From Candidatus Heimdallarchaeota archaeon (GTDB lineage: Archaea; Asgardarchaeota; Heimdallarchaeia; Hodarchaeales; Hodarchaeaceae): DNA of 64,000 bases. The stretch is taken from the NCBI GenBank assembly GCA_020353515.1, contig CP070695.1:473173-537172 (forward strand), in the 5' to 3' direction. The notes below the pieces were generated by a model that saw nothing but the letters and a program-made list of their open reading frames with translations, searched no databases and had not been told where the DNA came from. Shown here piece by piece: positions 1 through 64,000 of this stretch (its first letter is position 1; each line of letters begins with the position of its first letter). The translations under genes and the position numbers were made by a program.

Positions 1-78
1 AATAATCTCTTCTATGCTCAAATATAAATACAATAGGACTGCAAATATGATTTAATAAAGATAGATTTATATTGCTAA

Positions 79-1011
79 TTGACTGAAATGAAACATTTGA
101 TACCCATCGATGAGAATTTACCAAATTTCTTCCTTGTACTAGGTGAAAATGGTGGAACATACCCTTATTCTCACTCCTTACTCGTTAAAACCAATGAAAA
201 AAAAGCAATTTTGTTTGACTCTGGATTTGGACATGATCGTGTTAGAAAAGTCTTAACTGAATTGAAAATCACTAAGGTTTTCCTATCACACTGGCATGAA
301 GATCACATATCAGGGAATTTTTTATTAAGAAAAGAACAAGCCAAATTCTACAGTCATCCTTTGGATGCACGATTATTAAATGATATTAGCCAATTCCAAA
401 CCTTTTACGATACAGTGGGGTCATCTATGGAGGATTTTTTCCAAGAAATTATTATTTCTATGAACCTAGAGAATTTAACTGAAATTGATGAAGTGATTGA
501 CAACCAGATGATCGAAATCGGAGATACTCTCACGATAAAGGTTATTCATACTCCTGGGCATTCTGCAGGACATTGTTGCTACTATGAACCAAATCTCCAT
601 TTAGTTTTCTTAGCTGATATTGACTTATCAGGATTAGGTCCTTGGTATGGATGTCTTGATTCTAACCTGGAAGATTTCATAGAATCAATCAAGAGATTAA
701 TGCAAATAGATATTGAATACGCCATATCCAGTCATAAAGGAATTTTTATCAGTAGTAAGGAAATTAAAAGGCAACTCTTGAAATTCCTTAATATTATCGA
801 TCTGAGAGACAATAAGATTCTAGAGGAGTTATCAGAGGATAAGCCAAGATCAATTGAGGACCTAATAGGAAAGGGGATTATCTATAGGAATTATAAACAG
901 ATGAAAGAATATCTGTTTATTGCGGAAAGACAAATGATTTCTAAACATTTATTACAGCTTGTCAAAAGGGAATTAATCCTTAAAAATCAGGATAAGTTTC
1001 TTCTTGCATGA
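79..1011 (+). CDS. MBL-fold metallo-hydrolase
   Basis: SHWHEDH (HxHxDH), HTPGHSAGH and ADID motifs. Confidence 0.85.
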   Translation: MTEMKHLIPIDENLPNFFLVLGENGGTYPYSHSLLVKTNEKKAILFDSGFGHDRVRKVLTELKITKVFLSHWHEDHISGNFLLRKEQAKFYSHPLDARLLNDISQFQTFYDTVGSSMEDFFQEIIISMNLENLTEIDEVIDNQMIEIGDTLTIKVIHTPGHSAGHCCYYEPNLHLVFLADIDLSGLGPWYGCLDSNLEDFIESIKRLMQIDIEYAISSHKGIFISSKEIKRQLLKFLNIIDLRDNKILEELSEDKPRSIEDLIGKGIIYRNYKQMKEYLFIAERQMISKHLLQLVKRELILKNQDKFLLA

Positions 1012-1024
1012 ATTAGAACAGAAC

Positions 1025-1794
1025 TTATGACTTGTTACTTCCATCAACATTAACTACAACGAACACTGATTTATAATGTAATGTACCATACAGAAGTAAG
1101 AATAATCCTGAAAGGAAAAAAGAAATCATAAGAGGGAATATTGATTTATGAATTTGTATTTCTCCGACTGAAAACATCTGGATCTTTAAAGGTTGAAAAA
1201 TTAGATTAAAAAGGCAAGCTAGTTGAATGAAAAAGAATCCAAAAAAAAAGAATCTAGAAAATCTGTATTTATTATAGTTAGACTGTCTTTGTGTCTTCTT
1301 TAGCATTATATTATTGATTGTTACCGCAAGAACGAAAGAAAAGGTGATTAAAACTAGAAGGAATCCCCCGAATACCGAAAGTATAAGAATTCTTTCAATA
1401 ACATCATATTCTTTCAACGAAAGAATTTCTATTAACGTAAAAGTGCGCCCATGAACAACAATATCAAACCAATACTTGGAATCCTCATGATCTGGTAGAA
1501 AATTCAATATAATTCGAGATACACCTGGAAGGAAAAAAGAATCATTATCTCCTGATAGTGATGCAGGAGGAAGAAAAAAATGTTTTTGTATTCCAAAATC
1601 AAGGATCCAGTGTGTTAATGTAAAATTTAGGGTGCCTGTATTATCGATTGCAGCTGTAATATTTACCTGAAGAAGAATAGGTAAATTGAAGCTGTTCCTC
1701 CTAATTCATGTCCAATTCCACCACCAATGATTATTATAATGGCAACAAGTATCGGAGGGATTACTTTCCAATGTTGAGTCAGTTTTAAAATCAT
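1025..1794 (-). pseudogene. Membrane protein split by a single frameshift (pseudogene or sequence error)
   Basis: ATG at 1794 overlaps the upstream TGA (ATGA) and reads MILKLTQHWKVIPPILVAIIIIIGGG... to TAA at 1663-1665. The frame of the 1025..1507 ORF is open back to 1705 with no start codon, so the shift lies in 1666-1705. Confidence 0.6.
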
Positions 1795-2912
1795 TCGGAA
1801 GACCCTTGCTTTAGTTTCTCATTATAATCTAAGAACTCCATCATATAGTGGTCTTTAAATGTAGCATCCTCAATTCTACTCTGGATTTGTTGAACGTTTT
1901 CATGGAGAATCTCACTTACAATAAAACTTCTACCACATTCAATTGCGGCTTTTGCCACTGTGCCTGTTCCTGCTAGGGGATCATAAACACGCCCTGAAAT
2001 GGCATTATTTGAATCTAAAGCTGTACTACAATTGCATAGAACTTTAAGTGTGGTTCTAGGATAATATTTCTCAACTAAAGGATCAAAAATTGGCTTCCCA
2101 CATTCATTGCATACTTTTCTGGGACATGTAGCAGTTAACACACGATGTACTAATTTGAGGGGAAAAGGGGCAAAATGCTTCCCTGAGTATCCTGTAGTAT
2201 TTATTGTCCAAATTGTAGGGTAGATTACAAATGGTACATCTTCAGAATGAACCTCAATAGGCCATACACTCCGCATCAGTTTTCCTAAAGGGTGATATCT
2301 TTTTGTACGAGGCTTTCCTCGCAAACTCAATACTTCATGCATACCTGTGCTTTCTTTTCCCTCAGCAAGCTCTGCTTTGCTGGATTTACCTATCAAAGCT
2401 AGGTTATCTTTCTCAATCCACTCATGAGGGAGACGTTGGGTAACAAAATAATAGTGAGGATTCTTTATGAACCAGAAAAGGCGTTCATAATCAACTCCAA
2501 AGCGACTGGAGACTCCCCCACTAGGTCTAGCGTTTGGTTTATACCAGATAATGTCATTACGGCAAATCCACCGGTTATTATAAATCATGGTGGATTTTAG
2601 AAGTTCAGGAATAGCAGCAAGACTTAAAGAATGCCCTTCTTTTGTTTTGTTACTAATATAATTGTCAGCCACATTGACCCAGAGTGATCCATGATCCTTG
2701 AGCTTGGATTTTATTTTGTTGAAGAGAAGACAAATTTTCTCTATATATTCTTGTGGAGAACGCTCCTGACCTAATTCATTTTCAGATTCGCTATATCTTA
2801 CTTGACGCCAGTAAGGTGGACTTGTGATTACCGTATCAATCGAGTTATTAGGGAATTTTTCGATAAGTTTGAATGCATCTCCATGAAGAATTTGGTCTTG
2901 AATTTTAGAGAT
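1791..2912 (-). CDS. Beta-class (N4/N6) DNA methyltransferase with Cys-rich insertion; longer than the ORF track shows
   Basis: Frame open upstream of 2672: ISKIQDQILHGDAFKLIEKFPNNSIDTVITSPPYW (motif IV). Also HFAPFP, YDPLAGTGT (motif I) and a CPRKVCNECG..CNC insertion. Probable ATC start at 2912 behind AGGTGG. Confidence 0.85.
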   Translation of the reverse strand: MSKIQDQILHGDAFKLIEKFPNNSIDTVITSPPYWRQVRYSESENELGQERSPQEYIEKICLLFNKIKSKLKDHGSLWVNVADNYISNKTKEGHSLSLAAIPELLKSTMIYNNRWICRNDIIWYKPNARPSGGVSSRFGVDYERLFWFIKNPHYYFVTQRLPHEWIEKDNLALIGKSSKAELAEGKESTGMHEVLSLRGKPRTKRYHPLGKLMRSVWPIEVHSEDVPFVIYPTIWTINTTGYSGKHFAPFPLKLVHRVLTATCPRKVCNECGKPIFDPLVEKYYPRTTLKVLCNCSTALDSNNAISGRVYDPLAGTGTVAKAAIECGRSFIVSEILHENVQQIQSRIEDATFKDHYMMEFLDYNEKLKQGSSE

Positions 2913-2932
2913 GGTAAACCACCTTGTTCAGG

Positions 2933-3340
2933 TTATTGGAATCCCTGTTTTAATTTTAATACAAACTCAGGATCTTCTTTAAGTCGTTCCCTTTGTGCTC
3001 CAAAAACAATTTTATCATCGAACCACCGTGGTAGAATATGAAAGTGGGTATGATAGATCTCCTGTAAAGCAGCTTTTTCATTTCCTTGGAAAATATTAAT
3101 TCCATCACACTGGAGAACTTTTTTTAATACATTAGCTACACGACTAACTGTTATTCCAACTGCAGACATGTCATCCTCTTGGATGTCAAATAGATTCCTT
3201 GAATGGACCTTAGGAATAACAAGTGTGTGTCCTTTCGCTATAGGGTAAATATCAAGAATAGCAACGGTCTTTTTATCTTCGTAAATGCGAGTACCAGGTT
3301 TTGTTCCATTGATAATTTCACAGAATATACAGTCTGTCAT
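2933..3340 (-). CDS. HIT family protein
   Basis: DCIFC N-terminus, GHTLVIPK, HTHFH triad. Confidence 0.92.
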   Translation of the reverse strand: MTDCIFCEIINGTKPGTRIYEDKKTVAILDIYPIAKGHTLVIPKVHSRNLFDIQEDDMSAVGITVSRVANVLKKVLQCDGINIFQGNEKAALQEIYHTHFHILPRWFDDKIVFGAQRERLKEDPEFVLKLKQGFQ

Positions 3341-3355
3341 ATGTATTCCCTTTTA

Positions 3356-3555
3356 TCAATTATGAGATTGGTTTTTCTTTTTTTGTTTCTTGAGATTTTC
3401 TAGCATTTTCGCAATCTTTGGTGTCCAAATATGTTCATATTGGACTTCAAATGGATCCATATCTACGGATACTTTGATTGAACCTTATGCTGTTTAATCT
3501 TATTGAACTCTTCTTTAATTTCCATGAAAGCAATTTCTCCTACTGTATAACCATA
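3356..3555 (-). pseudogene. Possible gene relic
   Basis: Two overlapping protein-like frames: EYGYTVGEIAFMEIKEEFNKIK.. and GSIKVSVDMDPFEVQYEHIWTPKIAKMLENLKKQKKKNQSHN*. Confidence 0.3.
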
Positions 3556-3557
3556 TT

Positions 3558-5603
3558 CTAATCTAATTCAATGGTTGCCCATACCGCAGGATGATCTGAT
3601 TCTTTACTCACAATAAAATTACATTCAGAAACAGATATTCCAGATGAAACGAATATATGATCTATTCTATGGCTAATGTTATACTCAAGATCATCCAAGA
3701 AATCAGTGTTTGTCTTTCCAGCAAGTAACCATGAGTCATTTAGAGTGATAGTTGTCAAATTATATTGTTCAGTATTTGGTCTGAAATTAAAATCACCTAT
3801 AAGTACCACATTAGGTTTTCCATTCAGTTCGTCCATAATAGCCTCTTGTTGAACAATGGGGCCACCATTACCAAGATGTGTCACAAATATATTAAATGAT
3901 TTTGTACCAGCTTCAATCTGGGCTTTTATCGTTGCTGTCTGCTCTCCCTTACTGTACATGAAAAATGTCCTAGGATTTTGAATTGGATATTTCGAAAGCA
4001 ATGCAATACCAAAAGTACCTGTAACGGTCTTTGGACCATAATAGGAATACATTTTTAGGTTGTTAGCAAAATATCTAACAACGTCCATATTTCCATTGGC
4101 AATCCTGGCGGTATCGCATTCCTGTAATCCAATAATATCAGGATTAATAGATTTAACCAGCTTTAGTTGACCATTAAGGTTTTTGATACCATCTTCATTA
4201 TATCCTTGCTGGATATTATAAGTCATAACCGTTATAGAGTTTGTTGTTTCGGGAGTGGTGGGTATAGGGGTAGTTAAAAAGGCTGCTAAGACAGTTCCAA
4301 TTGTAATCAATATAATTCCTATAGATGTAATTCTGGATCCTAATGTCAATGATGGTTTCCTGAACACTAAATTTCTTTTTGTTATAAATAATGCTGGTAA
4401 CCCAACACTTACTCCTACTATTAAGTACACAAACCAAAACATGTCTCGGAAAAGAGGGCCTACAATATCGATGTAGTCATATACGGTTGTAAATACATGT
4501 GCAAAAATCATTACGACAATAAATAGTGATGCTAGAGTAAAACTACCTGCAAGTTTAACTATTGAAGGCTTACAATTATATAACTCACGAGAAATAAGTG
4601 TAAAGTCAACAAAGAGTATTGGGAAAAAAATTAACATTATTATTAACAGTATCAGATGTATTAGTGTTGTTGGAGGAGTAGTAATTGGATAACTTCCAGC
4701 TGAGGAAGGAAATTGGATTTGATTGAAGAAAATTGTAAGAACTAAGGTAAGGATAAAGACTGCATTCGCAAGCCAAATCATCCAAGGTTGTAATTTAACA
4801 AGTAAATCACGTCTAAATGTCATAAATATAACAAAAAAAGTAAGCATTAAGATTAGTAAAAGGATTATAAAGAAGTAATCTCCTTCAGTCCATCTAGAAA
4901 TGACCGTTGGACTGGCAAATGAATAATAAATCATCATTAATATTCCTATTATTCCAAAAGAGAAGCCTATCATTTTTAAAGAACTAATTGATTCTTTTTG
5001 ACTTGCAGAGCCCTCAAGATCCATTTTCTGTTCTGTTACAAACATACCAAGAATCATGATAGCCATAATTGCTGCGAGAATCCATCCAATTACTTGAAAC
5101 AAGCTGTATGTGGTAATATCAATCGTTGAACCAAGAGTTCTAAAGAGAATTGACATAGCAGCACCGATAGCTAATCCTAATCCGAGATTTACTCCATTTA
5201 GTTCTTCATCACCCATATACTTTTGTTGAAGAAATAGTGGAAAGAATATCAGAAAACAACCGACCCCAATTCCAGATGTAATCATTTTAATTTGTGTGTT
5301 TTGGACTACTAAAGGGGTTAGAATTCTACATACAACCATTAACTCCCCAACAATAACCAGAGCTTTATCAGAATTTCTCTTTTTAAAGAAAAATAATAAT
5401 AATGGAGAAAAGAAGAATAAAATGCTAAGAACATTTTCATTCAGAGACAGAGTTAGGAGACAAAGGGCATAAATTGCCTCTATGAAATCAGAAACCAATT
5501 CCAAGAAGAAGAAAAAGAGGATAGAAACTAATAATAGGTCGGAATAGTATTGTTCTAAGAATTTTTTCAATGAATGGATTGTTGACATAACTTTGGTAGA
5601 CAT
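3558..5603 (-). CDS. Multi-pass membrane protein with C-terminal EEP (endonuclease/exonuclease/phosphatase) domain, Cwh43/PGAP2IP-like
   Basis: About 440-aa hydrophobic N-terminal region; MTYNI, GLQE, THL, GDFN, IDHIF, SDH motifs. Confidence 0.85.
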   Translation of the reverse strand: MSTKVMSTIHSLKKFLEQYYSDLLLVSILFFFFLELVSDFIEAIYALCLLTLSLNENVLSILFFFSPLLLFFFKKRNSDKALVIVGELMVVCRILTPLVVQNTQIKMITSGIGVGCFLIFFPLFLQQKYMGDEELNGVNLGLGLAIGAAMSILFRTLGSTIDITTYSLFQVIGWILAAIMAIMILGMFVTEQKMDLEGSASQKESISSLKMIGFSFGIIGILMMIYYSFASPTVISRWTEGDYFFIILLLILMLTFFVIFMTFRRDLLVKLQPWMIWLANAVFILTLVLTIFFNQIQFPSSAGSYPITTPPTTLIHLILLIIMLIFFPILFVDFTLISRELYNCKPSIVKLAGSFTLASLFIVVMIFAHVFTTVYDYIDIVGPLFRDMFWFVYLIVGVSVGLPALFITKRNLVFRKPSLTLGSRITSIGIILITIGTVLAAFLTTPIPTTPETTNSITVMTYNIQQGYNEDGIKNLNGQLKLVKSINPDIIGLQECDTARIANGNMDVVRYFANNLKMYSYYGPKTVTGTFGIALLSKYPIQNPRTFFMYSKGEQTATIKAQIEAGTKSFNIFVTHLGNGGPIVQQEAIMDELNGKPNVVLIGDFNFRPNTEQYNLTTITLNDSWLLAGKTNTDFLDDLEYNISHRIDHIFVSSGISVSECNFIVSKESDHPAVWATIELD

Positions 5604-5693
5604 CTTTCTGTCTTAAAAAGGTTTTTATGAATAATTATTGGAGATCACAGCCTGTAGAATCATGATTTTTTTGTTTGTGCTTATACCCAAGTT

Positions 5694-6563
5694 TTACTCA
5701 CTGATCCAAGAGATATAATATTCTAAATGCGGAGGAATAGTGATACTAGGCCGTAAAAAATCCCAATCTCCTTTCAATCCTAATTCTTGAGCAGTTAAGT
5801 TGAAGTGACAAATAGCAATTCCTAAATCCACTCGTGGAAAATCAGGCCACGAGAGAAAGCGACTATACCAACTCCTTTTCCGAATAATGAAGAAATGGTA
5901 AGTATGAGTATCATTCTCCTTTATTATTCGCCAAGGCTGACGATTGGACGCTGAAGGGGCAAGTCGAATCATTTCTAAGGGTGTTTCGTATTGATCAGCT
6001 CTCTCTCGAGTAAGTGGATGATCGCAATCAACCTCAAAGAAGAGTGTCTGCCATGGATGACGATTTTTAGATCGAGCAGCCCAACGTGCAACTCTATCCA
6101 CCTTGCTTTGGCTTTTTGCTGCATAACCAACAGGAGTGATGGCTGGGACAACTTCATCATCGGTTATGTTGATTTGCGCTGCAAACCTACTGCGTTTAAG
6201 AGTTCCCCCTACCCAGCAAGTTCCCAAACCCAAATCGGTCGCATATAATACTAGCTCCTCCATGATGTAACCAAAATTTTCTAAATCATGTTCTGATTTC
6301 TTTGTTGCTCCAACCACAAAATTTTGAGCACCTTGGATGAACCCATACGTACCAAGCTGCCTTTTTACTTTAGGATTTAGTTCTGACATTTCTATTAATT
6401 CAAAACGGGTTTCTCCCTCTAAAGGGCTAGTACTGTCTCCTTGGAGAAATTCTTTCAGAAATCTCTTAGTTTTGTTATCAAGTAACTGGATTTCATATTT
6501 TCTACAAGAATAGCGCCGTTGAATGATTTCCACAATGGAAGTGGAAAAAGTCATTCTACTCAT
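5694..6563 (-). CDS. Nitroreductase family protein
   Basis: RRYSCRKY, GLGTCW, APSASNRQPW, DLGIAICHF motifs. Confidence 0.88.
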   Translation of the reverse strand: MSRMTFSTSIVEIIQRRYSCRKYEIQLLDNKTKRFLKEFLQGDSTSPLEGETRFELIEMSELNPKVKRQLGTYGFIQGAQNFVVGATKKSEHDLENFGYIMEELVLYATDLGLGTCWVGGTLKRSRFAAQINITDDEVVPAITPVGYAAKSQSKVDRVARWAARSKNRHPWQTLFFEVDCDHPLTRERADQYETPLEMIRLAPSASNRQPWRIIKENDTHTYHFFIIRKRSWYSRFLSWPDFPRVDLGIAICHFNLTAQELGLKGDWDFLRPSITIPPHLEYYISWISE

Positions 6564-6591
6564 TCCTCAAATCTTCTTGTATTAAGCCCTT

Positions 6592-8532
6592 TCATCCAAG
6601 AACTAGTTCAGTATAAACAGCCCGATGATCAGATACTCTTGGTGACCCAAAAATTGCACAATTAAGAACTGTCCAACTTCCTTTCAACCAAACATAGTCA
6701 ATCCGTTTTACAGCAAATCCAGAATTATTATAGGACGTCCCACTATCAGAAGTATTTCCAGATAATATCCAAGTATCTGAAAAAGTTGAATTAAGAAGCA
6801 CAAATGCTTGATCTGTCACATCTGGACGAGTATTAAAATCACCAAGGATGATAGAATTAGTAAAATCCTCTGTAATATCAAGGATTTTTACAGCCTGATT
6901 ATATCTATCAATTGTATACTTACCTGTTTGAAAATGGGTTACTACAATAGGTAATTCCCCCGCTATCTCACCAGTATCAATTTCTACCACAATCGCTACT
7001 CGTTCGATGGATTGATATGCTGGTAAGTCCTCATAATAAGCAGATAATATTGGAAATCTTGAAAGAAGAGATACTCCGTAAATTTGAGCAGAAGTTGGAG
7101 GCCCATAATAATAATAATTCATCCCAGTCTGATGAGCGAGCCATTGCACACCATTCATACTTGATGATGTAATTCGGGCACCTTCTGATTCTTGTAATCC
7201 AACAACATCTGCTCCAGATTCTAGTATGACATCCCTTACTTGTTCAAGGTTATAAAGACCTGTTTGTCCAATTGAGAAGTACTGATGAATATTGAAAGTC
7301 ATGACCTTAAGTTTACTTGTGTCTGGACTCTTTTGAACCTTAAGAAGATCATTAGTAACCACACCCAACATTGAAATAATGATTGCAGACAGGAAGATAA
7401 TACGTACAGAATTTAATACCTGTTGAGGTTTCTTTTTGAAGTTAAGAGGTATTTCAAATCTTAAGCTAGCTAAGGGGAGAAGTAATCCTGCTACAAATAT
7501 AGTAGTTGCAGCATGCCCACGAGTAAAGGCTAAAATTGAGGGCATAAACGCCCAATTCCCAGCGCTTACGTGTAAGATCAGGATGAATACCATTAAAAAT
7601 TGAAATACAGTCATTCTTAATCCAACAACCCTGGGTGATCTAATCGAGTTCTTACTCAAACCCATGTAAAGGATAACACAAATTGAAACCTGTACAGTAA
7701 AGTAAGTGATAAAGGGCATGAGATTTATCCAGAGAAGATCTATTAAGGAGAAAAGAAACAAGATTACCCACCCGAACTCCAATTTGTTTTGGGTAAGATG
7801 ACCCCCTTTTTCAAAAGTTAATAAACCACCTAGTACAAGACCAAAGATTCCAGTAAATGATATAAGTATGTAATTCCTGAAAAACCATGTAGATACGACA
7901 TTAGGAAAACCTAGGAATAAAATTTGAATAAAGAGGAAACCTATAACTGGAGGCACCCCAGTAAACGTTGATTGTGAAGATTCTATTAATCGAGGATCAT
8001 ATCTGATATTGAAAAACCAGAGTAGAATTCCTAAGCTTATCCAGAAAAGGAATAGAATCGTTCCAATAATGGTAGCATAATAAGAAGCTGTTCCGAGCCA
8101 TGAACGCAAAATAATCTGGAGTACGACTCCTAAGATTATGCTCAAAGAAAACTGTTCTTTCTCAAGTTGAATTCGGTTTACGAGCACCGGAGTAATGAAT
8201 ATCATAGCAAAAATGGCAGCAAGAGTAGCAATTAGTGTGACTGGAATAAAGCTTAATACGACCATAATTGTTGCTCCAAGGATGCAGACTGACAGAGTTC
8301 TCATCGAATGAGGATATGGTAGAATCACTTCCACAAGTCCAGTCAATAGAAAAAGAACTAAAAGAATAGTCACATTTGGTCCTGCAGTAGAAAAGTTTAG
8401 CACAAAGATCATTGTTAAAAAACGTTCTAGCTGTGTGAAGAAAAGAAAAACTATAATTGTTCCAAAAATTAATTGGAAAAGGAAATTTAATAATTCTTGA
8501 GAAAGAATCGGTTTTTTTTCCACGTTTATCAA
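6592..8532 (-). CDS. Multi-pass membrane protein with C-terminal EEP domain (paralog of 3558..5603)
   Basis: Many TM helices; MTFNIH, GLQES, YYGP, LLSRFPI, THF, GDFN, IDYVW, SDH motifs. Confidence 0.85.
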   Translation of the reverse strand: MINVEKKPILSQELLNFLFQLIFGTIIVFLFFTQLERFLTMIFVLNFSTAGPNVTILLVLFLLTGLVEVILPYPHSMRTLSVCILGATIMVVLSFIPVTLIATLAAIFAMIFITPVLVNRIQLEKEQFSLSIILGVVLQIILRSWLGTASYYATIIGTILFLFWISLGILLWFFNIRYDPRLIESSQSTFTGVPPVIGFLFIQILFLGFPNVVSTWFFRNYILISFTGIFGLVLGGLLTFEKGGHLTQNKLEFGWVILFLFSLIDLLWINLMPFITYFTVQVSICVILYMGLSKNSIRSPRVVGLRMTVFQFLMVFILILHVSAGNWAFMPSILAFTRGHAATTIFVAGLLLPLASLRFEIPLNFKKKPQQVLNSVRIIFLSAIIISMLGVVTNDLLKVQKSPDTSKLKVMTFNIHQYFSIGQTGLYNLEQVRDVILESGADVVGLQESEGARITSSSMNGVQWLAHQTGMNYYYYGPPTSAQIYGVSLLSRFPILSAYYEDLPAYQSIERVAIVVEIDTGEIAGELPIVVTHFQTGKYTIDRYNQAVKILDITEDFTNSIILGDFNTRPDVTDQAFVLLNSTFSDTWILSGNTSDSGTSYNNSGFAVKRIDYVWLKGSWTVLNCAIFGSPRVSDHRAVYTELVLG

Positions 8533-8669
8533 CTCAAGTAAGAACTTTAACTAGAGTATCTTAATAAAAAGCGAATGTATTAGAGCGTTAAATAAAGTCT
8601 TTGGCATCGATAACAAAAATTAAAGAGTACAAAGATCCTACTCACTATAGTAATCAGTGGTAAGAGAAA

Positions 8670-9527
8670 ATGCCTGAAGGCCCTGAAGTAGAAACTGTAA
8701 GACTTGAACTCCTCCAACTTATTTCAAAAAAGGTTGATTCAATTCAATTAACTCCATTATCTCAAAAATACCCTAAATATGAAGGAAAACAACCATTTTT
8801 TAATCAGTTTTCTAGGAAAACAATCCACAGCATAGACCGTTTTGGAAAATTTTTGGTTTGGCGTTTTACTAATGTTGAAGCAGTTATTCTTAATCACCTC
8901 GGAATGACTGGTAGATGGTGTCTCTACAAGGATCTCAAGAAGTTACCTACGACTACAAAACACATTAAAGTAATCATCCATATGAAAAGCCCACCTAATG
9001 CCCTATTCAACGATATACGAAATTTTGGTCAATTCAAGGTGTTTCAATCGTTTGAGGAAGTCCAACAATACACCCCTATTCGGTCTCTAGGCGTTGATGG
9101 ACTTACCACTCCTTTTCCACTTAATGAGTTCTTGACTCGGTTAGCAAAAAAGAATTTTAAGGATAAACCTATTGGGGAAGTCCTCTTGAATCAACGTCTT
9201 GTGGCTGGAGTTGGGAATATCTATAAAACAGAATCCTTGTTTCATGCAAAGATCAATCCACTGAAAAAGGTAAAAAAACTCTCAAACACGGAAAGAGAGG
9301 AATTAGGTCTCGCTATCGGAAAAATTTTACAAAAAGCCTTGCACGATAAAGGGAGTACAATGGAGTTTCAGCCCTATGAGCTGCCCTCAGGAACAACTGG
9401 GAATGCACAAAAATGGCATAAGGTATACAAGCGTGAAGGGAAACCTTGTTTGGAATGTGGAACTCCTATAACGCGAATGATTCAGAAAGACAGAAGCACT
9501 TTTTATTGTTTACAATGTCAAAAATAA
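8670..9527 (+). CDS. mutM: Formamidopyrimidine-DNA glycosylase (Fpg/Nei family)
   Basis: MPEGPEV N-terminus, HLGMTG, GVGNIY H2TH motif, C-terminal CxxC..CxxCQ zinc finger. Confidence 0.93.
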   Translation: MPEGPEVETVRLELLQLISKKVDSIQLTPLSQKYPKYEGKQPFFNQFSRKTIHSIDRFGKFLVWRFTNVEAVILNHLGMTGRWCLYKDLKKLPTTTKHIKVIIHMKSPPNALFNDIRNFGQFKVFQSFEEVQQYTPIRSLGVDGLTTPFPLNEFLTRLAKKNFKDKPIGEVLLNQRLVAGVGNIYKTESLFHAKINPLKKVKKLSNTEREELGLAIGKILQKALHDKGSTMEFQPYELPSGTTGNAQKWHKVYKREGKPCLECGTPITRMIQKDRSTFYCLQCQK

Positions 9528-9532
9528 TGAGA

Positions 9533-11263
9533 TTAGTTTTCTTGTTGATAATTACTCCGTAATTGAGTGAACATTGGAACATATAGGATAGGTACCCATC
9601 CTTTCGGAGCAGGACGCCAACGACCGATAACAGCTTTTACTTCTTCTCCTTCAGTGAAATTACAGATCCTGGGATTGTAATTAAATCCTCTAACCATTTT
9701 TTGGTCAAACATTGCCCAGTAAGGATTCTCAGGATGACCAGCTGCTTTCTTTGAGGGATTATAATAATGCACCTGTTTAATTTTAGCTCGTTTCGGGATC
9801 TTTAACACTTGCAATTTCGTTCCGCATATTCTTTTAGCGTCACCAGTTGTGTTCTCAATCCCACGTAAACAACGATCTTCCAATTCGCCAAATTTCTCTG
9901 GAGGAGCAAAATCTGGGAAGTTAGCTTTGGTCCAACTGTCCCCAAAATAGACGGCACCGCATTTTGGGCACCCCTCTACTTGATAATATTCTTTTGATAG
10001 TGGATCTACTTCCAATAAGGCGATATGCCGAGCAGCTTGATCAGGAGTATCACGAAACTTAAAATAATCCTCAACCGTGATTTTCTGTTTGTATTCTATT
10101 TGTTCCTGAACAGTTGGAACGCCATTATTAGCAACTTGTGAACCATCAGCTTTCACTTTAATACTAATGACATCGGAACCAGCACCTGATCCATAAAGAA
10201 CAGTCATAATCTCATCGCCAGGTTCAGCAGTTTCCATCGCATTGCATAAAGCAGTTGGAACAGTCGCAGAATAACCATTGGCAATAACTGGGGCTAAATT
10301 AGATACTTTAACCCTCGGTTCGATACCAAGCATCTTACCGTCGTCATCAAACATCTTTTCAGCTAAGGGGACGCCAAAATGATTACCAATGTCGATTAAA
10401 GCCTCATTAGGAAATGATCCATTTGGAGAGTGAATCACCCAAGTTTTAGTTTGAAGACAGTCAGGACTGATGTCGGAATAATTCACAAGGTGTTTCTTCA
10501 GGGTTGAAAGAATCATTCCACGGAAGGCCAGTGAAGTACCTTGACCCTCATGCTCTGGGAATGCTTCCCCATCTTTTCTAATAAAATCTGAGAAGTCATA
10601 GTTGATTGAGGTTCGTCCTTTTATTTCTGCAATCCCTTTCTCTTTCCCAAGAATGATGCTAGTGGAATAGAAGGAAGCAGAAAACTCTAGGTCATCTCCA
10701 GGAGCCCCTTGACTCGCATCAGTTGCAGTAACCGCAACATAACGACATCTTCCAGAATCAATTAGGGCGGCTGCAATGTCAAGAAATTCACCAAAGGGCT
10801 TACAGGCAAACTCTCCTCGCACACCATATTTCAGATCAGTTAAACCAGCCTTTCCAGCAATAGCTGTACTTGATTTTACAGCATAGGGATAAGATTCTGA
10901 AACAACGAATAACGCATCAATTTCTTCAGGTTTGATTCCAGCACGGCGAATAGCATAACTCAAAGATTGGATCCCTGCAGTCAATGCATCTTCGTTTGGA
11001 CCAGGAACAACCTTTTCTCGAAGCATTAATCGTTGATGGTAAACCCATCTCACACTACTCAAGGCCTTTCCTCGAAAACGATTGACAGTTCTCTTAAGTT
11101 TTCTCAAAGCAACCTTATAATTAAGTGTGGACAAACTATGGTAATTATCCACGAGTTCTTGAATTTCAAGACGATTTTGAGGTATAAAAGACGCTATTGC
11201 CTTAATATCTGCCATATAAATAACCATCGCGTAGGTTTTGTGATGTTTCTTTGGTGTAACCAA
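9533..11263 (-). CDS. mvaS: Archaeal-type HMG-CoA synthase fused to C-terminal Zn-ribbon/OB (DUF35-like) domain
   Basis: ESYPYAVK, EFACK (catalytic Cys), HSPNG, YGSGAGSD; extra C-terminal region with CPKCG. Confidence 0.8.
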   Translation of the reverse strand: MVTPKKHHKTYAMVIYMADIKAIASFIPQNRLEIQELVDNYHSLSTLNYKVALRKLKRTVNRFRGKALSSVRWVYHQRLMLREKVVPGPNEDALTAGIQSLSYAIRRAGIKPEEIDALFVVSESYPYAVKSSTAIAGKAGLTDLKYGVRGEFACKPFGEFLDIAAALIDSGRCRYVAVTATDASQGAPGDDLEFSASFYSTSIILGKEKGIAEIKGRTSINYDFSDFIRKDGEAFPEHEGQGTSLAFRGMILSTLKKHLVNYSDISPDCLQTKTWVIHSPNGSFPNEALIDIGNHFGVPLAEKMFDDDGKMLGIEPRVKVSNLAPVIANGYSATVPTALCNAMETAEPGDEIMTVLYGSGAGSDVISIKVKADGSQVANNGVPTVQEQIEYKQKITVEDYFKFRDTPDQAARHIALLEVDPLSKEYYQVEGCPKCGAVYFGDSWTKANFPDFAPPEKFGELEDRCLRGIENTTGDAKRICGTKLQVLKIPKRAKIKQVHYYNPSKKAAGHPENPYWAMFDQKMVRGFNYNPRICNFTEGEEVKAVIGRWRPAPKGWVPILYVPMFTQLRSNYQQEN

Positions 11264-11680
11264 TGTAATACTACTTGTCGTAAAGAATAGCCGTTCTTCT
11301 TACCTGTGAAGATGCCAATTGTTTAAGTCAGAGGACTAAAACATTTAAGCTCTCGAAAAGTTACCCATTAGTAAGGGGTTTATATGTGTTAGCTCATACA
11401 TACGGCTCATAGGGGTAATTTTTAAAAAATTTTAAGGTAATATGGGTTCATCATATGGGTGATTCCCCCTTTGCCTTTTTTCCTTATCTATGATCATTAC
11501 TAAAAATTATAATTGGAGAGATTATTTAACTTTTATTTTATTTTTTTTAGAATTTTTTTATCAGATTAACTAACTGGTTAAGTCATTTTTGTACCAATAA
11601 AAAGGTAAGGAGAATAAAGGTAACATATTTCTAAGAGAATATTTATACTGCTTATCAACAGATCCTAGAAACCTATTACA

Positions 11681-12298
11681 ATGAGGACGATCAAATTGAA
11701 ATCTTTCATCGTATTATATGGGCCACGACTTCCTGAAGCAAGTAATTGCCTGTTAAAGCTCTCACAAAAGCTGGGTGATCTTCCTATCTCTGGAGGGGAA
11801 AGAGCTTATGGAACTCATGATTTTGTGTTTAATTGGATCAAACCACCCCAACCAGAACCATTATTAGAACTAGTACGCAGGATTGATGAGTGTTTAATGG
11901 GATTACCAACGAAATACGCTATCACGACTGAAAGCCACAAAACAAGTCGTGTAACTGTTGAGATCGGTAAACGAGTTATGGCTACTATTTTTTCTCTGAT
12001 CCGGATTCAGGGCCCCAGTATTTCCAAAGCACTAACCGCTATTGAACAGGTTATTCAAGAAGTCGAAACAACAAACACCTTTGATACAGTAAAATCTTCG
12101 ATTCTTATGGGAGAGTATGATTATGCCTTTGAGTGGGATCATTGGCCATCCTTTGAGGAGATCCATGACTTATTATCACGTTTAGATGAAAAAATTGAAC
12201 CAACAGGAGCTTTATACACACTAACGACTAAAAAAGTCTATCGCACAGAAGACCACATTGATGACTATTCTAGTGATAATCTTATGGCATTTCTTTGA
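11681..12298 (+). CDS. Hypothetical protein with two-fold internal repeat
   Basis: YGP..GTHDFVFNW..P..RRIDE..YAITT versus QGP..GEYDYAFEW..P..SRLDE..YTLTT. Confidence 0.75.
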   Translation: MRTIKLKSFIVLYGPRLPEASNCLLKLSQKLGDLPISGGERAYGTHDFVFNWIKPPQPEPLLELVRRIDECLMGLPTKYAITTESHKTSRVTVEIGKRVMATIFSLIRIQGPSISKALTAIEQVIQEVETTNTFDTVKSSILMGEYDYAFEWDHWPSFEEIHDLLSRLDEKIEPTGALYTLTTKKVYRTEDHIDDYSSDNLMAFL

Positions 12299-12377
12299 AT
12301 TTAATTATATTTTTGCTTAGCTTTTTCCTTCTATTCATTGATTTTTATGGTAACTTACTAAAGATTTAATTATCCAT

Positions 12378-13418
12378 TTAAGTAATGGGAAATAGCACAA
12401 GTAGAATAAGTAGTTCGAAAGGTAGTATTATTAATGCTAGTAGCGTTAAGCTAGTAATTAATAAACTGATTTCATCCTCTTTAAGGTTGAAAAATTTTCC
12501 ATACATGATATTGATAACTGCTGGGGGTGCCATTCCTTGAATTATAAGAGTAATCGCAACTGCTGGTTCACGAACTTGTAGTATGATTAACATCACTAAT
12601 ACGACTAGTGGAGCTATAAGGAAGCGCACTGAACTTACACGGAAGACCTCTTTCGAAAATAGACTTCTCGGATGAAGTTGCTCAATATCCCGAAATGAAA
12701 CCCCTACAAGGATGAGTGCTCCATAAAGTGAAATAGGTTTGACGATACTTAAGCCAGGGAGGGCAAAAAGGTCACCTATCGCGCTAGGCCCCACTATTGC
12801 ATGGAGGATAAACCCAGCAATTACAGCTAGCAGTGGTGGAAATTTTAACAGGTTGATTGATATCTTCTTTATATCTGTGAAAGGAGAATTCGGTTTGCTT
12901 TCATCAGTGTTTACATGTTCAGGGGTATACATAACTCCCAACAATACTCCAAGGCTATTCCGTAGTATCATAGCCACAAACACAAATATTGATGCGTAAA
13001 TCAGAGCGGAAGATCCTAAGATCGCTAAAATTATTGGAAATGGGTATAACAATGAATTAGGAAACGTACTACATAGTACTCGCGCACCGACTTCTTCTGG
13101 TGGTTTACTTCTTGAGATCAGGTGAATGGAAAGAAAACTAGCGATATGTACAATAACTGCAACAACAGTTACAATGATAATCATTTCTCCTGCAAAAGAC
13201 TCAATTGAAGCAAAGGAGGAGATAATATTAACAGGAAAAAAAAACCAAATCGTTATTGTATTAATCCATTTACCATATTTAGGTTTATAATATCTCGAAA
13301 AACGCCAGATAATACCAATAATGATCATAATATAAACTATCAAGAGGTCTGTGAGTAAGCCAAGTAAGCCTTCAATCAGGACAGAAAGTACCTGCGTGAG
13401 TGTGTCGAAAAATGCCAT
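12378..13418 (-). CDS. AEC (auxin efflux carrier-like) family transporter
   Basis: About 10 TM helices; FPNS..YPFP, PPL, APL, MAPPA motifs. Confidence 0.75.
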   Translation of the reverse strand: MAFFDTLTQVLSVLIEGLLGLLTDLLIVYIMIIIGIIWRFSRYYKPKYGKWINTITIWFFFPVNIISSFASIESFAGEMIIIVTVVAVIVHIASFLSIHLISRSKPPEEVGARVLCSTFPNSLLYPFPIILAILGSSALIYASIFVFVAMILRNSLGVLLGVMYTPEHVNTDESKPNSPFTDIKKISINLLKFPPLLAVIAGFILHAIVGPSAIGDLFALPGLSIVKPISLYGALILVGVSFRDIEQLHPRSLFSKEVFRVSSVRFLIAPLVVLVMLIILQVREPAVAITLIIQGMAPPAVINIMYGKFFNLKEDEISLLITSLTLLALIILPFELLILLVLFPIT

Positions 13419-13464
13419 GTATCAGTCGCCGTTACACTTAGTGTTAAGTATGTTATTTCGTCGT

Positions 13465-14700
13465 TTACTTGATAAGAATGAATTTCTTTTGAGGAGGGAC
13501 TAGAAATTCACACCCATCTTTTGTTATAACGATGTTTTCTTCTAGCGATACTGTACCAAAATTTTTAGTTTTGACATTCAATTCCAATGTAAAAATATTG
13601 CTTTCTTCTACGAAACCCTTTGGTGTATCACCATATCTTTCCCATAGAGGACCTAGGATGACACCACCATCATGAGCTTTTGTACCTACTTGATGGCCTA
13701 AGGCATGTGCGTACTCTTCATACCCTCTCGATTTTACATATTCTCGGGCGATATTATCTACAGAATACCCCGTGACACCTGGTTTGATGTAATCAGCAGC
13801 TTTGAGAATTGCGTCTCGTACTGTTTCAAATGCATGGATTAATTCTGTTGGTGGTTCCGTACCGAAGAACCACATTCTTTGGAGGTCAGAACAGTATCCA
13901 CGCAATTTGATACCAAAATCATTATGCAATGTGTGGCCTTTTTGAGTCGTAAATTGGGGAGAGGGACCTATGTGACCCAGTTCCTTATCAGGTCCAGCAT
14001 CAACAGCTGGACAAGATGCTCTTTGCCAAGCTTCAACTACTCCTAAACGATCCATTTCTTGATGAAACAACCTTTGAATTTCTGGTTCAGACAGTCCTAC
14101 CTTTAATTTCGAAGTGATAGTCCGATTTATTTCTTCAGTTAATTTACAGGTGTTTGTAATCAGTTTGATTTCAGTTTTAGTTTTTCTTCCTCTAATAGCC
14201 TGAATTATTGGCGCAGCTGAAATAAATCGCTCTTTTTTATCTTTTAAGATGTTTGATATCTTTAGAAACATACCATGAGAAAGGCCATCGGATACTACAT
14301 CATCTTCGGAATAATTCAGGGCAATATTATGCGGATTAATTTTGTCTAAATATTTTCTCAGAGGTTCGGCAATACCTTCTTTGTAGGGTATAACTTCATC
14401 CCATATCCCTTTTTCTCTCTCGGCTGGTGCGTCAAAATTTCCTACAATTGCGCCCTTAGAAAATATATTTTTATTACTATTGAATATAAACGCTGATTCC
14501 CATACAACATCACCCCCAATAACAAGATCCATGATTGGGTCTGGATTAGCTTCAGTTTCCCTGATAAAAATCAGCCAACACTCAATTCCGTTCTCCTTCA
14601 TGATTGAAGGTATTTGGTTATGTTTTTCCCTAATTATTTCTAGATGATTTTCTCTTGAAAGTTTTGCTTGACTCAATAATAAATCCCTTCTTAAAGTCAT
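13465..14700 (-). CDS. Xaa-Pro peptidase (M24 family)
   Basis: DFG..GYCSD, HALGHQVG..HD, TLE, LEE metal ligands. Confidence 0.9.
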   Translation of the reverse strand: MTLRRDLLLSQAKLSRENHLEIIREKHNQIPSIMKENGIECWLIFIRETEANPDPIMDLVIGGDVVWESAFIFNSNKNIFSKGAIVGNFDAPAEREKGIWDEVIPYKEGIAEPLRKYLDKINPHNIALNYSEDDVVSDGLSHGMFLKISNILKDKKERFISAAPIIQAIRGRKTKTEIKLITNTCKLTEEINRTITSKLKVGLSEPEIQRLFHQEMDRLGVVEAWQRASCPAVDAGPDKELGHIGPSPQFTTQKGHTLHNDFGIKLRGYCSDLQRMWFFGTEPPTELIHAFETVRDAILKAADYIKPGVTGYSVDNIAREYVKSRGYEEYAHALGHQVGTKAHDGGVILGPLWERYGDTPKGFVEESNIFTLELNVKTKNFGTVSLEENIVITKDGCEFLVPPQKKFILIK

Positions 14701-15425
14701 TACCTTGAATGAATTTTTAAAAGATGGCCAAAACGTTGTTTTTTTGTTTGCATATAATTTAGACTGTATTCTGTTGGAGGGAGATCCAGGGGTACTCGTT
14801 CGATAATCTCTATATGCTCTCCAACCTGTTTAATTTTCTCAGGATTATTTGTTATCAGTCTAATAGATCCGACACCAAGCTTCTCGAGCATTGCTCCAGC
14901 GACTTCATAGTTTCGTTGATCTGCTCCGAATCCAAGAGCGACATTTGCATCATAGGTATCGAAACCATTGTCCTGTAAGGCATATGCACGGAGTTTATTC
15001 AACAAACCTATTCCTCTTCCCTCTTGCTGCATATATAAGATGACTCCTGCTCCTTCTTCCTCAATCATTTTTAATGAGTGATCCAATTGTGGGCCACAAT
15101 CACATCTTAGGGATCCTAACGCATCACCAGTCAAACATGATGAATGTAAACGCGTGAGTAGCTTAGTTTTACCTATTATATCGCCTTTAACTATTGCTAT
15201 ATGTTCCTCTCGATCTTTGTTATTTACAAAACCCACTATATGAAAATGTCCGAATTGACTTGGAAAATCCGCGATTGCTACAATCATAACACAGGTTTGT
15301 TTTTCACAAGTTTCACACTCATGTTGATTGGAACAATTCTTGAATTCCAACAAATCTTGGTTAATTATGGTTTCTAGGGATAGTTTCTGCATTTTATAGA
15401 CCCGAATAAGTGACTTTACTAGCAT
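14700..15425 (-). CDS. ribA: GTP cyclohydrolase II
   Basis: RLHSSCLTGDALGSLRCDCG, QEGRGIGL, TNNPEK. Confidence 0.95.
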   Translation of the reverse strand: MLVKSLIRVYKMQKLSLETIINQDLLEFKNCSNQHECETCEKQTCVMIVAIADFPSQFGHFHIVGFVNNKDREEHIAIVKGDIIGKTKLLTRLHSSCLTGDALGSLRCDCGPQLDHSLKMIEEEGAGVILYMQQEGRGIGLLNKLRAYALQDNGFDTYDANVALGFGADQRNYEVAGAMLEKLGVGSIRLITNNPEKIKQVGEHIEIIERVPLDLPPTEYSLNYMQTKKQRFGHLLKIHSR

Positions 15426-15580
15426 TAGAAAGAAAATGATGAGTAATTAATAAAATTTGTAATCTCAGATCTATATTCATTTCATAGATAGACTACAACT
15501 ATTTCTTAGGTTACTAGTTAAATTGATTAAGCAAATGAATCTTTAATGTTTATAGAAAAAAAGGTAATTCGTGACATCTC

Positions 15581-17317
15581 ATGAATCTTGAGAACATCGT
15601 AGACAAGTTTGTTTACGAAAATGCTTTGAAACACGGTCAAGCGAAGACTGGTTCGGTATTGGGAGCAATTATTGCTGCTCACCCAGAATTAAAGGAACAA
15701 GCAAAAGAAATAGCAAGTCAGGTTTCGGCCAAAATAGACTTAGTAAACAAAATGGGTTCTGAGAAGATTGAAAGGTGGTGTAGAGACAATTATCCAGAAT
15801 TTTTCGAGAAAGAGGAGAAAATTAAGAGAAAAAAGACTTCTTTACCTCCTCTCGAAGGAGGAGTTGATGGAGAAGTATGTACAAGATTACCTCCAGAACC
15901 TAGTGGGTATCTTCACATTGGACATGGGTATGCAGGTTTCATCAATTATTATTATGCTAAGCATTATAATGGAAAGTTAATTCTACGTTTTGAGGATACA
16001 AATCCCAGAAAGGTTGAACTTAAGTATTATGAGAAAATCCGTGATGATTTCCGATATATGGGGATTTACTGGGATGAGGAAATAAATGAATCTGATAGGA
16101 TACCAATGTATTATGATTATGCCCAACAATTAATTGAAGAAGGTAATGGATATGTATGTGGCTGCTCTGTGGATATCATTAGAGACTACAGGCATAAGGG
16201 AAAGGAATGTGAACATCGCAATCGTTCATCTAATGAAAATTTGGAATATTGGGAACAGATGCTAGAAGACAGCCCAGAAGGAAAACTATCATTGAGATTG
16301 AAGGTTGACATGTCTCATACAAATGCTGCGTTACGTGATCCTTCTATAATGCGGGTAATAGAAGCTTCTCATTGCCTCCAAGGCGATAAATATCGTGTTT
16401 GGCCTCTTTATGACTTTGCTGTAGCAATAGAAGATTCAGTTCTCGGGATCACGCATGTTTTAAGATCAGAAGAGTTTGTCCAGAAAGTACCTTTACAAAA
16501 TCATATCAGAGACATTTTAGGGTTGAGATCACCAAGGTTTGTTCATTTTTCAAGGTTAAGATTGTCTGACGTACCAGTACAAAAAAGACTTATTCGAGAG
16601 CTTATTAAAAAAGGCATCATTGACAATTGGAATGATTTTCGACTAAGTACCATTTCAGGAATGCGTTCTAGAGGAATAGTTCCTGAAACTATTAAACAAA
16701 TCGCTTTTGATATGCAACTAAGTACAGGTCAATCAGAATTGGATTTGTCAATCTTGTTGGCAATAAATAGAAAGATTGTAGATGATATTGCAAGGAGGAT
16801 ATTTGCAGTCATTAACCCGATCACATTATATGTTGATAATTTGCCTGAAGATACAATTGAAGTTCCATATCATCCAAAAAAGGATCTGGGGCATAGAAAA
16901 ATTCCGTATACTCATGTTTTTTATGTGAATCATAGAGATCTTGAAATATTAAAACCTGGAGAGACTATTAGGCTGAAAGATCTAGTAAACATTACAATTA
17001 CCGAAATCAAATTACTTAACAACAACAAGATTGTTGTAACATCTAATTTCGAAGACGATCCTTCATTAAACTTTACAAAAATTCAATGGGTGCCAAAGAA
17101 CTACTGTTTGGAACTGATGGTTAATATACCTGGTCCATTATATATTAATGGGGAAATAAATCCAAGCTCGTTAAGAATTGAGAATGGATTCATAGAAAAG
17201 TCGGTTCTGGAACTTCAGAAAGGTGATTTGATACAACTTGAACGTATCGGTTTCGGAAAAATTGTTGATCTTAACCAGAAAAGAATCGAACTCAACCTGA
17301 CTGAATCACTTCAATGA
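15581..17317 (+). CDS. gltX: Glutamate--tRNA ligase, archaeal type
   Basis: PPEPSGYLHIGH, LRFEDTNP, ITHVLR, QLERIGF; archaeal N-terminal helical extension. Confidence 0.95.
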   Translation: MNLENIVDKFVYENALKHGQAKTGSVLGAIIAAHPELKEQAKEIASQVSAKIDLVNKMGSEKIERWCRDNYPEFFEKEEKIKRKKTSLPPLEGGVDGEVCTRLPPEPSGYLHIGHGYAGFINYYYAKHYNGKLILRFEDTNPRKVELKYYEKIRDDFRYMGIYWDEEINESDRIPMYYDYAQQLIEEGNGYVCGCSVDIIRDYRHKGKECEHRNRSSNENLEYWEQMLEDSPEGKLSLRLKVDMSHTNAALRDPSIMRVIEASHCLQGDKYRVWPLYDFAVAIEDSVLGITHVLRSEEFVQKVPLQNHIRDILGLRSPRFVHFSRLRLSDVPVQKRLIRELIKKGIIDNWNDFRLSTISGMRSRGIVPETIKQIAFDMQLSTGQSELDLSILLAINRKIVDDIARRIFAVINPITLYVDNLPEDTIEVPYHPKKDLGHRKIPYTHVFYVNHRDLEILKPGETIRLKDLVNITITEIKLLNNNKIVVTSNFEDDPSLNFTKIQWVPKNYCLELMVNIPGPLYINGEINPSSLRIENGFIEKSVLELQKGDLIQLERIGFGKIVDLNQKRIELNLTESLQ

Positions 17318-17329
17318 GGAGGTCTTTTT

Positions 17330-18316
17330 ATGATTAAGTACAATAAAATCTATAATAAAGACTTTCTAGATTTTTCTAAAAAGATTCCAGAGGAAACAAT
17401 TGACTTAATTGTCACTTCCCCACCTTACGGAATAGGAAAGGAATATGAAAAGAAGATACCTTTAGAGGATTATCTGAGTTGGTCTACAAAAGTATTTACA
17501 GAATTTAGAAGGATCCTTAAAGATACTGGTTCTCTTTTCTACCAAGTTGGAACTTACGTCGGTGAAAAAGGAGTACACTATCCTTGGGATATAATGCTCT
17601 TCCCACTCTTTGTTAATCTAGAATTTATTTCAAGAAATCGTATAATATGGATTCGGCAACATGGAACTCATGCAAAACACAAATTTTCTAATCGTCATGA
17701 ATCTATACTCTGGTTTACAAAATCTCATAACTATAAATTCAATCTAGATGGTATTCGTGTTCCTCAAAAGTATCCAAACAAGAAAGGTTATAGAAAAGGG
17801 AAACTTTATGGAAAATTCACATCAGATCCTAGGGGTAAGAATCCAGGTGACGTTTGGGCCTTTAGAAATGTTAAGCATAATCATGAAGAACAAACTGTAC
17901 ATCCATGTCAATTTCCAGAGGATATGATTACAAGGATCATTCTAGCAACTACAGATCCAAAAGATATTGTATTTGATCCCTTTATTGGTTCAGGAACGAC
18001 CGCTGTGGTAGCTAAACACTATAATAGAAGGTTTTTAGGATGTGAAATCGTGGAAGAATATGTTAACATTGCAAATCATCGTCTAAAAGGAGAACCAGAC
18101 AAAAATAACAATTTTCCAAACCTTAAAACTCTAAGACATTATGTTGACTTGACTGGAGAAGATATTGCTAAATTTACTTACTCACGACAAGTTGGAAAAG
18201 TCCCTACTCCCTCAAAAAATTCAAGAATCTTCTCTGAGAATTACCATCTAGAAAAAACAATAGAGAGAATTACCTACGAAGCGGAGAATCCACGATTTAA
18301 AGGTGAATGTAAATAA
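17330..18316 (+). CDS. Beta-class DNA methyltransferase, M.BglII/M.BstYI-like (probable m4C)
   Basis: TSPPY, RVPQKY, GKNPGDVWAFRNVKHNHEEQTVHPCQFPE, FDPFIGSGT. Confidence 0.88.
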   Translation: MIKYNKIYNKDFLDFSKKIPEETIDLIVTSPPYGIGKEYEKKIPLEDYLSWSTKVFTEFRRILKDTGSLFYQVGTYVGEKGVHYPWDIMLFPLFVNLEFISRNRIIWIRQHGTHAKHKFSNRHESILWFTKSHNYKFNLDGIRVPQKYPNKKGYRKGKLYGKFTSDPRGKNPGDVWAFRNVKHNHEEQTVHPCQFPEDMITRIILATTDPKDIVFDPFIGSGTTAVVAKHYNRRFLGCEIVEEYVNIANHRLKGEPDKNNNFPNLKTLRHYVDLTGEDIAKFTYSRQVGKVPTPSKNSRIFSENYHLEKTIERITYEAENPRFKGECK

Positions 18317-18385
18317 GGTAATAGAATGAATAAAGGAACTAATTATTATTTATCTAAGACTTTTAAGACTCAAATGGAATAAAAA

Positions 18386-18802
18386 ATGACTGAAACACAC
18401 TATTCAAAAACGATTTCAATTTATGAAGACATTTCTGTAGTTCTATTTGTTAGTTTAAGCCTTTTTGCAGTAGCAGAAATGTTTGGATTAATCACATCAA
18501 TTATCACGTCTTTTGTATATCCTGTTTCAGAAATCATTCCCATTTCAATGATCTTTTTCAGCACTCTAGGATTTTTGGGATTTTTAACTGATTCAAAAAT
18601 GAACATCATATTGGCTTTATTGGCTGCATTAGTAGAGCTATTAATCTTAAGTATAGCAATTCTAGTCAACCCAGCGGAATCCTTTCTCATCCCAACGATC
18701 ACTATTCAAATTCTATTGGCTTTTATTCTGTTTTTTGGGGTAATAACTATTCATTACCAACGGTTTATTTCTTGGAATTGGACTGGGATATGTTATGAAT
18801 GA
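18386..18802 (+). CDS. Small 4-TM membrane protein
   Basis: Four hydrophobic segments in 138 aa. Confidence 0.6.
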   Translation: MTETHYSKTISIYEDISVVLFVSLSLFAVAEMFGLITSIITSFVYPVSEIIPISMIFFSTLGFLGFLTDSKMNIILALLAALVELLILSIAILVNPAESFLIPTITIQILLAFILFFGVITIHYQRFISWNWTGICYE

Positions 18803-18977
18803 ACTTGTGGCAGCCGGAGCGCCTAGTGGAGAAAATTGGAGAATGAATCCGATTTTTGAACCCCATATTTTTGCTTTTACTTGGGTTCTTTCTGTTGTTC
18901 TCTCAATGGCAGCGGGATTTTATCCTGCCTGGAGAGCTGCTGAGCTGGATCCTGTAGTTGCCTTAAGAAAAGAATAA
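18795..18977 (+). pseudogene. C-terminal fragment of a MacB/FtsX-type ABC permease
   Basis: AAGFYPAWRAAELDPVVALRKE is the typical C-terminus of this family, but the ORF is only 60 aa. Confidence 0.7.
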
Positions 18978-18995
18978 AGAAAGGTGAAAAGTTTG

Positions 18996-19763
18996 TTACT
19001 TTTCTTGAGCATTCTCATGTAAAGTGGAAATCAAGGATCGAATTGTGTCATCTACTCCTTCTCCAGTCTTCATCGAGGTTTCATAATATAAATATTCTTC
19101 TGTTGCACCAATCATATGACGAACGCTTTCAAGGCCAATATAACATCCACGTTCAATTAGGTCTTTTTTATTTAAAAGAATGAAAATTGGTATCCTGATT
19201 TGACCATCACTAGCTCTATATTCCTCTTCCCGAGTTAATTCTAGAAAATATGAGACTTTTTCGATGCTAGCCATATTGGTACCATCAGCTAGCACAATCA
19301 CAGCATCTGCGCCTCTCATTGTAATTTGAGGCATGAAATCAAATCGTTCTTGACCGGCATTATCAAAGAAAACAAACTGCCAAATCTCTTCAATATCGTC
19401 ACGAAGGAGTAATTCATCTACTTTTTTGACTGGGTGAAACTCGATCGAGTTGAAGAGAGTGCGTACAAGTAATATCCCAACTGTATTTAGGGAAACAGTA
19501 GTGGTAGATTCCTCTCTTTTCTTACCAATTCGAAACCAGGTATGGGTTGCATCCACCACATTCTCAGTTTTAGCACGGCGTTGAGATTCTGTAGTGGGTT
19601 TAAAAAGATCACCGAGTAGGCATCGTAAGAACTCTGTTTTCCCAGCTCCTGTTGAGCCGACAATATTGATCTTATAGACTCCCCTAAAACCTTGTGGTAG
19701 GGCTTGTTTCAAAACCCGAGTAACTCGTCCTGTTGCTCTAATAGTCATTAATAGCTTCTCCAC
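18996..19763 (-). CDS. Ras-superfamily small GTPase with insertions
   Basis: G1 GSTGAGKT, G3 DNAGQERF, G4 NKKD, G5 ETSMKTG. Confidence 0.88.
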   Translation of the reverse strand: MEKLLMTIRATGRVTRVLKQALPQGFRGVYKINIVGSTGAGKTEFLRCLLGDLFKPTTESQRRAKTENVVDATHTWFRIGKKREESTTTVSLNTVGILLVRTLFNSIEFHPVKKVDELLLRDDIEEIWQFVFFDNAGQERFDFMPQITMRGADAVIVLADGTNMASIEKVSYFLELTREEEYRASDGQIRIPIFILLNKKDLIERGCYIGLESVRHMIGATEEYLYYETSMKTGEGVDDTIRSLISTLHENAQEK

Positions 19764-19846
19764 TATTCATACAATTGAGCTTATCTGGTAACACATTAAA
19801 GATAGTTTGATATTGTTAAACAAAGCGTTTTTAATATATTTTACTA

Positions 19847-20716
19847 GTGAAATTGTCAGCACTACCAAGTAGAAAATTATTCTTGAAGGAAACAAAATTA
19901 AAAGTTAGGGTGACAACTATCATGGCTCCAACTGGTGTTCATGGTTTATTAGGATTATTAATCGCTAGTAAACTAGACCGAAAACATAGCTATACCAGAA
20001 TGGGGCTGGTGACTGGTTCTGTTATGCCTGATCTAGACCTTCTTGGTAGTGTTTTAATATTCATAATGACTGCGGATACAGAGTTAACTTTAGCATTCCA
20101 TCGTTCAGTAACCCATAGCCTTATTGTGATTGGATTGATTCTTCTTATTGGTTTTCTTGGTAACCTCAAGTATGAATCAGTTAGTTCAATTTATTTCCCA
20201 TTTATTCTTGGATTCGTTGTAGGAGTGTTGTTACATATTACCCTAGATTTAATTTATTTTGATGGAGTTACGCTTTTTTGGCCTCTCCAACCTCTTGATG
20301 ATCGAATCTATATCCTTCCATTCACCTACAACGATCTTTCTCCTAATTATAATTCTTTGTCTGCAAAAATCATAGGTACAATTGATGGACATGCTGAACT
20401 CTTATTTTATATCGTATTTGCATATCTAGCAAATAGATACCATACTAATCAAGAGATTACTTTGGGGTGGTCTTCTAGGAGGTTCAAGATCTATAATTGG
20501 CCAAAAAAATTAACTTGGTTCTCAATTTTCTTAATCTTTGAGATGTTATTCTTCCTAGGTTTAGCTATTTTTTCGATCACATGGCCTAGTCTTGACCGAG
20601 ATGCTTTTTTTATTCTTCTCTATATCCCTCTTACCCCTGTATATCTCTTGAGTGGTTTACTCCCCCTAATAATGCGCGAGACAATCTTTCATCTTGGAAC
20701 TGATAAAGGTCAATAG
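19847..20716 (+). CDS. Membrane-bound metal-dependent hydrolase (YdjM-like); likely start ATG 19922
   Basis: H..., PDLD, HRSVTHSL, HITLD, LFWP motifs. Confidence 0.8.
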   Translation: MKLSALPSRKLFLKETKLKVRVTTIMAPTGVHGLLGLLIASKLDRKHSYTRMGLVTGSVMPDLDLLGSVLIFIMTADTELTLAFHRSVTHSLIVIGLILLIGFLGNLKYESVSSIYFPFILGFVVGVLLHITLDLIYFDGVTLFWPLQPLDDRIYILPFTYNDLSPNYNSLSAKIIGTIDGHAELLFYIVFAYLANRYHTNQEITLGWSSRRFKIYNWPKKLTWFSIFLIFEMLFFLGLAIFSITWPSLDRDAFFILLYIPLTPVYLLSGLLPLIMRETIFHLGTDKGQ

Positions 20717-20988
20717 CGAACAATATGTACTGAACAGGTGTCGATACGATTATATTCATTACTTAGTAATTGTAGAGAGAATAAAAGGATTGATTAAAAA
20801 TTACTCAAAAAAGACCTTAAGATAATATGTAAGTGATGTCCTTAGAAAGCTCTATAATTGGAGAGAAAGTAATAGTTACCTTTTTAATGTAATCTACAAT
20901 TGTTATAGTAATGCTTGGATACTGTTCTAAATCAAATATTAAATCCTGATTCGAATATTATTTAATTTTACATTAAGAGGCAAAATAC

Positions 20989-21573
20989 ATGAGTATGAGG
21001 GAATATAAAGACCAAGTGAGGAATATACGCAAGTCATCACTCGCCTTAATACTTGCCTCGAATAAAATTCAGAGAATACTTTCTCATTTCAATTTACCTC
21101 CGATTTCATACCAAGAGAAAGTTCTACGGGCAAAAAAAAATCTTAATATCATTTATCTTACTTCCACTCAAAGAGGGATCATTGAAGAAATTTCCAAGGA
21201 GATGTCTTCGCTTCTTCCTTTTCATGATTTTGTAATTAGAGGCTTTCTTTGGCGCTCAATTAGACAGTGGCAACGAAAACATAACCAACCTATCATATTA
21301 GTTGCTGGAATGGATCGAGTAAGGCAGTTCAGGGTAGGAATAGAGATATTAAACTTCACAAGACAATATTTAAATCGAGCAATGTATGTTCCAAATAAAA
21401 AGCTGAAAAAACGGTTTCTAAATGATGTCTTTCGAAAAATAAGTGAATATTATGAGGAACTCCTCGCAGTACGAGCATTTATTAATGATCCTGACAATGA
21501 AGAGATATTACTGGATTATGAGATAGAAACATGGTTAGAAAATAATGCTGCCCTGTTTCCTCTCAAGAAATAA
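20989..21573 (+). CDS. Hypothetical basic protein
   Basis: 194-aa ORF with ATG behind GAGG; no recognised motif. Confidence 0.65.
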   Translation: MSMREYKDQVRNIRKSSLALILASNKIQRILSHFNLPPISYQEKVLRAKKNLNIIYLTSTQRGIIEEISKEMSSLLPFHDFVIRGFLWRSIRQWQRKHNQPIILVAGMDRVRQFRVGIEILNFTRQYLNRAMYVPNKKLKKRFLNDVFRKISEYYEELLAVRAFINDPDNEEILLDYEIETWLENNAALFPLKK

Positions 21574-21643
21574 CATTCTTTCTTTATTAATGACTTATTT
21601 TCGCTTTTAATAAATCCATGAAAGACATTAAAGAACAAATTAG

Positions 21644-22936
21644 ATGTGCTTCTTTGAACATACAATGAATCTTTATACAAGGAGAGATATCCTCAACACA
21701 ATAAAATCATTGAATTACAATGTGAAACTAGTATTTACGTTTAGTATCCTCCAGTCAATCGGCCGTGGCATTTGGATGGGAAATATTCTTAGTTCATACA
21801 TTTTTCTCATTGCTAACGAATCAAATGAACTGCTAGGACTAACGTCAGCTATCACAGGTTTAGCAATGACAATGACTGTTCTACCTGCAGGATACTTCTC
21901 TGACCGTTTCCCCCGAGATAGGATCCTAAGGGGAGCCTCCATAGTAGGGTTTATCGGACTTGTTTGTGCGCTTTTAGCTACTGATATTATAATGATCTTT
22001 GTTGCTTTACTCTTTTGGGGATTATTTCAAGGAATGAATAGGCCTAGTTTAGAAGCCATCTTTGCAGATAGTGTAGAATCAGGTAATAGATCTAGAATCT
22101 ATGCCTGGAACCATTTATCAAGACAGATAGCAATGGCAAGTGGGCCATTTGTAAATATAATACTCTTTTTATTTTTAGGAGACGTTTGGGAAATTCAAAT
22201 ACTAAAAATAGTCATGATTTCTGGTCTACTAATTTCTATGTCATCACTAGCTGTGATGAATCTTTTCGATGACAAAAAAAGTCTGGGAAAGGCAAGTGAA
22301 CATTTAGATATTGTACCTACATCAGAATTTAACTCTAATGATGACAATAACATGTTTCGCGGGAGTCTTCTAATTACGATAATTTTATTGATTTCTAACT
22401 TGATCATCGGATTTGGAGCAGGTATGACAATCAAGTTTTTTCCAATTTTTTTCATGAAACAATATAATTTGACTCCCATCCCTGTCCAACTAATAATGGG
22501 GACTACTTCAATAATAACAGGATTTACAAGCATATTCGCTCAAAGATCCTCTCTAAAAAGAGGAAGAGCGGAGATGATATTTATTGTTCAAGGAATAGCA
22601 ACAGTTTGTTTGTTTGTAATTTCCTTTTATCCCCCAATAATCATACTTGTACCAATCTTTCTTGCCAGAGGGTCTCTTATGAACGCATCACAACCTCTTA
22701 GTCGTTCTATTTTGATGGATGTAGTTCCAAAAAGAAATAGAGGAAAAGTAAATTCTTTACAGGCCCTTGCTTGGGGAATGTTTTGGAATTTCTCTGCTGC
22801 TATTGGAGGGTTTCTGATAGGACCAAGTAATAATTTTAGATCGTGCTTTATAGTTACAACAAGTCTTTATGTTATAGGTACCCTTCTGATTCTCGTTATA
22901 ATCCCGTTTGTTGCAAAAGAAAAACATGCAACCTAA
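21644..22936 (+). CDS. MFS transporter
   Basis: About 12 TM helices; GYFSDRFPR motif A. Confidence 0.88.
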   Translation: MCFFEHTMNLYTRRDILNTIKSLNYNVKLVFTFSILQSIGRGIWMGNILSSYIFLIANESNELLGLTSAITGLAMTMTVLPAGYFSDRFPRDRILRGASIVGFIGLVCALLATDIIMIFVALLFWGLFQGMNRPSLEAIFADSVESGNRSRIYAWNHLSRQIAMASGPFVNIILFLFLGDVWEIQILKIVMISGLLISMSSLAVMNLFDDKKSLGKASEHLDIVPTSEFNSNDDNNMFRGSLLITIILLISNLIIGFGAGMTIKFFPIFFMKQYNLTPIPVQLIMGTTSIITGFTSIFAQRSSLKRGRAEMIFIVQGIATVCLFVISFYPPIIILVPIFLARGSLMNASQPLSRSILMDVVPKRNRGKVNSLQALAWGMFWNFSAAIGGFLIGPSNNFRSCFIVTTSLYVIGTLLILVIIPFVAKEKHAT

Positions 22937-22955
22937 TATTTCTTTATTTTTTCCT

Positions 22956-23774
22956 CTATTTTTGATGTGCTAAGCGCCATTTGATCACATCAACATATTT
23001 TGGGTTTATTTCACACGCTACATATGATAATGAATGATTTAAAGCAGAAACCAGAGTAGTTCCTGCTCCTGCAAACCAATCTGCAATAATGTCTCCAGGT
23101 TGAGCTGTAATTTCAATACATCGATCAATTAAACGGAGAGGTTTTTGGGATTTAATCCAATAAGATGGATCAGGATATGCCTCTCGGTAAGCCAATTCAT
23201 CTTTCCCTTTATTATTAGGAATATCCCAAACTGATCGGAGTTGTTTATTCGCTTCTTTTAACCTGTCGAAAGAATAGCTTAATTTTTTTATAGTATTATA
23301 ATTATAATTCCATAGATCACTTTTACCTATCCATAGAATATTTTCATGAGACGCAGTGAGGCATTTTTGGGATAAATTGGGGAATGCGTTCCTTTTAAAC
23401 CATATTATCTCATTTATAATATTGAAATTTGCAGAAAGCGCAAAATAATTAATAATACCAATATTGTGATAGGTACCACAAATAAACATGGTTCCTGTTT
23501 GTTTTAAAACACGATAACTTTCCTGCAGCATTTTTTTAATTAAAATACAATAATCATCAAACGAAAAAGTATCCCATTCTTCATTTATTATCTGCCAATC
23601 CCCCCCAAATCCTTCTTGTTTCTTGATATTTTTCATAGATAAAGGTTTTTTACTGCCTGATGATATTGCATAAGGGGGATCCGTTATAATAAGATCGATG
23701 GATTCATCAGGAAGCAATGGAAGGAATTTTAAACAATCTTCGTTGATGATTGAATTAATGGGGATATTTTTCAT
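22956..23774 (-). CDS. Beta-class adenine DNA methyltransferase (DpnA/CcrM-like)
   Basis: TDPPY, GTYHNI, IWFKRNAFPN..SHENILW, QKP, DWFAGAGTT. Confidence 0.88.
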   Translation of the reverse strand: MKNIPINSIINEDCLKFLPLLPDESIDLIITDPPYAISSGSKKPLSMKNIKKQEGFGGDWQIINEEWDTFSFDDYCILIKKMLQESYRVLKQTGTMFICGTYHNIGIINYFALSANFNIINEIIWFKRNAFPNLSQKCLTASHENILWIGKSDLWNYNYNTIKKLSYSFDRLKEANKQLRSVWDIPNNKGKDELAYREAYPDPSYWIKSQKPLRLIDRCIEITAQPGDIIADWFAGAGTTLVSALNHSLSYVACEINPKYVDVIKWRLAHQK

Positions 23775-23926
23775 ATCTATTTCATTAGCAAATATTTTCT
23801 TAAATTATTATTTTTTTTTTCTTAATCGTTCAAAAAACTAATTAGCAAGAAAAAAACTGAGCTAGCTGAAGTTTTTTGACTTTTTAGTACACAATATTGA
23901 TTGTATTGCCTATCTCTACCGAATAA

Positions 23927-24379
23927 ATGAGAATATTTACCATGATAAATCCTGAAGCTAAGAATTTTGATGTGAAAGCAACAGCTATATGGGAAGAGGA
24001 AAAAAGAGGGCATTTTGTTACTACTGAATGGAAAACGCCTCTCCCGTTTAGTTGTCCCTCTTCATTCGGAGGAATAGATCTTCCTTCTCCCGAAGATTTA
24101 TTCCTCGCGTCTGTTGCTACTTGCACATTAGCTACAATTCTTCAAATATGTGATAGATTACATACGAAGCCAGAATCCCTAAGTGTTGCCACAACTTCTA
24201 CAGTTCAGTTTAATGAATCAAAAAGCGATTATGAATTCTCTTCAATCAAGTGTATAATAAATATCAGTGGTGATAAGTTTCTCTTAGAACGAGCATGTGA
24301 TCTTATACACAAATATTGCCTTATAGGAAAGAATATCAAACCAACGATCACCTACGACATAAACATCGATCAAGTGTAA
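23927..24379 (+). CDS. OsmC family protein
   Basis: FGG..PSPEDLFLASVATC and HKYCLI cysteines. Confidence 0.85.
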   Translation: MRIFTMINPEAKNFDVKATAIWEEEKRGHFVTTEWKTPLPFSCPSSFGGIDLPSPEDLFLASVATCTLATILQICDRLHTKPESLSVATTSTVQFNESKSDYEFSSIKCIINISGDKFLLERACDLIHKYCLIGKNIKPTITYDINIDQV

Positions 24380-24493
24380 GGTTGATACAGTTGAACTCCT
24401 GCATTCTATTAGATGGGACATTAATCTTGCACTCTTTTTGATTTTATATTCCCAGTTCTAAAGGATTTTATATTATGATTTTTACAATAATGA

Positions 24494-25411
24494 TTGATTA
24501 ACGTGAAAATAAAGTCAAATCTCTTTAAAAGAGTTAAGTTCTGCTATAGTTTGTTGCTAATCCTCCTTTTCCTAGGGGTCAACTGGTCTAGTGCCTCCAG
24601 CAACCTCTCTGAAGTCCAACCTGATGATTCCTGGGACTTTGAAATACAAAAAGCCTATATGGTCTTCACCTATTCTCCAGGACCTTTTAATTTTAGATCC
24701 TCAACCCAAGGCTATCGGCTAGGAAACACCATTGTTCCTGTACAGGAAGAAATTGCTGTGACAGTGATTTCCATTGAAACAAGTCCTCAACCCACTATTA
24801 TTTACCAGATTACTTGGAAAAATACGTCGGTGGTGGTTAATACATCCTCTTTATTGGTTGAAAATGGACTCCAAGAATCACTAGGTCGTGGAGTGCTGGG
24901 TTCTGGTTTTGATTTCTTATTTAGTGATTCAGGGGTCACTGTAGGAGATTGGGTTTTTATAGTGCCTATTGATAAATTATCGTCTTCTCCTATACACGTC
25001 TGGAACCAATCAACTTTACCAGGTGCAATAGAAGGAATGGAGACAATTCTAGATTTAGGAGATGAGGAGAATGAGAAGGATTATCACATGTGGATAAAGT
25101 ATGAGGGGAAAATGGACAACGACAGCTTAGAGATAAATTTTCAATTCACCTTTGAAACATCGTTTCGTTGGGAAAAGAACACAGGTGTACTTTTAGCTTA
25201 TGAAATATTTGCTTCTATGGAGGGCGAATACCAAAGTTACGCTGCTAATTTCAATCTTGAGTTAAAGCTAGAACGGACAGATAATGCTGAATTTTTTGGG
25301 AATAATGTTTCTGGATTTGATCTACTCATCCTGATGACTGGATTTATGATGATAATTTTCATTAGAAAATTCCTTCGTTATTCCAAATTTAAAACTTTCA
25401 AGCAAGGATGA
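24494..25411 (+). CDS. Secreted/surface protein with C-terminal xGF-TM-basic anchor
   Basis: Signal peptide, WEKNTGVLL motif, VSGF followed by a TM helix and RKFLR. Confidence 0.7.
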   Translation: MINVKIKSNLFKRVKFCYSLLLILLFLGVNWSSASSNLSEVQPDDSWDFEIQKAYMVFTYSPGPFNFRSSTQGYRLGNTIVPVQEEIAVTVISIETSPQPTIIYQITWKNTSVVVNTSSLLVENGLQESLGRGVLGSGFDFLFSDSGVTVGDWVFIVPIDKLSSSPIHVWNQSTLPGAIEGMETILDLGDEENEKDYHMWIKYEGKMDNDSLEINFQFTFETSFRWEKNTGVLLAYEIFASMEGEYQSYAANFNLELKLERTDNAEFFGNNVSGFDLLILMTGFMMIIFIRKFLRYSKFKTFKQG

Positions 25412-25513
25412 CTTAAGTGACAACTAAGGAAAAATCAAAGTAGTACAAGTCCCAATATTTTATTTTTATTGGTTTCGCCTTAAGGTATTACATTTCCTTC
25501 TTGATTATTTCTC

Positions 25514-25573
25514 TGTAAAAAATATTTGATTTGATGTAAAAAGTATTTTACTGGATGTAAAAAAGTTTTGACA
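25514..25573. promoter_or_regulatory. Three tandem imperfect palindromes TGTAAAA-N4-TTT(T/G)A(CA) at 21-bp period; putative operator
   Basis: TGTAAAAA starts at 25514, 25535 and 25556, about 110-170 bp upstream of the ABC operon. Confidence 0.65.
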
Positions 25574-25682
25574 CTTTATTCCGAACTGTTCGAGTCTATA
25601 GATTTATATCAATATCAGGATCCCTTATCAAACGGATTTTACGCTAATATACAGACAGTTGATACAATAAGGGTGTGTAAAA

Positions 25683-25940
25683 ATGTATATGGATCTCATA
25701 GATTTCCAAAATATGATTTGGGTAATATTACCTTTACTGGTCATCCAACTATCTTTGATGATCATTGCTCTAAGGGATTGGTATGAAAACCGGATGATAT
25801 TAAGTCAAAATCGGAGCATATGGCTTATAATAATTCTTTTTTTTAGTATGATAGGGCCAATCATCTACCTATTATTTAGTCAAAGATTAATCAAGAAAAA
25901 TACACTTGTAGATAAAAGTATGGATGATTGGAGCGTGTAA
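25683..25940 (+). CDS. PLDc_N-domain small membrane protein (YxlE-like)
   Basis: ALRD..WLIIILFFSMIGPIIYL motif. Confidence 0.8.
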   Translation: MYMDLIDFQNMIWVILPLLVIQLSLMIIALRDWYENRMILSQNRSIWLIIILFFSMIGPIIYLLFSQRLIKKNTLVDKSMDDWSV

Positions 25941-26872
25941 TCATTTCAGCCATTGAAATCCAAGATTTATCTAAGAATTATGGTTCAATACGAGCATTAG
26001 ATTCTATTCAGATCAATGTAACTACTGGATCAATTTATGGATACTTAGGGCCCAACGGAGCTGGAAAAACAACAACGATGAAAATTCTAGTAGGACTTCT
26101 TCATTATCAATCAGGATCCGTCAAAATATTTGGTCAAGAAGTCAAGAAAGCCCCAAATGAGATACGGAATTATGTGGGATTCCTTCCAGATGCTGAATTG
26201 CCCCAAAATAGTTCTATTGAAAGATTCCTTACTTTAACTGCAAAAATGAATAATCTAACAGGAAGAAAGAATTGCATTTCAGAAGTTTTGAATAAATTGG
26301 GCCTTTCGAAACTTAGAAATCGGAAAATTAGTAATTTATCAAGAGGACAAAAACAAAGAGTAGGACTTGCAAACGCTTTATTGACTGATCCCCCATTATT
26401 GATTCTTGATGAACCCAATAGGGGGCTAGATCCAATAGCTCGGATGAAAGTCCTTGCTCTTTTAAAGAATTTAGCTAAAGAAGGAATAACTATATTTTTA
26501 TCGTCCCATATAATTGGAGAAATAGAAAAAATTGCTACTGATATAGCAATAATTCATCAAGGAAAAATAATTGAGCAAGGTAAAAGATCAGAGCTACAAG
26601 GACAGATTTTAGAGCATAAAAGATATCTTATCACTGGAGAATTGGATATAAAGAAAGTAGCTAATTTTAATTATATTTCATCCTGTAAAATCGATTGTCT
26701 TGGACGATACAATATTGTTGCGTCTGGAAATGTAACTGAAGAACAATTATTGTTGGATTTAATCCAGGAAGCTAATTCTCGTATTAAATCCTTTTCCTCT
26801 GCGGAAACTAGCTTGGAAGATTTGTTTCTGGGAAGTATTAATGAGAAAATCAAGGAAGGTGTTGTGATATGA
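25928..26872 (+). CDS. ABC transporter ATP-binding protein
   Basis: GPNGAGKT, LSRGQ, LILDEP, SSH. Confidence 0.95.
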   Translation: MERVIISAIEIQDLSKNYGSIRALDSIQINVTTGSIYGYLGPNGAGKTTTMKILVGLLHYQSGSVKIFGQEVKKAPNEIRNYVGFLPDAELPQNSSIERFLTLTAKMNNLTGRKNCISEVLNKLGLSKLRNRKISNLSRGQKQRVGLANALLTDPPLLILDEPNRGLDPIARMKVLALLKNLAKEGITIFLSSHIIGEIEKIATDIAIIHQGKIIEQGKRSELQGQILEHKRYLITGELDIKKVANFNYISSCKIDCLGRYNIVASGNVTEEQLLLDLIQEANSRIKSFSSAETSLEDLFLGSINEKIKEGVVI

Positions 26873-27624
26873 ATATCAACGTATTTTTCATTCAATTGAA
26901 AAGCAGTTTGTGGGATGAACGATACAAATTCATGATACTGCTGATTATATTTGTTTTTCAAGTTCTTTCGAGTATTATTTCAATTTTTTATATGGAAGAA
27001 TTACTCGCTCTTTTTGAATTCGATTTTATAAATCCAATACCTCCTACAGGGGAAGCTGCATTTCAAGATTTCTTTGGAGACCAATTTTTCTTTGGTATAA
27101 TCATAATGACACTAGGTACTATGACTATATTTGCCAGTGATATTGAGAATGGTTCAATTAGTTTCTCGCTTTCAAGACCAATTAGTCGAACTCATTATGC
27201 TTCCGCAAAAATGATCGCTAGAATCAGCGCTCTCGTTACCCCTTTCATTATCGCCTCTTTGGTGGGATGGGTATATATGGGAATTACTTTTGAAATATTT
27301 CCTTTTGAAAGGTTTTTATGGGCCCTTCTTCCTTTAGGATTATTTTTCATCTACTTGGGGGTAACAACAAGCGCTTTAAGTACGCGAACTTCAACATTAA
27401 CAGCTGGGTTGGTTGCAATTGGAATTTTTATTATTCAGTTCACTATATCTGCTTTCGAACCACTTGAACTCCTCTCTCCATTTACTTTTTCGAATCTTTG
27501 GGTGGAAACATTAAGTAATTCCAACATCACCCAAGAGATAATAGCAAAAATTTGTCTACTTATAGGATGGATATTAATACCGACAGGATTAACACTATTT
27601 TCTTTTAAAACAAGAGATCTTTAA
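26869..27624 (+). CDS. ABC-2 type permease
   Basis: Six TM helices, DIENGS..LSRPISR..AK; ATGA-coupled to the ATPase gene. Confidence 0.88.
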   Translation: MNINVFFIQLKSSLWDERYKFMILLIIFVFQVLSSIISIFYMEELLALFEFDFINPIPPTGEAAFQDFFGDQFFFGIIIMTLGTMTIFASDIENGSISFSLSRPISRTHYASAKMIARISALVTPFIIASLVGWVYMGITFEIFPFERFLWALLPLGLFFIYLGVTTSALSTRTSTLTAGLVAIGIFIIQFTISAFEPLELLSPFTFSNLWVETLSNSNITQEIIAKICLLIGWILIPTGLTLFSFKTRDL

Positions 27625-27637
27625 GTAATGAAAAAGA

Positions 27638-28396
27638 TCATGTCTTACCATCTTCTTTCTTTCCCTTAAAAACTTCCATAAACTTCCCACCAAAAGAAAG
27701 ATACAGATAGATTAAAGATAGGAGGAGGCTAGTACTAACAAGGAGTATTCCGATAAGAAATCCATTTGAAAATGCTAAATCAAGATCCATTTCAGGGAAC
27801 ATAAGTAAAAATCCAATCAGATTTGTAAGAAATACTGCAAATAATAATAATCGATTTCCTGGAGCAAAATAAATCCAAAGAAAATTGTTTATTAAAAATA
27901 ATGACCAAATAACTCTAGTTCTGTATACAAACAAAAAAATACTAACTCCAGCTAGACTGAAAAAGAATAATCCAATTAGAAATGTTGGGGGAGAAGAAGT
28001 AAAGACCACACCTAAGAACAAGAAAAAGATCCACCAAGATCCCAAAACTGTTTCATATGGGGTTAATTGAGAAAAACCTAAATAGAGATCGGAGAAAGGA
28101 GAAGGTTTAGATTCACTTGCTAAATCCAAAAGAAGAGCGGATCGTTTTCCTAAATGAGTCAATGAATACTTCCCTTCTTGATCTTTTTCAACCATACGGG
28201 CTTTATTCAGTAACAAAAGATGATATGCGACGTTACTAGAAGCAGGTAGATTCAATAAATTAAGGAAAACAGAATATGCGATAGGTTCGCGTTTATTATG
28301 TAACATTCGCAGAATCTGTCTTCGAATTTCATGATTTAATGCTTTAAGAACGTCTGTAATGTCACCTTCTGTATTGTCCATTCTCACATTTTCCAT
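27638..28396 (-). CDS. ArsR-type winged-helix regulator with C-terminal TM helices
   Basis: KALNHEIRRQIL..VAYHL..YSLTHLG followed by a hydrophobic region. Confidence 0.8.
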   Translation of the reverse strand: MENVRMDNTEGDITDVLKALNHEIRRQILRMLHNKREPIAYSVFLNLLNLPASSNVAYHLLLLNKARMVEKDQEGKYSLTHLGKRSALLLDLASESKPSPFSDLYLGFSQLTPYETVLGSWWIFFLFLGVVFTSSPPTFLIGLFFFSLAGVSIFLFVYRTRVIWSLFLINNFLWIYFAPGNRLLLFAVFLTNLIGFLLMFPEMDLDLAFSNGFLIGILLVSTSLLLSLIYLYLSFGGKFMEVFKGKKEDGKT

Positions 28397-28578
28397 CTTA
28401 AGTGATTAGAAGTATTACTATATCACAAGTCCTTTGAAAGAATTTAGAGTTTTTTCACAATAATGAACTATTGTACTCAAATATTTTTCTTATATACTAA
28501 TTAAACCAAAAATTCTTTTTCACATAAGTTTTTTTTAACTCTGACTAGAACTCCACAATTTGACAAATTAAAGATAAT

Positions 28579-29985
28579 GTGATGCTGATGGATTCAGATG
28601 AGTGCATAACTGCAGTCATGATTGGTGCTGGAAATCGCGGCAAAGATGTGTATGGACAATACGCTCTAGATCATCCTCATGAACTGAAGTTCATTGCTGT
28701 TGCTGAACCTCATTCTGTCAGGAGAAATCAATTTGCCCGAGCTCACTTTATTCCTTCTTCAGGTCAATACGAAACCTGGGAGGATTTATTACAATCAAAG
28801 ATCGCTGAGGCAGCATTTATTTGTACTCAGGATCGGAAGCACACAGCACCAGCTTTAAAAGCGTTAAATCTTGGATATAATGTGTTATTAGAAAAACCTA
28901 TGGCTACTAAAATTGATGAATGTATTCTCTTAACGAAAAAAGCAGAGGAAGTGAAAAAACAACTTCGAATTGCCCATGTATTACGATATACTCCCTTCTT
29001 TCAGAAAATTTACGAAATTATTCAATCTGGTCAAATAGGAGACGTAATTACAATTGATCATCGTGAAAATGTCTCTTACTGGCACATGGCACACTCATTT
29101 GTAAGAGGACATTGGGCTAAAGAAAAATCTTCAAGTCCGATGATCCTTGCAAAATCATGTCATGATTTAGACATTCTTTACTGGCTTGTAGGAAGCTCTC
29201 CGCGAATCATAAGCTCTTTTGGTAGCTTAACTCATTTCAAACCCGATAATGCACCTTCTGGGGCAACAAAACGGTGTCTAGATGGTTGCAATTCTATTGA
29301 CTCCTGTAAATATTATGCACCCCGAATTTACATAGATATTATTCCCCTCCTTCGTATTGCGCAAATCGGGGGATCCAGAAAAGTGCACTTTATAGCAAAT
29401 TTAGCTTTAAAACACCCACGAATCTTCTCAAAGCTGAAAGGTCTCCCCCTTTTCCGTCAAGTTGATGCTTATCAAGGATGGCCAGTTTCAACAATAACAG
29501 AGGATTTATCAATCGAAGGTAAATGGAATGCCTTGAGAAACAGTCCTTACGGATCTTGTGTTTATTTCGCTGATAGCGATGTTGTAGATCATCAAGTAAC
29601 GATTATTGAATTTGAGAATAGTGTAACTGCTACTTTTACCATGCACGGACATTCCCATCTGGAGGGAAGAACAATTCGTATAGATGGCACAAAAGGAACT
29701 TTGATTGGAGAATTTCTTGCCTCTGGGGAAAGAATTATCTTCTATAATCACCTTAAAGAGACAGAAGACATCATCTTTAATAAAAAAATGCAATCCAGGA
29801 GTGGCCATGGAGGAGGAGATCTTGGTTTGGTTGAATCATTTATTAAATCATTACACGAAGAAACTAAGGAACCTTTAACTAGTGCTTCTGCTTCATTAGA
29901 AAGCCATATAATGGCCTTTGCAGCAGAAGAAGCTCGGTTAACGGATAATACTATCAAGATGGACGAATTTAAGAACCGTTTTTAG
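28579..29985 (+). CDS. Gfo/Idh/MocA family oxidoreductase
   Basis: IGAGNRG, LEKP, KSCHDLD, GHGGGD. Confidence 0.92.
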   Translation: MMLMDSDECITAVMIGAGNRGKDVYGQYALDHPHELKFIAVAEPHSVRRNQFARAHFIPSSGQYETWEDLLQSKIAEAAFICTQDRKHTAPALKALNLGYNVLLEKPMATKIDECILLTKKAEEVKKQLRIAHVLRYTPFFQKIYEIIQSGQIGDVITIDHRENVSYWHMAHSFVRGHWAKEKSSSPMILAKSCHDLDILYWLVGSSPRIISSFGSLTHFKPDNAPSGATKRCLDGCNSIDSCKYYAPRIYIDIIPLLRIAQIGGSRKVHFIANLALKHPRIFSKLKGLPLFRQVDAYQGWPVSTITEDLSIEGKWNALRNSPYGSCVYFADSDVVDHQVTIIEFENSVTATFTMHGHSHLEGRTIRIDGTKGTLIGEFLASGERIIFYNHLKETEDIIFNKKMQSRSGHGGGDLGLVESFIKSLHEETKEPLTSASASLESHIMAFAAEEARLTDNTIKMDEFKNRF

Positions 29986-30123
29986 AATAATTCTTGAGAA
30001 TGAGGAATTACAATTTTTTCTCAATATATAGAAAAATTTTGAATACTCTAAAGGAATAGTGAAGTTTACCTTCACCATACAATAAAATTCGAAAAAGCTT
30101 ATTTTAACTCTTTCTCAAAAATC

Positions 30124-30780
30124 ATGGTGTTTATTATGGAACCAATTTATGAAGAAATGGCAACAAGTGTCGTAGAACTCGACATGGAGAAAGCAAAAAC
30201 CCTTGCACAGAAAGCAATTGATGATAATCTTTCCCTGTTAGAAGTAATAGAAAAAGGCTATGGTACTGGTATTAAAAGAGTGGGAGATTTATGGGATCAG
30301 GGTGAATTCTTTCTTCCAGAGCTCATGAGAGGTGCACAGATAATGCAAGAGGCTGTTGATATTATTACACCTCATCTCGAGGATTCTAGAGCAAGAGAGA
30401 CAAAAGGGAAGGTTATAATGGCAACCATTGAGGGAGATATTCATACGATTGGTAAAACAATCGTTGCAACCCTCCTGAAGGCAAATGGATTTGAAGTTAT
30501 CGACTTGGGAGCAGATGTGAAAGCAGAAACTATTGTAGCTGAGGCTGAAAAACATCAAGCTGATCTTATCGGTGTGTCTGCATTATTAACAACCACAATG
30601 ATGGGACAGAAGAAAGTCATCGAAATACTCGAGCAACAGGGTATAAGAGAAAATTTCAAAGTCATGCTTGGTGGTGCTCCTGTCACCTCGAAATGGGTAG
30701 AAGAGTGTAAAGCAGATGGATACGCTGAAAATGCAGTTTCTGCAGTGACTATTGCCATGAAATTACTCGGCCTCTCTTGA
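30124..30780 (+). CDS. Corrinoid (B12-binding) methyl-carrier protein
   Basis: GEFFLPEL cap, GDIHTIGK, SALLTTT, GGAP. Confidence 0.93.
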   Translation: MVFIMEPIYEEMATSVVELDMEKAKTLAQKAIDDNLSLLEVIEKGYGTGIKRVGDLWDQGEFFLPELMRGAQIMQEAVDIITPHLEDSRARETKGKVIMATIEGDIHTIGKTIVATLLKANGFEVIDLGADVKAETIVAEAEKHQADLIGVSALLTTTMMGQKKVIEILEQQGIRENFKVMLGGAPVTSKWVEECKADGYAENAVSAVTIAMKLLGLS

Positions 30781-30805
30781 AAAAGGAAAGAGGATTAGAT
30801 TCACA

Positions 30806-31693
30806 ATGGAGTTTCTCTCTCTATTACAGAAAAAGGAGATTTTACTGTTTGATGGAGCTTTGGGAACCGAACTAATGCTGAGAGGTTTAAAACCTAGAGA
30901 TGTTCCTGATAAATGGAATTTAGATCGTCCAGAGGTTATTAAAGAAGTTTTTGAGCAATACTATAATGCTGGTAGCGATATAGTACAAACTGCGACATTT
31001 AGAGCAAATGGTGTTGCTCTAGAAAAATATGGCATCGAGAACCTGATTGAGGATATAAATAAAAGCTCCGGGGAAATATTAAGAAGCGTATGTCCCCCAG
31101 ACAAATGTGTAATAGGTGATATAGGGCCTTCTGGGGAGTTCCTAGAACCAGTTGGTAAAGCATCGATCAATGACCTAAAAAAAGGCTTTCAAAAACAAGC
31201 TAAAGCACTAGCTCCATTTGTTGATGCTTGGCACCTCGAGACATTTTCTGATATAAGAGAAATGAAAGCAGCAATTCTAGCTGTTCAAATTGAATCGAAT
31301 AAACCAATCATAGCTAGTATGACATACCAAAGGACACCTAAAGGATACTTCACTATAATGGGTAATACTCTTATTGATTGTGTTTCGGAACTTCTTAATT
31401 CAGGAGTCGCTATTATTGGATCAAATTGCACTCTTAGTAGTAATGATTTTTTTGATCTTATGAAAACTATGAGAGCTGTAGCTCCAAAGATTCCTCTTTC
31501 AATTAAACCAAACGCAGGTAACCCAGAACTAGAAAATGGAAAGTCAATCTACAAACAACCGCCAGAAGACTTTGCAAAAGATATTAAAAAAATCCTTGAA
31601 CACGACGGCCAGATAGTAGGAGGCTGTTGTGGCACAGGACCTACTCATATTAAGTTACTTCGAAAAATAATTGATGAACTCCGAGGAGGATAA
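30806..31693 (+). CDS. Homocysteine S-methyltransferase (stand-alone MetH N-terminal domain)
   Basis: DGALGT, DIGPSG, LETF, GSNC, PNAG, GGCCGT zinc site. Confidence 0.92.
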   Translation: MEFLSLLQKKEILLFDGALGTELMLRGLKPRDVPDKWNLDRPEVIKEVFEQYYNAGSDIVQTATFRANGVALEKYGIENLIEDINKSSGEILRSVCPPDKCVIGDIGPSGEFLEPVGKASINDLKKGFQKQAKALAPFVDAWHLETFSDIREMKAAILAVQIESNKPIIASMTYQRTPKGYFTIMGNTLIDCVSELLNSGVAIIGSNCTLSSNDFFDLMKTMRAVAPKIPLSIKPNAGNPELENGKSIYKQPPEDFAKDIKKILEHDGQIVGGCCGTGPTHIKLLRKIIDELRGG

Positions 31694-31699
31694 TGTTTA

Positions 31700-33142
31700 T
31701 TGACCGTAATACGCCCAAAAATTGAATTATTAACAAATGAATACAAAGAAAAGATATATCAAGAAGCAAAAGCCATTCTTCGTACTCAAGGCGTCGAAAT
31801 AGAAAATCCTGAAGCACGAAGTCTATTAAATGAGGAAGGAGTTGAAAATGAGGCAGACAGATACTTCATCCCAGGGGATTTAGTTGACAAGTTACGGGCT
31901 TATGCTCCTTCAGAAATTAAATTATTTGATAGAGAAGGAAAAGAAGTAATAAAACTCTCACAAGACAACATTCATTTTGATCCTGGATCAGCAGCAATTT
32001 TTATCCAGGATTTAAAATCAGGTAATATAAGAGAAGCTTTATCAACAGATTATATCAAGTTCTCAAAGATTGTCGATCATTTACCTAATATTGATGCACA
32101 GTCGACGGCTATAGTTTATTCAGATGTCTCTAGTGATGCACAGGATTGGCATCGATTATATCTTGCTCTTCTTAACTGTTCCAAACCAATTGTTACAGGT
32201 ACTTTTCGAACAGAAAGTTTTGCGATAATGAGAAACCTTTTGGAATTGACTAGAACATCAAGTGATAAGTTAGCAGAAAAACCACTAGCGATCTTTGATG
32301 CCTGTCCAAGTCCTCCACTTATGTGGTCAAACCTCACTACCCAAAGTGTAATTGATGCCTCAATAAGTGGAATCCCTTCTGAGTTTGTTAGCATGCCTCT
32401 TGCTGGATCTACTGCTCCTATTACGTTGATCGGATGTGTTACCCAACATACTGCAGAATGTTTAGCAGGTCTTGTTATTGCTCAATTAGCAAAGCGAAAT
32501 GCACCTGTCATTTGGGGTGGGTCTCCAGCTGTTTTTGACATGAAATATGGGACAACTCCAATGGGAGCTATTGACACAATGATGATTAATATTGCAGATG
32601 TTGAAATGGGAAAGTTCCTCAATCTCCCCACTAATGCTTACATGTCATTATCTGATTCAAAAGTCCCTGACGCTCAAGCTGGTTTTGAGGGAGGTATGGG
32701 TGCTTTATTAGCTGGATTAACTGGAGTAAATATGATAGCTGGACCAGGAATGCTTGATTATGAATCAACTCAGAGTTTTGAAAAATTAGTCATTGATAAT
32801 GAAATTGTAGGGATGGTTAAACGGTTTGTTCAAGGAATTAGTGATTATGGTGAACCTTTCGCCCAATCTATCCTCAAAGATTATGATAGTAATGTTTCAC
32901 TTCTATCTCACCCAACAACTCTGAAGCTCTTTCGAAAAGAGCTCTATCTTCCATTCATTGTTGAAGGGGTTCAAATAATAAATAGAGAAACCCGTGAATT
33001 GTGGAAATTAAGCGGTGAAATGTCCGCACGACAAAGAGCGAAAGAAATCGCCATTAAACTCAGTGAACGATCACCAAAACACTCTATTGATGATTCCCTC
33101 AAAAAAGAGTTAGAAAAAATCGCTGAGAAAAATCTAAATTGA
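31700..33142 (+). CDS. MttB-superfamily methylamine:corrinoid methyltransferase, no pyrrolysine
   Basis: SPPL, AGSTAPITLIG, SDSKVPDAQAGFE, EKLVIDNEI; no in-frame TAG. Confidence 0.88.
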   Translation: MTVIRPKIELLTNEYKEKIYQEAKAILRTQGVEIENPEARSLLNEEGVENEADRYFIPGDLVDKLRAYAPSEIKLFDREGKEVIKLSQDNIHFDPGSAAIFIQDLKSGNIREALSTDYIKFSKIVDHLPNIDAQSTAIVYSDVSSDAQDWHRLYLALLNCSKPIVTGTFRTESFAIMRNLLELTRTSSDKLAEKPLAIFDACPSPPLMWSNLTTQSVIDASISGIPSEFVSMPLAGSTAPITLIGCVTQHTAECLAGLVIAQLAKRNAPVIWGGSPAVFDMKYGTTPMGAIDTMMINIADVEMGKFLNLPTNAYMSLSDSKVPDAQAGFEGGMGALLAGLTGVNMIAGPGMLDYESTQSFEKLVIDNEIVGMVKRFVQGISDYGEPFAQSILKDYDSNVSLLSHPTTLKLFRKELYLPFIVEGVQIINRETRELWKLSGEMSARQRAKEIAIKLSERSPKHSIDDSLKKELEKIAEKNLN

Positions 33143-33203
33143 AGCATAGCGCCTTAACATCTTAATATCTCTCTCGATTAGATGTATGTGAGTTGAAAAG
33201 AGC

Positions 33204-34286
33204 ATGAGTGAAGAAATCATTTACATAGATGTTAAAACTTTGTATAATTTCATGCGAGATGTTTTTATTGGTCTTAAAGTGCCAAAAAAAGATGCTAAAA
33301 TATGTGCTGATGTTCTCATTAGTTCAGATCTACGAGGAATAGAATCACATGGTGTGCAGAGACTAAAAATGTACTATGATCGAATCATTTCTGAGATTCA
33401 AAAACCAATTACGAAATTTGAAATTATCAAGGAGACAGAGACTACTGCTTTGATAGATGCGGGTCATGGTATGGGACACGTCGCCGGTCATCACGCGATG
33501 GAGTTAGCTATTAAAAAAGCTAAGAAATTTGGTACAGGTGCTGTTGCAGTCAGAAATTCGACTCACTATGGTATTGCAGGATATTACGCCTTGATGGCAA
33601 TTCAAGAAGGAATGATTGGCTTAACTTTGACTAACGCTCGGCCTTCTATTGCTCCCACGTTTGGTGTAGATCCAATGCTTGGTACTAATCCTTTAACCAT
33701 TGGATGTCCAACAGATGAAGACTTTCCTTTTCTAATTGATTGCGCTACTTCGATAACACAAAGAGGGAAAATTGAAGTATTGGCAAGAACAGAAACACCA
33801 ACTCCCTCTGGTTGGGTAATAGATACAAATGGAACACTATCAACAGATACAGTTGATATCTTAGACAAATTAATGAAAGGAACTGCAGCATTACTTCCCT
33901 TAGGTGGAGCGGGAGAAACCCTAGGAGGACATAAAGGTTATGGATATGGAACTGCTGTTGAAATTATATCAGCAGCATTAACAGGGGGGCCCTTCATGAA
34001 AGACTTAACACTTGAAAGAGGTTATAAATTAGGTCATTTCTTCCTAGCAATCAACATTGAAAGTTTTCTCCCACTAGAAACATTCAAGAAGATCGCAGGG
34101 AATATTGTGAGGGAGTTAAGAAACTCAAAGAAAGCACCAGGACAATCAAGAATTTATACCGCTGGTGAGAAAGAATACGAGATGGAGACCCAACGACGTA
34201 AAACTGGTATTCCAATCAACTCATCAATTCTAAAAGACCTTTTAGTAATGCGGGAAATGCTAGAATTGTCTGATTACTCATTTTAG
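33204..34286 (+). CDS. Ldh_2 family (malate/L-lactate/ureidoglycolate-type) oxidoreductase
   Basis: GIESHG, NSTHYG, GTNP, GHKGYG. Confidence 0.9.
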   Translation: MSEEIIYIDVKTLYNFMRDVFIGLKVPKKDAKICADVLISSDLRGIESHGVQRLKMYYDRIISEIQKPITKFEIIKETETTALIDAGHGMGHVAGHHAMELAIKKAKKFGTGAVAVRNSTHYGIAGYYALMAIQEGMIGLTLTNARPSIAPTFGVDPMLGTNPLTIGCPTDEDFPFLIDCATSITQRGKIEVLARTETPTPSGWVIDTNGTLSTDTVDILDKLMKGTAALLPLGGAGETLGGHKGYGYGTAVEIISAALTGGPFMKDLTLERGYKLGHFFLAINIESFLPLETFKKIAGNIVRELRNSKKAPGQSRIYTAGEKEYEMETQRRKTGIPINSSILKDLLVMREMLELSDYSF

Positions 34287-34300
34287 CGCTTTTAAAGCGC
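34286..34300. terminator. Short inverted repeat GCGCTTT-T-AAAGCGC between convergent genes
   Basis: Seen directly between the stops at 34286 and 34308. Confidence 0.3.
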
Positions 34301-34307
34301 ATTTTCC

Positions 34308-35324
34308 TTATCCTTTCGAATTATTCCTTTCATTTGAGTATTGGGGAGCTGTTTCTGACAGTCTTCGTGCTCCTAAACAAACGCGACATGTTTTAAACTG
34401 TTTTCTAGCAAATGGAGTATGTCTACCGCAGACTTGACAATGACGATACTCTACGAAGGCTCTTTTCAGTTTTTTTTCCCAAAAATGCGAGACAATCATT
34501 TTCGTTGAACAAACTTGATAGGCTGAATCGATCTGGAGCTCGAAAGAACTTTGACCAAAAAGGATTTCATGAGATACTACAGGGCCAAAAGAAGAAACAT
34601 TAATACATTGCGTTTTTCCAATGAATTCTGAATACCCACCACAGTAATGAACATGCCCAAAGATTGAAAGAATTGGTTGATAAGTTTCAATTAGTTCTCG
34701 TAAATAATATGACCCTATGTGACGGCTCCCTAGACTAGAGAAGTCGAGTACACCCCTAGGTGCGCAATGTGTCATGAAGATTGTATTATGTCTTTCATCT
34801 GGACTGAGATCTTGAAGTAATTTTTCAAAATCTTTTTGAATAGCAGGTTCGTCCCAGCATTTCCCGCTATGATCATCTGTGGTTTTATTAGCATCCGCAT
34901 ATCCTAAAATCGGAATATTCTTGATATAACAGATGTTTTTATGACAATCATGGAAATTCTGGAACTCATCACAAAACCATTCACGTAATTCATCCGTGAT
35001 AGGAGTATCCTGATAGATGTTGTCTTTTTCGAAATCCATTACATCAGTATTTCCCCATACAAAGAATACAGGAACAGAACCATTATTCAGAGCTTTAAGT
35101 ACACCATCATTCTTGATATGACCTTTAATTTGAGTTGAATGATTTTTCTCTACTCCAAGATTCCACATATAGTCTTGAAGATCTCCAGCGATAAGAATAA
35201 CGTCTGGTTTTCGTTGAATGAGATTACGAATTAGCTTTTCTTGAGGTACAACTCTAATATTCCTTGGAAGAGAAACAGGATTGCCTTGATGAAGATCAGA
35301 AATAGCAATCAGCTTAATGGTCAA
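34308..35324 (-). CDS. Metallophosphoesterase with C-terminal CxxC..CxxC zinc ribbon
   Basis: SDLH, AGD, GNTD, TH, GHVH; CQVC...CRVC. Confidence 0.85.
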   Translation of the reverse strand: MTIKLIAISDLHQGNPVSLPRNIRVVPQEKLIRNLIQRKPDVILIAGDLQDYMWNLGVEKNHSTQIKGHIKNDGVLKALNNGSVPVFFVWGNTDVMDFEKDNIYQDTPITDELREWFCDEFQNFHDCHKNICYIKNIPILGYADANKTTDDHSGKCWDEPAIQKDFEKLLQDLSPDERHNTIFMTHCAPRGVLDFSSLGSRHIGSYYLRELIETYQPILSIFGHVHYCGGYSEFIGKTQCINVSSFGPVVSHEILFGQSSFELQIDSAYQVCSTKMIVSHFWEKKLKRAFVEYRHCQVCGRHTPFARKQFKTCRVCLGARRLSETAPQYSNERNNSKG

Positions 35325-35755
35325 ATAGTGAACCTCGCGTTAATCTAGAATAACAGATCCATTATTTGGGTTAAAATTCTGTCGTTAATGTCTATTTCAT
35401 CCAATCTTCTTTATTATAGAAATATTTTTGCGTATTCTTTGATATAACAATAAAGATATATCATCACAAGGAATGAAAAATATTTTTTACTTTTAAATCT
35501 ATAAACAAACTTAATTTTACTAGTAGATCTACGAATACAACTCTGTAATACATTATTGCTACGTCAAAAGAACGTTACCATTTTCAGTTGATTGAAGGGG
35601 GATTTAGGAATAAGTTCAGTTTAAAAGAAAGATCCTTAAAAAATCATCAAAAAGTAATTAAAATATTAATTCATCATTAACGCATAACTCTGAAACTTAT
35701 ACAGAAGTTTATTGGGCATTAAATGGTATATATTTCCTAAAAGCGGTAGACTATA

Positions 35756-36649
35756 ATGAATATCTTTAATAAATCCCCAGGAGCTAGACTTAAAGAAGCC
35801 CTTGATCAAGAACGACCCTTACAAATCGTTGGAACTATCAATGCACTAATGGCTATGATGGCGAAACGTGCTGGATTTCGTACCATCTATCTTTCAGGCG
35901 CAGGAGTAGCAAATGCTTCTTATGGTTTACCTGATCTAGGTATAACGACGCTTGATAACGTTGCAGAGGATTCTCGGCGCATTACTGATGTTGTAGACCT
36001 ACCATTATTAGTTGACATTGACACGGGTTTTGGAGCAACAGCTTTTTCTATAAATCGGACAATCAAGACTTTGGAGAAAGTAGGAGTAGCAGGGGTTCAT
36101 ATAGAGGATCAAGAAGCTCAAAAACGATGTGGCCACCGACCAAGAAAAAAAATTGTTTCCACAGAAGAGATGTGTGACAGAATAAAGGCAGCTGCAGATG
36201 CTTGTAAGAATCCTGACTTTATGATCATGGCTCGGACAGATACTCTAGCTAATGAGGGACTTCAAGGTGCTATAGATCGAATACATCAATATATTGCAGC
36301 TGGCGCGAATGCTATATTTCCTGAAGCGTTCACATCACTTGAGGAATATAAAGCAATAACTAATGTAATTTCAGTACCAGTTCTCGCTAATATAACAGAG
36401 TTTGGGAAAACACCTCTGTTTTCTGTTGAAGAATTAAGCTCAGTAGGAGTTTCTATGGTTTTGTATCCCCTTACAGCATTTAGAGCAATGAATAAAGCAG
36501 CAGAGAAAGTCTATTCAACTCTCCGAAAGCAAGGAACACAAAAATCTTTACTTGATATAATGCAGACCAGAGCCGAACTATACGAATTATTGGATTATTA
36601 TAGATGGGAAAACATTCTTGACCAATTAGGAGAGAGAAATAATGTCTAA
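35756..36649 (+). CDS. prpB: 2-methylisocitrate lyase
   Basis: [37 protein letters not shown]. Confidence 0.95.
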
Positions 36650-37784
36650 AAGAAAGCTGAAGGTTAAATACAAAATTGATCCAGGATTAAGGGGTATAAA
36701 TGTGGGCACTACTGAAATTTGCCCTGTAGGAGAAGAAGAGATACATCTATCTTACCGTGGTTACTTGATTGAAGATTTAGCAATGGCTTGCACTTATGAA
36801 GAAGTTTCACACCTCCTAATTCATGGAGAACTTCCCAATAAATATCAATTATCAGAATGGTCATCACAACTTAGTGAAAATCGTTTTTTCCCCAAAAATC
36901 TGCAAAGAATACTAGATACTTTACCAAAGAACACACATCCAATGTCTGTATTACGTACAGCCATATCTACTCTAGGAACAATCGAACCAGAACAAGGCCT
37001 AGAGGGAAAAATGCAAGCTCTCCGAATACTAGGGATTTTACCTAGTATTATAGGTTATTGGGAAAAGAGAAGAGGTTCATATGATAAGGAGGTTCCTTTG
37101 GGTTCTTCAGAAGACACTATTGCTGGTTATCTCTTACATATGATTAATGGTGAGGCTCCATCAACTATTGATACACAAACTATGGACACTTCTTTAATCC
37201 TCTATGCTGAACATGAATATGCAGCATCTACATACGCTGCTCGCGTGTGTGCTTCAACACTTGCTGATTACTATTCATGTATTACAACAGCGATTGGAAC
37301 ACTTTCAGGTCCTCTTAATGGAGGAGCAAACGAAGCAGCGATAAAACTTCTGTTAAGTTTTGATAACAGTGATACAGCTGAAAGCAAGGTACGCCATATG
37401 CTCCGAGATAAAGAATTAGTAATGGGATTTGGCCATGCAGTATATGCTGATCATGATCCCCGTTCATTAATCGTTAAAGAACGAGCTCGTAAACTATCTA
37501 ATGAGAAAAAAGAATTTTCAGAACTTTTTAAAATTGCAGAAGCAGTGGAAAGAGTTATGCGAGAACATAACCTCTTTCCTAATTTGGACTTTTATACTGC
37601 AACAGTTTATCACATATTAGGTATTAACTCTCATTTATTTACACCGATATTCGTTGTTAGTAGATCAAGTGGATGGGCTGCTCATGTTCTTGAACAACGT
37701 CAAAATAATAAGCTTATTCGCCCTACAGCGGAATATATCGGCCCTAAAGAACGTGTTCTTCCTTCACTTTCTGAAAGGAAATAA
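36642..37784 (+). CDS. prpC: 2-methylcitrate synthase / citrate synthase family
   Basis: YRGY, HPM, AEHE..AST, MGFGH, FPNLD, LIRP; operon position; LHGGAN reads LNGGAN here. Confidence 0.85.
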
Positions 37785-37837
37785 TTTTCTTGATTTTAAA
37801 CTGATTTCAATCCCAATAGAAAAAGGAGAGTCAAAAG

Positions 37838-39259
37838 ATGTCAGATCTAATAGACAAAGAAATGGTAGATATTGCTGATTATGTATTAAATTATACTCCT
37901 GATTCTGATGAAGCATATAACACAGCACGCTTATGTTTAATGGATAGTATTGGTGGTGCAGTTTTAGCATTACGATTTCCAGAATGTACTAAAATGCTGG
38001 GACCAGTGATACCTGGTACAGTTGTACCCCACGGTTCTCGTGTTCCTGGTACAACCTATGAGCTAGATCCAATCACTGCTGCTTTTAATATTGGAGTTTT
38101 GATCCGTTGGTTAGATTATAATGATACGTGGTTAGCTGCAGAATGGGGGCATCCTAGTGATAATTTGGGTGCGATTTTAAGTCTAGCTGACTACTTATCC
38201 CGAAAGAACATTGTTAACGGATTAGAACCCCTTACTATGCGAGATGTATTTTCTTGGATGATCAAGGCTTATGAGATTCAAGGTGTGATGGCTTTGGAGA
38301 ATAGCTTCAATCAGCGTGGGATCGACCATGTCATTCTGGTTAAATTGGCTAGTGCAGCTATTGCAGCTGGAATACTTGGCTGTAATAAGAAGCAAATAAT
38401 CAATACAATATCCCAGGTTTGGTGTGATGTCGGGCCATTAAGGACATATCGTCATGCCCCAAATACTGGCAGTAGAAAAAGTTGGGCTGCAGGAGATGCC
38501 ACGAGTCGAGGTGTTTTTCTTGCGATACAGTCCCTACGAGGCGAAATGGGATATAATACTTGCCTCAGTGCGTCAAAATGGGGCTTTTACGATCGTATAT
38601 GGGGCGGAGAACGGTTTAAATTCCAACTTCCTTATGGAAGTTATGTCATTGAGAATGTTCTTTTTAAAGTTGGTTATCCTGCGGAATTCCACGGTCAATC
38701 AGCTGTAGAAGCAGCAATTCAACTTCATCCAGAAATTATTGATCGTCTAGAAGAAATCGAAAGAATAGAAATTATAACACACGAAGCTGCAATACGTATT
38801 ATAGATAAAAAGGGTCCTTTACACAATCCGGCGGATCGAGACCATTGCCTTCAATATATGGTCGCTATTGGTTTAATCTCTGGTAATGTTGTCTATGAGG
38901 ATTATGAAGAAGAACGTGCTTCAAATCCGCGCATTGATGAGTTAAGAGAGAAAATGGATGTTAAAGAGAACCCTCAGTATACAAAGGATTATCACGATCC
39001 TGAGAAACGCTCTATAACCAATTCAGTTCAGGTTTTCTTCAAAGATGGAACTAAAACTGAAAAAGTCATGATTGAATACCCATTGGGCCACAGACGAAGA
39101 AGAGCAGAAGCAATCCCTCTGTTAGAGGATAAATTTCTTAATAACATCTCAGCTAGATATCCTGAAAAAAAAGTAGAAGATCTTGAGGCATTATTTAAAG
39201 ATCAACAAAGACTAGAACAGATACCAGTTCATCTTTTCATGGAGTTTCTTCAAGCTTGA
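37838..39259 (+). CDS. prpD: 2-methylcitrate dehydratase
   Basis: WLDYNDTWLAAEWGHPSDN, YRHAPNTGSRKSWAAG, PAEFH, EYPLGHRRRR. Confidence 0.95.
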   Translation: MSDLIDKEMVDIADYVLNYTPDSDEAYNTARLCLMDSIGGAVLALRFPECTKMLGPVIPGTVVPHGSRVPGTTYELDPITAAFNIGVLIRWLDYNDTWLAAEWGHPSDNLGAILSLADYLSRKNIVNGLEPLTMRDVFSWMIKAYEIQGVMALENSFNQRGIDHVILVKLASAAIAAGILGCNKKQIINTISQVWCDVGPLRTYRHAPNTGSRKSWAAGDATSRGVFLAIQSLRGEMGYNTCLSASKWGFYDRIWGGERFKFQLPYGSYVIENVLFKVGYPAEFHGQSAVEAAIQLHPEIIDRLEEIERIEIITHEAAIRIIDKKGPLHNPADRDHCLQYMVAIGLISGNVVYEDYEEERASNPRIDELREKMDVKENPQYTKDYHDPEKRSITNSVQVFFKDGTKTEKVMIEYPLGHRRRRAEAIPLLEDKFLNNISARYPEKKVEDLEALFKDQQRLEQIPVHLFMEFLQA

Positions 39260-39446
39260 GATCATAAATTATCTTCAATGTCATTTTCTTCTTAGTATCT
39301 AAAAGAAAAATCAGTGTAGTAATTAAATTACAGCTATTTTTCAATATTTAAACCATTTATTTTATAAAATACCTTATAAGGGAAGGAAAAGCATTTCCAT
39401 TAACAACCTATTTATTCTCAGGACTTAATTAGGAAGTCTAATAAAG

Positions 39447-41354
39447 ATGAATTATCATTCATACAAAGAAGCTCATGAGTTATCAATAAAGAATCCCGAA
39501 GAATTTTGGGCTAAGGAAGCAGAGAAATTACATTGGTATACTAAGTGGGAAAAAGTTATTGATGATTTAAATTACCCATTTTTTAGATGGTTTGTTGGAG
39601 GAAAAACCAATATTTGTTATAATGCATTAGATAGACACGCATTAGGATCTAAAAGAGGAACAGCTGCTCTAATTTGGGAATCCCCAGAAACTGATCAATC
39701 TCGTGTCTATACTTATTATCATCTATTTAAAGTAGTAAATAACTTTACTGGTGTTCTGAAAAATCTAGGAGTTGAGAAGGGAGATCGTATTATCATCTAC
39801 ATGCCCATGATTCCTGAAGCAATAATTGCAATGTTGGCTTGTGTACGAATTGGAGCTATTCATTCTGTAGTGTTTGCTGGATTTAGTCGAGAATCTCTTG
39901 CAGGTAGAATTGATGATGCTAAGCCAAAGCTATTACTAACCTGTGATGCAGGAAGTCGAAATGGAAAAGTCGTAAAATTAAAAGAAATTGTTGACGATGC
40001 AATAGAAATTTCGGAATTTGAATTGAAGAATGTAATTATCTACGACCGAGGACTAGATCCTGAATGTCCGAGACAAGAAGGACGGGATCTTGATTGGTAC
40101 GAACTCTTAGAAACTAAAAGTATGAACTATGTAGAACCAGAGAAATTAGATTCCACAGATCCAAGTTATATTCTCTATACTTCAGGAACAACAGGGAGGC
40201 CTAAAGGCGTTGTACGGGATACTGGAGGCTATATGGTCTCATTGTACGCATCAATGAAGCAAATTTATAATTGTGAACCCGATAGAGATGTTTATTTCTC
40301 TACTAGTGATATCGGATGGGTCGTGGGACATTCGTACATTGTATACGCACCTCTTCTCCTAGGAATTCCTACGATCTTATTTGAAGGAACACCAGTATAT
40401 CCCAATCCTGATTCATGGTGGAAGGTAATAGAAAAATATGGGGTCACCTGTGTCTTTTCTGCTCCAACTGCTTTACGAATTCTGAAGAAATTCCCACTAA
40501 AATGGATTAAAGATCACGATTTATCCTCTTTACGGTATTTTTTCCTAGCTGGTGAGCCCTTAGATGAGCCTACTTATTACTGGGCTAAAGAAAATCTTGG
40601 TACGAAAATTGTGGATCATTACTGGCAAACGGAATCGGGGTGGAGTATTTTAACTAGTCGATGTATTGAAGATCTCTCAATAAAACCTGGGGCTGCTGGA
40701 GTGGCAGCAATAGGTTATGACCTATTAGTGGTTGATGAGAAAGGCAATGAAATGCCCCATGGGGAGAAAGGAACCCTTGTTTCACGACCACCCTTACCAC
40801 CAGGGACTTTAATGACTATCTATGGTGATGATGAACGATATAAAAAGACCTACTGGGAGATCTTCCCTGATAAGCAATATTATTATACAGGTGATTATGC
40901 AATTCAAGATGAAGATGGTTATTTCAAAGTATTAGGTCGTGCAGATGAAGTAATTAAGATTGCAGGGCATAGATTAGGCACTCGTGAAATCGAAGAAGCA
41001 GTTTCATCACATGATGCGATAGCAGAAACTTCCTGCATTGGTGTTGAAGATAAGCTAAAGGGTACAGTTGTTATTGCATTTGTTGTTTTAAAAGAAGGTA
41101 TTAAACCGTCAGAAGAACTGAAAAACGAAATAATTCAAATTGTAAGGAGAGATGTTGGCCCAATTGCTGCACCAAAAGGAGTAGAAATTGTTAAGATGTT
41201 ACCCAAAACTCGCAGTGGAAAAATTATGCGTAGAATCATGAAAGGAGTCTATGAAGGGAAGAAATTAGGAGATTTAAGCACAATTGAAGATGATGCAAGC
41301 ATCATCGAGGTAGCTGCAGCCATTGAATTAATGAAAGAAATCAGGAAAAAATAA
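39447..41354 (+). CDS. prpE: Propionate--CoA ligase
   Basis: YTSGTTGRPKGVVRDTGGY, AGEPLDEPT, YWQTESGW, PKTRSGK; follows prpBCD. Confidence 0.85.
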   Translation: MNYHSYKEAHELSIKNPEEFWAKEAEKLHWYTKWEKVIDDLNYPFFRWFVGGKTNICYNALDRHALGSKRGTAALIWESPETDQSRVYTYYHLFKVVNNFTGVLKNLGVEKGDRIIIYMPMIPEAIIAMLACVRIGAIHSVVFAGFSRESLAGRIDDAKPKLLLTCDAGSRNGKVVKLKEIVDDAIEISEFELKNVIIYDRGLDPECPRQEGRDLDWYELLETKSMNYVEPEKLDSTDPSYILYTSGTTGRPKGVVRDTGGYMVSLYASMKQIYNCEPDRDVYFSTSDIGWVVGHSYIVYAPLLLGIPTILFEGTPVYPNPDSWWKVIEKYGVTCVFSAPTALRILKKFPLKWIKDHDLSSLRYFFLAGEPLDEPTYYWAKENLGTKIVDHYWQTESGWSILTSRCIEDLSIKPGAAGVAAIGYDLLVVDEKGNEMPHGEKGTLVSRPPLPPGTLMTIYGDDERYKKTYWEIFPDKQYYYTGDYAIQDEDGYFKVLGRADEVIKIAGHRLGTREIEEAVSSHDAIAETSCIGVEDKLKGTVVIAFVVLKEGIKPSEELKNEIIQIVRRDVGPIAAPKGVEIVKMLPKTRSGKIMRRIMKGVYEGKKLGDLSTIEDDASIIEVAAAIELMKEIRKK

Positions 41355-41405
41355 GATTAATAGGTTGATTAATCTTTAGAATACAACATTTGAGGGAAAT
41401 TAAAC

Positions 41406-42821
41406 GTGAGTAAGATTAACGAACGATCTCTAACACGAAGAGAAATTTTTCTCTATTCTACGAGTAATTTTGGGATTTCAATCATCAATGCCTCAATCTT
41501 AGGCTTTGTTTTATATTTTTACTTGACAGAGGGAATGACTGGACTTACTCTCGAACCTTTAATAATTGGGGCTTTAGTGGGAACTGCTCTCATGGTTGGT
41601 AGGATTGTAGATGCTTTTGTCAACCCCGTAGTTGGTTGGTTATCTGATAATACACGATGGAAAACATGGGGACGTAGGCGTCCTTTTGTCATTATTGGAA
41701 TTATTCCAATGACTGTAAGTTTTATTCTTTTATTCAATCCCCCCATCTTCGCGTTAACTCTTTTTCCAGGCGGTTTGGGGGAATTGATTCTTATTCTCTT
41801 CCTTTTCCTTATAATATCCATCTTTGATGCTTTATTCACATTTGTATTTGTTCCTATTTATGCTCTTTTACCTGAAATTGCTCCGACATCAGAAGAACGT
41901 ATCACCCTAGCCGTTTGGGGAAACATTTTTGCGATTCTCGCAAATATTATAGGTATTGTAATTGCACCTATTATGTACGATGAATTCGGATTCTCATTGA
42001 CGAGTATCATGTTAGGGATCATTGTTCTTGTTACTATCATTGCTGTTCTCCCTATCAAGGAATTACCAGTTGTTGATATGCAAAAACAACCACGAGTATC
42101 TCTTATTGAATCTTTAAGAACTAGCCTTCAAAACAAATCTTATCAGATATTTTTAGTAAATCAGATCGGTATGCAATTTTCGTTCCGAATATTAAATGCA
42201 GTAATGCCTTTCTTCGCGGTTAGTGTGCTTCTTCTTGAGCTCGATGAGCTTATGATCGTAACTGCACCTTGGGTTGTCGTAGCTATAATCAGTTTCCCAA
42301 TTTGGGGATTATTAGCAAAACCTCGATTTCTTGGGAAAAAAAAAGCCTATATTCTTTCAATGATGATATTTACATTCCCTCTTCTCCTTAATTTCTTATT
42401 TCTTGTCTCACCAGGTAACTTGATCATCGCTCTGGTAATGATCTGCCTCATAGGATTCGGGATGGGGGGATTATGGATTTTTCCACCAACTATTGTGGGT
42501 GATATCGTTGATGATGAAGAAAGACGATTGGGTCTGAGAAGAGAATCAATGTACTATGCCTTTCAAGAGTTCACTGAGAAGTTGGCTATCGCTGTGGCCG
42601 TTCTTCTGGAGGGTATAATACTAGGTTTATTTGTTATGGATAAAATTCTACATCCTGATTACCCTGCAGAATTAGGGGTTTATTACTATATCTACAACCC
42701 TTTGGGACCGATTTTACTTATGGGAATTGTAGCTTTCTTCCCAATGTTGCTTGCTTTACTAATTTTCTTTCAGTTCCCTGATGATTTGATCATTGAAGAT
42801 AAAATAACAGTGGAACCCTAA
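41406..42821 (+). CDS. MFS transporter, GPH/MelB family
   Basis: DAFVNPVVGWLSD..WGRRRPF, DIVDDEE..G.RRE. Confidence 0.88.
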   Translation: MSKINERSLTRREIFLYSTSNFGISIINASILGFVLYFYLTEGMTGLTLEPLIIGALVGTALMVGRIVDAFVNPVVGWLSDNTRWKTWGRRRPFVIIGIIPMTVSFILLFNPPIFALTLFPGGLGELILILFLFLIISIFDALFTFVFVPIYALLPEIAPTSEERITLAVWGNIFAILANIIGIVIAPIMYDEFGFSLTSIMLGIIVLVTIIAVLPIKELPVVDMQKQPRVSLIESLRTSLQNKSYQIFLVNQIGMQFSFRILNAVMPFFAVSVLLLELDELMIVTAPWVVVAIISFPIWGLLAKPRFLGKKKAYILSMMIFTFPLLLNFLFLVSPGNLIIALVMICLIGFGMGGLWIFPPTIVGDIVDDEERRLGLRRESMYYAFQEFTEKLAIAVAVLLEGIILGLFVMDKILHPDYPAELGVYYYIYNPLGPILLMGIVAFFPMLLALLIFFQFPDDLIIEDKITVEP

Positions 42822-43145
42822 ATTTTAGAAGTACTCACTCATCGTTTCTTCTCCGCAACAATATCAGCACTAGTAGAATTATTACTATAATAAGCTCTTT
42901 TTCATTAGTCAATCATCCTTCTCATAAAATTCAGGATAGCTTTTGATCTCTACTCATTTATCATTGGTGGTTTAACAATATTTCTTTCTCTCAATTATTA
43001 CAAATACTTATAAGCAGAAAGCCAGTGTATTATTCTGTGATGACTAGTTAATGTAGTCTCAATTTGATATGTGCTTCCTAACATATATCAAAACAGCTCA
43101 ACTAGCTGTTCTTTCTTAATAGTCATCATACAGGAGTTTATGATC

Positions 43146-43412
43146 ATGAGCGAAAAAGATACACCACCATCAGATGTAGAATTGGCGAAAGGGAAAGAAG
43201 GATTAGAACACGTTGAAACTAAAGCAGCAGTTTCGGAACGTAAGGTAGTACTTGTATGTAATAAATGTGGTGCTGAGCAAGATTTCCCAGTCTGTGAGGA
43301 ATGTGGAGAACCAATGGATTTTGAAGAAAGAAAGTTCAGCTGTGCCTCATGTGGGAAAGACGCAGCAGTTCCAGCGCATTGTGGTGAGCCCATGGCTCCT
43401 AAAATAGTATAA
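43146..43412 (+). CDS. Small zinc-ribbon protein (88 aa) with thymosin/WH2-like N-terminal segment
   Basis: AGGAG at 43132-43136 precedes ATG 43146; CNKC, CEEC, CASC and HCGEPM. Confidence 0.75.
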   Translation: MSEKDTPPSDVELAKGKEGLEHVETKAAVSERKVVLVCNKCGAEQDFPVCEECGEPMDFEERKFSCASCGKDAAVPAHCGEPMAPKIV

Positions 43413-43540
43413 GTCTACTTGAACATACTTCCATTTCATACTTATGGTTCCATCCCCATATCAAACCATTATAACTCCATTCCACCCTTTTATTTTTTTT
43501 CACAAAGAATGCTTCAATTAAGAGATTTCATTTCACGTTT

Positions 43541-45223
43541 TTAAATTTGTCCTAATAGTAGAGGTAGAATACCTGTTAATTGAAGGATTAACAAATAGAT
43601 AAAACCAAGTACTAACAATACTGCGCTCAAAGGGGCCATTTTTTTTACATAATCCATAAAAGTGACTGGATGCCCTTCTTGTTGAAGTACTTGAACACCT
43701 ATGACTCCTGTAACTGTTCCAAAGGGAGTAAATCCTCCACCAAAGGTAACTGCATATAAAAGAGTAAACCACAGCAATCCTCCTACAGGAAATCCAAAAA
43801 CTGTCTGGCCAGAAAACTCTGGGTTATCTAGAAGAATGCGAATAACTTCTGCTAACGCAATTGTAATGGGAATATTTGCAACAATAGCACTAAGGATTGA
43901 AATAACCGTGATGATTATGATTGCAAGTATAAGAGGATCTCCACCAGATACCTGAAGCATTATTTGAGCTAAAACCTCAAGAACACCTGAGATTTGCAAT
44001 GCACCAACCAAAACAAAAAGACCAATGAAAAATAGGATTGAATCAAGTTCAATCTCATGGATTACACTATCAATGTCAGCTTTCGTGATAATAATAGCAA
44101 GGATTGCTCCCGTGATTGCAACAAATCCCACTGATAAGCCAATATTACTAGATAATACTAATCCAACTACCACAAATCCTAATACAACTGAACCTAGATA
44201 TAGCTTTCTTCTTGAGTCTACTACTGACCATTCATCCAAGAAACTTACTATTGTAGGATCGATTCTCATATCTTCTGTGACAGTAAGTTCTTTTTTAAAG
44301 ATCAAGAAAATATATCCAATTGATATTGCGATTGCAACTCCGATAAAGACAGAATTGACAAGAGAAAATGTCATAAATGGGATGTTACCAGCTTTCTTAC
44401 TAGCAATCAAGATACCAGGCAGAGAACCTATCACAGTTATTATTCCAGCCATTACAGTGGCTGCAACCTCGGCTAATATGTAGGGTTTAGGATTTAGATC
44501 CAGTCCACGTGTTACAGTGATAGTTATACTACTAAGTAAGATGATAGCGGTTGTATTATCCAGTAAAGCTGATAATATCAAGGTGAGGAAGAATACTAGC
44601 ACTAAGAGTCTTTTAGGTGTTCCCTGAGATGCTTTAATTGTCCGAATAGACACCATATCAAAGAGGCCAGTGTCTGAAAGCACTGCAACAAGTAAACTCA
44701 TCCCAAAAACAATAGATATAACTTCCCATTCGATAAATGAACCAAATAGGGCCACTTCAAAAAAGAGATCTGGAGCCTCTGCAAGTTCTACAAGCTGTTC
44801 TAATGTTAATGGCAATTTTCGACCAATTTCTTTTGATAACTGCTCTGCTGTTAAACTGTCCAAATGTTCATGTTCGAGCCCTCTTAAGTACTCTAAAGGT
44901 AATAACTGGTCGAGAAATATGATCATTAACATAACAGAAAGAGCACTACCAAAAAGAATGACCCGAAGCTTTTCTTCCTCCGCTAATGAAAGAAATATAA
45001 AAACGACAACAAAAAAAAGGACAATCAAAATTTGAACTTCAGTATGAGTAAAAACATGAGGAGGAGCAATAAATAACAAACTCAATATCACAGCTATACC
45101 AGTTAGAAAAATGGCAGGTATTGTAAATTTTTCTGAAACCTTTTCACCTTTGTCATCCCAAACCCAGAGAAAAACGCTAATGACAAAACCAATCACTGAA
45201 ACAATGGTTACCCAGGTTAACAA
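43541..45223 (-). CDS. ArsB/NhaD/SLC13 (P-protein-like) ion transporter
   Basis: FGMSLLV..LSDTGLF, LSALLDNTT, ILFFIGLFVLVG, LSAIVANIP. Confidence 0.85.
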   Translation of the reverse strand: MLTWVTIVSVIGFVISVFLWVWDDKGEKVSEKFTIPAIFLTGIAVILSLLFIAPPHVFTHTEVQILIVLFFVVVFIFLSLAEEEKLRVILFGSALSVMLMIIFLDQLLPLEYLRGLEHEHLDSLTAEQLSKEIGRKLPLTLEQLVELAEAPDLFFEVALFGSFIEWEVISIVFGMSLLVAVLSDTGLFDMVSIRTIKASQGTPKRLLVLVFFLTLILSALLDNTTAIILLSSITITVTRGLDLNPKPYILAEVAATVMAGIITVIGSLPGILIASKKAGNIPFMTFSLVNSVFIGVAIAISIGYIFLIFKKELTVTEDMRIDPTIVSFLDEWSVVDSRRKLYLGSVVLGFVVVGLVLSSNIGLSVGFVAITGAILAIIITKADIDSVIHEIELDSILFFIGLFVLVGALQISGVLEVLAQIMLQVSGGDPLILAIIIITVISILSAIVANIPITIALAEVIRILLDNPEFSGQTVFGFPVGGLLWFTLLYAVTFGGGFTPFGTVTGVIGVQVLQQEGHPVTFMDYVKKMAPLSAVLLVLGFIYLLILQLTGILPLLLGQI

Positions 45224-45385
45224 ATCGTTACAAACCTTCTACTATCCTGAATCAAACTCTGTATAGCAATTCTATTATGTTCTTATATAGCAAACGAAAT
45301 ATTATAAGATTTACTGTCATATATTTGAGAAGTATTTTAAAGAAGAATTTCAAACGTACAAAGGTTAATATCAAATTTTGAGCAA

Positions 45386-46411
45386 TTATTTAAGAAAAGG
45401 ATCTATAATAGACTTTGCTGCTGAATAGGGATCAGTTTTTTTTGTTATAATACCATTTAGTATTTCTTCCCATTTTTGTTTATTCATCAAATTATCAAGA
45501 ATATTTTCAAAAAATTCTACCTTTAAAATCTCCAAGATTTCATTCTTTCTGCGGGTCAATTCGCGTTCATGACTAAAAACCTTATTGGTTTTTAAGTGTT
45601 CATTAAACCTTAAAATAGTCTCTGTCAGTTCAGTAATCCCTGTTTTATCCTTGTTTGAAGTAGAGATGACTGGAATATTCCAATGTTCTTCTTCTTTTAC
45701 AGATGGATCAATACTTAATAACAATTTCAGCTCATTAACTATTTCTTGGGCTCCAGGACGATCTGCTTTATTTACGACATATATATCAGCAATTTCCATA
45801 ATCCCCGCTTTTATTGCTTGAACTGCATCACCAGTTCCTGGAATTCCTAAAACACAGCAGCAGTGAGCTGTTTTAACAATTTCTACCTCACTTTGGCCTG
45901 CTCCAACTGTCTCAACTAAAATGATATCGTATCCACTAGCATCTAAAACACGGATTGCATCCATGGTGGCACGAGATAACCCACCTAAGCTCCCACGAGA
46001 CCCCATTGAGCGAATGAAAACTCCTGAATCAGTCTGTACATCATCCATCCGAATTCGATCACCCAGAAGTGCTCCACCACTAAATGGAGATGTTGGATCA
46101 ACAGCAATTATTCCAACTTTCTTGTGATATTTACGGAATTCTATGGCAAGATTGTTAATTAATGTTGACTTTCCAGATCCTGGAGGGCCAGTTATACCTA
46201 CGATGAATGCGTTTCCTGTTGCATGAAAAATATACTTAATAAAATCGGCACATCTGTCTGGTTGATTTTCGACTAGTGAAATTGCCTGTGCAATGGCACG
46301 TCGATTCCCAGCTAGAACTTTATTAACCAGATCTTGCAATTCAGAGGCTCCAAATATCATCATCCTTATAAAAGTTGCATTTTTAAAAAAGGGGAGAAGA
46401 GTCTCTCTCAT
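45386..46411 (-). CDS. meaB: Methylmalonyl-CoA mutase-associated GTPase
   Basis: GPPGSGKST, DPTSPFSGGALLGDRIRM, ETVGAGQSE, KAGIMEIAD, NKAD. Confidence 0.93.
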   Translation of the reverse strand: MRETLLPFFKNATFIRMMIFGASELQDLVNKVLAGNRRAIAQAISLVENQPDRCADFIKYIFHATGNAFIVGITGPPGSGKSTLINNLAIEFRKYHKKVGIIAVDPTSPFSGGALLGDRIRMDDVQTDSGVFIRSMGSRGSLGGLSRATMDAIRVLDASGYDIILVETVGAGQSEVEIVKTAHCCCVLGIPGTGDAVQAIKAGIMEIADIYVVNKADRPGAQEIVNELKLLLSIDPSVKEEEHWNIPVISTSNKDKTGITELTETILRFNEHLKTNKVFSHERELTRRKNEILEILKVEFFENILDNLMNKQKWEEILNGIITKKTDPYSAAKSIIDPFLK

Positions 46412-46614
46412 AAGAACCTGTCGATAATTACAAGGAGACCATACAAAATCCCAGAAAATACAATTCCTACAATGATTGCAAAACCTGCTGTCAAGATGTC
46501 AACTACAAATAATGCTTGAAACAATGCAAAAAGGGCAATGACCCAGATAATGATTAAACCTGCAATTAGGAAGAATTTCTTCCAAGTTAATTGCTTTAGA
46601 AAACTCAAATACAC
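46408..46614 (-). CDS. Small 2-TM protein
   Basis: AGGAG SD motif; paralogous to 47907..48116. Confidence 0.65.
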   Translation of the reverse strand: MYLSFLKQLTWKKFFLIAGLIIIWVIALFALFQALFVVDILTAGFAIIVGIVFSGILYGLLVIIDRFL

Positions 46615-46639
46615 ATACTCCTTGTGATTTACTTGATAT

Positions 46640-47872
46640 TCAATTCTGTTTCGCTTCTTTATCTTTCCTCCGCTTTAATTTGAGAGAAGTAATTAACCCT
46701 TTTTCTTTCATAACCTTTTTTCTTAAGTTTGATTCGGTCATGGAGAAAAATTTACGCCCAAATTTTTTAACTTTCTTCCAATCGATTGAGCATGCTAGTC
46801 CTGCCTCCTGAGGTAGTTCTAAATACCCTTCTTTTGGTATTATTGGAGACTCTAAAATTCCATCGCGAAATTCTGGTATCCATGAACCTGGTTCATGCGG
46901 AAACTCTAATGGAAATTCACGATCGGTTAGAGCAGATGTATGGAGATTAATCCATAATCCAACACCATTTGTCCATGTATGTGGACTGAACCCGAGATTT
47001 CTATTTTTGACACTATTTATGACTTTTAATGTATCATGAAAACCAAAGACTGTTACATCTGGTTGATATAGATCTAGACTGTCAAAATGTAAAAACATCC
47101 GAGTTTCATGCCACCCAGCGTTTAATTCCGCACCTGCAATTTTAATAACGCTAGCTTTACGCAGCTCAGCATACTCTTCATATTTATGCATTTCTAATGG
47201 TTCTTCCAACCACCAAATATTTTGATCCTCAATTAATTCGACAAATCGTTGAGCACGATCAAGATCCCACGCAGGTATTCGATCTACAATAGTAACTAAC
47301 CACCCTTGATTAGCATCGATCATTAAAGGAAATTCTTGATCCACCTTGGATCGTGTTTCTTTGATAACCTGTACATCGTCATCTAAAGTTTTCGCTTTGA
47401 CCCGAAGTTTAACACCTTTGTAATCAGCCTCTTGTGCTTGTTTGATTACCTTCGCATGCTGTTTTACCTGACATGTCGCTCCAGTAGACCAATAAACAGG
47501 GATGGGGGCATCTTTCCCGCCTAACATTTTCCATACTGGAACATCCTCCACTTGGGCTTTAATATCATAAAACGCTGCTTCCATCCAATAATTACGCCAA
47601 CCCAAGAACGAAGCTTCAGTTACTCGTTGATGAGCAAGATCAAGATCACAGGGATCCAAACCTAAAATATAAGGGGCTAAAAGACCCCCCAAACCCTCAC
47701 GCTCTTCCCCAAATGCCACCCCTGCTGCAATTCCAGTAATATCAGCATCTGTTGATAATCGAAGAAGAGTGAACCGATTGTGAGTCTGAGGATAGCCTGG
47801 AATCCACGAGGGATAGAATGTAGATTTTAATGGGATTGAAATATGAAACAGTTCAACTTTAGTTATTTTCAA
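46640..47872 (-). CDS. Mandelate racemase/muconate-lactonizing (enolase superfamily) enzyme
   Basis: PVWKMLGG, KLR, DANQG, EEP, GAE, QPD, PH, LEFP. Confidence 0.88.
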   Translation of the reverse strand: MKITKVELFHISIPLKSTFYPSWIPGYPQTHNRFTLLRLSTDADITGIAAGVAFGEEREGLGGLLAPYILGLDPCDLDLAHQRVTEASFLGWRNYWMEAAFYDIKAQVEDVPVWKMLGGKDAPIPVYWSTGATCQVKQHAKVIKQAQEADYKGVKLRVKAKTLDDDVQVIKETRSKVDQEFPLMIDANQGWLVTIVDRIPAWDLDRAQRFVELIEDQNIWWLEEPLEMHKYEEYAELRKASVIKIAGAELNAGWHETRMFLHFDSLDLYQPDVTVFGFHDTLKVINSVKNRNLGFSPHTWTNGVGLWINLHTSALTDREFPLEFPHEPGSWIPEFRDGILESPIIPKEGYLELPQEAGLACSIDWKKVKKFGRKFFSMTESNLRKKVMKEKGLITSLKLKRRKDKEAKQN

Positions 47873-47906
47873 AGCTTATCACTTGAAATTGAAAGGGGTC
47901 TAGAGT

Positions 47907-48116
47907 TTAGAATATTCTTTCAACGATCGCAATGAGAATCAAAAGCACTCCAGTTGCAATGACTCCAATAAACAAGGCGAAGCCTATAGTATTCATGTCA
48001 TTATTTCCGAAAGCATTAAAAGAAACAAATGCGACAGATGCCCAAATAATCAATAATCCTCCAATGAGGAAGTACTCTCTCCACGTGAATCTGCTCAAAA
48101 ATCCTTTATCACTCAA
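47907..48116 (-). CDS. Small 2-TM protein
   Basis: GAGGT SD motif; paralogous to 46408..46614. Confidence 0.65.
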   Translation of the reverse strand: MSDKGFLSRFTWREYFLIGGLLIIWASVAFVSFNAFGNNDMNTIGFALFIGVIATGVLLILIAIVERIF

Positions 48117-48283
48117 ATAAACTACCTCACACTAAATATTCCAAATGAGAAGTTTTTCTATCTTTATTTTATGGATGTATATAAAACTAGGTATTAATCT
48201 GTTGTATTCCTTTTATTCCATGAAAAAAATCTAGATTCAGGTATTGAACTCAACTAGAAATTCTTACACCACAACATATCTTA

Positions 48284-49005
48284 CTAATCTATTGTATCTG
48301 TGATGGTATCCTCAGTAATTGGAAAATCAAAATGATAAATTTTATTCAGGAAAGCCAAGATCCCTGCAATAATTATCGTATAATACCCCACATTCATCAC
48401 TAAGTTAATAAAGCTGGAAATAACCACTGTCTGCCAAATATCCTGATTAAAAACTGGAGTTAGGACAAAAAGGGAGAACGAAGTAATCTGGGAAAAAACG
48501 ACAGCACAAACAAAACTTACTAAAAGAATTTTTACATGTGGCGTAAATATAGATAAACTCCTCCTAGGTTTATAAGTGCTGGAATTCCCTTCATTCTAAA
48601 ATTACAGCAATATTTATCGTAATAGAGGTATAAAAAACTCGATGCAATTCCTAATCCTAGATCTCTGACAAAATTTGACAAAGAAATCTGAATCCACTCT
48701 CCTGTGATGAGCGGAATATCTATCCAAAAGTAACTGCCCTCAGGAAAAGGAATTATGCCTGTAAAATAATATTCTACTAACCAAAGACTTTCTATAAAAA
48801 TCAGGAATTGAGAAACTCATAAAATCACAAATAGGATTAAGAAGCGGCCATAAAGTAGCTGAGTAGAGATTCTCTGTTTGGAAGCTTGCATTAGCCTTAG
48901 TTGCTTAACCTTTTCCCGCTGTATAATTAGAAAAAACACTATTATGGCAAAAAACCTAGTAATCTGGATAAATGAATAAATTATTACTTCTGGTGGAATT
49001 TCCAT
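48284..49005 (-). pseudogene. Disrupted multi-TM membrane protein
   Basis: Frame continues past TGA at 48817-48819 (VSQFLIFIESLWLVEYYFTGIIPFPEG...), then shifts frame near 48540-48600 (..PHVKILLVSFVCAVVF..DTID*). Confidence 0.65.
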
Positions 49006-49150
49006 ATTTATTTAATTCTAGTTGGAAATAAAAACCCTTTCATCAATTGAATTGAGGAAAATAAAGAGGCTTCCCTAAAATCTTCATACTTGTTTCCATT
49101 CTCAGGCTCATTAAAAAAGTAGTATGTATATTCTTGCTAAGTAAATATTA

Positions 49151-49963
49151 TCATCGTTTTAGAAAATTCAAGGACTTTTTAACCGTTGGATCTCCTTGGC
49201 CATCAAATAGAAGAGTGATCGGAGTGATGCTAGTAACTTTCTTCTTTAAAACGGCATAAGCGTCAGTATTCTTAGGAATATCAAGCGTTTCACCCCAAAT
49301 CCAATAATAAGGAACTCCTCTAGGATCTTCTCGGCGGATTGTATTATCTCTATACTTTGTTTTTGCCATTGGACAAATCTCAATTGGTGTATCCTTGGAG
49401 ATGGTGTTAGGGAAGTTAACATTAAGAAAACCCACCCCTTCAGGGAGACCATGGTCTAGAACCTTCTCTATGATTTCACAAGCTGTTTCTGCAGCAATTT
49501 TCATACCTGGGGGATCAGCAAAGTCATCAAAAAAGAGATGTTCATCCACATCCATAGAAAATGCGATAGCAGGAAAACCAAGAAGTGCTGCTTCGAATGA
49601 TACCGCACATGTTCCAGAAGTTAGAATAGAATGAACACTGGTGTTTTCTCCTGCATTAATTCCTGAAACAATGAGATCAAAAGGAGACTTTCCACCATTA
49701 GCACGTTGATAGACTCCATGAATCACAGCATCCGCTGGAGTTCCAGTAGTTCGCCACCCAACTTCACCATCAAGATATGACAGAGGAACCTCTTGCATTC
49801 TAACAGGCTGATCGAAAGTAATTGCTTTCCCCTCTGCAGAGCGTTGAGACCGAGGAGCAATAATAGTTATGTCCCATTTACGTCGATGTATCGCACTAGC
49901 CAGAGAACGAATTCCAGTAGAGTAAATTCCATCATCATTGGATAGAAGTATATCAGGGGTCAT
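49151..49963 (-). CDS. surE: 5'/3'-nucleotidase SurE
   Basis: LSNDDG, GTPAD, SGINAG.N, SGT, LNVNFP, YYW; start taken at MTPDILL. Confidence 0.93.
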   Translation of the reverse strand: MTPDILLSNDDGIYSTGIRSLASAIHRRKWDITIIAPRSQRSAEGKAITFDQPVRMQEVPLSYLDGEVGWRTTGTPADAVIHGVYQRANGGKSPFDLIVSGINAGENTSVHSILTSGTCAVSFEAALLGFPAIAFSMDVDEHLFFDDFADPPGMKIAAETACEIIEKVLDHGLPEGVGFLNVNFPNTISKDTPIEICPMAKTKYRDNTIRREDPRGVPYYWIWGETLDIPKNTDAYAVLKKKVTSITPITLLFDGQGDPTVKKSLNFLKR

Positions 49964-50142
49964 TGTCTGTCGCCATATAGAAGTTTGTTTCCACAAAATC
50001 AATTTTATTGATACATAATAACACTATTGATAGAATTATTTCTTCCAATAGCAGAAAACAGCGAAAGAAGGGTGATATTCAAGAGGCATATAAAGCCTGG
50101 ATTCTATGTCAGGGTGGAAATTATATTCGTAATTAGCCAAGA

Positions 50143-51846
50143 TTATGAATCCCATTTTCCTTCGGATCTCAGTTTTTGTGCAATCTCTTCTCCCTGCTTT
50201 TTCAAAATCATATAATCAGTTTTACCAACTCGGGTAAGAGGAATTTTTCCTGTTTTCAGTATCTCAAAATGGCTTGGTCGTTTGTATGCTGCGATATTTT
50301 TTACAGCTTCATCTAATTCTGCTATTGAGAGCTCCTGTCCTTCAATTTTCTCAACAAAAGCCATTATTCCTTCAGTGAAAACTTCATGAGGAACACCAAC
50401 ACAAGCGACTGTACCAACCTTCCCTTTAAACGACTGTTCAACAAAATCTTCAACCTCAGTTGGAAACACATTATAACCCTTAGGTTTTATGATAAACTTG
50501 GCCCGTCCAGCGAACTGAAGCCCTTTCTCCCCATAGGAACCTAAATCACCAGAATAACAGTAACCATCTGTTGATATAGTCTTTTGTGTGTTTTCTTCAT
50601 CCCCTAAATACCCCAGAAACACTTGAGGTCCTGAAAAACAGATCTCTCCGACTTCTCCTGGGGCTTTTTCATCACCGGCAGATCCATCTTGCTTCATAGG
50701 ATCTCTAATTGAAATTGGGCTAATAAGCATATCATAACCAATACTAGCTAAAATATCATCAACTGTACCCCCATGGGGAGTATAAGTCAAGAAACCAGCA
50801 CTTTCCGTTAAACCAAAGCCACTACCCATTTCTGGAGCCATTGTTGACAATTTCTCAAGGAATGGGCGAGTAACAGCCTGACCCCCATAAATAGCGAATC
50901 TAAGCGAAGAAATATCATAATCATTATAGTTAGGAAGTCTCCATTGCATTGCAAAGAGTGCAGGAATCTGACCAAGTACTGTTACATTATATTTCTGCAC
51001 CGCATCTAGAGTTTTTTCAGCATCGAAAATATGGAGGATCACACTAATACCACCTCCATAAATTGTGGTCGCTAATTGTTCAGTAGTGCAACCAACATGG
51101 CTTGGGGGAAGATTAACACACATAATGTCTTTCTCATCCATTGCAAAACCTACAAGAAGGCCTATGTTCTGGACCAAGATATTTTCATGAGAAAGGAGTG
51201 CAGGTTTAGGAAAACCTGTGGAACCAGTTGTAAAGATGATTAAGCATGGATCATCTTTTTCTACCTGCTTTTGAGCTTTCTTCACCTTCCTAGTGATCAG
51301 TGATTTAATGTAGGTTCCTTTAATTCCTTTGATAAAATCTGATATCCCTATAGCTCCCTCCATAATAAGATCAGCTTCTTTTTGAAACTGTACCCAGTAT
51401 TGACAGACATATTTATGATCCTTCATCACTTCAGCAATCATTGGTCGAAAGTCTGCTCGCTCAGTCATCCCTAAAAAGAAATAAACCTTAGGTTTTATCT
51501 TCGCAAAATTTCTACTTATTTCCTGAGCTTTTAACCTTAGATCTAATGGGGCTATTATTACTCCGATACGATAGCACGCGTACATTAAATAAACATGTTC
51601 TTTTAAGAGTGGTAGTGAAGTAGCTACAATATCCCCTTTCCTTAATCCAATGGAAAGTAATTTTGCGGCAAATGCTTTGGATTTAGTGGCAAAATCTTTC
51701 CAAGTAACTTCCTCCCCAGTGTCATATTCAATTAGGGCAATTTCAGAACCCTTTACTTTTGAGAAGTGATCTACATAATCAAACATCCGTGGAAGTAGTT
51801 CATTATATCTTTTCTTACATTCTTCATCCATGGCTGGGTTTTTCAT
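50143..51846 (-). CDS. Class I adenylate-forming enzyme (acyl-CoA synthetase)
   Basis: FTTGSTGFPK, FGLTE, SGDLG, GR.K..GYNVFPTEVE, GKTD. Confidence 0.9.
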   Translation of the reverse strand: MKNPAMDEECKKRYNELLPRMFDYVDHFSKVKGSEIALIEYDTGEEVTWKDFATKSKAFAAKLLSIGLRKGDIVATSLPLLKEHVYLMYACYRIGVIIAPLDLRLKAQEISRNFAKIKPKVYFFLGMTERADFRPMIAEVMKDHKYVCQYWVQFQKEADLIMEGAIGISDFIKGIKGTYIKSLITRKVKKAQKQVEKDDPCLIIFTTGSTGFPKPALLSHENILVQNIGLLVGFAMDEKDIMCVNLPPSHVGCTTEQLATTIYGGGISVILHIFDAEKTLDAVQKYNVTVLGQIPALFAMQWRLPNYNDYDISSLRFAIYGGQAVTRPFLEKLSTMAPEMGSGFGLTESAGFLTYTPHGGTVDDILASIGYDMLISPISIRDPMKQDGSAGDEKAPGEVGEICFSGPQVFLGYLGDEENTQKTISTDGYCYSGDLGSYGEKGLQFAGRAKFIIKPKGYNVFPTEVEDFVEQSFKGKVGTVACVGVPHEVFTEGIMAFVEKIEGQELSIAELDEAVKNIAAYKRPSHFEILKTGKIPLTRVGKTDYMILKKQGEEIAQKLRSEGKWDS

Positions 51847-51945
51847 TTAAGTAACCTCATCTTGTAATTATTTGTTCAAAATTCTTTCATAAAGAAATAA
51901 TCAAATCATCTAGTAATATCAATATTTCTAAGTAATGTAGCTTTA

Positions 51946-53811
51946 TTATACCTCTCCCCATTTTTCGAGTAATTCCTTAGCTTTAGTGGCATAATCTAGA
52001 ATTTCCTCTTCTTTACGATATATCCTTTTATTTATCATTCGATTAATCAAATCTCCCAGCTGGGTCAATTCAAAAACCTCTTCCACAGAAGGTTTCTGTT
52101 CAATAATTTGTTCCCATCTGTTTATTTGCTCAATAAATACAATTTGCTCTCTGGAGATCTCCATAGCTAATCTCCGCAAACCTTTTTCCTCAGTAAAGGC
52201 TAGTGCTTGCTTTAAAAGTTGTTGTGAACGCTCTATATCAAACTCTAACAGAGCTAATCTTGATTCAAGCCAATAAATATGAGCAAGCCAAAAATGAGAG
52301 TACTGTTTCTCAGTAATGTGACTAAATCGTCTCAATACCGATTTAATATCCTGAATAATCTCTTCATTCCCTGTCGCTTTGAATTCAATCAGAAGTGACT
52401 CACATAGATATAGCATCGAAAAACCAGTAAAACTGATATAAAGAACCTCTTCTTGGGTTATTTTTCTAAAAATCTGTTGAGCTTCAGCCATATCAACAAT
52501 TCTTCCACTTGATTTTAATGCAATGGCTCTACCTAGTCTATAAATTTGATTAATCACTTTATTTTCTTCTTTGGAATGAATTTTCTGTAATTTTTCTAGA
52601 TAGAATGTTTGGTCAGTATCCTTATCATGTGCTTGGATAAGAGTAACAAGTAATCTGCTTGTATTGATATCGTTCCCGATTTCTTCAAAAAGTGCTAAAC
52701 TTTTTTTGTAATAACTCACAGCTTTCTCATTTTCTCCTTGATACTGGAAAATATCTCCGATATTCCCTAATCCAGTAGCTATTTCCTGTTTATCTCCTAA
52801 CTCTTCAGCTATATCCAAGCTTCTATGATAATATTCCGACGCTTCATCCAACTCCCCCTTAATTTGAAAAATGACTCCAACATTGTTATAGAAAGCCGCT
52901 AATTCACTTTTTAGCTCTAATCCCTCGTAAATTCTCAATCCTTTTTGGGAATATTCCAAAGCTGGATCTAAATCGCCTTTATTGCGATAGATCAAACCAA
53001 TATTGATTAATGACTCCGCTTGTCTTTTCTTATCTCCTTCTTTTTCACTTAAAGCTAAACTTTTTTGAAAACATCCTAGAGCTTGTTCTAATTCACCCTT
53101 TAACTGATAAATCATCCCGATATTATTGGTCAGTTTAAGGATCTGAGACCTATTTTCGAGTTCTTCAAATATTTCGAGACCTTGCTTGAAAAAACCTAGT
53201 GCTGAATCATTTTCACTTTTAGATGCATTTACGATCCCAAGCATATTTAGGATTTCAGCTTTCTCATATTGATCTCCATACTCTTGAATAGTAAAGAAAC
53301 ATTCTTGTAGATAATTTAAAGCTAGATCTAATTCCCCCTTTTTACGATAGATCTTCCCTTTAAGGAACTTCAGCTTAGAATCTCTTTTTACATAGTCAGG
53401 TTGATCTTTAGCCTTAATGGATATCAGAATGTTTTCAGCAGTCTTGATGACTTCAAGACATGTATTTAATTCACCTAGCTCAAATAACGCATTAGATTTT
53501 GCGATCATTGCATCAAATAGAATAACTAGCTCCCCAATTTGCTGACCTTCTTCAATAATTTGGTCAGCAAGATTTAAACCACCTGTTTCATCGCCCATTT
53601 GAGTAAAAATAAGACTCTTTTGAATCTTACTTCTCAATATATCAAGTTTATCACTACTTCTTCCTTCTAACTCAACCAGTTTCTTCAGAGCTAAATCAAG
53701 ATTACCTCTATAGATGAAAAACTCCACCTGCTTAAGATCTATATTTCTTAACTGTGAATTCTTCGATTTTCCTTTGCTAGAGGACGATTTAGAAGGTTTT
53801 AGACGAGGCAA
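51946..53811 (-). CDS. Tetratricopeptide repeat protein
   Basis: Repeated NNIG.IY..KGEL..AL..Y..SL units. Confidence 0.9.
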   Translation of the reverse strand: MPRLKPSKSSSSKGKSKNSQLRNIDLKQVEFFIYRGNLDLALKKLVELEGRSSDKLDILRSKIQKSLIFTQMGDETGGLNLADQIIEEGQQIGELVILFDAMIAKSNALFELGELNTCLEVIKTAENILISIKAKDQPDYVKRDSKLKFLKGKIYRKKGELDLALNYLQECFFTIQEYGDQYEKAEILNMLGIVNASKSENDSALGFFKQGLEIFEELENRSQILKLTNNIGMIYQLKGELEQALGCFQKSLALSEKEGDKKRQAESLINIGLIYRNKGDLDPALEYSQKGLRIYEGLELKSELAAFYNNVGVIFQIKGELDEASEYYHRSLDIAEELGDKQEIATGLGNIGDIFQYQGENEKAVSYYKKSLALFEEIGNDINTSRLLVTLIQAHDKDTDQTFYLEKLQKIHSKEENKVINQIYRLGRAIALKSSGRIVDMAEAQQIFRKITQEEVLYISFTGFSMLYLCESLLIEFKATGNEEIIQDIKSVLRRFSHITEKQYSHFWLAHIYWLESRLALLEFDIERSQQLLKQALAFTEEKGLRRLAMEISREQIVFIEQINRWEQIIEQKPSVEEVFELTQLGDLINRMINKRIYRKEEEILDYATKAKELLEKWGEV

Positions 53812-53926
53812 TGATATAATCCACCATGGTTACTAAAAATCTGAACTTCTGTATTTTTAAATCTAATTAGGAATCAAGAAGAAAGATGCACGGTAAATGT
53901 TCAGGAAGGAAGAGTATCAAGGTTAA

Positions 53927-56593
53927 TTAAAGAGATTTTTCTCTAAAACGCTGTTTAATTGTTATTAAAACCGAAACTGCAAATAGAAACAGTAACAAGC
54001 TTGGTGCAGACACTTCTTCCTTTGTTGAACTGGTAGTTTCTTTGGATGATTCAGTTCGTGTTTCCTCTGGTTGTTTATCATTTTCTATGGTGAATGTTGA
54101 ATCAGATATATCTTCGACTTGTAAACCTTCGGAGCAAATAGCAACGACTTTGACTAGGTAGTCGGAACCATCAATAATTTCAGTAGTATCCCATCTACAA
54201 TAAAGATTTGAAATATCTGATTCAATTGAATTCCAGGATTCTCCATTATCTCCACTATAATAAACGTTATAGCTAATTATATGCCCCCAATAATCAGTTG
54301 CTTTTGCCCATCGAATAGTGATAACCTCACTGACCGTTTCGCCACCATTTGGATTTTTAACTCTGGGCCGTGAGATTAGATGTATATCCAAGGTCTCGGG
54401 ATTATGAGGATAAGTTAAGGGAGAATTATCAAAATTACCAACGTAACCATCTATGCTATATGGATCATCTACAATTCCATCTCCTTCACCCTCATCGTCA
54501 TCGGGAGATGTCCACTCATCCCAATAATTATATCTGAAAGAGCTTTCAATCCCTTCATCAAAAGCCTGTGAAGTCCCTTCGAGATTATTTCCTACCATAT
54601 CATTCCAATATATTTGATTTGAAGCCCCAGAGTTGATGTAAATCCCATATAAACTATTATGAATCACTAGATTATCATATATAGAAGTTTCATCTGAATC
54701 AATCAGAAGAATACCATGATGATTATTCTCTTGAATAGTATTTCTAGAAATAGTATTTCCGTCCGATGGGTCCATGAATATACCATTTCCTCCACCTAAT
54801 TGCATAATTGAAGAAGTTATCTCGGAAGTGCCTTCTGATGATCCTCCTCCTCCTCCGTTACCGTTCCCATATATATCATTATCCTCAATAATATTGAAAC
54901 TCGAATTTATTACTGTAATTCCATCACCAGAATTATTATGAATCTCATTTCCTGTAATGTTATTGTGATCTGATGGATCCATGAAAACACCATTTCCCCC
55001 CCCAAATTGTTGAATCAAAAAAGAGATATCAGAGATCGTTCGTGAAGATCCCCCACCATTATTGCCATTGCCATAAATATCATTGCCATCAATGAGATTA
55101 TGGCTAGAATTATCCAATCTAATACCATTTTCACTATTATTAAAGATATTATTACCCGTTATTTTATTATAATCAGATGGATCCATAAAAATACCATTCC
55201 CTCCACCAAATTGTTGAATCGAAAAAGAGATATCAGAGATCCCTCGTGAAGATCCCCCACCATTGTTGCCATTGCCATAAATATCATTGCCATCAATGAG
55301 ATTGTAGTTGGAATCCACCAATTCAATGCCATCATCTGTATTATTGAAAATGTCATTATTTGTGATATTGTTATAATTCGATGGATCCATGAAAATACCA
55401 TTCCCTCCGCCAAATTGTTGAATTTTCATCGAAAGCTCAGATATCCCGTGAGAACAGGCAGTAGTGTTCCCATTACAGAAAATATAATTGTTATCAATCG
55501 TATTATTGTGGGAATTAACTAATGTGTTGCCATTTTCAGCATTACTATAAAATGAATTAAGTGTAATGTTATTTTTAATGGAATACCGCGAGAAAAGACC
55601 ACTTTCAGAGTTTTGATAAGCATCATTATCTACTATAGTATTTATGTCACTAGAATCCAGATAAACGCCATCTTCTGAGTTTTGATAAGCTGAATTCCTG
55701 AATAAATCATTATTAGTAGAATTAATAAGCTTAATACCAGCTAGGGCATTATAATACGCTTTATTATCAGATATATTGTTATCTCGCGAAACTTGAAGCC
55801 CTATACCATCCCAACCATTACTGTAGACCTTATTAAGAATGATTTTACTATTATTGGACATGGTGAACCAGATACCAGCCCATGTGTTATTATAAGCTGT
55901 ATTATTGAAACAAGTATTATTAAGTGAGTATTGATAATAAATTCCGCTATTTGTGCTATTATAGACAGTATTAATAGTTAATGTGTTATTATCCGAGTAA
56001 CTTAATCTTATTCCGTTAGTACTATAAGAAAGAACATTTTCTGTCACAGTGTTATTATAGGAATTTTCTAAATTTACAGCACCAACACAATTAGTAATAG
56101 AATTATTAAAAACAATACCATACGTAACATTCTTAAGAAAAACACCATTATAATTTCTAGATATCCCGTTCAACAAGTTAGAAGAAATTTTAAAGAAAGC
56201 TGTGGTGTTCTCAATGTGTATGAGGTGAAAACTGTTATTGGTGATCTGATATCCTTCAATTAAGTATGGTTTGTTGAATGTCCCGTCTCCAGTAAAATTG
56301 TAACCTGCTGGGCCAAAATCCGCATTATCATCAATATAAAACGGATCATGCATCTCATAAGCCATTACACTAGAGCTTGAGGATATTTTAGGTGAGATAC
56401 GAGAGATTTTTTGGTTATTTACCTCTTCTTGAATTTGGATGTTACAGTGGGATTCTTGGAGAAGAGGGACTGAACTATTATATATTAGATGTTGTTCTAG
56501 TTTATATTGAATATGGAGATTAATATTAAACAAAGTAAGCCCAAAAAAAACGATAATTAACAACAAAACCTTTCTAATTTTCATAGATTTCAA
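53927..56593 (-). CDS. Surface protein with right-handed beta-helix (NosD-like) repeats and C-terminal membrane anchor
   Basis: Signal peptide, Asn-rich GI.L..S..N.I..N repeats, NYW, PNGGE domain, S/T linker, TM helix and basic tail. Confidence 0.88.
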   Translation of the reverse strand: MKSMKIRKVLLLIIVFFGLTLFNINLHIQYKLEQHLIYNSSVPLLQESHCNIQIQEEVNNQKISRISPKISSSSSVMAYEMHDPFYIDDNADFGPAGYNFTGDGTFNKPYLIEGYQITNNSFHLIHIENTTAFFKISSNLLNGISRNYNGVFLKNVTYGIVFNNSITNCVGAVNLENSYNNTVTENVLSYSTNGIRLSYSDNNTLTINTVYNSTNSGIYYQYSLNNTCFNNTAYNNTWAGIWFTMSNNSKIILNKVYSNGWDGIGLQVSRDNNISDNKAYYNALAGIKLINSTNNDLFRNSAYQNSEDGVYLDSSDINTIVDNDAYQNSESGLFSRYSIKNNITLNSFYSNAENGNTLVNSHNNTIDNNYIFCNGNTTACSHGISELSMKIQQFGGGNGIFMDPSNYNNITNNDIFNNTDDGIELVDSNYNLIDGNDIYGNGNNGGGSSRGISDISFSIQQFGGGNGIFMDPSDYNKITGNNIFNNSENGIRLDNSSHNLIDGNDIYGNGNNGGGSSRTISDISFLIQQFGGGNGVFMDPSDHNNITGNEIHNNSGDGITVINSSFNIIEDNDIYGNGNGGGGGSSEGTSEITSSIMQLGGGNGIFMDPSDGNTISRNTIQENNHHGILLIDSDETSIYDNLVIHNSLYGIYINSGASNQIYWNDMVGNNLEGTSQAFDEGIESSFRYNYWDEWTSPDDDEGEGDGIVDDPYSIDGYVGNFDNSPLTYPHNPETLDIHLISRPRVKNPNGGETVSEVITIRWAKATDYWGHIISYNVYYSGDNGESWNSIESDISNLYCRWDTTEIIDGSDYLVKVVAICSEGLQVEDISDSTFTIENDKQPEETRTESSKETTSSTKEEVSAPSLLLFLFAVSVLITIKQRFREKSL
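54700..55490 (-). repeat. Four intragenic repeats of about 204-207 bp (68-69 aa)
   Basis: MDPS-encoding anchor GATGG at 54765, 54972, 55176 and 55380; unit IYGNGNNGGGSSR.ISDISF.IQQFGGGNGIFMDPS. Confidence 0.85.
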
Positions 56594-56697
56594 CTTCCAC
56601 CTAGATTACTCATGCTTATTGGATTGTTAGAATAAGGATTTTTTGTTTTAGGTAACGGTTATTTTTAAGCTTTGCGAATTATTTGATTTTCTTTGTT

Positions 56698-57306
56698 TCA
56701 AGGATACCCATAATATTCCCGAAAGGTTGTAAAAATTTCATCGTAAGGAAGGTCAGCATACGTTCCTCTATCACTAATATATTCAACAAAAAGGTTCCCC
56801 GCATTATCATACGGTTTAAATGTTGCATCATTCACTCCATCGAAAGTACATACTGGAAAATTATGGCGGTCACAAAGAGGGGTTTGGAACGATGGGGTCA
56901 GCTTTATCCATTTCCCCAAATAAACCTCAGCATATCCATGGAAAACCATGACATTAGTTTGGAGAATCTCATAAATATGTGGTGGAATCCTATGGTTAAT
57001 AATATCGGCAAAATGAAGGCGTGCTGGGATTTGATTTGCTCTATATAATGCTACTAATGCAACTGATTTGGGGATACAAAATCCGACCTTTTTCTCAATT
57101 GTTGTGCTACCTTTCATATCATCTGGTGTTTCATACCTTGTCACATCAATAGTATATTTGATATTATCTCGTACATAATTGAAAGTAGCTATTGCTAGGT
57201 CAACCTTCTTATTATGTTCTGAGGAGAGCTCGTTTGCTAAATTTACTACAATATCTGATTCTGAGTCAATGAAAAATGTTGGATCAAGGTATTCATTTAA
57301 AACCAT
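56698..57306 (-). CDS. Transglutaminase-like domain protein
   Basis: FNYVRDNIKY, GFCIPKS, HGYAEVYL.KW. Confidence 0.85.
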   Translation of the reverse strand: MVLNEYLDPTFFIDSESDIVVNLANELSSEHNKKVDLAIATFNYVRDNIKYTIDVTRYETPDDMKGSTTIEKKVGFCIPKSVALVALYRANQIPARLHFADIINHRIPPHIYEILQTNVMVFHGYAEVYLGKWIKLTPSFQTPLCDRHNFPVCTFDGVNDATFKPYDNAGNLFVEYISDRGTYADLPYDEIFTTFREYYGYP

Positions 57307-57338
57307 ATTTTTAACCTGCCATATTTTAGAGATACTCT

Positions 57339-57530
57339 CTACATTCCAATCTTTGGAATAATCGGAAGATATCTCTGGATTTTAGATCCCTGATAGAAAT
57401 GTTTTACTCTTTCAATCTTATCATGAGGTAGTTCAAGCTCTTCAGCTATTTTATTTTGTTACCAACCAGCTATTAATAGAACCAAAACTTTATCAACATC
57501 GTCAGATTCGAGTTCGTACGTTTTACTCAA
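57339..57530 (-). pseudogene. Relic resembling the C-terminus of NH3-dependent NAD+ synthetase
   Basis: LSKTYELESDDVDKVLVLLIAGW*QNKIAEELELPHDKIERVKHFYQGSKIQRYLPIIPKIGM*; internal TAA at 57459-57461. Confidence 0.45.
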
Positions 57531-57554
57531 GGAGTTAAGCCTTTAACTTACTTT

Positions 57555-58994
57555 TTATTGTTTATATAGGCTTTTGTAGTATTCAATTGGAGGTTTTGCA
57601 CCTTCTGGTAGTGGGCTTTCAAAGGGAGTTGTCTTAATCTTCTCCTCAAATTCCTTTTGTGCTTTTTCAACTAACCCCGGATTCTGAAGTAATTCAATAA
57701 CTGCAAGCCCAAGGATCTTGGCAGCAGTTATCATTCCTTTGTGGCCAATACTCATTCCTGCTTGTGCGACTTGTTGCCAAGAATGGCCTGGAGTTCCAAT
57801 AGTACCACAAACGGTCGCAAATTGTGCTAAAGGAGTCACCCAACTCACATCTCCTACATCGGTCGATCCACCTAAAGTGGTTCCACGACCAAAGATCGGG
57901 CTAATTGTATCACAAAATTCTTTCTCCCTAAATCGCTCGAAAAACGGTCTAGCATCTTGTGGAAGGCCAGCTAAGTAATTATCAAAGTAATTTTCTGGAA
58001 AGGATTTACGGAGTTCACAAGCAAATTCGTATTCCTCTTCTGTGAATTGGGGAGGCCCTACCACTTCCATTTTCTCATGTAATAAATCCTCTAAAGTTTG
58101 ATTAGGTAACAAATTCGCTGAACCACCGAGAAGAATCGATTCGAATTCTGTTTCGGTCATCAATGAAGCTCCTTCTGCTACCTTAAGCACTCTAGGATAA
58201 AGTGATTTGACTTCATTAAGACTGGGGGCTCTAACATAATACCATACTTCTGCTTCATCAGGGACAATATTAGGTGCTTGACCTCCGTTCGTAATTACAT
58301 AATGAATACGGGCATCTGGGATAATATGCTCCCGAAGATAGTTGCTTCCAACATTCATGAGTTCAACAGCGTCAAGTGCTGACCGACCATTAAAAGGATC
58401 ACCAGCTGCATGAGCAGTTTGCCCTCTAAAGCGAAAAACAACGTTATACATAGCTTGAAAATTCGTAGCAATGACAAAGTTCACATCCCAAGGATGCCAA
58501 GTCAGAGAAATATCAACATCATCGAAAACTCCTGCATTAATCATCCATCCTTTTCCGTCAGCATTTTCCTCTGCTGGAGTACCATAATATCGGATAGTTC
58601 CATGTACTTCTCCAGATTCTATTGCCTTCTTAACTGCTAAACAAGCTGCCAAGCATGCTGTGCCAAAAAGATTGTGTCCACATCCATGTCCAGGCGCTCT
58701 TTCTTCAAGGGGTTTTTTAATTGGGGTTGTATCTTGACTAAGTCCTGGTAACGCATCATATTCCCCTAAGATTGCAATTATTGGACTTTCAGTCCCATAG
58801 CTCGCTATAAACGCTGTAGGCATGTCCGCTACCCCCAACTCTATTGTAAACCCTGCTTCATTAAGTGTATCCGCTAATAATCTTGAAGACTTTTTTTCAA
58901 ATAAACCTAACTCTGCGTAGTTCCAAATTCTATCACTGATCTGAATAAACTTCTTTTGATTATTTTCAATCCATTCTAATATCTTTACTGACAA
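57555..58994 (-). CDS. M20 amidohydrolase, AbgB-like
   Basis: GEYDALPG, GHGCGHNL, PAEE, WHP, GRSALDA, GSTDVGDVSW, HSW. Confidence 0.9.
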   Translation of the reverse strand: MSVKILEWIENNQKKFIQISDRIWNYAELGLFEKKSSRLLADTLNEAGFTIELGVADMPTAFIASYGTESPIIAILGEYDALPGLSQDTTPIKKPLEERAPGHGCGHNLFGTACLAACLAVKKAIESGEVHGTIRYYGTPAEENADGKGWMINAGVFDDVDISLTWHPWDVNFVIATNFQAMYNVVFRFRGQTAHAAGDPFNGRSALDAVELMNVGSNYLREHIIPDARIHYVITNGGQAPNIVPDEAEVWYYVRAPSLNEVKSLYPRVLKVAEGASLMTETEFESILLGGSANLLPNQTLEDLLHEKMEVVGPPQFTEEEYEFACELRKSFPENYFDNYLAGLPQDARPFFERFREKEFCDTISPIFGRGTTLGGSTDVGDVSWVTPLAQFATVCGTIGTPGHSWQQVAQAGMSIGHKGMITAAKILGLAVIELLQNPGLVEKAQKEFEEKIKTTPFESPLPEGAKPPIEYYKSLYKQ

Positions 58995-59072
58995 TTTTGA
59001 ACACCTAGATTAGATATTCTTATTCGTGTACTTTTTATTCTCATTTCTTAATATCGTTCAAAAAATGTATAG

Positions 59073-59939
59073 GTGAAACAATTGAAAGAAAGTGGGCTTG
59101 ATCCTAATATCGTGGGTAGAATTTACGAAGGAGTAACAACAACAGTTGATCCAGAGAAAACAATGACTTATGCCAAAGCAACAAATGAAACAAACCCACG
59201 ATATTATGAAACAGATGAAAATATGTTTGCTATTCCACCCCTTTTCCCCGTAACCATGTTTATCGATCCGATGATCCAGATAGTTAGTGATGAGACGCTT
59301 AATCTTGATATTCTCCGAATGGTTCATGGTGAACAGGAAATTCTGTACCATCGATCATTAAGACCAAGAGAAAAGATAAAGACTAAAGTTGAATTAGATT
59401 CTATCGATTCCAAAAAAGCAGGAGATATTTTATGGGCAAAGATGATGGGTTATACAGGAGAAGAGCTTGTTTTCGAAATGCGAGCTGGATTGTTCTTTAA
59501 AAAACCAACAAAAGGAAAAAAATTGTCTGAACCAAAAATTAAAGAGTCTTCAACTGAAAGAGAGATTGTAGTCAAACAACAGATGAAAGTAACATCAGAT
59601 CAATCGGTTCGTTATGCAGCTGCATCTGGTGACGAGAATCCTATTCACGTTGACAAAGAGATAGCTATAGCTGCTGGACTACCTGATATTATTCTTCATG
59701 GTTTGTGTACTTTAGCTTTTGCGACACAGGCTATTGTGGATAATCTAGCAGATGGTGATCCAACAAGAGTCAAAAGAATAAAAACAAGGTTTTCAAAGCC
59801 TGTTTTCATGAATGACACTCTTACCACGGAGGGGTGGATATTAGAAGAAAATAAAGCGAAGAAGATTGTTGGTTTTGAAACCAAAAATGAAGCTGGAGAA
59901 GCTGTACTTAAACTTGGATTTATAGAACTCTTAAAGTGA
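59073..59939 (+). CDS. Double hot-dog MaoC-type (R)-enoyl-CoA hydratase
   Basis: VHGEQE; SGDENPIHVD..HGLCT..RFSKPV. Confidence 0.88.
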   Translation: MKQLKESGLDPNIVGRIYEGVTTTVDPEKTMTYAKATNETNPRYYETDENMFAIPPLFPVTMFIDPMIQIVSDETLNLDILRMVHGEQEILYHRSLRPREKIKTKVELDSIDSKKAGDILWAKMMGYTGEELVFEMRAGLFFKKPTKGKKLSEPKIKESSTEREIVVKQQMKVTSDQSVRYAAASGDENPIHVDKEIAIAAGLPDIILHGLCTLAFATQAIVDNLADGDPTRVKRIKTRFSKPVFMNDTLTTEGWILEENKAKKIVGFETKNEAGEAVLKLGFIELLK

Positions 59940-60003
59940 AGTCAATTCAAGCGTACTAATTATTTCTTCATTTGAACAGTCTGGATCAAAGAAAAAATAG
60001 AAT

Positions 60004-61392
60004 TCAAAGTGGGGTGAGGAACCTTCCATATCCTTGGTCTACATGAAAGCTACCAGTATCGTATACTAAATTTCCCCTCACAAATGTTTTCTCGATCGCT
60101 CCTTTTAATTTCATCCCATCAAAAACTGTTACTTTCGGTTTAGTGAATAATTCCTCACTTTTTAGGGTGTATTCTTTTCGCATGTCTACAATTACTAGAT
60201 CTGCATCGGCACCTAATGCAATAGTTCCTTTACGAGGATATAACCCAAATCGCTTTGAAGGAGTTATAGATGTTGATTCGACAACCCTCTGTAATGTAAT
60301 CTTCTTTTTATTGACTGCATCAATCATTAGAGGCAGAATTGTTTCCAAACCAGTTGTTCCTGACCCAACCTCAAAGAAATTATCATCTTTTTGGCTTACA
60401 TCCTTCTCATCATCAGAATAAGGAGAATGGTCTGAAGCTATCATATCTATGGTTCTATCATTCAATGCTTCCCACGCTGCAATAACATGATCCCTTGATC
60501 TCAGAGGTGGGTCAACCTTAGCCCATGATCCTATTTTTTCGCCATCCTCAGATGTAAGGAAAAGGTGGTGGGGTGTTATTTCACACGTTACATCCCATTT
60601 ATTCTGTTTCGCTCTTCTAATATAGTCAAAAGCATTTTTTGAACTCATGTGGACGAGATTGAGCTTTACATTCGCATGATGTGCTAGTAAGAGAGCCCTC
60701 ATACATGCTTCATCTTCAGAAATAGCAGGTCTAGAAGCTGTATGCGCTTTAAAATCTTTTCTCCCCTTAGAAATTAACTTATCAATCTCATTGGAGATTA
60801 TAACATCATTTTCAGCATGAACACTACTAACAAGTCCAGTTTTTGCGATCTCCGAAAAAATTTTCATCAGAAAATAATCATCTTTGGCAGCAAGATCCTT
60901 TAATTCAGCTTCCTCCTCCGAGGGGTTAATCATAAATGTTTTAAAAGCAACGGCTCCTCTTTGAGCTGATTCAGCGATAGTGTCAATGCTCGAATAGCCA
61001 GCTGACCCTATTATCCCAAAATCTACCAAACATCTCTTCTTCATGATATCCAATTGCATATCAAATACTTCAAGTACAGATTTTCCCTCAATACCGAGAG
61101 GCATCTCTAATACAGTTGTTATCCCTCCTGCAGCAGCAGATCTAGTTCCTGTAACAAAAGTTTCCCTATAATCAAAAATTAAATCTAAAATATGAGTGTG
61201 TACATCAATCCCACCAGGGATAACTATTTTTCCTGAAGCATCAATTGTTTCTTGAGCTTTTGGTATGGCATTCTCTTTCCCGATTACTACTATTCTTCCC
61301 TGATCAATACCTAAACTTGCATCAACGAGATCATCTTCTAGGAAAATCTTAGCGTTAACAATATTTAGATCTAGTATTATAATAACCTCCAA
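60004..61392 (-). CDS. Cyclic amidohydrolase (allantoinase/dihydroorotase family)
   Basis: PGGIDVHTH, AAAGGITT..EMP, FK, HAE, VH, ASDHSP, GADAD. Confidence 0.9.
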   Translation of the reverse strand: MEVIIILDLNIVNAKIFLEDDLVDASLGIDQGRIVVIGKENAIPKAQETIDASGKIVIPGGIDVHTHILDLIFDYRETFVTGTRSAAAGGITTVLEMPLGIEGKSVLEVFDMQLDIMKKRCLVDFGIIGSAGYSSIDTIAESAQRGAVAFKTFMINPSEEEAELKDLAAKDDYFLMKIFSEIAKTGLVSSVHAENDVIISNEIDKLISKGRKDFKAHTASRPAISEDEACMRALLLAHHANVKLNLVHMSSKNAFDYIRRAKQNKWDVTCEITPHHLFLTSEDGEKIGSWAKVDPPLRSRDHVIAAWEALNDRTIDMIASDHSPYSDDEKDVSQKDDNFFEVGSGTTGLETILPLMIDAVNKKKITLQRVVESTSITPSKRFGLYPRKGTIALGADADLVIVDMRKEYTLKSEELFTKPKVTVFDGMKLKGAIEKTFVRGNLVYDTGSFHVDQGYGRFLTPL

Positions 61393-61437
61393 AAGATGTG
61401 AAATCAGATATTAAGATGAAAAATTTATACATTACCC

Positions 61438-61530
61438 ACAACGAAGGGTCAAGGTGACTTCTGGTTGGTGAAAATAAATGCCTCTGGGCAAGTAGAATGG
61501 GATCAAACCTATTGAGGTGATGAAGGTCAT
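61438..61530 (+). pseudogene. Relic of a beta-propeller repeat from a surface protein
   Basis: TTKGQGDFWLVKINASGQVEWDQTY*GDEG; TGA at 61513-61515 where the repeat usually reads TYGG. Confidence 0.55.
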
Positions 61531-61806
61531 GTCTTTGAATTCCATCTTTTCCCGGAAACGAAGATTATAGATCTTCCATTTTCCTTTTTTATTTGTAAAT
61601 ATTCAGATTTAGGAATTTTTCAGATTTAAGGATCTGTTTTATTACTTTATAGCTGTATTATCCCGATCTAGTAAAGTTTTTCCCACGTAATTCCAGTTTT
61701 GGGTGAAATAATGTTTGTTGCACCCTGTTACAACAATAATCCTTTTTTATTGTTCCAACAATATACTCATATACCCTTAAGTTGTTTCAAACTGGAAGAG
61801 ATACCT

Positions 61807-64000
61807 ATGAATAGAAAATTCGTTTTCAGAACAGGATTGTTCCTTGTACTGGTTCTTATATTATCCACTTCGAATGTTATGTATATTACCCCTTCTATGG
61901 AGATAACTTCACAGAAGAAGACATTTATGAGAGCAAATCTTCAAACAATTCAACCTCTTGTTAAGGATATGCGTAAATCTTCCTCTGATATTGATCCATT
62001 ATCTTCTCGTGCTTTTAACTCATTCTCCACTCAAGAGGATTATAATAGAATCTATATTAATGGCAACACAGATTTCCATACTCAAGCCAGCGAGAAGAAT
62101 TGGCTAGGTAATGGTTCTCAGGTTGCTCCTTATATAATCGAGGATCAGGTTTTTACCACGAACTGTTTTATTTATAATACCAGTCTGTTTTTTCACCTCC
62201 GTAATTGTTTTTTCAACTGGAGCTATAGGGGGGAATTGGGGTTTTTCTTAACCAATGTAACAAATGCACAACTAGTAAACAATACACTGATAAGGATAAA
62301 TTCCCTTAATACTATACATTTTCTCCTCTCGAACTCTTCTCACAATTCTGTAATTAATAATACTCTTAACGATGGAAGGATTGTCCTCCGGAACTCTCCT
62401 CATAATTCTCTAATTAATAATACTCTTATCAATTCCGATATCAAAATTTCAGGATCGACACTTGGGGATGTTTTACAATTTGAGGTAAGTAATAACTCAA
62501 TCGACTCTTATCCTCTAGTTTTTAAACAGAATATTACTGGAGGTACTCTTCAAGCTAATGGAACTGCCCTCATTCTGATTAATTGCATTGATGTTGAAAT
62601 TTACGGACAGTTTTTGTTGGACCTTCAACTAGTTTTTTGCACAAATCTGTTACTCCATGGTAATAGGCTCAATAGGCTTCAATTAACCTATTGTTCAGAT
62701 TCTAATATCCAAGACAATACAATTACTATGGAGATTTTCTATTCCTCTTGTATTTCGCTTGAAAATTCTCCAAATAACCAAATTACGAATAATACTATTA
62801 TTGATACTACTATATCGTTATCCTCTGGTATAGCGTTATCCTCTTCAGATAATAATTTTCTAGTTAACAATACAATTTTGAATTGCTCAAAAGGAATTGT
62901 TCTTTCGGAATCGAGCCATACTGCGCTCATTAATAATTTTATTGATCTTGAATCCTATATGGGTGACCCCTCTATCGGTATAGAACTCGATAATTCAAAA
63001 AATACGACTATCTTAGATAACCAGTTATTTGGTTGTTATCTTTCCTTCCTTGGGATTGATACTGATGATTGTTTGCAGGTAGAAGCTAATAATAACTTTA
63101 TTGACGACAAGCCTTTGATTTTTTGGAAGAATATTTTTAATAATTCGGTTCCAGCGGATGTGAAACAGATTTTTTTGGTTAATTGCTCCTTTATTGAAGT
63201 TTCTCATCAAAATTTGTCTAATTTACTCAGTTTCTACGGGATTTCTTGTTCCAATTTATTTATTCATGACAACGATATTGACCCCGATATTACAGGATTT
63301 GGTAGAATTAATTTAGATTCTACGAATGATAGTATTGTAACGCATAATACTCTTACCTATGTAAGATTAGATTGGTGTTCTTCTAATATTATCTCTTATA
63401 ATACTCTTAGTAGATTAGACATAGTGGAAGGGGGGAATAACACTGTTTTGGCAAACAATTTTGTTCGTATGGGGTTTATTAGTACGGATCTCCGGATTTA
63501 TGAATCTTATCAAAATAATATCTCTTCTAATTCTGTTTTCAACGAAGCAATAATTATTAATGGGGGAAGTGAGAATCTCCTCTGCAATAACAGTGTATCG
63601 ATAACCTCTGAATATTATGGTGGAGGAGGAATAATTATCTGGGATACTGGACAGCTTAGAATAGTTGGTAACCATATTTCCAATAGCCTCGGGCATGGAA
63701 TTTTTGTTGGATCCACAAGTGGTCTTAAAGTGCATATTATGGGTAATAAATTAGTACTTAATGCGGGATATGGGATTTTCCTTGATCATTTTTCTTCTGA
63801 GATGATTGTTGGTTATAATGATTTCATTGGAAATCATGAAGGGGGAAGACAGGCCTGTGACAATGGTTCGGATAATTACTTCTTTTTCAACTACTGGGAT
63901 GATTGGCTAACCCCTGATGAGAATAATGATGAGATTGTTGATATTGCCTATCCCATTGACGGATCCAGCTCTAATTCTGATTCTTACCCGCGTCTTGTTC
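61807..64000 (+). CDS. Secreted NosD-like beta-helix surface protein, partial (runs off the window; absent from the ORF track)
   Basis: ATG 61807 MNRKFVFRTGLFLVLVLILS signal peptide; IYINGNTDF..WLGNGSQVAPYIIE; frame open to 64000; QACDNG..NYWDDW.TPD..D.IVD..Y.IDG shared with 53927..56593. Confidence 0.88.
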   Translation, partial: MNRKFVFRTGLFLVLVLILSTSNVMYITPSMEITSQKKTFMRANLQTIQPLVKDMRKSSSDIDPLSSRAFNSFSTQEDYNRIYINGNTDFHTQASEKNWLGNGSQVAPYIIEDQVFTTNCFIYNTSLFFHLRNCFFNWSYRGELGFFLTNVTNAQLVNNTLIRINSLNTIHFLLSNSSHNSVINNTLNDGRIVLRNSPHNSLINNTLINSDIKISGSTLGDVLQFEVSNNSIDSYPLVFKQNITGGTLQANGTALILINCIDVEIYGQFLLDLQLVFCTNLLLHGNRLNRLQLTYCSDSNIQDNTITMEIFYSSCISLENSPNNQITNNTIIDTTISLSSGIALSSSDNNFLVNNTILNCSKGIVLSESSHTALINNFIDLESYMGDPSIGIELDNSKNTTILDNQLFGCYLSFLGIDTDDCLQVEANNNFIDDKPLIFWKNIFNNSVPADVKQIFLVNCSFIEVSHQNLSNLLSFYGISCSNLFIHDNDIDPDITGFGRINLDSTNDSIVTHNTLTYVRLDWCSSNIISYNTLSRLDIVEGGNNTVLANNFVRMGFISTDLRIYESYQNNISSNSVFNEAIIINGGSENLLCNNSVSITSEYYGGGGIIIWDTGQLRIVGNHISNSLGHGIFVGSTSGLKVHIMGNKLVLNAGYGIFLDHFSSEMIVGYNDFIGNHEGGRQACDNGSDNYFFFNYWDDWLTPDENNDEIVDIAYPIDGSSSNSDSYPRLV

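Follow-up and report, generated by a model that had tools for sequence, protein, structure and literature searches.

Putative outward-facing phosphodiesterases of the PGAP2IP/Cwh43 superfamily encoded by two genes of a Heimdallarchaeota genome

In mammals PGAP2IP (gene CWH43), and in fungi the C-terminal two-thirds of Cwh43, are built from two six-helix membrane domains (PF23022, 6TM_1st, and PF23021, 6TM_2nd) followed by an EEP domain (PF23226). These eukaryotic proteins are enzymes of the endoplasmic reticulum (ER) and not importers; to our knowledge few steps of GPI-anchor maturation are understood less well than theirs, and the chemistry of their EEP domain has never been directly shown. 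A clustering of EEP domains (Chuzel et al., J Biol Chem 2023, PMC10704324) grouped Cwh43p, PGAP2IP and characterised sugar-phosphodiesterases with an 'Asgard/Chloroflexus group', the sphingomyelinases lying in the neighbouring cluster, and the relation of this Asgard/Chloroflexota cluster to Cwh43/PGAP2IP is thus already published. An Asgard origin of GPI-anchor synthesis has been inferred by a 2026 study (PMC12872458).

The window analysed here is a stretch of 64,000 nucleotides from a Candidatus Heimdallarchaeota genome (contig CP070695.1), and the names carried by the closest homologues (Hodarchaeota, Heimdallarchaeota or Promethearchaeota) agree with the Asgard origin proposed in the first-pass annotation. 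That annotation had described two paralogues flanking a nitroreductase on one strand, each with about 400 residues of multi-transmembrane (TM) sequence ahead of a C-terminal EEP domain. The three open reading frames were found in exactly those places, all on the minus strand, and the helices and EEP domains were confirmed by hydropathy and Pfam, respectively. The gene for P0001, which belongs to what we call family 1, occupies positions 3558-5603 and encodes 681 aa; that for P0003, a TM1586-type nitroreductase of 289 aa (PF14512 TM1586_NiRdase, 133.8 bits), occupies 5694-6563; and that for P0002, which belongs to family 2, occupies 6592-8532 and encodes 646 aa. An alternative GTG start for P0002 at 8523 would give 643 aa, and the corresponding database record, P0123, begins at this point, three codons later.

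The EEP domains of P0001 (3561-4241, minus strand, residues 455-681) and P0002 (6595-7320, minus strand, residues 405-646) scored 84.5 and 63.6 bits against PF23226 (Exo_endo_phos_PGAP2IP; Pfam cut-off 27), with alignments covering only about positions 2-168 of the 239 in the model, and 66 and 64.7 bits against PF03372. All 35 of the 35 family 1 members matched PF23226. The catalytic set is complete in both proteins, comprising N463, E495, H576, D604/N606, D648 and D670-H671 in P0001, and N411, E445, H530, D562/N564, D609 and D632-H633 in P0002 (numbered as in P0123, which starts three residues later), and these columns are invariant or nearly so within each family. The Cwh43/PGAP2IP-like motif quoted in the first-pass annotation lies at residues 492-541 of P0001. 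Human neutral sphingomyelinase (8j2f) was among the EEP structures returned as top Foldseek matches for the P0001 domain, although this comparison does not discriminate, Tdp2 and the LINE-1 endonuclease scoring like the sphingomyelinase. The family 1 profile reached five PDB sequences in all, including 3teb, 3mpr and 4c1r (BT mannosyl-6-phosphatase). EEP domains as a class also include nucleases and phosphomonoesterases, a point to be held against the reading that we favour below.

Hydropathy gives 13 TM segments before the EEP domain in P0001 and 12-13 in P0002, whose 12-TM region (7444-8532, minus strand, residues 1-363) is homologous to that of P0001. In P0001 a 12-helix domain (4368-5603, minus strand, residues 1-412) is followed by a linker helix, TM13 (4272-4343, minus strand, residues 421-444), which is present in both AF2 models, one of the full-length protein (pLDDT 86, pTM 0.89) and one of the TM region only (pLDDT 82, pTM 0.87). 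As modelled, the 12-helix domain has the 6+6 pseudo-symmetric arrangement of the MFS fold. Its best 50 matches in VIA-align were all MFS transporters (Z 13-19, with 320-365 residues aligned across residues 13-412, at sequence identities of 6-11%), and the top Foldseek matches were exclusively MFS. With the MFS fold intact, the domain could be a working transporter, and this too should be weighed against our preferred reading.

The distribution of positive charges alternates over the 13 TM segments, and predicts that the N terminus is inside and the EEP domain outside; the loop at residues 408-424, which contains five K/R and precedes TM13, is predicted to be cytoplasmic. Because the MFS fold has both ends in the cytoplasm and is followed here by one extra helix, the EEP domain is expected outside independently of this count. 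Both predictions thus arrive at the extracytoplasmic placement envisaged at the outset. Among the invariant positions of the P0001 TM region, 22 of 27 are in loops or helix halves on the outer face, where the EEP domain is also placed, a bias that argues weakly against the role of a classical transporter. We also found a split form, in which a 12-TM gene overlaps a separate EEP gene, suggesting that the membrane and EEP parts function together.

The paralogy of the two proteins is evident by BLASTP for the last helix and EEP domain, to which the alignment is limited (32% identity, 5e-30; 100% probability by EEP-only hhalign). For the membrane regions it is visible at the profile level only, where hhalign of the TM regions alone gave a probability of 96.4% (E 1.2e-9) over 351 collinear columns. 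P0002 has the architecture of P0001 in a strongly diverged form, and the two probably differ in substrate. The duplicated system suggested by the first-pass annotation is better described as an ancient paralogy; of 80 related loci only 7, all in close relatives, have the nitroreductase beside the family 1 gene, and P0003 is probably a lineage-specific neighbour and not a functional partner. The gene neighbourhoods of family 1 are not conserved across these 80 loci, and therefore the context names no pathway.

The TM regions of P0001 and P0002 gave no match to either membrane-domain model, PF23021 or PF23022, at a threshold as loose as E<=10, and no match to PF23021 was found by profile search of the whole genome. 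Within family 1, direct matches are few: two of 35 members match PF23021 (E 2.3e-4) and one of 35 matches PF23022 (E 0.022), and a further search result is that of P0144, a family 1 member matching one or other of these membrane-domain models at 2.8e-4. The link to PGAP2IP is made by a third family, consisting of P0143 and about ten relatives from MAGs of Hodarchaeota, Kariarchaeaceae and Promethearchaeota. P0143 passes the Pfam thresholds for PF23022, PF23021 and PF23226 (42, 83 and 109 bits). Family 1 and family 3 align at 100% probability in the EEP domain and at 99.0% in the TM region (hhalign, E 4.6e-18, 336 columns), although identity in the latter is only about 21%; for family 2 against family 3 the TM probability is only 54%. 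Metagenome ORFs of family 1 match the family 3 TM HMM at 22-59 bits, and families 1 and 3 have outer-loop motifs in common, namely R-W after TM7 and Y-D-Y...F-R-D/E after TM11. The membrane homology of P0001 and P0002 to PGAP2IP is thus transitive, with family 3 as the bridge to the Pfam models.

A TM region unrelated to that of PGAP2IP would have spoken against the kinship proposed in the first-pass annotation, and the profile match between families 1 and 3 indicates the opposite. The proposal holds for the EEP type, for the architecture and, via family 3, for membrane homology, but among Asgard proteins it is family 3, by Pfam-model score, and not P0001 or P0002, that stands closest to the eukaryotic enzyme. 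In a quick tree of prokaryotic sequences only, with long branches, families 1 and 2 form deep clades apart from family 3. On sequence grounds, P0001 and P0002 are homologous to PGAP2IP/Cwh43 over their whole length, yet as ancient paralogues they lie on side branches.

Family 1 has more than 666 homologues and is patchy and accessory among Asgard archaea, being present in 31 of 151 genomes, or about a fifth. Its sister clade is in Chloroflexota (including Anaerolineae), with a full-length identity of about 45%, and this pair of taxa agrees with that of the published Asgard/Chloroflexus group (PMC10704324). Only 20 homologues of family 2 were found among 5.8 billion clusters; it was found in the genus of the window only, in four of the 151 Asgard genomes. 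Family 3 is rare, with a match over the cut-off in two of the 151 genomes, and the genome search found none in that of the window.

We favour, with some confidence, the view that both proteins are outward-facing, membrane-integral phosphodiesterases of the PGAP2IP/Cwh43 superfamily, acting on a putative lipid- or glycan-linked phosphodiester. Architecture, fold, topology, intact catalytic residues, whole-length homology and distribution come from the observations above, whereas the class of reaction, the class of substrate and the part played by the MFS-like domain we infer. The 12-helix MFS-fold domain would have its termini in the cytoplasm and the thirteenth helix would carry the chain outward, with a catalytically competent EEP domain seated on the outer side of the MFS-like domain, as one rigid unit. 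The EEP site would cleave, or possibly transfer, a phosphodiester at the outer membrane surface, in an activity resembling that of sphingomyelinase C, the GlcNAc-6-phosphodiesterases and mannosyl-6-phosphatase. As candidate substrates we consider the polar head group of a membrane lipid and the phospho-substituent of a glycan that is either linked to lipid or exposed at the surface, and the MFS-like domain may bind and present the lipid or glycolipid part.

Perhaps, instead, the proteins serve scavenging and uptake, the outer EEP domain hydrolysing an environmental phosphodiester (for example a glycan that is phosphorylated or decorated with phosphocholine or phosphoethanolamine, a glycerophosphodiester, or a polymer like teichoic acid) and the fused MFS domain importing the released sugar or phospho-compound. 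The TM domain does have a genuine MFS fold, with Z scores reaching 19, and one family 1 member matches the Pfam model MFS_1 (2.9e-4). The characterised relatives act on glycan phosphates, and a patchy distribution shared with heterotrophic Anaerolineae would suit a nutritional role. In several Loki-type loci family 1 comes after genes for an MFS_2 sugar transporter, an SDR and an enolase-superfamily protein, and a GH20 hexosaminidase is close by in five Heimdall-type loci; however, such neighbours are restricted to particular lineages (5-12 of 80 loci), and the window has none of them. Conservation in the TM region, moreover, is concentrated at outer loops and helix ends and does not run through the helices as a central transport path predicts, and the eukaryotic homologues work in the ER and do not import. 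We consider this explanation unlikely.

A more speculative extension is that families 1 and 2 are prokaryotic remodelases of lipid head groups or anchors, and we regard it as improbable. In such a scheme the MFS-like domain would extract or hold an outer-leaflet (glyco)phospholipid, and the EEP domain would go beyond hydrolysis and transfer to a second lipid its phospho-head group, or the glycan or protein attached to it. If this were true, these proteins would be mechanistic forerunners of the diacylglycerol-to-ceramide exchange by Cwh43, and each of the two paralogues would serve its own class of lipid in an Asgard lineage near the eukaryotic stem.

The narrower idea to which the first-pass annotation points, an archaeal remodelase of GPI-like or inositol-glycolipid substrates that exchanges the anchor lipid and is ancestral to Cwh43, seems less probable still. 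It is consistent with the whole-length homology, with an architecture and sidedness equal to those of PGAP2IP and the Cwh43 C-terminal part, and with an Asgard host, given the Asgard origin inferred for GPI-anchor synthesis (PMC12872458). However, searches of this closed, single-contig genome, which is 96% complete, gave no match to GWT1, PIG-M, PIG-U, C13/GPI8, PigN or Frag1/PGAP2, nor to myo-inositol-phosphate synthase (MIPS). The C13 and MIPS searches matched control genomes; the other five of the seven matched nothing there, and those negatives are weaker for that reason. The substrate in this organism is probably neither GPI nor another inositol lipid. Families 1 and 2 are also further from the PGAP2IP Pfam models than is family 3, which this genome lacks, and family 2 is confined to one genus. 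Core lipids differ between bacteria and archaea, and a sister clade of family 1 in bacteria, with an identity of about 45%, fits poorly with a remodelase of this kind. The relevance to GPI origins that had been claimed for the locus is therefore not borne out.

Degradation of environmental DNA or RNA by a membrane-anchored extracellular nuclease is highly improbable. In its favour are the EEP fold, which nucleases also have, and weak matches to models of Tdp2, LINE-1 endonuclease and the exonuclease III type. However, the Pfam model that fits best is of the PGAP2IP type, the NCBIfam exonuclease III score is far under its cut-off (26 versus 99 bits), and published clustering puts the lineage with sugar phosphodiesterases and sphingomyelinases (PMC10704324). 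Nor is it obvious what a nuclease would do with a 12-TM scaffold whose outer face is conserved.

Side branches of the superfamily, one of them common to Chloroflexota, in a genome without detected GPI machinery are not evidence of archaeal GPI anchoring, and for eukaryogenesis the useful outcome from families 1 and 2 is a negative one. The rarer family 3 is the candidate for that question. Prokaryotic relatives over the whole length, whose expression does not require the remainder of the pathway, do offer a tractable route to the mechanism of PGAP2IP/Cwh43 and to the role of its MFS-like scaffold.

Compared with PGAP2IP/Cwh43, the two proteins have the same plan of 6+6 TM segments, a linker helix and an EEP domain of about 230 aa, in 646-681 aa overall, with the EEP domain predicted non-cytoplasmic after 12+1 helices. 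They differ in TM regions unmatched by PF23021 and PF23022, in partial coverage of PF23226, and in the lack of a Frag1/PGAP2-like N-terminal domain or gene in our searches, and further in the bacterial sister clade of the P0001 family and in a genome without a detected GPI pathway; family 3 has an equal architecture but passes all three PGAP2IP models. P0001 resembles MFS proteins, including the lipid-handling Spns1, MFSD2A, LtaA and EfpA, in its 12-helix fold and, in the model, in a cytoplasmic central loop (residues 196-204, at low confidence), and differs in having a fused thirteenth helix and enzyme domain and in conservation that favours the outer face over the transport path. With the GlcNAc-PDase group and 4c1r, which was reached by the family 1 profile, they have in common an EEP domain outside the cytoplasm, a placement predicted for P0001 and P0002, although the characterised members of that group are secreted and soluble, each a single-domain protein of 219-357 aa without a membrane domain (PMC10704324). 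Neutral sphingomyelinase and sphingomyelinase C, finally, have the same EEP fold and catalytic set and act on a lipid phosphodiester at the membrane surface; identity is low, at about 17%, and only P0001 and P0002 carry the MFS-like domain.

Three co-directional genes, all on the minus strand, fill precisely the described span from 3558 to 8532. They encode P0002, a 646-aa protein of family 2 (8532-6592), P0003, which Pfam assigns as a TM1586-type nitroreductase of 289 aa (6563-5694, 28 bp downstream of P0002), and P0001, a 681-aa protein of family 1 (5603-3558, 90 bp downstream of P0003). The PGAP2IP C-terminal nuclease-like domain, PF23226, was matched with 84.5 bits by P0001 and 63.6 bits by P0002 (Pfam cut-off 27), and both proteins also matched the generic EEP family PF03372. 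In separate alignments of family 1 and family 2 the EEP catalytic residues were invariant or nearly so, and the EEP-type motif quoted in the first-pass annotation was located at P0001 residues 492-541. The EEP domains comprise residues 455-681 of P0001 and 405-646 of P0002. Gene span, Pfam assignments and catalytic columns all agree with its description of two EEP proteins flanking a nitroreductase on one strand. The host genome is a closed single contig of 4.94 Mb, 96% complete, and the closest relatives of the window proteins come from MAGs named Hodarchaeota, Heimdallarchaeota and Promethearchaeota, which makes the host an Asgard archaeon of the Heimdall/Hod type.

P0001 and P0002 had been described as a duplicated pair. 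In BLASTP their alignment (32% identity) was limited to the EEP domain and the final helix ahead of it. When the profiles of the TM regions alone were compared, 351 collinear columns were aligned with a probability of 96.4% (E 1.2e-9), and corresponding motifs were found after helices 5, 7 and 11. Because homology of the TM regions shows up at the profile level, the two proteins are old paralogues along their whole length. The paralogy is therefore retained, but a recent tandem duplication is ruled out by the restriction of this identity to the EEP domain and by the position of the proteins in different deep clades of a quick maximum-likelihood tree, which carried a long-branch warning.

From hydropathy and positive-inside counting, P0001 is predicted to cross the membrane 13 times, starting from a cytoplasmic N terminus and ending in an external EEP domain. 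Confident AlphaFold2 models were obtained for full-length P0001 (pLDDT 86, pTM 0.89) and for its TM region alone (pLDDT 82, pTM 0.87). With the TM-only model, all 50 of the top 50 VIA-align rows were MFS proteins (Z 13-19; alignments of 320-365 residues within positions 13-412), and the Foldseek matches were likewise all MFS; the matches include the lipid-handling proteins Spns1, MFSD2A, LtaA and EfpA. Both termini of an MFS fold are cytoplasmic, and therefore the 13th helix puts the EEP domain outside, independently of hydropathy and in agreement with the topology proposed earlier. The membrane fold was recognised from the TM-only model; the PDB fold search with the full-length model saw the EEP domain alone and returned only EEP structures, including human neutral sphingomyelinase. 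Five PDB sequences were within reach of the family 1 profile, one of them a mannosyl-6-phosphatase from Bacteroides, and single-sequence phmmer against the PDB gave no match. No PGAP2IP/Cwh43 structure was among the matches of the PDB sequence or fold searches. In the membrane region of family 1, 22 of 27 invariant positions are in loops on the outer side or in the outer halves of helices, the face that bears the EEP domain. The conserved outer loops include D162, R237-W238, Y377 and R386.

The best-supported reading is that P0001 and P0002 are outward-facing, membrane-integral putative phosphodiesterases. The MFS-like domain would serve mainly as a scaffold that binds or presents the substrate, and the EEP domain may act at the outer surface on a phosphodiester linked to a lipid or glycan. 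A gene pair in one genome (G131) is relevant here. A 399-aa 12-TM protein (L004:1375-2574, minus; PF23021, the second 6TM domain of PGAP2IP, 27.1 bits, reaching the cut-off) and a separate 281-aa EEP protein (L004:530-1375, minus; PF23226, 79 bits) are encoded by overlapping genes, the stop of the first overlapping the start of the second. This split form argues that the 12-TM and EEP modules operate jointly. Two family 1 homologues contain stops: one in genome G147 (C2:132379-134385) has two in-frame TAG, and one in a same-genus genome, G130 (C11:580474-581934), has one TAG and two TAA in frame, its longest remaining open frame being a 341-aa fragment (P0144). These are either pseudogenes or, for the TAG-only G147 copy, possibly recoded.

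The first-pass annotation had also proposed homology to PGAP2IP/Cwh43. The TM regions of P0001 and P0002 matched no Pfam family even at E<=10. When 35 family 1 members were scanned singly, PF23021 was found in two (best 2.3e-4), PF23022, the model of the first 6TM domain, in one (E 0.022) and MFS_1 in one. A PF23021 search of 151 Asgard genomes identified a third family, with over-cut-off matches in only 2 of the 151. Its member P0143 (630 aa; L003:949-2841, plus, contig C285 of genome G111, of the same class as the window's genome) scores above the gathering threshold of each of the three PGAP2IP models (PF23022 42 bits, PF23021 83 bits, PF23226 109 bits), and about 10 relatives have the identical three-domain set. 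The TM profiles of families 1 and 3 aligned over 336 columns with 99.0% probability (E 4.6e-18), those of families 2 and 3 weakly (54%), and metagenomic family 1 ORFs scored 22-59 bits against the family 3 TM HMM. Whole-length homology to PGAP2IP/Cwh43 is therefore real, since the family 1 TM region aligns to family 3, which itself passes the PGAP2IP models, but it is transitive, and family 3 is closer to the eukaryotic models than families 1 and 2 are. The comparison was made against Pfam models, with these sequence sets besides: a word-indexed search with family 3 gave 17 proteins, all prokaryotic, a metagenome scan with it gave family 1-type loci only, and among 1.84 billion representatives the TM profile matched 481, the best 150 of which were all strong family 1 members. 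Among the proteins examined, P0143 is the closest prokaryotic relative of PGAP2IP and makes the better candidate where eukaryogenesis is concerned. The window's own genome lacks family 3; it holds only two PF23226 copies and no PF23021 match.

In the protein collection, more than 666 relatives of family 1 were found, and species-representative genomes contain 261 loci. The best 80 of these 261 are from Asgard archaea (Heimdall, Hod, Loki-type, Thor, Hermod) or Chloroflexota (Anaerolineae and Chloroflexia), with a single Nitrospiraceae bin and a single Bacillota bin. Its distribution is patchy (31 of 151 Asgard genomes, 10 of 52 genera). In the tree, its bacterial members and its Asgard members are sister clades (SH-aLRT 91 and 82), which implies one old inter-domain transfer, in either direction. 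Family 2, with 20 relatives in 5.8 billion clusters, was found in no genus but that of the window (4 of 151 Asgard genomes) and groups loosely in the tree with other long-branch proteins, one from a Dehalococcoidia bacterium.

The main rival reading couples hydrolysis to import by the MFS domain. In Loki-type loci (L021:955-6609; similar in L017, L019 and L037) a co-directional series of SDR, enolase-superfamily dehydratase and MFS_2 sugar transporter genes ends with family 1. This is a sugar-acid utilisation context, and one not seen in the window, where P0001-P0003 have unrelated housekeeping neighbours (HIT, DNA methylase, Fpg and a thiolase-like protein). A GH20 hexosaminidase is a Heimdall-type neighbour, and both associations are lineage-specific. 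All-against-all ORF clustering of 80 loci found no family-wide conserved neighbour, the commonest being a generic ABC ATPase in at most 12. The nitroreductase adjoins family 1 in the seven closest loci only, and the complete order of family 2, nitroreductase and family 1 occurs in three; on this distribution it is probably not a functional partner.

Several other genes of the window were noted. A 576-aa ORF (9533-11263, minus), up to 92% identical in relatives, has only a faint thiolase-type Pfam match (ACP_syn_III_C, E 0.0017) and by eye resembles an archaeal condensing enzyme of the HMG-CoA-synthase type, extended at its C terminus. A 205-aa ORF (11681-12298, plus) has no Pfam match at E<=0.0001 or at E<=0.05, and a 160-aa ORF with hydrophobic segments (1025-1507, minus) has none at E<=0.0001. 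An MttB-family methyltransferase gene (31700-33142, plus; PF06253, 228 bits) has on one side a gene of the homocysteine S-methyltransferase type (30806-31693) and on the other an Ldh_2 dehydrogenase gene (33204-34286), and contains a match to the Rfam pyrrolysine insertion element PYLIS_3 (32648-32747, 41.8 bits). The gene has no in-frame TAG; pyrrolysine recoding is therefore ruled out, and it is a non-pyrrolysine MttB homologue.

A true GPI-like remodelase, as first proposed, is a minor rival to the phosphodiesterase reading. In a 2026 Nature paper an Asgard origin is inferred for GPI synthesis in general (PMC12872458); its main text and two supplementary files do not mention PGAP2 or PGAP2IP/CWH43. 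In the 96%-complete closed genome, GWT1, PIG-M, peptidase C13 (GPI8), PIG-U, Frag1/PGAP2, PigN and myo-inositol-1-phosphate synthase (MIPS) gave no match. The C13 and MIPS negatives are meaningful because both searches gave matches in control genomes; the others are weaker. For this archaeon a GPI-like substrate is unlikely. A nuclease is also a minor rival. In a published clustering of EEP domains, an 'Asgard/Chloroflexus group' falls together with Cwh43p, PGAP2IP and characterised GlcNAc-6-phosphodiesterases, adjoining the sphingomyelinases; it was noted for its differing size and domain organisation and left out of the assays (Chuzel et al. 2023, PMC10704324). The two proteins belong to a recognised but uncharacterised family, to which family 2 adds a diverged subfamily found only in the window's genus.

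Follow-up and report, generated by a model that had tools for sequence, protein, structure and literature searches.

P0001, an 88-residue microprotein encoded in the window (the whole 64,000-nucleotide stretch of a Candidatus Heimdallarchaeota archaeon genome analysed here), joins a conserved N-terminal tail to a duplicated Cys/His module that is homologous to a module of Asgard copper-type P1B ATPases. We favour, with moderate confidence, a reading in which P0001 is a metal-loaded adaptor or sensor whose tail acts as a docking motif, because the tail is as conserved as the metal ligands, is absent from cop-linked paralogs and is multiplied in longer relatives. Residues 34-88 would fold into a compact Cys/His module whose knuckles resemble those of rubredoxins and zinc ribbons; the pattern CxxCG-x7-P-x-(CxxC or HC)-G-x-P-M occurs twice in it, and metal would be bound at a Cys4 first site and a Cys2-His-Cys second site. 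Residues 1-33 would form a flexible tail in which a short helix and a linker containing Gly accompany the motif L-x-H-V-E-T; the tail would recruit a partner or signal the metal state to that partner. Of the partners that can be named, actin comes first, and to judge from sequence likeness it is a doubtful one.

The gene itself is well defined. Its coding sequence occupies 43146..43412 on the + strand, with a TAA stop codon at 43410-43412. Differences from two orthologs of the same length fall 14/15/50 on codon positions 1/2/3, and 13 close homologs with 58-91% identity are found in metagenomes, one of them named as Hodarchaeales; the open reading frame is therefore a real coding gene. The closest named homologs likewise belong to Hodarchaeales. 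An antisense open reading frame at 43088-43393 (-) was considered as a gene and rejected because the substitution pattern fits the + frame.

Translation of 43146-43409 (+) yields exactly the protein described in the first-pass annotation, namely the tail MSEKDTPPSDVELAKGKEGLEHVETKAAVSERK followed by CNKC, CEEC-GEPM, CASC and HC-GEPM elements. The annotation had also claimed a clear Shine-Dalgarno sequence and a gene that stands alone, and both descriptions agree with the DNA. A Shine-Dalgarno-like AGGAG is read at 43132-43136 (+), 9 nt 5' of the ATG at 43146, and a second in-frame ATG, at 43140, lies too near to it. Upstream, a gap of 324 nt separates the gene from a same-strand MFS transporter gene, and the downstream gene, for a CitMHS/ArsB-type permease, is convergent. 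The wider neighbours are an acetyl-CoA synthetase gene upstream (+) and MeaB and enolase-superfamily genes downstream. This order is kept within the genus only. Metal-homeostasis or cop genes are absent from the neighbourhood (acetyl-CoA synthetase, MFS, CitMHS/ArsB-type permease, MeaB), and PADLOC and PHROGs searches for a defence or phage origin return sub-threshold zinc-ribbon noise only.

Two further sequence features flank the coding sequence. A perfect 7-bp inverted repeat, AACAGCT-CAACT-AGCTGTT, lies at 43092..43110 (+), 36-54 nt 5' of the start codon, and was picked up by a scan for terminator-like structures that found 2 where 0.3 were expected. This repeat, just 5' of the promoter region of the gene, may act as a terminator for the preceding MFS gene or as an operator. 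A T-rich run at 43488..43500 (+), about 76 nt past the stop codon, is a possible archaeal oligo-T transcription terminator.

The C-terminal module, residues 34-88 (43245..43409, +), is beta-rich in the AF2 model, with pLDDT 87-91. Alignment of its relatives reveals an internal duplication in which CxxCG-x7-P-x-HC-G-x-P-M occurs twice. Repeat 1 runs from C38-x2-C41 to C50-x2-C53-G-E-P-M57 (43257..43316, +), and repeat 2 from C66-x2-C69 to H78-C79-G-E-P-M83 (43341..43394, +). Among 53 distinct small members of the family, C38, C41 and C66 are invariant (53/53 each), and C69, H78 and C79 are retained in 49, 45 and 44 of the 53, respectively. The Met that follows each HC or CC is nearly invariant as well (M57 in 51/53, M83 in 49/53). 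A ligand set of Cys, His and Met is typical of soft-metal sites, and the ligand pattern leads us to expect that the module holds two metal ions.

The two sites have fared differently within the family. In the P0001 clade the H-C of repeat 1, present in more distant members, is replaced by CxxC (C50-x2-C53), and the resulting Cys4 site is probably a structural Zn site. Site 2 of P0001 has a Cys2-His-Cys pattern, and the C69 knuckle of repeat 2 is lost in some close homologs (P0011, P0015 and P0016). The Cys4 site 1, together with the loss of the CxxC at site 2 in close homologs, suggests a shift away from copper handling. The module also occurs in other settings. In P0013, a 75-aa protein from a metagenome, the tail is swapped for another N-terminus with a CPFCG knuckle and the module is 87% identical to that of P0001; this protein may be a chimeric or recombined form. 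P0028 (1045 aa) and P0042 have a PGAP1-like alpha/beta-hydrolase region and two tandem modules at the C-terminus, and they carry no tail motif.

An exhaustive phmmer search of 1.84 billion representatives returned 35 relatives of P0001. No Pfam or NCBIfam family reaches its cut-off on the module, where only zinc-ribbon noise is seen: DZR (PF12773), Zn_ribbon_6 (PF07191) and the NCBIfam family CxxC_Se_CxxC score 19.5-19.6 bits against cut-offs of 25-27.3, and 17.7 against 40. Desulforedoxin (PF06397, Desulfoferrod_N) gives weak matches in 4/24 members, with a best E of 0.0013. The best match among PDB sequences is the Cys-rich region of PriA (E 0.036); Foldseek against the PDB finds nothing at E<=0.001 (best E 0.076), and the VIA wide fold search lists only generic zinc-ribbon, desulforedoxin and Rieske-like rows at Z<=3.4, with 1cfw_A at Z 2.9. 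The label 'primosomal protein N'' that JGI attaches to some members is a zinc-ribbon artefact.

Homology of the module to segments of copper pumps is strongly supported. A profile of the family (A2), searched over 400 genomes of the phylum and in the host genome, which is a single 4.94-Mb contig, finds matches in 276/400 of the former. In the host genome it detects a 65-aa open reading frame at E 9.5e-10 and, at E 5.6e-8, the N-terminus of the 940-aa ATPase next to it. The two belong to a cop-like cluster at about 4712438-4716551 of the contig (G000:C1; L035:2939-7052), in which the 65-aa free module lies directly upstream of the ATPase. The latter is a CPC-type P1B ATPase with E1-E2_ATPase and Hydrolase domains, and its N-terminal module accompanies two HMA domains; its CPC, YN and MxxSS transmembrane motifs we take to be the P1B-1 (Cu+) signature. 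A divergent HTH_AsnC+TRASH (Lrp-type) regulator gene is located about 700 bp from copA and the 65-aa open reading frame. By BLASTP, P0001 and its 65-aa paralog share 35% identity across the entire 55-residue module.

The same association recurs elsewhere in the phylum. In family f20 the profile matches the C-terminus of ATPases of about 960-1080 aa (E 1e-13 to 1e-18); the one f20 protein inspected is a P-type ATPase of the CPC type in which the module comes after a YHS-like segment. Family f19 offers a further case: in one closed genome an open reading frame for the free module adjoins a Cu-type ATPase. The module is thus linked to ATPases at the C-terminus in f20, at the N-terminus in the host genome and as a free copy beside copA, so what the first-pass annotation had called zinc ribbons is a copper-export-associated metal module: its Cys/His metal-binding elements stand, and the notion of a generic ribbon pair gives way to a module common to copper P1B ATPases. 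By homology, it appears to be a metal-binding unit that Asgard archaea employ in the context of copper export, and the module of P0001 would descend from the one that they fuse to copper-exporting P1B ATPases and also encode as a free protein beside copA. These comparisons define an uncurated, Asgard-wide Cys/His module that is found on copper pumps at either end and free beside copA, and that has also been incorporated into microproteins, HTH-like proteins and one protein resembling a hydrolase.

The tail, residues 1-33 (43146..43244, +), is predicted to be flexible. AF2 assigns it pLDDT 58-65 and models a short helix at residues 10-16 (DVELAKG; 43173..43193, +) and then an extended segment. 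L13 is the only conserved hydrophobic residue of the P0001 helix (L/V/I in 48/53 members). The linear motif L20-E-H-V-E-T-K26 (43203..43223, +) follows, and across the 53 distinct small homologs it is as conserved as the metal ligands: L20 is present in 51/53, H22 in 45/53, V or T at position 23 in 52/53, E24 in 48/53 and T25 in 49/53. A short linear motif is thereby defined on which the constraint is as strong as on the ligands of the module. At position 2 of the motif Glu is found in 33/53 members, where Lys or Arg is canonical, which bears out a caveat attached to the original description of this segment.

The motif is kept in distant homologs and varies in a limited way, as in LKHTET, FKHVET and LAKTET, or LKETQT after an MSDK start in the Heimdall-group family f7. 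In the genomes of that family (L014, L019, L020 and L028) the tail begins with MSDK and carries LKETQT or LKETST, and the last knuckle of the module is altered to E-C-D-G-x-K-C. Ahead of the motif, distant members show hydrophobic residues at positions -15/-11/-7 and a linker of the form G-x-x-G. The cop-linked paralogs and the ATPase fusions have no tail. His22 and Glu24 are unlikely to be extra metal ligands, since several members have another residue in place of His and copies of the motif lie at a distance from the module.

In one respect the motif exceeds chance: when the 4.94-Mb genome is read in six frames, the pattern [LFM]xH[VT]E[TP] has a single occurrence in the 22,804 open frames that are 50 codons or longer. 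A motif-only profile (A6), searched in 83 genomes of the class, recovers this small-protein family only, with matches in 15 genomes at E<=0.05, and in that search the motif is never found apart from the metal module. No longer proteins were found that share sequence words with residues 1-40; the tail alone has no match among PDB sequences, and a feature search of the ESM Atlas with the tail gave no usable match. Taken at face value, this pattern of conservation is what would be expected if the tail behaves as a short linear docking motif.

Several longer relatives carry the motif more than once. In P0039 / P0178 (L037:8001-8990), a 329-aa protein of Heimdallarchaeaceae, about six repeats of a helix and L-x-x-[VT]-E-[TP]-(RDPT) precede the module, and in a single-sequence AF2 model of P0039 (pLDDT 41, to be read for secondary structure only) each motif marks the end of a helix. 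Two motif copies are present in each of the HTH-like fusions P0022, P0032 and P0041. These belong to a set of proteins of 200-340 aa (P0022, P0032, P0034, P0038, P0041, P0026 and L055:766-1794) that have an N-terminal HTH-like domain with a weak match to DUF977, followed by one or two helix-plus-motif elements and then the metal module. By analogy, their architecture resembles that of a one-component sensor. No theme recurs in the gene neighbourhoods of P0039 and P0022.

All named members of the family are Asgard archaea, assigned to Hodarchaeales, Heimdallarchaeaceae, Thor-, Hermod- or Promethearchaeota, in agreement with the restriction to Asgard that the first-pass annotation had put forward as a check: every member with a source name is Asgard. 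The annotation had named as evidence against itself an N-terminal segment that is unconserved among homologs or that occurs in actin-less lineages. On both counts its proposal comes through, since the tail is conserved in the 53 homologs, the motif is repeated in longer relatives and the named members are all Asgard.

That proposal was a WH2-like segment fused to metal-binding elements, and its likeness to beta-thymosins and WH2 domains is suggestive but weak. The pattern L-x-x-[VT]-E-T matches 4/6 positions of LKKTET, all four of them conserved throughout the family. When a profile of 32 tails (A5) was compared with 177,635 PDB sequences, thymosin beta-9 (1hj0_A) ranked first and in register, at E 0.13; this match is lost with the motif-only profile A6. 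The thymosin beta-9 segment outscores composition-matched shuffles in 5000/5000 cases with A5 and in 4997/5000 with A6, a p value that is conditional on a hypothesis chosen for its likeness. In the f7 proteins, the tail starts with MSDK, and L-K-E-T-Q-T is as far from the N-terminus as the corresponding motif of thymosin beta-4.

Curated profiles do not recover the likeness. Pfam Thymosin (PF01290; gathering score 24.8 bits) and WH2 (PF02205; gathering score 23.1 bits) have no match at E<=10 to residues 1-36 of P0001 or to the tails of ten relatives. Over the whole host genome PF01290 gives an unrelated 12-bit match elsewhere and PF02205 two weak matches elsewhere (E 0.056 and 1.09), and neither picks the P0001 gene; PF01290 also failed to detect the f7-type genes in five genomes. 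The better of the two WH2 matches, at G000:C1:1452740-1452787 (+) (E 0.056, 16.5 bits), lies inside a 741-aa open frame and is probably noise, because control genomes also give matches. Of the proposed WH2-like segment, then, a predicted short helix in a low-pLDDT tail and the conserved L-x-x-[VT]-E-T are seen; PF01290 and PF02205 do not match it, and the thymosin beta-9 match at E 0.13 is not robust.

The actin background that the first-pass annotation had invoked is present in the host genome, which encodes an actin (L001:1474-2616; PF00022, 443 bits) and a two-domain gelsolin (L036:839-2083; G000:C1:2119838-2121082, +; PF00626 twice). The linker between gelsolin domains D1 and D2 reads GFLKHVEV, close in sequence to the GLEHVET of P0001; at E<=0.05 the motif profile does not detect it. 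The tail of this gelsolin is long and Pro-rich, and its C-terminal region contains no CxxC motifs. Crystal structures show that such linkers of Asgard two-domain gelsolins, which read LKHV/LRRT in Heimdall and LVDV in Loki, make contact with actin (PMC9433394). In the literature consulted, WH2-like motifs are described in Asgard only inside gelsolins, and the established Asgard actin regulators are profilins and gelsolin/cofilin-type proteins only (PMC9433394; 10.1101/2025.11.30.690169). A tie between the P0001 module and the Zn domain of the Loki two-domain gelsolin was considered and rejected, because that domain is a different (CxxC)2/Tyr-loop domain. A 345-aa match in genome G135 proved to be an HTH-like fusion, not a gelsolin.

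How the tail is used can be read in several ways. One is that it binds G-actin in the manner of beta-thymosins and WH2 domains, in which case the attached metal module would serve for regulation or localisation. Relatives with tandem motifs would then engage several actin subunits, and in the HTH-like fusions the binding of actin would be linked to that of DNA. This reading is consistent with the four shared LKKTET positions, the amphipathic helix and G-x-x-G linker that precede the motif in distant members, and the predicted helix and extended segment of a flexible tail that recurs in tandem in P0039. It is also consistent with a family that is Asgard-only as far as its members are named, a genome with actin and a gelsolin linker of similar sequence, the actin contacts of such linkers in crystals, the first rank of thymosin beta-9 and the thymosin-like start and motif spacing of the f7 tails. 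We nevertheless regard actin binding, and with it multi-subunit binding and coupling to DNA, as unlikely. Neither Pfam family matches the tails, and the thymosin beta-9 hit depends on the profile used. The motif often has Glu at position 2, the P0001 helix keeps one conserved hydrophobic residue, the linker is longer and no second helix follows. Moreover, no longer protein was found to share sequence words with the tail, and in the 83 genomes searched the motif was always accompanied by the metal module.

A strict Cu/Zn metallochaperone, whose module would hand Cu(I)/Zn(II) to a CopA-type ATPase or a sensing regulator with the tail as docking element, would explain why the module is common to CopA-type ATPases and the small protein beside copA; the Cys, His and nearly invariant Met would fit a soft-metal site, and the HTH-like fusions resemble one-component metal sensors. 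This we consider quite unlikely: docking to CopA can do without the tail, which the cop-linked copies do not have, the P0001 gene lies away from cop genes, the P0001 clade has a Cys4 site 1 and a decaying site 2, and the tandem tails of P0039 fit poorly with a one-to-one hand-off. There is very little probability, in our estimate, that P0001 is a generic zinc-ribbon microprotein acting on nucleic acid or on the transcription/translation machinery, with the tail as an unrelated conserved linker. Small CPxCG zinc-finger proteins of haloarchaea are said to have been proposed as binders of nucleic acid or such machinery, and the module has sub-threshold likeness to double zinc ribbons, TFIIB, RPB9/TFS and HVO_2753-type fingers, with PriA as best PDB match and an HTH-like N-terminal domain in some relatives. 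Every such match nevertheless falls short of the curated cut-off, significant homology is confined to the ATPase-linked module, and a mere linker would not equal the ligands in conservation or be repeated. A metal-loaded adaptor or sensor with a docking tail is the reading that we retain.

Were the tail to bind actin after all, P0001 and its relatives would be the first archaeal actin-monomer-binding microproteins outside gelsolin and profilin, and binding might be coupled to a metal-sensing module. Tandem relatives of the P0039 type would then be candidate multi-actin binders or nucleators, and P0022, P0032 and P0041 candidate actin-responsive DNA-binding proteins. A stand-alone thymosin/WH2-type element would also push this class of regulator back before eukaryogenesis.

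Among known systems, beta-thymosins (PF01290) resemble P0001 in being small and in having a flexible N-terminal segment with an MS(E/D)K N-terminus and a short helix followed by L-x-x-[TV]-E-T. P0001 differs from them in having Glu/His for Lys/Lys, a weaker helix, a longer linker and a fused metal module. The linker from helix to motif is 1-2 residues longer in P0001 than in canonical WH2 or thymosin sequences. The second, C-terminal helix with which thymosins cap the pointed face of actin has no counterpart in P0001, where residues 34-88 are beta-rich. WH2 domains and the D1-D2 linkers of gelsolins share with P0001 a Leu-x-x-Val core in an extended segment after a helix; WH2 domains have about three hydrophobic residues in the helix, a short linker and LKK[TV], whereas the P0001 clade keeps L13 only. 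Compared with the Asgard two-domain gelsolins (PMC9433394), P0001 is without a gelsolin domain, and PF02205 finds no match in it.

The module invites comparison with desulforedoxin/rubredoxin-like knuckles and with the Cys-rich double zinc ribbon of PriA, which share CxxCG ... CCG-x-x-M-like knuckles and a small beta-rich fold. Matches to these domains are below thresholds, and P0001 has two sites rather than one, with His replacing one Cys. The closest counterpart is the unnamed module associated with copper ATPases, which has the same duplicated CxxC...(H/C)C-x-x-P-M pattern and is connected to P0001 by profile matches at E 1e-8 to 1e-18. Fusion to a copper P1B ATPase, or adjacency with one, is seen in the paralogs only and not at the P0001 locus. 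Relative to the cop-linked copies, P0001 alone has the 33-residue conserved tail, and its first site is Cys4 where theirs is Cys2-His-Cys.
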